Source: an uncultured archaeon | Lineage (GTDB): Archaea; Asgardarchaeota; Jordiarchaeia; Jordiarchaeales; Jordiarchaeaceae | NCBI GenBank assembly: GCA_964510585.1 | Contig: CAZECW010000087.1 | Location: 1-10,585, forward strand | Direction: 5' to 3' | Length of the DNA: 10,585 bases | In this document: positions 1 through 10,585 of the stretch, one piece after another | Numbering within the stretch: the first letter of the stretch is position 1 | Layout: each line of letters opens with the position of its first letter | Program-made: the position numbers and the translations under genes | The notes under the pieces: generated by a model | Told to the model about the DNA's origin: nothing | The model's database searches: none | Seen by the model: the letters and a program-made list of their open reading frames with translations, nothing else

Positions 1-793
1 CCTCCTCCCCTTCCCCCTCCTGCTCCTTGTGACCGACTCCACCGGCCTCTCAATCCCCGAAAAGGGGGGAAAACTGTGCCATGAAGAAAATATTGGAAGG
101 GGCTTACAAGAAGCTCTACGTGTCAACCACCCTCTTATATAAACCTCATCCTGGGATACAGGCTCACCCCGGAAAACAGAAACGACTCCCCCTGTTTACC
201 TGGAGCTCATGGGCAGCACAAGCAGCTTCTCAAGGGGAACTCTACCACCTCCAGAAGCAAATCCTGGGAATGACGGTGATACATGAGCGGGTTGAGGAGA
301 GTGCTGGGATCAGCGGCATCTTTTATAGAGGGGCTCATGGGGTTCCTTTGAGTCCTCCGACGCCCAATTCCCCCTCAGGAGAATAGGAAAGATGGGAGAA
401 TTCATAGGCTTGAGTCTGGGGGACTCCGCCTATTTTTAACCTGAAAAATCTAAAAGGTAGCCTTAAAGGAGGGACTGCTCCCAATTTTTAAGCCCAAGGC
501 TCGCCCCGAAGGGGAGAGGGAGAACTGGCTTCTGGCCCGTTTGAGGCAGATGTTCCAGGAGGCGGAAGAAATTTTACAGGTACCGGGGATTGGTTGAGGC
601 GGTGTTCGGAAACCTTTGGTCCAGGAACAGCACCAGCCTCAGCTCCCGAAAGGAGGAAAACCGGGAGATGGAGGTTGTATTCATGTGCTTCACATACAAC
701 CTTCTCATACTGGTACAGCTGATTGGAAAGGTGTCTGTAAACTCTGTAGGGGAAATCCTCCAGAAACAGTTAGTGGCTTCACCCACAACCTAA
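1..793 (+). pseudogene. Degenerate DDE transposase (IS5/IS4-like), 5'-truncated by window edge
   Basis: Manual translation finds motifs spread across frames: LVTDSTGLS (first D, ~26-52), YKKLYV, NLILGYRLTPENRNDSP, and the C-terminal FYRYRGLVEAVFGNL...EVVFMCFTYNLL (Y-x2-R-x3-E signature, stop at 791-793). Several frameshifts and in-frame stops separate them. The exact IS family and its ends were not resolved. Confidence 0.8.
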
Positions 794-1099
794 GCTGCCG
801 TGCAGTAATCTAAATATAGAGAGAGGACGGTGAGTGGTGAGGGAATCATGGTGGAGGTCAGATAAGAACAAGCAGGATAGGTGGCGGGCATAAATCTTTT
901 GCCACCAAATTGCGTGCCCACGCAGTTGAAGACCAATCACACATCCTGCGTCTTCAAGCAACAAAAGAAGATCCTAGAAGAATTATGTGACAACCTCGAA
1001 AGGATGACACAAACAAAAATGAAGGCCACCTGTTATAGTTGAGGGCAATGAAACAAGTTCAAATATTAGAAGATAACGAAAAAATAGGTTCCGCACAGT

Positions 1100-1320
1100 G
1101 AGTCTACGATTTATTACGTTTCTATTTGCATATTTTTGTTCTTAGCTTAGCTTTCACGCGGCTTTTTTGGGAAGCATCGTTTTAAACTGACTTTGAGGAT
1201 GGGAGCAACCTTTTCCTAAAGGGATCAAGGGACGTAAAAGATCCCACAAGTGGGGAGTAGGGAGGAGCAAACAATTAAAAGGAGCAATGGAAAAAGAGCT
1301 ATGTAATAAATAGTAGACTC
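1100..1320. mobile_element. Putative MITE / internally deleted IS, 221 bp
   Basis: 1100-1119 GAGTCTACGATTTATTACGT versus the reverse complement of 1301-1320 GAGTCTACTATTTATTACAT gives an 18/20 inverted repeat. The flanks are ...CACAGT and GTTGAT..., a possible 2-bp GT duplication. No intact ORF lies inside. Confidence 0.55.
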
Positions 1321-1329
1321 GTTGATTTA

Positions 1330-2376
1330 TTACTCTTTTCTTTCTATTTTTTGCCAATTAATGTTGGAGCCGATATTTGGGTTAAAGTCTGGATCGTCAG
1401 ATAGAATGTATTCTCCAAGACTGTTTGTCCATGCACTGGAGTAACCGCTTGGTAGTTCTACAGTTTTCTGTTCTATTGGATTATAATAGTTATCTACACC
1501 TCTGATGTATTGACTGAAGTTTTCAGTGATTTTATCGTTAATCGCTTGTCTTTGATAGTAGGATTGCATTATCATGTCGCTAATTTCATTGCTCGTCTGA
1601 CTTATAATTTTGCTTAATTGGCCAATGCTGTGAATTTGTTGAATTTGTCTTTGAACTAAGTATTCAACAACTTGGTTATATTTATTGAACCATTGTGGAT
1701 TTAATTTGAAGGAGTAGGCTATTGTCTGGAAAATTTTAGTCTGAGTGTCAAGTTTTCCTTTTTCCGCCTTAAATGAGAAAATATAATCCAACCACCAGTT
1801 AATGTTAGAAACTATACCATGTACAGTGGGAAATGTGAATGCGATTCCCTCCACTATCGCGTAGATTTCTTCTTCCATAGGTATTCCATTGCGCTTATAG
1901 GAAATCCGCATTTTTGCTCCATCTGCAAACTTCAATATGCCAGGCTGCTCCGAAATTCCCGTTATGATTGCTTCAACAAGTTCTTGAGGAAGAGATTGTG
2001 AATCTACAATTCGCAGGTCAAAAACATTATTTCTGAATCTTGGTATTACAATTTCCTTAAACGCCTCAATTGGTTTCGTTGGAGGGCGTACTTCACTTCC
2101 AAAATAATACGAACCGATGGGAAACACAGAAAGTAGCATTTGATTGTTAGTCCAGAAAAAGGCCTGATTTGGAAGTACCTCAAATTCCTCTCTACCTTCT
2201 GGACTATAAACTCGAAAACTTGCTACCGCAGGCATGCCGGGATTGTTTAATATCCATTTGATACCCCCCTCAAATTGCCAATCTGAAGGAATAAGTATTT
2301 TAAAAGCCTCAATCCCAATACCTTCCCTATCAATATATGAAAGAGTTTTAAACCGAATCGAGGTTATATCTTGCAT
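1330..2376 (-). CDS. Uncharacterised 348-aa protein (alpha/beta N-terminal domain, Q/S-rich helical segment, conserved-looking C-terminal domain)
   Basis: Long intact ORF with an ATG preceded by GAAGGAAT on the minus strand and a double TAA stop. No signal peptide or TM helix is evident, and I recognised no catalytic motif. Confidence 0.88.
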   Translation of the reverse strand: MQDITSIRFKTLSYIDREGIGIEAFKILIPSDWQFEGGIKWILNNPGMPAVASFRVYSPEGREEFEVLPNQAFFWTNNQMLLSVFPIGSYYFGSEVRPPTKPIEAFKEIVIPRFRNNVFDLRIVDSQSLPQELVEAIITGISEQPGILKFADGAKMRISYKRNGIPMEEEIYAIVEGIAFTFPTVHGIVSNINWWLDYIFSFKAEKGKLDTQTKIFQTIAYSFKLNPQWFNKYNQVVEYLVQRQIQQIHSIGQLSKIISQTSNEISDMIMQSYYQRQAINDKITENFSQYIRGVDNYYNPIEQKTVELPSGYSSAWTNSLGEYILSDDPDFNPNIGSNINWQKIERKE

Positions 2377-2604
2377 ATTTATTCCTTCAATCCATATTAT
2401 TTTATGTAAAAATTATCGCACTACCTTTTTTGGAGCAGAAGCGAGTGCCCCTTTGTGATTTTTTGTAATTTTTGTATCCAAAAAAGGGAAAGAAAAGTGC
2501 TTTCCTACCTCTGGATATTTAATAGCTTTTTGAATTTTATAAATTTATGCCAAAAAACTTCCAAAAAATCGACAAAACGTGAAAATGAGAGAGTAACCAA
2601 CAAT

Positions 2605-3158
2605 TTTAGCTGTCTCCAGAATCAGCTTGACCCTATTTCCCGCTTCCCTTATTCCATGCAGCCTCGCTCGCACAGAAACTTCTCAAGGCATCCAACATTT
2701 CCTGAAATAGGTCATCTTTGCGTTCAATCTGATTTATAAATTGCAATATGCGGTCAGCGGCTACCAAACCGGCTCAGACAAAACTTGCTCCGAATCGGGC
2801 CCGACGATCCTTGTGTTCGACAAATATAATTAACATGAAGACAGTCGGCAATGAGTTTACAATTTTTTTCAGTACCCAGTTTAATTAAACCAGACCAAAA
2901 TTCCGACTCGGACTACCTTCAGGCCGTTGGATGACGTAAATCACGTAACGGCATATGCCACTCTAAATCAGGTTTCTGATCGGCTGACGAGACTCGTACG
3001 TAGAAGACGGCGTTGCTGTTATGGTTGGTTTTTCATGGAAGAGTATTGTTATAGTGGATAGTTGTTCTGTTAGTTTTTGGGAACCTGCTGCGACGATAGG
3101 GGCGGTAGAAGATCTTGCAGTCGACGCCCTGTTTCCTGGACCAGCCAGCTGGTTTCAT
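2605..3158 (-). pseudogene. tnpA: IS607-family serine recombinase (TnpA) remnant
   Basis: The minus strand gives, in IS607 TnpA order: ATG 3158 MKPAGWSRKQGVDCKIFYRPYRRSRFPK (HTH); EQLSTITILFHEKP; NAVFYVRVSSADQKPDLEW (3014-2958, catalytic RVSS); NGLKVVRV; SEFWSGL; VEHKDRRARFG (2821-2789); INQIERKDDLFQEMLDALRSFCA; NRVKLILETAK. Frameshifts and stops break it up. No tnpB follows. Confidence 0.87.
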
Positions 3159-3188
3159 AGAGATACATGTACATATGTGGTATATTAG

Positions 3189-3200
3189 TGTTAAATCTTT
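3189..3200 (-). promoter_or_regulatory. Putative archaeal BRE/TATA promoter of tnpA remnant
   Basis: AAAGATTTAA on the minus strand (3200-3191), about 33 nt upstream of ATG 3158. Confidence 0.4.
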
Positions 3201-3330
3201 GTACCGTTGTGAACCTTTCCCTATCCGTTTAATAAATTAAAATGGTCGGCGTGCTTTTTTTGAAATATTTATCGAGAAAATATTAATCATAATGGTAAAA
3301 AACTTAATTTTGCTTGTGTGCAATTTTCTG

Positions 3331-3408
3331 ATAAGTTAAATTTTAATAAAATGTCCATTAGTGTAACTTATAGTTTTTAGTGATTGTTGGATACATGGGT
3401 GTGACACA
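3331..3408 (+). promoter_or_regulatory. Putative aor promoter, operator and RBS
   Basis: TTTTAATAAA (3341-3350) is bracketed by the perfect inverted repeat ATAAGTTA (3331-3338) / TAACTTAT (3364-3371). GGGTGTGA lies just upstream of ATG 3409. Confidence 0.45.
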
Positions 3409-5250
3409 ATGTCTATGAGGAATGGCAAAATTCTTCGGATAAATCTCACTATGGGAGATGTAGCTACAGAGAATATTGATTCAAGTGTGGCTAGGAGTTT
3501 TTTGGGTTCCAAGGGTTTAGCAGCCTACTATTTGTTTAAGGAATTGAGGAGGGGAGTTGACCCGTTAAGCCCTGAAAATAAGCTTGTCTTTATGACTGGA
3601 CCCTTAACGGGTACTAAGGCTCCCTCGTCCTGCCGATTTGTGGTTTGCACAAAATCGCCACTGACTGGTGCTTGGGTGGATAGTAGTTGCGGTGGATTCT
3701 GGGGGCCGGAGCTCAGATTTGCGGGCTTTGATGGTGTCATAGTTGAGGGAAGAGCGGAGAAACCAGTCTATATTCATATAAGTGATGGTGAGGCTTCCAT
3801 AAGGGATGCGGGGTTCCTGTGGGGTATGGGCACGGTAGACACCATAGGGTATCTTAGGGAGAGACATAAGTCTGATAGAACTGTTAGGGTTGCTACCATT
3901 GGGCCCGCTGGTGAGAAGCAAGCCAGACTGGCAGCAGTTATTGCGGACATGAGGGCGGCTGGCAGAGGGGGAACCGGTGCAGTTATGGGTTCCAAGAATC
4001 TTAAGGCTATCTCAGTTGTGGGTCATGGAAAGGTTCCTATTGCCGATCCCCAGAAATTTAATAGATTAGCAAAAGAGGCCCATAAGGAAAATAAGGAGGC
4101 CAGTGCAAGAATGGCCGCCATGGGAACAGCTTCAATTGTGAGATTGGTGAACTCCACTGGAGGCTGGCCCACAAGAAACTTTAGTGAAAGCCAGTGGGAC
4201 GAGGCGGCTGAGGAACTAGCTGGAGAAACTTTTCAGAAAACGCTTTGGGGCGGAGGAAAGTATGTGAAGCCCTGTTACAACTGTCCCATAAGGTGCGCCC
4301 ACCTGGCAGTTATAAGAGAGGGAAAATATGCAGGCATTTGTGATGAGGGACCTGAGTATGAAACCATTTCCCTTTTTGGACCCAACTGTGGAATAAAGAG
4401 CAGGGAGGTAATCACGGTAGCGGACAGGATGTGCGATAATTACGGCATTGACACCATATCCTTGGGGAACACTATTGGTTTCGTTATGGAGTGTGTGGAG
4501 AGGAAATTGGTTAGTTTGGAGGATATTGATGGGGTAGATTTGAGGTTTGGAAACGAGGAAGCATTCCTCAAAGCGGTAAACATGGCGGGCAACGTTTACG
4601 GTAACCTTGGGCGACTTCTGGCAAATGGAGTTAAGCGGGCTGCGGAAAAAATCGGTAAGGGTTCGGAAAAATTTGCTATGCACGTTAAGGGATTGGAAAT
4701 ACCGGCTTATGTTCCAAGAGCTGGCCACGGACACGCCTTAGCCTACGCTGTTGCGGATCGTGGAGCCTGCCATCTTAGACCCTGGCTTTATGGTGCGGAG
4801 CACTTTTTCGGCAAGCTGAATCCCAGTACTACAGAGGATAAGCCGGAAGCGGTGAAGCTGGGACAGCAGAACCGAGCCCTGATCCACAGCAGCGGACTGT
4901 GCCAATTCGCGGTTAGTGAAGATATGCTTTATGACTCTCTGCTTAAGATGATAAACGCCGCTACAGGATTCAACTACACTGTGGATGAGTTTCGACTGGT
5001 GGGTGAGAGAATAAACAATCTCACAAGGAGTTTTAACTGTCGGGAAGGATTCACAAACAAGGATGACACACTTCCCTATCGCTCCACGAATGAGCCGTTA
5101 CCCTCGGGGCCTCAGAAGGGTCAAGTTATTAGACTCGGTGAGATGCTGCCAAAATATTATAGGGTCTGCGGGTGGAGTGAGAATGGTGTGCCCACCAGGG
5201 AAAAATTAGAGGAGCTGGGGTTGGATTTCGTCATCGAAGACCTATATTAA
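3409..5250 (+). CDS. aor: Tungsten-containing aldehyde:ferredoxin oxidoreductase family protein (AOR/FOR/WOR family)
   Basis: 613 aa with ELRFAGFDGVIVEG, IGPAGE, AAGRGGTGAVMGSKNLKAI, the [4Fe-4S] motif CYNCPIRC, EGPEYET, DNYGIDT, HVKGLE, RGACH and GLCQF. Substrate subclass is not determinable from the sequence. Confidence 0.95.
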   Translation: MSMRNGKILRINLTMGDVATENIDSSVARSFLGSKGLAAYYLFKELRRGVDPLSPENKLVFMTGPLTGTKAPSSCRFVVCTKSPLTGAWVDSSCGGFWGPELRFAGFDGVIVEGRAEKPVYIHISDGEASIRDAGFLWGMGTVDTIGYLRERHKSDRTVRVATIGPAGEKQARLAAVIADMRAAGRGGTGAVMGSKNLKAISVVGHGKVPIADPQKFNRLAKEAHKENKEASARMAAMGTASIVRLVNSTGGWPTRNFSESQWDEAAEELAGETFQKTLWGGGKYVKPCYNCPIRCAHLAVIREGKYAGICDEGPEYETISLFGPNCGIKSREVITVADRMCDNYGIDTISLGNTIGFVMECVERKLVSLEDIDGVDLRFGNEEAFLKAVNMAGNVYGNLGRLLANGVKRAAEKIGKGSEKFAMHVKGLEIPAYVPRAGHGHALAYAVADRGACHLRPWLYGAEHFFGKLNPSTTEDKPEAVKLGQQNRALIHSSGLCQFAVSEDMLYDSLLKMINAATGFNYTVDEFRLVGERINNLTRSFNCREGFTNKDDTLPYRSTNEPLPSGPQKGQVIRLGEMLPKYYRVCGWSENGVPTREKLEELGLDFVIEDLY

Positions 5251-5319
5251 CTCTTCAAAATTGTGACTGTCCTAATTTTTACTTATTAATTTCGTTTTTT
5301 GGAGATTCATTGCTGTTTA

Positions 5320-5340
5320 TTTCCCATTTTTTGCGGGATA
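5320..5340 (+). terminator. Putative terminator after aor (short C/G stem with oligo-T loop)
   Basis: TTTCCCATTTTTTGCGGGATA lies in a T-rich stretch after the aor stop. It is nearly identical to 8958-8980. Confidence 0.4.
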
Positions 5341-5363
5341 GATATTTATTTTATATTTTTATG

Positions 5364-5378
5364 CAAAAATTTTTATCC
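5364..5378 (+). promoter_or_regulatory. Putative BRE/TATA promoter for the thiolase/DUF35 cassette
   Basis: CAAAAATTTTTATCC sits about 45-55 nt upstream of ATG 5419, and a GAGG RBS precedes that ATG. Confidence 0.4.
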
Positions 5379-5418
5379 TTAAAGGAATAACTGATAGCTA
5401 AAAGTTTGAGGAATTGGG

Positions 5419-6567
5419 ATGACAAAAGCTGTTGCTATAGTTGGTTTAGGTCAGACTGAAAGTAGGGCTTTAACACCTACACAGGATTTTAGGGAACTCA
5501 TTTACAGTGCAGCGAAGAAGGCCTATGATGATGCAGGTCTAACTCCCAGAGATGTGGATGCACTTTTAACTAATGAGTATGACTTTTACGCGGGCATAAG
5601 CATTGCCGACGAGTACACTCCGGACCAGGTTGGTGCCAGGCTCAAATTTGACAACTTGGTTTGTAACGATGCAACAATTGCCTTCATAAATGCCTATATG
5701 CTTATTCTGAGCGGAGCCGCAGATATAGTAGCTGTTGAGTCAAACTCCAAGGTTGCAACCGACGTAGTTAACTACCCCGAGGTTTTACTGGCGGCCCTAG
5801 ACCCCGTTTACAACAGACCGCTGGGTGGACACCCCTACTACATTGCGGGAATGGACATGATGAGCTACCTTGAAAACAGTGACACCACCGAGGAGCAAAT
5901 TGCCAGAGTTGTGGTTAAAAACAAGGGCAACGCACTACTTAACCCGAACGCAGGCTTTGGCGCTAAACTCACAGTTGAGGATGTGTTAAGGTCTGAAGAC
6001 GCGTTCTGGCCTATTAAACTCTTGGAAATCGCTCCCTTAGCTGACTATGCTGCCGTAGTTCTTCTGGCAGCCGAGGAAAAGGCGAAATCCATTACGGATA
6101 ATCCAGTTTGGATCACTGGTGTGGGGCATGCCACAGACTCAAGCTACATTGAGTGTTGGCCTTGGGGAGAAGCTCAATGGATTAGAAACGCTTCACAGGA
6201 AGCTTACAAAATGGCGGGAATAAGTGAACCCTGGAAGGAAATTAACGTGGTGGAAATATCAGAAGCCTTTGCATACCAGGAACTGCAGGCCCTAGAAGCC
6301 CTAAGGATTTCAAGCGGCTCACTAGGAAATTTGTTGGAAATGGGCACCTTCGATTTGGACGGCAGCCTACCAGTAAATCCTTCAGGAGGCTGTCTAGGCA
6401 TGGGCTACACTCCCCAGGCCACAGGGCTCCAGAGAATAGTGGAGATAGCCCTACAACTACGTGGAGAAGCAGGAAAGAGACAGATTCCAGAAGCTGAGGT
6501 CGGCGTTGCTGTGGGTAGTGACTCTGAGATCATAAAATGTGGAGGAGTTGTGGTACTTTCGAGGTGA
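5419..6567 (+). CDS. Thiolase-fold protein A (SCP2/SCP-x-like, non-canonical active site)
   Basis: 382 aa with VAIVGLGQT, KNKGNA, APLADYAAVVLL and NPSGG...ATGLQRIVEIALQLRGEAGKRQI. HDxF is replaced by SEAF and GHP by GYT. The nucleophile loop reads LVCNDA. Confidence 0.92.
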   Translation: MTKAVAIVGLGQTESRALTPTQDFRELIYSAAKKAYDDAGLTPRDVDALLTNEYDFYAGISIADEYTPDQVGARLKFDNLVCNDATIAFINAYMLILSGAADIVAVESNSKVATDVVNYPEVLLAALDPVYNRPLGGHPYYIAGMDMMSYLENSDTTEEQIARVVVKNKGNALLNPNAGFGAKLTVEDVLRSEDAFWPIKLLEIAPLADYAAVVLLAAEEKAKSITDNPVWITGVGHATDSSYIECWPWGEAQWIRNASQEAYKMAGISEPWKEINVVEISEAFAYQELQALEALRISSGSLGNLLEMGTFDLDGSLPVNPSGGCLGMGYTPQATGLQRIVEIALQLRGEAGKRQIPEAEVGVAVGSDSEIIKCGGVVVLSR

Positions 6568-6573
6568 TGAGGA

Positions 6574-7770
6574 ATGGCGTTTGAAAACATGGTTAGATTT
6601 CCTAAAGGATTTTCTAGGAAGAAGAGGGTAGCCATTGTTGGTGCAGGCATGACTGATTTCCGCTCAATATTGCCTCACACCACTAGGGAATTATGCTTCG
6701 AAGCCTCAAAGCGAGCCCTTGACTCCTGCGGCCTCACACCTAGGGATGTGAAAGCGGTTATTGGTGCTTCAGCTCCCGACGCTTTTGACGGCATACACAT
6801 TAAGGGTTGGAACCCAGTTGACGCCATGGGTGCTGTGGGAAAACCCTACGCTCGAGAGTTTGTGGGAGGCGGAACAGGCGTCGGCTGCATCGTAAACGGT
6901 TGGTACTATGTAGCCTCAGGCCTATATGATATTGTGCTGGTTTGCGCCTTCGAAAAAATGTCGCCTCCAGTTCCCCACGCTCAGAAACTGTTCCTGACAA
7001 TATTTGAACCCATACTGGAGTGGGCGCTGGGACCCAACCTAGTGTGGATCTTCGCTCAGGAGATGAACCGGTACATGACCACTTGGGGAGTTAAGAAGGA
7101 AACAATCGCTCTATCCGCAGTGAAAAACAAGGGCAACGCCATGGATCACCCCCATGCACAGTTACCCATGAAAATTACAGTAGAGGACGTTTTGAACTCG
7201 CCTATACTTGTTTGGCCGGTGAACAGGCTGGACATCAGCCCCTCTTCTGACGGCGCGGCGGCGGTTGTACTGGCATCTGAGGATGTTGCCAAGAGGATTA
7301 CAGATACCCCGGTTTGGATTGATGGTGTGGGAATGTGTATTGATAGTCAGTACTGGACAAATAGAGACCTCGCTTTCCCCTACTATGTGTACTATGCTTC
7401 ACAGCAGGCCTATCGGATGGCTGGGATAAGTGATCCTATGAAGGAAATTGATGTATGGGAGCCCTACGATCCATTTGACTATAAGGAATTGCACCACTTA
7501 GACGGATTGATGGGTAAGAAAGGCTATGCTCCAAAGCTTCTTGCTGAGGGACAGCTTGCAAGAGATGGTGACTATCCTTCGTGTCCTTCGGGTGGACTTC
7601 AGGGTGTGGGTAACCCCATAGCCGCTGCGGGAACCATGAAGGTCTGTGAAATATACTGGCAGCTGAGCAACCAAGCGGGGAAAAGACAGGTTGACGATGC
7701 TAAAATAGGGATAGCTCAGGCTTGGGGTGACTTGATGCAGGTGGCAACTGTTGTTGTATGTAGAACATAG
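6574..7770 (+). CDS. Thiolase-fold protein B (SCP2/SCP-x-like, catalytic Cys absent)
   Basis: 398 aa with RVAIVGAGMT, KNKGNA, SPSSDGAAAVVLASE and PSGG...QLSNQAGKRQV. The CASG loop is replaced by GGTG, HDxF by YDPF and GHP by GNP. The RBS GAGGTGAT overlaps the upstream stop. Confidence 0.93.
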   Translation: MAFENMVRFPKGFSRKKRVAIVGAGMTDFRSILPHTTRELCFEASKRALDSCGLTPRDVKAVIGASAPDAFDGIHIKGWNPVDAMGAVGKPYAREFVGGGTGVGCIVNGWYYVASGLYDIVLVCAFEKMSPPVPHAQKLFLTIFEPILEWALGPNLVWIFAQEMNRYMTTWGVKKETIALSAVKNKGNAMDHPHAQLPMKITVEDVLNSPILVWPVNRLDISPSSDGAAAVVLASEDVAKRITDTPVWIDGVGMCIDSQYWTNRDLAFPYYVYYASQQAYRMAGISDPMKEIDVWEPYDPFDYKELHHLDGLMGKKGYAPKLLAEGQLARDGDYPSCPSGGLQGVGNPIAAAGTMKVCEIYWQLSNQAGKRQVDDAKIGIAQAWGDLMQVATVVVCRT

Positions 7771-7783
7771 GAGGGTTGAAGAA

Positions 7784-8455
7784 ATGAGTAAAAAGCAGGT
7801 TAAAGTTGTGGCCATGGTTGACCAATTGGAGAAGTTTATGAAGCATCTTCCACCGGATCTTAAAAAGTTCTACCAGAAGTTGGAAATTACCCAAGCTCCG
7901 AGCAAAAAGGGGCAACTGGAGAAAGATCTAGAAGAAAAGGGGTTAATGACATACATCCCAAACTGGAAGCTTGACAATGGTATCTACCTTGGAAATTATA
8001 GGCTGCAATTCAATTATTCTAGAACCGCGGGATATGCTATTGGAACCTTCCTTAATGGTTTGAAAGAGGGGAAAATACTGGGCAGGAAGTGTCACCACTG
8101 TGGCAGGATTCTTGTTCCCCCAAGGATGTTCTGTGAATGGTGTTTCAGGGAAACTGATCAGTGGGTGGAGGTTGCAGATACGGGCATCATTGGAACATAT
8201 TCAGTTTCATATATTACGGCTGACCCCAAGGTGAGACTGGAAAAGCCAATAATAAGCGGTGTGGTGTGGTTGGATGGAACCAAGCTTGAAACACCATCAT
8301 CAAAGACTGTGAGACATTGGGGTGGCTTTATGCACTATTTCGGCGAGGTAACTCCGGAGAAAATCAAGATTGGAATGAAAGTGAAAGCAGTCTGGGAACC
8401 CCCCGATAAGAGGAGGGGTTCCATACTGGACATAAAATACTTTAAACCGGTCTGA
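7784..8455 (+). CDS. DUF35 family Zn-ribbon/OB-fold protein with N-terminal extension
   Basis: CHHC-x10-CEWC Zn ribbon, GIIGTYS OB-fold and C-terminal RRGSILDIKYFKP. I prefer start ATG 7784 over 7751 because it has a GAGG RBS and avoids overlap with thiolase B. Confidence 0.92.
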   Translation: MSKKQVKVVAMVDQLEKFMKHLPPDLKKFYQKLEITQAPSKKGQLEKDLEEKGLMTYIPNWKLDNGIYLGNYRLQFNYSRTAGYAIGTFLNGLKEGKILGRKCHHCGRILVPPRMFCEWCFRETDQWVEVADTGIIGTYSVSYITADPKVRLEKPIISGVVWLDGTKLETPSSKTVRHWGGFMHYFGEVTPEKIKIGMKVKAVWEPPDKRRGSILDIKYFKPV

Positions 8456-8465
8456 GGTGAGTATG

Positions 8466-8948
8466 ATGGCTGAACCAAACAAACCTCCTTACGCTGGAGT
8501 GAATACACTCCACTGGACGGAAAGTAATATTGACAATTACTACGAGTATCCTGCTGGGTTCGCTGGCTCCAAGTTTTTCTACGAATTAAAAGAGAATGGG
8601 AGAATAGTGGCAAGCAGGTGTAAAAAGTGTGGGAAAACAGAACTCCCTCCTAAGGCCTTCTGTGTAGACTGCTTCGATACGGACATAGAGTATGTGGAAG
8701 TGGAGCCACCGGGATTCGTCTACACTTACAGTGTTTCTTTTTACGATTTGGATGGCTCCAAGCTTGAGAAACCCATAATTTGGGCCCTCATAGCCTTTGA
8801 GGAGGCGGAAGGCGGAATCATTCATAGGTTGGGTGAAGTGGAGCCAGAAGAAGTCTACGTTGGAATGGATGTTGTACCAGAGTTTAGACCAAAGGAAGAC
8901 CGCACTGGAAGCATTCTCGATATCAAGTACTTCAAACCAGCTGCTTGA
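8466..8948 (+). CDS. DUF35 family Zn-ribbon/OB-fold protein
   Basis: CKKC-x10-CVDC, GFVYTYS and RTGSILDIKYFKP. GAGGTGA (8454-8460) favours ATG 8466; 8463 is also possible. Confidence 0.93.
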   Translation: MAEPNKPPYAGVNTLHWTESNIDNYYEYPAGFAGSKFFYELKENGRIVASRCKKCGKTELPPKAFCVDCFDTDIEYVEVEPPGFVYTYSVSFYDLDGSKLEKPIIWALIAFEEAEGGIIHRLGEVEPEEVYVGMDVVPEFRPKEDRTGSILDIKYFKPAA

Positions 8949-8957
8949 AAACTTCAT

Positions 8958-8998
8958 TTTCCCATTTTTTTCTGGGAAATCCTTTTTTACTCCTTTTA
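8958..8998 (+). terminator. Putative terminator after the cassette
   Basis: A 7-bp stem TTTCCCA/TGGGAAA with a T-rich loop, followed by T runs (CCTTTTTTACTCCTTTT). Confidence 0.55.
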
Positions 8999-9040
8999 GA
9001 CTAGTTGTGAGGACAGAATATCAACCATTGAAGGAGTTAT

Positions 9041-9637
9041 TTGGCAAAATTGAAGTCGGAAGAAATTATTGTTTGCATTGAAAATTTGGAAAGTGGCTTT
9101 CGAATTTTTCCAATGGAGCGGGAGGAAGCCCACAGAAGGGGAGCAAAACATCTAGTAGTTAGAATCTTGGGATTCAACAGGGATGGAATGCTCCTAGTTC
9201 AGAAGAGAGCCCTCACCAAAAAGAGCCACCCTGGAAAGTACACTGATACTGCAAGCGGACACGTATTGTATGAGGAAGACTTTAGTTTTGAAACCATACT
9301 GAAGAGTGCGGAGAGAGAACTCTGGGAAGAAATGGGTGTAAGGGGGATACTAGAACCCTACTTGGAACAGAAATTCGACCCTGAAGACTGGGAGTTAAAC
9401 TATGTCTTTTTAGCACTCATAGAAGGGGAACCCAAATTCAATGATGAGGTGGAGGCTGAAAATAGCGGATTCAAAACCGTGGAGCAGCTCAGACACATGC
9501 TTAAAAACGAGAAATTCGTGTCTTTTGCAAAAGAGTTGTGGGAAAAATTCCTTGCCGACTACCCAACCACGGAAGCAATAAAAAAGTTGGCGGAGTCCCT
9601 AGAAAAAGCCCGCCTCAGAAAAGCCGAGAAAAATTAA
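9041..9637 (+). CDS. Nudix hydrolase, IDI type 1/YfcD-like
   Basis: TTG start with an AAGGAG RBS. Contains HRRGAKH, FNRDGMLLVQKRA-x2-KKSHPG and the Nudix box SGH...AERELWEEMGV. It lacks the IDI1 catalytic Cys (TDTASGH instead of a CCSH-type motif). Confidence 0.88.
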   Translation: MAKLKSEEIIVCIENLESGFRIFPMEREEAHRRGAKHLVVRILGFNRDGMLLVQKRALTKKSHPGKYTDTASGHVLYEEDFSFETILKSAERELWEEMGVRGILEPYLEQKFDPEDWELNYVFLALIEGEPKFNDEVEAENSGFKTVEQLRHMLKNEKFVSFAKELWEKFLADYPTTEAIKKLAESLEKARLRKAEKN

Positions 9638-9671
9638 GCGGTTTCTTTAACTGTCGAATTGACCCAAACTC

Positions 9672-9683
9672 AAACCTTATATA
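9672..9683 (+). promoter_or_regulatory. Putative BRE/TATA promoter
   Basis: AAACCTTATATA upstream of the 9746 ORF. Confidence 0.5.
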
Positions 9684-9745
9684 CTTCCAAAACAATCAAT
9701 TAACCCAGACTAAAAACAAAAAGCAATGTAAGTGATGTGGAAAGC

Positions 9746-10246
9746 ATGTCTGAAGAATATAAAGACGTTTTCACATGCGTAAAATGTAGAAACCCCAGGG
9801 TAACAAAGTCGGCAAGAATAGTGAAGAACAACGCAGTAATCATAGGCAAATGTTTAAAAGGACACCCTTTCAACCTCAAACTACCCATAGAGCAGGAACA
9901 CAAGTGGATCGGCTACCTAAGAGACAGCGTGTACAAGTGCCGGTGCGGAATGCCCCTAGAAGAACACAAAGTGAAAGTGGGGAAAAAGAAAACTCAGCTA
10001 GTACTAAAGTGCACAAAACACAAACAGGTAACTATGATAGATACCCTACTCTGGAACACAATAGCAGCAGACAGAGAAACACAAAAAACAATGGAGCAAA
10101 AATATGAACCCCCAACATTCAAAACAGCCAAAGAACCCGAAAATACGAAAAAAACATATTCAAAATCGAAAAAAAGGAAACCCCTGGACCCCAAAAGTGG
10201 CACCCAACCTAACCCAAGCAACAAAAGCATCCTGAAAAATTTTTGA
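9746..10246 (+). CDS. Hypothetical protein with two tandem Cys3-His (putative Zn-binding) modules and a low-complexity K/P/T tail
   Basis: C-x2-C-x21-C-x3-H followed by C-x-C-x21-C-x2-H, about 54 aa apart. ATG 9746 follows GTGAT; GTG 9737 is an alternative start. Confidence 0.8.
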   Translation: MSEEYKDVFTCVKCRNPRVTKSARIVKNNAVIIGKCLKGHPFNLKLPIEQEHKWIGYLRDSVYKCRCGMPLEEHKVKVGKKKTQLVLKCTKHKQVTMIDTLLWNTIAADRETQKTMEQKYEPPTFKTAKEPENTKKTYSKSKKRKPLDPKSGTQPNPSNKSILKNF

Positions 10247-10248
10247 AC

Positions 10249-10267
10249 CCCCTCTATTTTTAAGGGG
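10249..10267. terminator. Putative terminator hairpin between convergent genes
   Basis: CCCCT-CTATTTTTA-AGGGG immediately after the stop at 10246. Confidence 0.4.
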
Positions 10268-10379
10268 AACAGACGCTAAGAGAAACGCAAATTTTTACAT
10301 AGCCAACACTAGGCAAAAATGGGAAACATACATTCTTAGAGGTTGATATTTCTGCCTTTTTATAACTGCAGTCACCTTA

Positions 10380-10585
10380 TTATATTCCACAAAATCCATT
10401 CGGGAATAATACTGAGGAGCAGATACACCAACCATAATAAGAGCCCCTCAAACAGTTCAAAAGTCCCGCAAAACACAACAATATAAACAGGATCACAGTC
10501 GAGGAGCCCACCACATAAAATATTAAAAAGAAGTAGAGAGCGAATTTCTCTGCGCTAGTGCCACTTCTGACAATCTGCCCCAGTC
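10380..10585 (-). CDS. 3' end of a probable membrane protein (partial, runs off the window)
   Basis: The frame is open from the window edge to TAA 10382-10380: LGQIVRSGTSAEKFALYFFLIFYVVGSSTVILFILLCFAGLL..., which is strongly hydrophobic. The distal part may belong to another frame. Confidence 0.45.
   Translation of the reverse strand, partial: LGQIVRSGTSAEKFALYFFLIFYVVGSSTVILFILLCFAGLLNCLRGSYYGWCICSSVLFPNGFCGI

Follow-up and report, generated by a model that had tools for sequence, protein, structure and literature searches.

A conserved archaeal cassette pairs two thiolase-fold proteins lacking the canonical catalytic set with two DUF35 proteins: a candidate acyl-CoA aldolase

Proteins of the SCP2-thiolase fold are known to work with DUF35 proteins, and not all of them are thiolases. 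TcLtp2-ChsH2(DUF35) (PDB 6OK1) and CtSal-CtShy(DUF35) (PDB 9MYR) are retro-aldolases of steroid side chains. Both lack the catalytic Cys and carry a Tyr in a Y-D-x-F-type motif (Y294DHF in TcLtp2, Y302DCY together with a Gly at the nucleophile position in CtSal), and mutating this Tyr abolishes activity in both; the third residue of the motif is a His that forms the oxyanion hole in Ltp2 and a Cys that is the essential acid in Sal (PMC12329534). These enzymes are homodimers with an obligatory DUF35 partner, of a single kind and fused to a hydratase, and they release a carbonyl compound together with acetyl- or propionyl-CoA. Actinobacterial Ltp3 and Ltp4 (PRK08313 and PRK07937 types) are an adjacent pair of diverged thiolase-fold ‘lipid-transfer proteins’ that are genetically required for degradation of C24-branched sterol side chains; the proposal of ‘Ltp3 and/or Ltp4 aldol lyases’ comes from genetic evidence only (PMC10832528). 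The archaeal thiolases of known structure (6esq, 7yvy) also partner with DUF35, in hosts that hold many such pairs per genome, but they keep Cys, His and His, are homodimeric and use one DUF35 type. The acyltransferases PhlABC and MucABC (PDB 5M3K, 9VBO), enzymes of bacterial secondary metabolism, likewise combine two thiolase-superfamily subunits with DUF35 in one operon, and one thiolase-fold subunit is catalytic, through an acyl-Cys, while the other is not. PhlA, however, is KAS III/HMG-CoA-synthase-like rather than SCP2-type, PhlC retains its catalytic Cys, and there is a single DUF35 type.

The window analyzed here, a stretch of 10,585 nucleotides from an Asgard archaeon of the Jordarchaeia, contains four tightly packed, co-directional genes on the + strand, designated A to D. 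Gene A (5419-6567, 382 aa) encodes an SCP2-type thiolase-fold protein resembling PRK06066, and gene B (6574-7770, 398 aa) encodes a second one of the PRK06065 family. Gene C (7784-8455, 223 aa) and gene D (8463-8948, 161 aa) encode DUF35 proteins with a four-Cys zinc ribbon and an OB fold. For gene C the ATG that follows GGAGGG was taken as the start in place of the mechanical ORF start, a TTG at 7751; gene D has alternative starts at GTG 8457 and ATG 8466. The genes are separated by 6 nt (A-B), 13 nt (B-C) and about 7 nt (C-D), with Shine-Dalgarno-like sequences at 5408-5411 (GAGG), 6561-6567 (GAGGTGA), 7770-7775 (GGAGGG) and 8454-8460 (GAGGTGA), which bears out the coupled layout given in the preliminary description.

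The cassette is preceded on the + strand by an AT-rich intergenic region (5251..5418) with oligo-T runs, TATA-like stretches and the GAGG of gene A. This region likely contains the cassette’s own promoter and the 5’-end of its transcript, a reading drawn from base composition and motifs; the promoter scan covered sigma-70-type sites only and is uninformative for archaea. Directly 3’ of the gene D stop codon, a hairpin followed by T-runs (8958..8989, +) likely marks the end of a four-gene transcript; the overall count of such sites was not above that of shuffled controls, and it is the position alone that is suggestive. The upstream gene (3409..5250, +, 613 aa, AFOR_N and AFOR_C domains), 168 nt from gene A and with the oligo-T runs after its stop codon, encodes a tungsten-type aldehyde:ferredoxin oxidoreductase (AOR), and a Nudix-family hydrolase is encoded downstream (9041..9637, +). 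Among the genomes compared, each of these neighbors adjoins the cassette only in a near-identical Jordarchaeia metagenome-assembled genome (L031). The AOR could have backed an aldehyde-forming lyase, but the association is lineage-specific, confined to Jordarchaeia.

Catalytic residues were assigned by phmmer and profile alignment of both thiolase-fold proteins against the solved thiolases 7yvy and 6esq. In a competent SCP2-type thiolase the nucleophile Cys stands at the N-terminal end of helix N-alpha3, in the CxSG loop; the His of H-D-C-F serves the oxyanion hole and its Cys is the acid/base; and the His of G-H-P activates the nucleophile. Protein B contains Thiolase_C_1 (6.2e-25) and Thiolase_N domains. 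The alignment places its Gly99 at the nucleophile Cys, Tyr298 (in YDPF) at the HDxF His and Asn347 (in GNP) at the GHP His, so that B is left without any of the four SCP2-thiolase catalytic residues. With Gly, Tyr and Asn in place of Cys, His and His, no acyl-enzyme would be possible on B. In protein A, which matches Thiolase_C_1 (2.4e-27), Ser281 of SEAF and Tyr330 of GYT align with the HDxF and GHP His residues. The preliminary description had named these same replacements in each protein and had stated that neither keeps the SCP2-type catalytic set; the alignments agree on every point. The cassette differs from the archaeal thiolases, its nearest relatives by sequence and fold (6esq and 7yvy head the matches), in having the catalytic residues replaced (all of them in B, most in A) and in its predicted unit of two thiolase-fold and two DUF35 subunits.

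The replaced motifs of B are not drifting. In 120 orthologues, Gly98, Gly99, Asp299, Pro300, Phe301 and Asn347 are present in every sequence and Tyr298 in 119, so the surrounding motifs VGGGTGV, EPYDPFDY and GVGNPIAAA are invariant or nearly so. B is a member of NF004721 (PRK06065), scoring 572.2 bits against a curated cut-off of 455 over profile positions 7-392 of 393, and is the sole locus in the genome above that cut-off. Across phyla B retains 61–71% identity; in comparisons of the same genome pairs, B is 62–68% identical, as against 41–43% for A and 35–50% for C and D. B is thus the slowest-evolving, constrained subunit, and A, C and D diverge faster. This constraint bears on the view that both thiolase-fold proteins are pseudoenzymes, the complex binding acyl-CoA or lipid without catalysis or serving as a scaffold for other enzymes. 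The canonical catalytic set is absent from both proteins, and DUF35 proteins do act as scaffolds in archaeal fatty-acid synthase and HMG-CoA synthase complexes (bioRxiv 10.1101/2024.07.05.601840). Invariance of the former active-site loops of B across phyla, however, points to selection on the pocket, and six-fold duplication of the cassette in one genome, beside varied acyl-CoA enzymes, also argues against this view, which we consider very unlikely.

Protein A presents a different pattern. Both profile alignments, to 6esq and to 7yvy, put its Cys82 at the nucleophile position, and the helix register agrees (helix 98-114 in B and 85-97 in A, with SG after each, the B index minus 17 giving the A index). 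Of the four SCP2-thiolase catalytic residues A is thus missing three, both His residues and the acid/base Cys. A Cys82 at the nucleophile position, together with ordinary thiolase activity, had been put forward beforehand as an argument against non-thiolytic chemistry. The position stands by profile alignment, but the residue itself is not conserved: position 82 is Ser in 91 of the 120 orthologues, Cys in 16, Thr in 8 and Ala in 5. This, and the absence from A of both His residues and the acid/base Cys, make ordinary thiolase activity unlikely, to judge from the sequence.

A may nevertheless be considered as the catalytic subunit of an unusual thiolase, or of a CoA-dependent or CoA-independent acyltransferase, in which residue 82 (Cys here, mostly Ser or Thr in orthologues) and Asp84 would take the acyl group and B would be inactive. 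A nucleophile-capable residue occurs at position 82 in 115/120 orthologues and Asp84 is likewise kept in 115/120, the HDxF His is retained in 66/120, and PhlABC provides a precedent for an active and an inactive thiolase-fold subunit with DUF35 (PMC2954200); 5m3k and 9vbo were among the PDB matches. The remaining positions do not suit such a role. At position 281 the residues H, D, C, S, T, A and N all occur, at position 330 Y, N and H (Tyr replacing the GHP His in 103/120), and the motif has L, M, T, K or A as its third residue, never an acid/base Cys. The A protein of the window lacks both His residues, position 82 is Ala in five orthologues, and A evolves far faster than B. In addition, the invariance of the replaced motifs in B would be unexpected for a purely structural subunit. 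Taken together, catalysis by A is unlikely, but the residues at positions 82 and 84 count against assigning all activity to B and leave A a possible catalytic role.

Proteins C and D were identified as DUF35 proteins by zf-ChsH2 (PF12172; 34.2 bits in C, 36.0 bits in D) and OB_ChsH2_C (PF01796; 39.6 and 34.7 bits), all above the gathering score, and by a C-x2-C-x10-C-x2-C zinc ribbon in each. C has an N-terminal extension of about 95 aa that lacks a family match. The two proteins end in an identical tail, GSILDIKYFKP (8417-8449 in C, 8907-8939 in D), which is conserved in C; the corresponding G-S-I-x-D-I-K-Y-F-K-P is absent from the DUF35 protein adjoining the genome’s canonical thiolase on contig C20. 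Comparison across genomes places C-type and D-type proteins in separate orthologous groups, which implies one of each per cassette.

The order A-B-C-D is kept in Caldarchaeales, Bathyarchaeota, Thorarchaeota, Baldrarchaeia and two metagenome lineages, with unrelated flanks, and in one genome (L034) the four genes are rearranged across strands yet all remain together. To our knowledge, none of these archaea is known for steroid degradation. The preliminary description had suggested a conserved but uncharacterized cassette, with PRK06065/PRK06066-like pairs in other archaea; the families and the conservation are confirmed. B exceeds the PRK06065 cut-off, and the best family for A is PRK06066 (NF004722), although at 364.1 bits A falls below the curated cut-off of 516 and is not a member. 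In other phyla a PRK06066-type gene takes the place of A in the cassette, at 41–43% identity; the Asgard clade has the motifs CND, S/A/T-E and Y where the majority type has SGD, HD and Y. The literature searched contained no paper on the A-B-C-D cassette and no characterized member of it.

The same genome holds six cassettes of two thiolases and two DUF35 proteins, five besides that of the window, and every one combines an A-type with a B-type protein. In the five others, which best match PRK08313 at 381–384 bits, the A-type and B-type trees group alike ({C139, C28, C60} versus {C38, C27}), a sign that whole cassettes were duplicated. The genome also encodes about ten thiolases of the canonical Cys/HD(C/A)F/GHP kind, so ordinary thiolysis is already covered. 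The recurrent neighbors of these cassettes are genes of acyl-CoA metabolism: in Caldarchaeales and Baldrarchaeia the cassette lies directly beside an acyl-CoA dehydrogenase, the paralogues C60, C38 and C139 have crotonase-type hydratases and CoA-transferases at their flanks, methylmalonyl-CoA mutase adjoins the cassette in genome L037 and the paralogue C28, and a BKACE gene lies near related cassettes. The last two neighbors would fit a different Cys-independent reaction on acyl-CoA, such as decarboxylation of a malonyl- or 3-oxoacid thioester, isomerization, or hydration/dehydration, with no aldol cleavage. TbSLP, with Y-D-C-F, slowly decarboxylates malonyl-CoA (PMC12329534), and the many polar residues that B keeps invariant beyond the three classic motifs (H75, R94, H135, H192, H307 and H308) could build a different site. 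Nothing positive was found for any specific alternative, however, and the Gly plus YDxF enzymes with an assigned function are aldolases only; such a reaction appears improbable.

Comparison with the steroid retro-aldolases cuts both ways. B has the SCP2-thiolase fold of Ltp2 and Sal and their signature, a nucleophile position without Cys and the Y-D-x-F Tyr, here Tyr298; A does not carry it. Asn347 follows Tyr298 by about 49 residues, and Tyr344 of Ltp2 and Gln352 of Sal follow theirs by 50, but the second Tyr of Ltp2 is absent from B, where Asn347 stands. At the third motif position B has Pro300 in place of the His of Ltp2 or the Cys of Sal and so does not supply the second catalytic group, which counts against aldolase chemistry. 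The subunits differ as well, two diverged thiolase-fold proteins and two free-standing DUF35 proteins being encoded here. Placement of B within the Ltp2/Sal clade was rejected: in Foldseek the solved structures closest to B are those of archaeal thiolases (7yvy, 32% identity), with 9myr (Sal) at rank 24 and 6ok1 (Ltp2) at rank 32, at 22–23% identity. For A the same two structures rank 13 and 17, also behind archaeal thiolases. Since B lies outside Ltp2/Sal by both fold and sequence, the signature would be convergent, and the case for aldolase chemistry built on it is weakened. The Ltp3/Ltp4 type was likewise rejected, B scoring 238.1 bits against NF006180 (PRK08313, cut-off 514) and A 129.1 bits against NF005924 (PRK07937, cut-off 419).

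The explanation we tentatively favor, plausible but somewhat short of probable, is that A and B pair asymmetrically as a pseudo-dimer of the SCP2-thiolase fold, with C and D as caps and Tyr298-based aldol-type chemistry at B. Each DUF35 protein would cap one thiolase-fold subunit, in the alpha-beta-beta-alpha layout of Ltp2-ChsH2(DUF35), Sal-Shy(DUF35) and BbsAB. B would be the catalytic subunit, and Tyr298 would most likely act as general base on the 3-hydroxyl of a 3-hydroxyacyl-CoA, giving by retro-aldol cleavage an aldehyde or ketone and a short acyl-CoA, or running in reverse as an aldol addition. A would be a diverged partner, drifting at its former catalytic positions, that mainly builds the dimer interface and may help to bind substrate. 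A 2+2 heteromer, as the preliminary description proposed, is consistent with the strict synteny, the separate C and D groups and the congruent duplication of A and B paralogues, and non-thiolytic, aldolase-like chemistry is consistent, by analogy, with the invariant Gly and Y-D-P-F signature of B. Fixation of the B motifs while their equivalents in A vary counts in favor of this explanation, as does the tight operon with its own AT-rich upstream region and terminator-like site. The slow evolution of B, the recurrent acyl-CoA neighbors and the canonical thiolases elsewhere in the genome also speak for it. Within the window there is no hydratase gene to supply a 3-hydroxyacyl-CoA, which counts against the aldol reading.

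A bolder possibility, which we regard as distinctly unlikely, is that the cassette represents a phylum-spanning class of archaeal enzymes, an obligately asymmetric heterodimer with two dedicated DUF35 caps and an independently evolved, Cys-free Tyr aldolase site (Gly / Y-D-P-F / N-P). The tail shared by the DUF35 proteins may provide the acid that B lacks or contribute to the shape of the pocket. If this were true, the cassette would have a role in cleaving beta-branched or otherwise non-oxidizable 3-hydroxyacyl-CoAs, such as those from isoprenoid-derived acids, to a ketone or aldehyde and acetyl- or propionyl-CoA. Such substrates block ordinary beta-oxidation, and the enzyme class would be one previously unrecognized.

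Genes A to D lie on a contig of 10,585 bases, all of it covered by the window, in a MAG of 3.78 Mb that is 96% complete, and B is 99% identical to its counterpart in the nearest public record, a Candidatus Jordarchaeia (Asgard) MAG. Pfam assigned a thiolase C-terminal-like domain to the products of A (5419-6567, + strand, 382 aa) and B (6574-7770, + strand, 398 aa), and zinc-ribbon and OB (DUF35) domains to those of C (7784-8455, + strand, 223 aa from an ATG after GGAGGG) and D (8463-8948, + strand, 161 aa). The four co-directional ORFs are separated by gaps of 6, 13, and 7 nt, and a GAGG, GAGGTGA or GGAGGG site lies 5' of every start. Upstream of A, the gene for an aldehyde:ferredoxin oxidoreductase (AOR) is set off by 168 nt of AT-rich sequence containing T-runs, and a hairpin with T-runs lies 3' of D. 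Because of these boundaries, A-B-C-D appear to form a separate transcription unit. An Rfam scan of the window gave no matches.

Alignments to two solved archaeal thiolases, 7yvy (P. furiosus) and 6esq (M. thermolithotrophicus), were used to establish residue equivalences. The nucleophile Cys of thiolases corresponds to Gly99 in B and Cys82 in A, and the His of HDxF to Tyr298 (YDPF) and Ser281 (SEAF), respectively. The acid/base Cys of HDCF is replaced by Pro300 in B and Ala283 in A, and the His of GHP by Asn347 (GNP) and Tyr330 (GYT). The preliminary description had reported that neither protein keeps the SCP2-type catalytic set, and all of its residue statements on A and B agree with these alignments. 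Of the four catalytic residues of SCP2-thiolases, A retains one and B none. Judged by these residues, B cannot function as a thiolase, nor, almost certainly, can A.

A displaced Cys82 in A was considered, since a MAFFT alignment of the paralogues put a 3-residue deletion after this residue. The profile HMM alignment with 6esq and 7yvy places the family's deletion before the strand and sets Cys82 on the nucleophile Cys. In addition, Ser-Gly follows each of the predicted helices (98-114 in B, 85-97 in A), so that residue n of B corresponds to residue n-17 of A. Both the profile and the helix register contradict the MAFFT placement, which we consider a gap-placement artefact.

B matched the NCBIfam family PRK06065 with 572 bits, above the curated cut-off of 455. 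The best match for A was PRK06066, with 364 bits and below the cut-off of 516. No literature naming PRK06065 or PRK06066 was found. Orthologues of B with 61-71% identity are present in Caldarchaeales, Bathyarchaeota, Thorarchaeota, Baldrarchaeia, and Methanofastidiosia, and orthologues of A beyond Asgard are about 50% identical. When the same genome pairs were compared, B was 62-68% identical, A 41-43%, C 41-49%, and D 35-50%.

Conservation at each position was assessed in 120 orthologues of B and 120 of A. In B, Gly98 and Gly99 of VGGGTGV, Asp299, Pro300, and Phe301 of E-x-Y-D-P-F-D-Y, and Asn347 of S-G-G-L-L-G-V-G-N-P-I-A-A-A were each found in 120/120 sequences, and Tyr298 in 119/120. Position 281 of A was His in 66, Asp in 28, Cys in 12, Ser in 5, and Thr in 4 orthologues, and position 330 was Tyr in 103, Asn in 9, and His in 8. 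Only Asp84 was nearly fixed among the A positions compared (115 Asp, 5 Glu). The window's A belongs to an Asgard clade with a motif set of its own (C-N-D, S/A/T-E, Y). The replacement motifs are thus fixed in B, whereas their equivalents in A drift; from this pattern, B appears to carry a remodelled pocket that is strongly selected, and A appears to be its diverged partner. At position 82 of A, the orthologues carried Ser (91), Cys (16), Thr (8), or Ala (5). An acyl-enzyme mechanism on this Ser or Cys is the main rival to aldol-type chemistry in B and is considered unlikely.

For B, aldol-type chemistry is the leading hypothesis, although a tentative one with somewhat less than an even chance of being correct. 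In the Cys-less retro-aldolase TcLtp2, Tyr294 of Y-D-H-F is the base and Tyr344 the acid, and CtSal, with Gly in place of the thiolase nucleophile, relies on Tyr302 and Cys304 of Y-D-C-Y; the corresponding motif is Y-D-C-F in TbSLP and H-D-C-F in SCP2-thiolases (PMC12329534). TcLtp2 and CtSal form alpha-beta-beta-alpha complexes with DUF35 domains (PMC12329534). B resembles Ltp2 and Sal in its Gly and its Tyr-Asp-x-Phe signature but differs in the Pro at the third motif position and the Asn at the GHP His, so the acid and oxyanion-hole residues of either aldolase are absent. At best, B works like these aldolases. By spacing only, Tyr330 of A may be the equivalent of Ltp2 Tyr344. In searches with the predicted structures (pLDDT 81.5 for B and 80.9 for A), the nearest folds were archaeal thiolases; Sal was at rank 24 for B and 17 for A, and Ltp2 at rank 32 for B and 13 for A, with 22-24% identity. 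Because archaeal thiolases rank ahead of Sal and Ltp2, B is placed by sequence and predicted fold outside both aldolase clades, and its signature would be convergent with theirs.

Two further systems were compared. For the actinobacterial pair Ltp3/Ltp4 the evidence is genetic only (PMC10832528), and A and B differ from this pair in scoring far below the corresponding NCBIfam cut-offs. The archaeal fatty-acid-synthase system combines one canonical ketothiolase and one DUF35 protein as alpha2beta2, and multiple KT/DUF35 pairs occur in Asgard genomes; the 2+2 cassette type is not treated in that paper (bioRxiv 10.1101/2024.07.05.601840).

A scan of contigs with a single protein gave four loci only, and the wider survey was made by searches for encoding contigs and genomes. 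The A-B-C-D order is also present in Caldarchaeales (two loci), a closed Bathyarchaeota genome, Thorarchaeota (two loci), Baldrarchaeia, and two metagenome lineages (L036 and L037), and the flanking genes vary between the loci listed. At one other locus (L034) the four genes are reshuffled over both strands and are still together. Of the 201 Asgard genomes sampled, 45 have a B orthologue above the cut-off, as do two of the six genomes of the window's genus; a closed, 100%-complete genome of that genus lacks one. Among 14 control genomes, five gave some match to PRK06065, S. acidocaldarius and H. volcanii among them, and one exceeded the cut-off. A housekeeping role was rejected on these counts; the patchy Asgard spread of B means that the function of the cassette is accessory.

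L036, on a 1.56-Mb contig (JGI 3300042910), has a B orthologue of 63% identity and two DUF35 genes, and its A-type gene is split by the gene calls into parts of 204 and 158 aa. Beside this cassette are genes of the PlsY and GpsA types, usually found in bacteria. The database protein P0018 (679 aa) was considered as an A-B fusion, with residues 25-341 matching A 5-320 and residues 340-676 matching B 63-395. This was rejected, as each half is cut short where the two meet and the protein is a single sequence without a contig. It is probably a chimera of the two paralogous genes, formed by assembly or recombination.

The window's own genome has genes for 24 thiolase-fold proteins of the SCP2 type and for about 19 DUF35 proteins. 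Six of its loci combine two thiolase-fold and two DUF35 genes: the cassette in the window and those on contigs C139 (19000-22288), C60 (54352-57750), C28 (24938-28263), C38 (12428-15747), and C27 (35952-39347), the latter five in the order T-T-D-D or D-T-T-D (T, thiolase-fold; D, DUF35). Each of the six encodes one A-type protein, recognized by a nucleophile-loop deletion, an Asp, and variable motifs, and one B-type protein, recognized by (G/C)-G-T-T-G, Y-x-P, and N-P. The best match for the five other cassettes was PRK08313, below cut-off. In a maximum-likelihood tree, canonical Cys/His/His thiolases form one clade (100/99), and the A-types (99/99) and B-types (100/99) of the five other cassettes form two more. 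These two clades share the internal grouping of C139, C28, and C60 versus C38 and C27; the window's A and B branch apart and deep. Duplication of whole cassettes with A-type and B-type kept paired argues that the two types act together. Three B-type paralogues (C38:12917-14086, C12:6645-7814, and C193:23317-24510) have a Cys one residue before the nucleophile-position Gly (C-G-T/S-T-G). In an ORF scan, those on C12 and C193 were solitary, having neither an A-type gene nor a DUF35 match beside them.

The DUF35 proteins of the cassettes fall into separate C-type and D-type groups of orthologues. C (8417-8449) and D (8907-8939) share the C-terminal 11-residue tail GSILDIKYFKP, which lies outside the Pfam OB-domain match. 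Gene conversion was ruled out as its source because there are many synonymous differences between the two copies. The form G-[SN]-[IV]-x-D-I-x-[YF]-F-[KR]-P is common to C- and D-type orthologues of other phyla and to the DUF35 proteins of the five paralogous cassettes, and is missing from the DUF35 beside a canonical thiolase on contig C20. C also has an N-terminal extension of about 95 aa (residues 1-95, 7784-8068) ahead of its zinc ribbon, with no Pfam match. The Caldarchaeales orthologue (219 aa) keeps the extension, but in those of Bathyarchaeota and Thorarchaeota (172 aa) it is far shorter.

Complex modelling of A, B, and D, with D scored, gave 0.72, and a control with B replaced gave a higher value (0.84); these scores count neither for nor against binding. 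Heteromeric assembly of the cassette products is strongly suggested by comparative genomics. The preliminary description was right in what it observed; its reading of the cassette as a heteromeric, non-thiolytic complex is reasonable and has been supported in part.

An acyl-CoA dehydrogenase gene directly adjoins the cassette in Caldarchaeales and Baldrarchaeia, and a methylmalonyl-CoA mutase gene and MeaB lie near it in L037; the mutase also adjoins the paralogue on C28. Crotonase-type hydratases flank the C60 paralogue on both sides and occur beside that on C38, and CoA-transferases, BKACE, and an ADP-forming acyl-CoA synthetase are found near paralogous cassettes. These recurrent neighbours fit an acyl-CoA catabolic step, perhaps with release of propionyl-CoA, but they do not fix the substrate.

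The AOR (3409-5250) was considered as an attractive candidate for oxidising an aldehyde product. In a mycobacterial parallel, an aldolase gene is reported to lie next to an aldehyde reductase gene. However, AOR is adjacent to the cassette only in the near-identical Jordarchaeia MAG locus L031, and is absent beside it in an 81%-identical relative and in all other phyla; this neighbour is a weak, local hint. In L031, downstream of the part that matches the end of the window, IorA-like (POR_N, TPP_enzyme_C, 4Fe-4S) and IorB-like (POR gamma) genes for a 2-oxoacid:ferredoxin oxidoreductase (9942-12547) provide an alternative partner for AOR. This arrangement suggests that the two may form a peptide or (aromatic) amino-acid fermentation module. 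Elsewhere in the window, G+C is 0.36-0.39 at 1000-3000 versus 0.45-0.50 in the cassette, and a 348-aa ORF in this low-G+C stretch (1330-2376, - strand) has no Pfam or NCBIfam match. A 169-aa ORF (9737-10246), rich in Cys/His motifs and with a Lys-rich tail, has no family match and is 79% identical in L031.

These results establish the cassette as conserved, uncharacterised, and non-thiolase. The window adds an Asgard variant with Cys at the nucleophile position of A, a six-fold paralogous expansion with congruent co-duplication, an accessory distribution, and a conserved DUF35 tail. Since A- and B-type genes are labelled 'acetyl-CoA acetyltransferase' or 'thiolase domain-containing protein' in databases, reconstructions for Asgard, Bathyarchaeia, and Caldarchaeales may count them as thiolases of beta-oxidation or fatty-acid synthesis. 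With B no thiolase and A almost certainly none, pathway maps built on these genes would be wrong, and so would arguments on the fatty-acid metabolism of the archaea related to eukaryotes. If the complex is an aldolase, the range of Cys-free aldolases with a thiolase fold would reach beyond bacterial steroid catabolism into archaea. The complex would then also be a case of convergent active-site remodelling and would provide a thermostable scaffold for C-C bond formation. The 2+2 architecture offers a natural system for the transition from a homodimeric enzyme to a catalytic/non-catalytic heterodimer.
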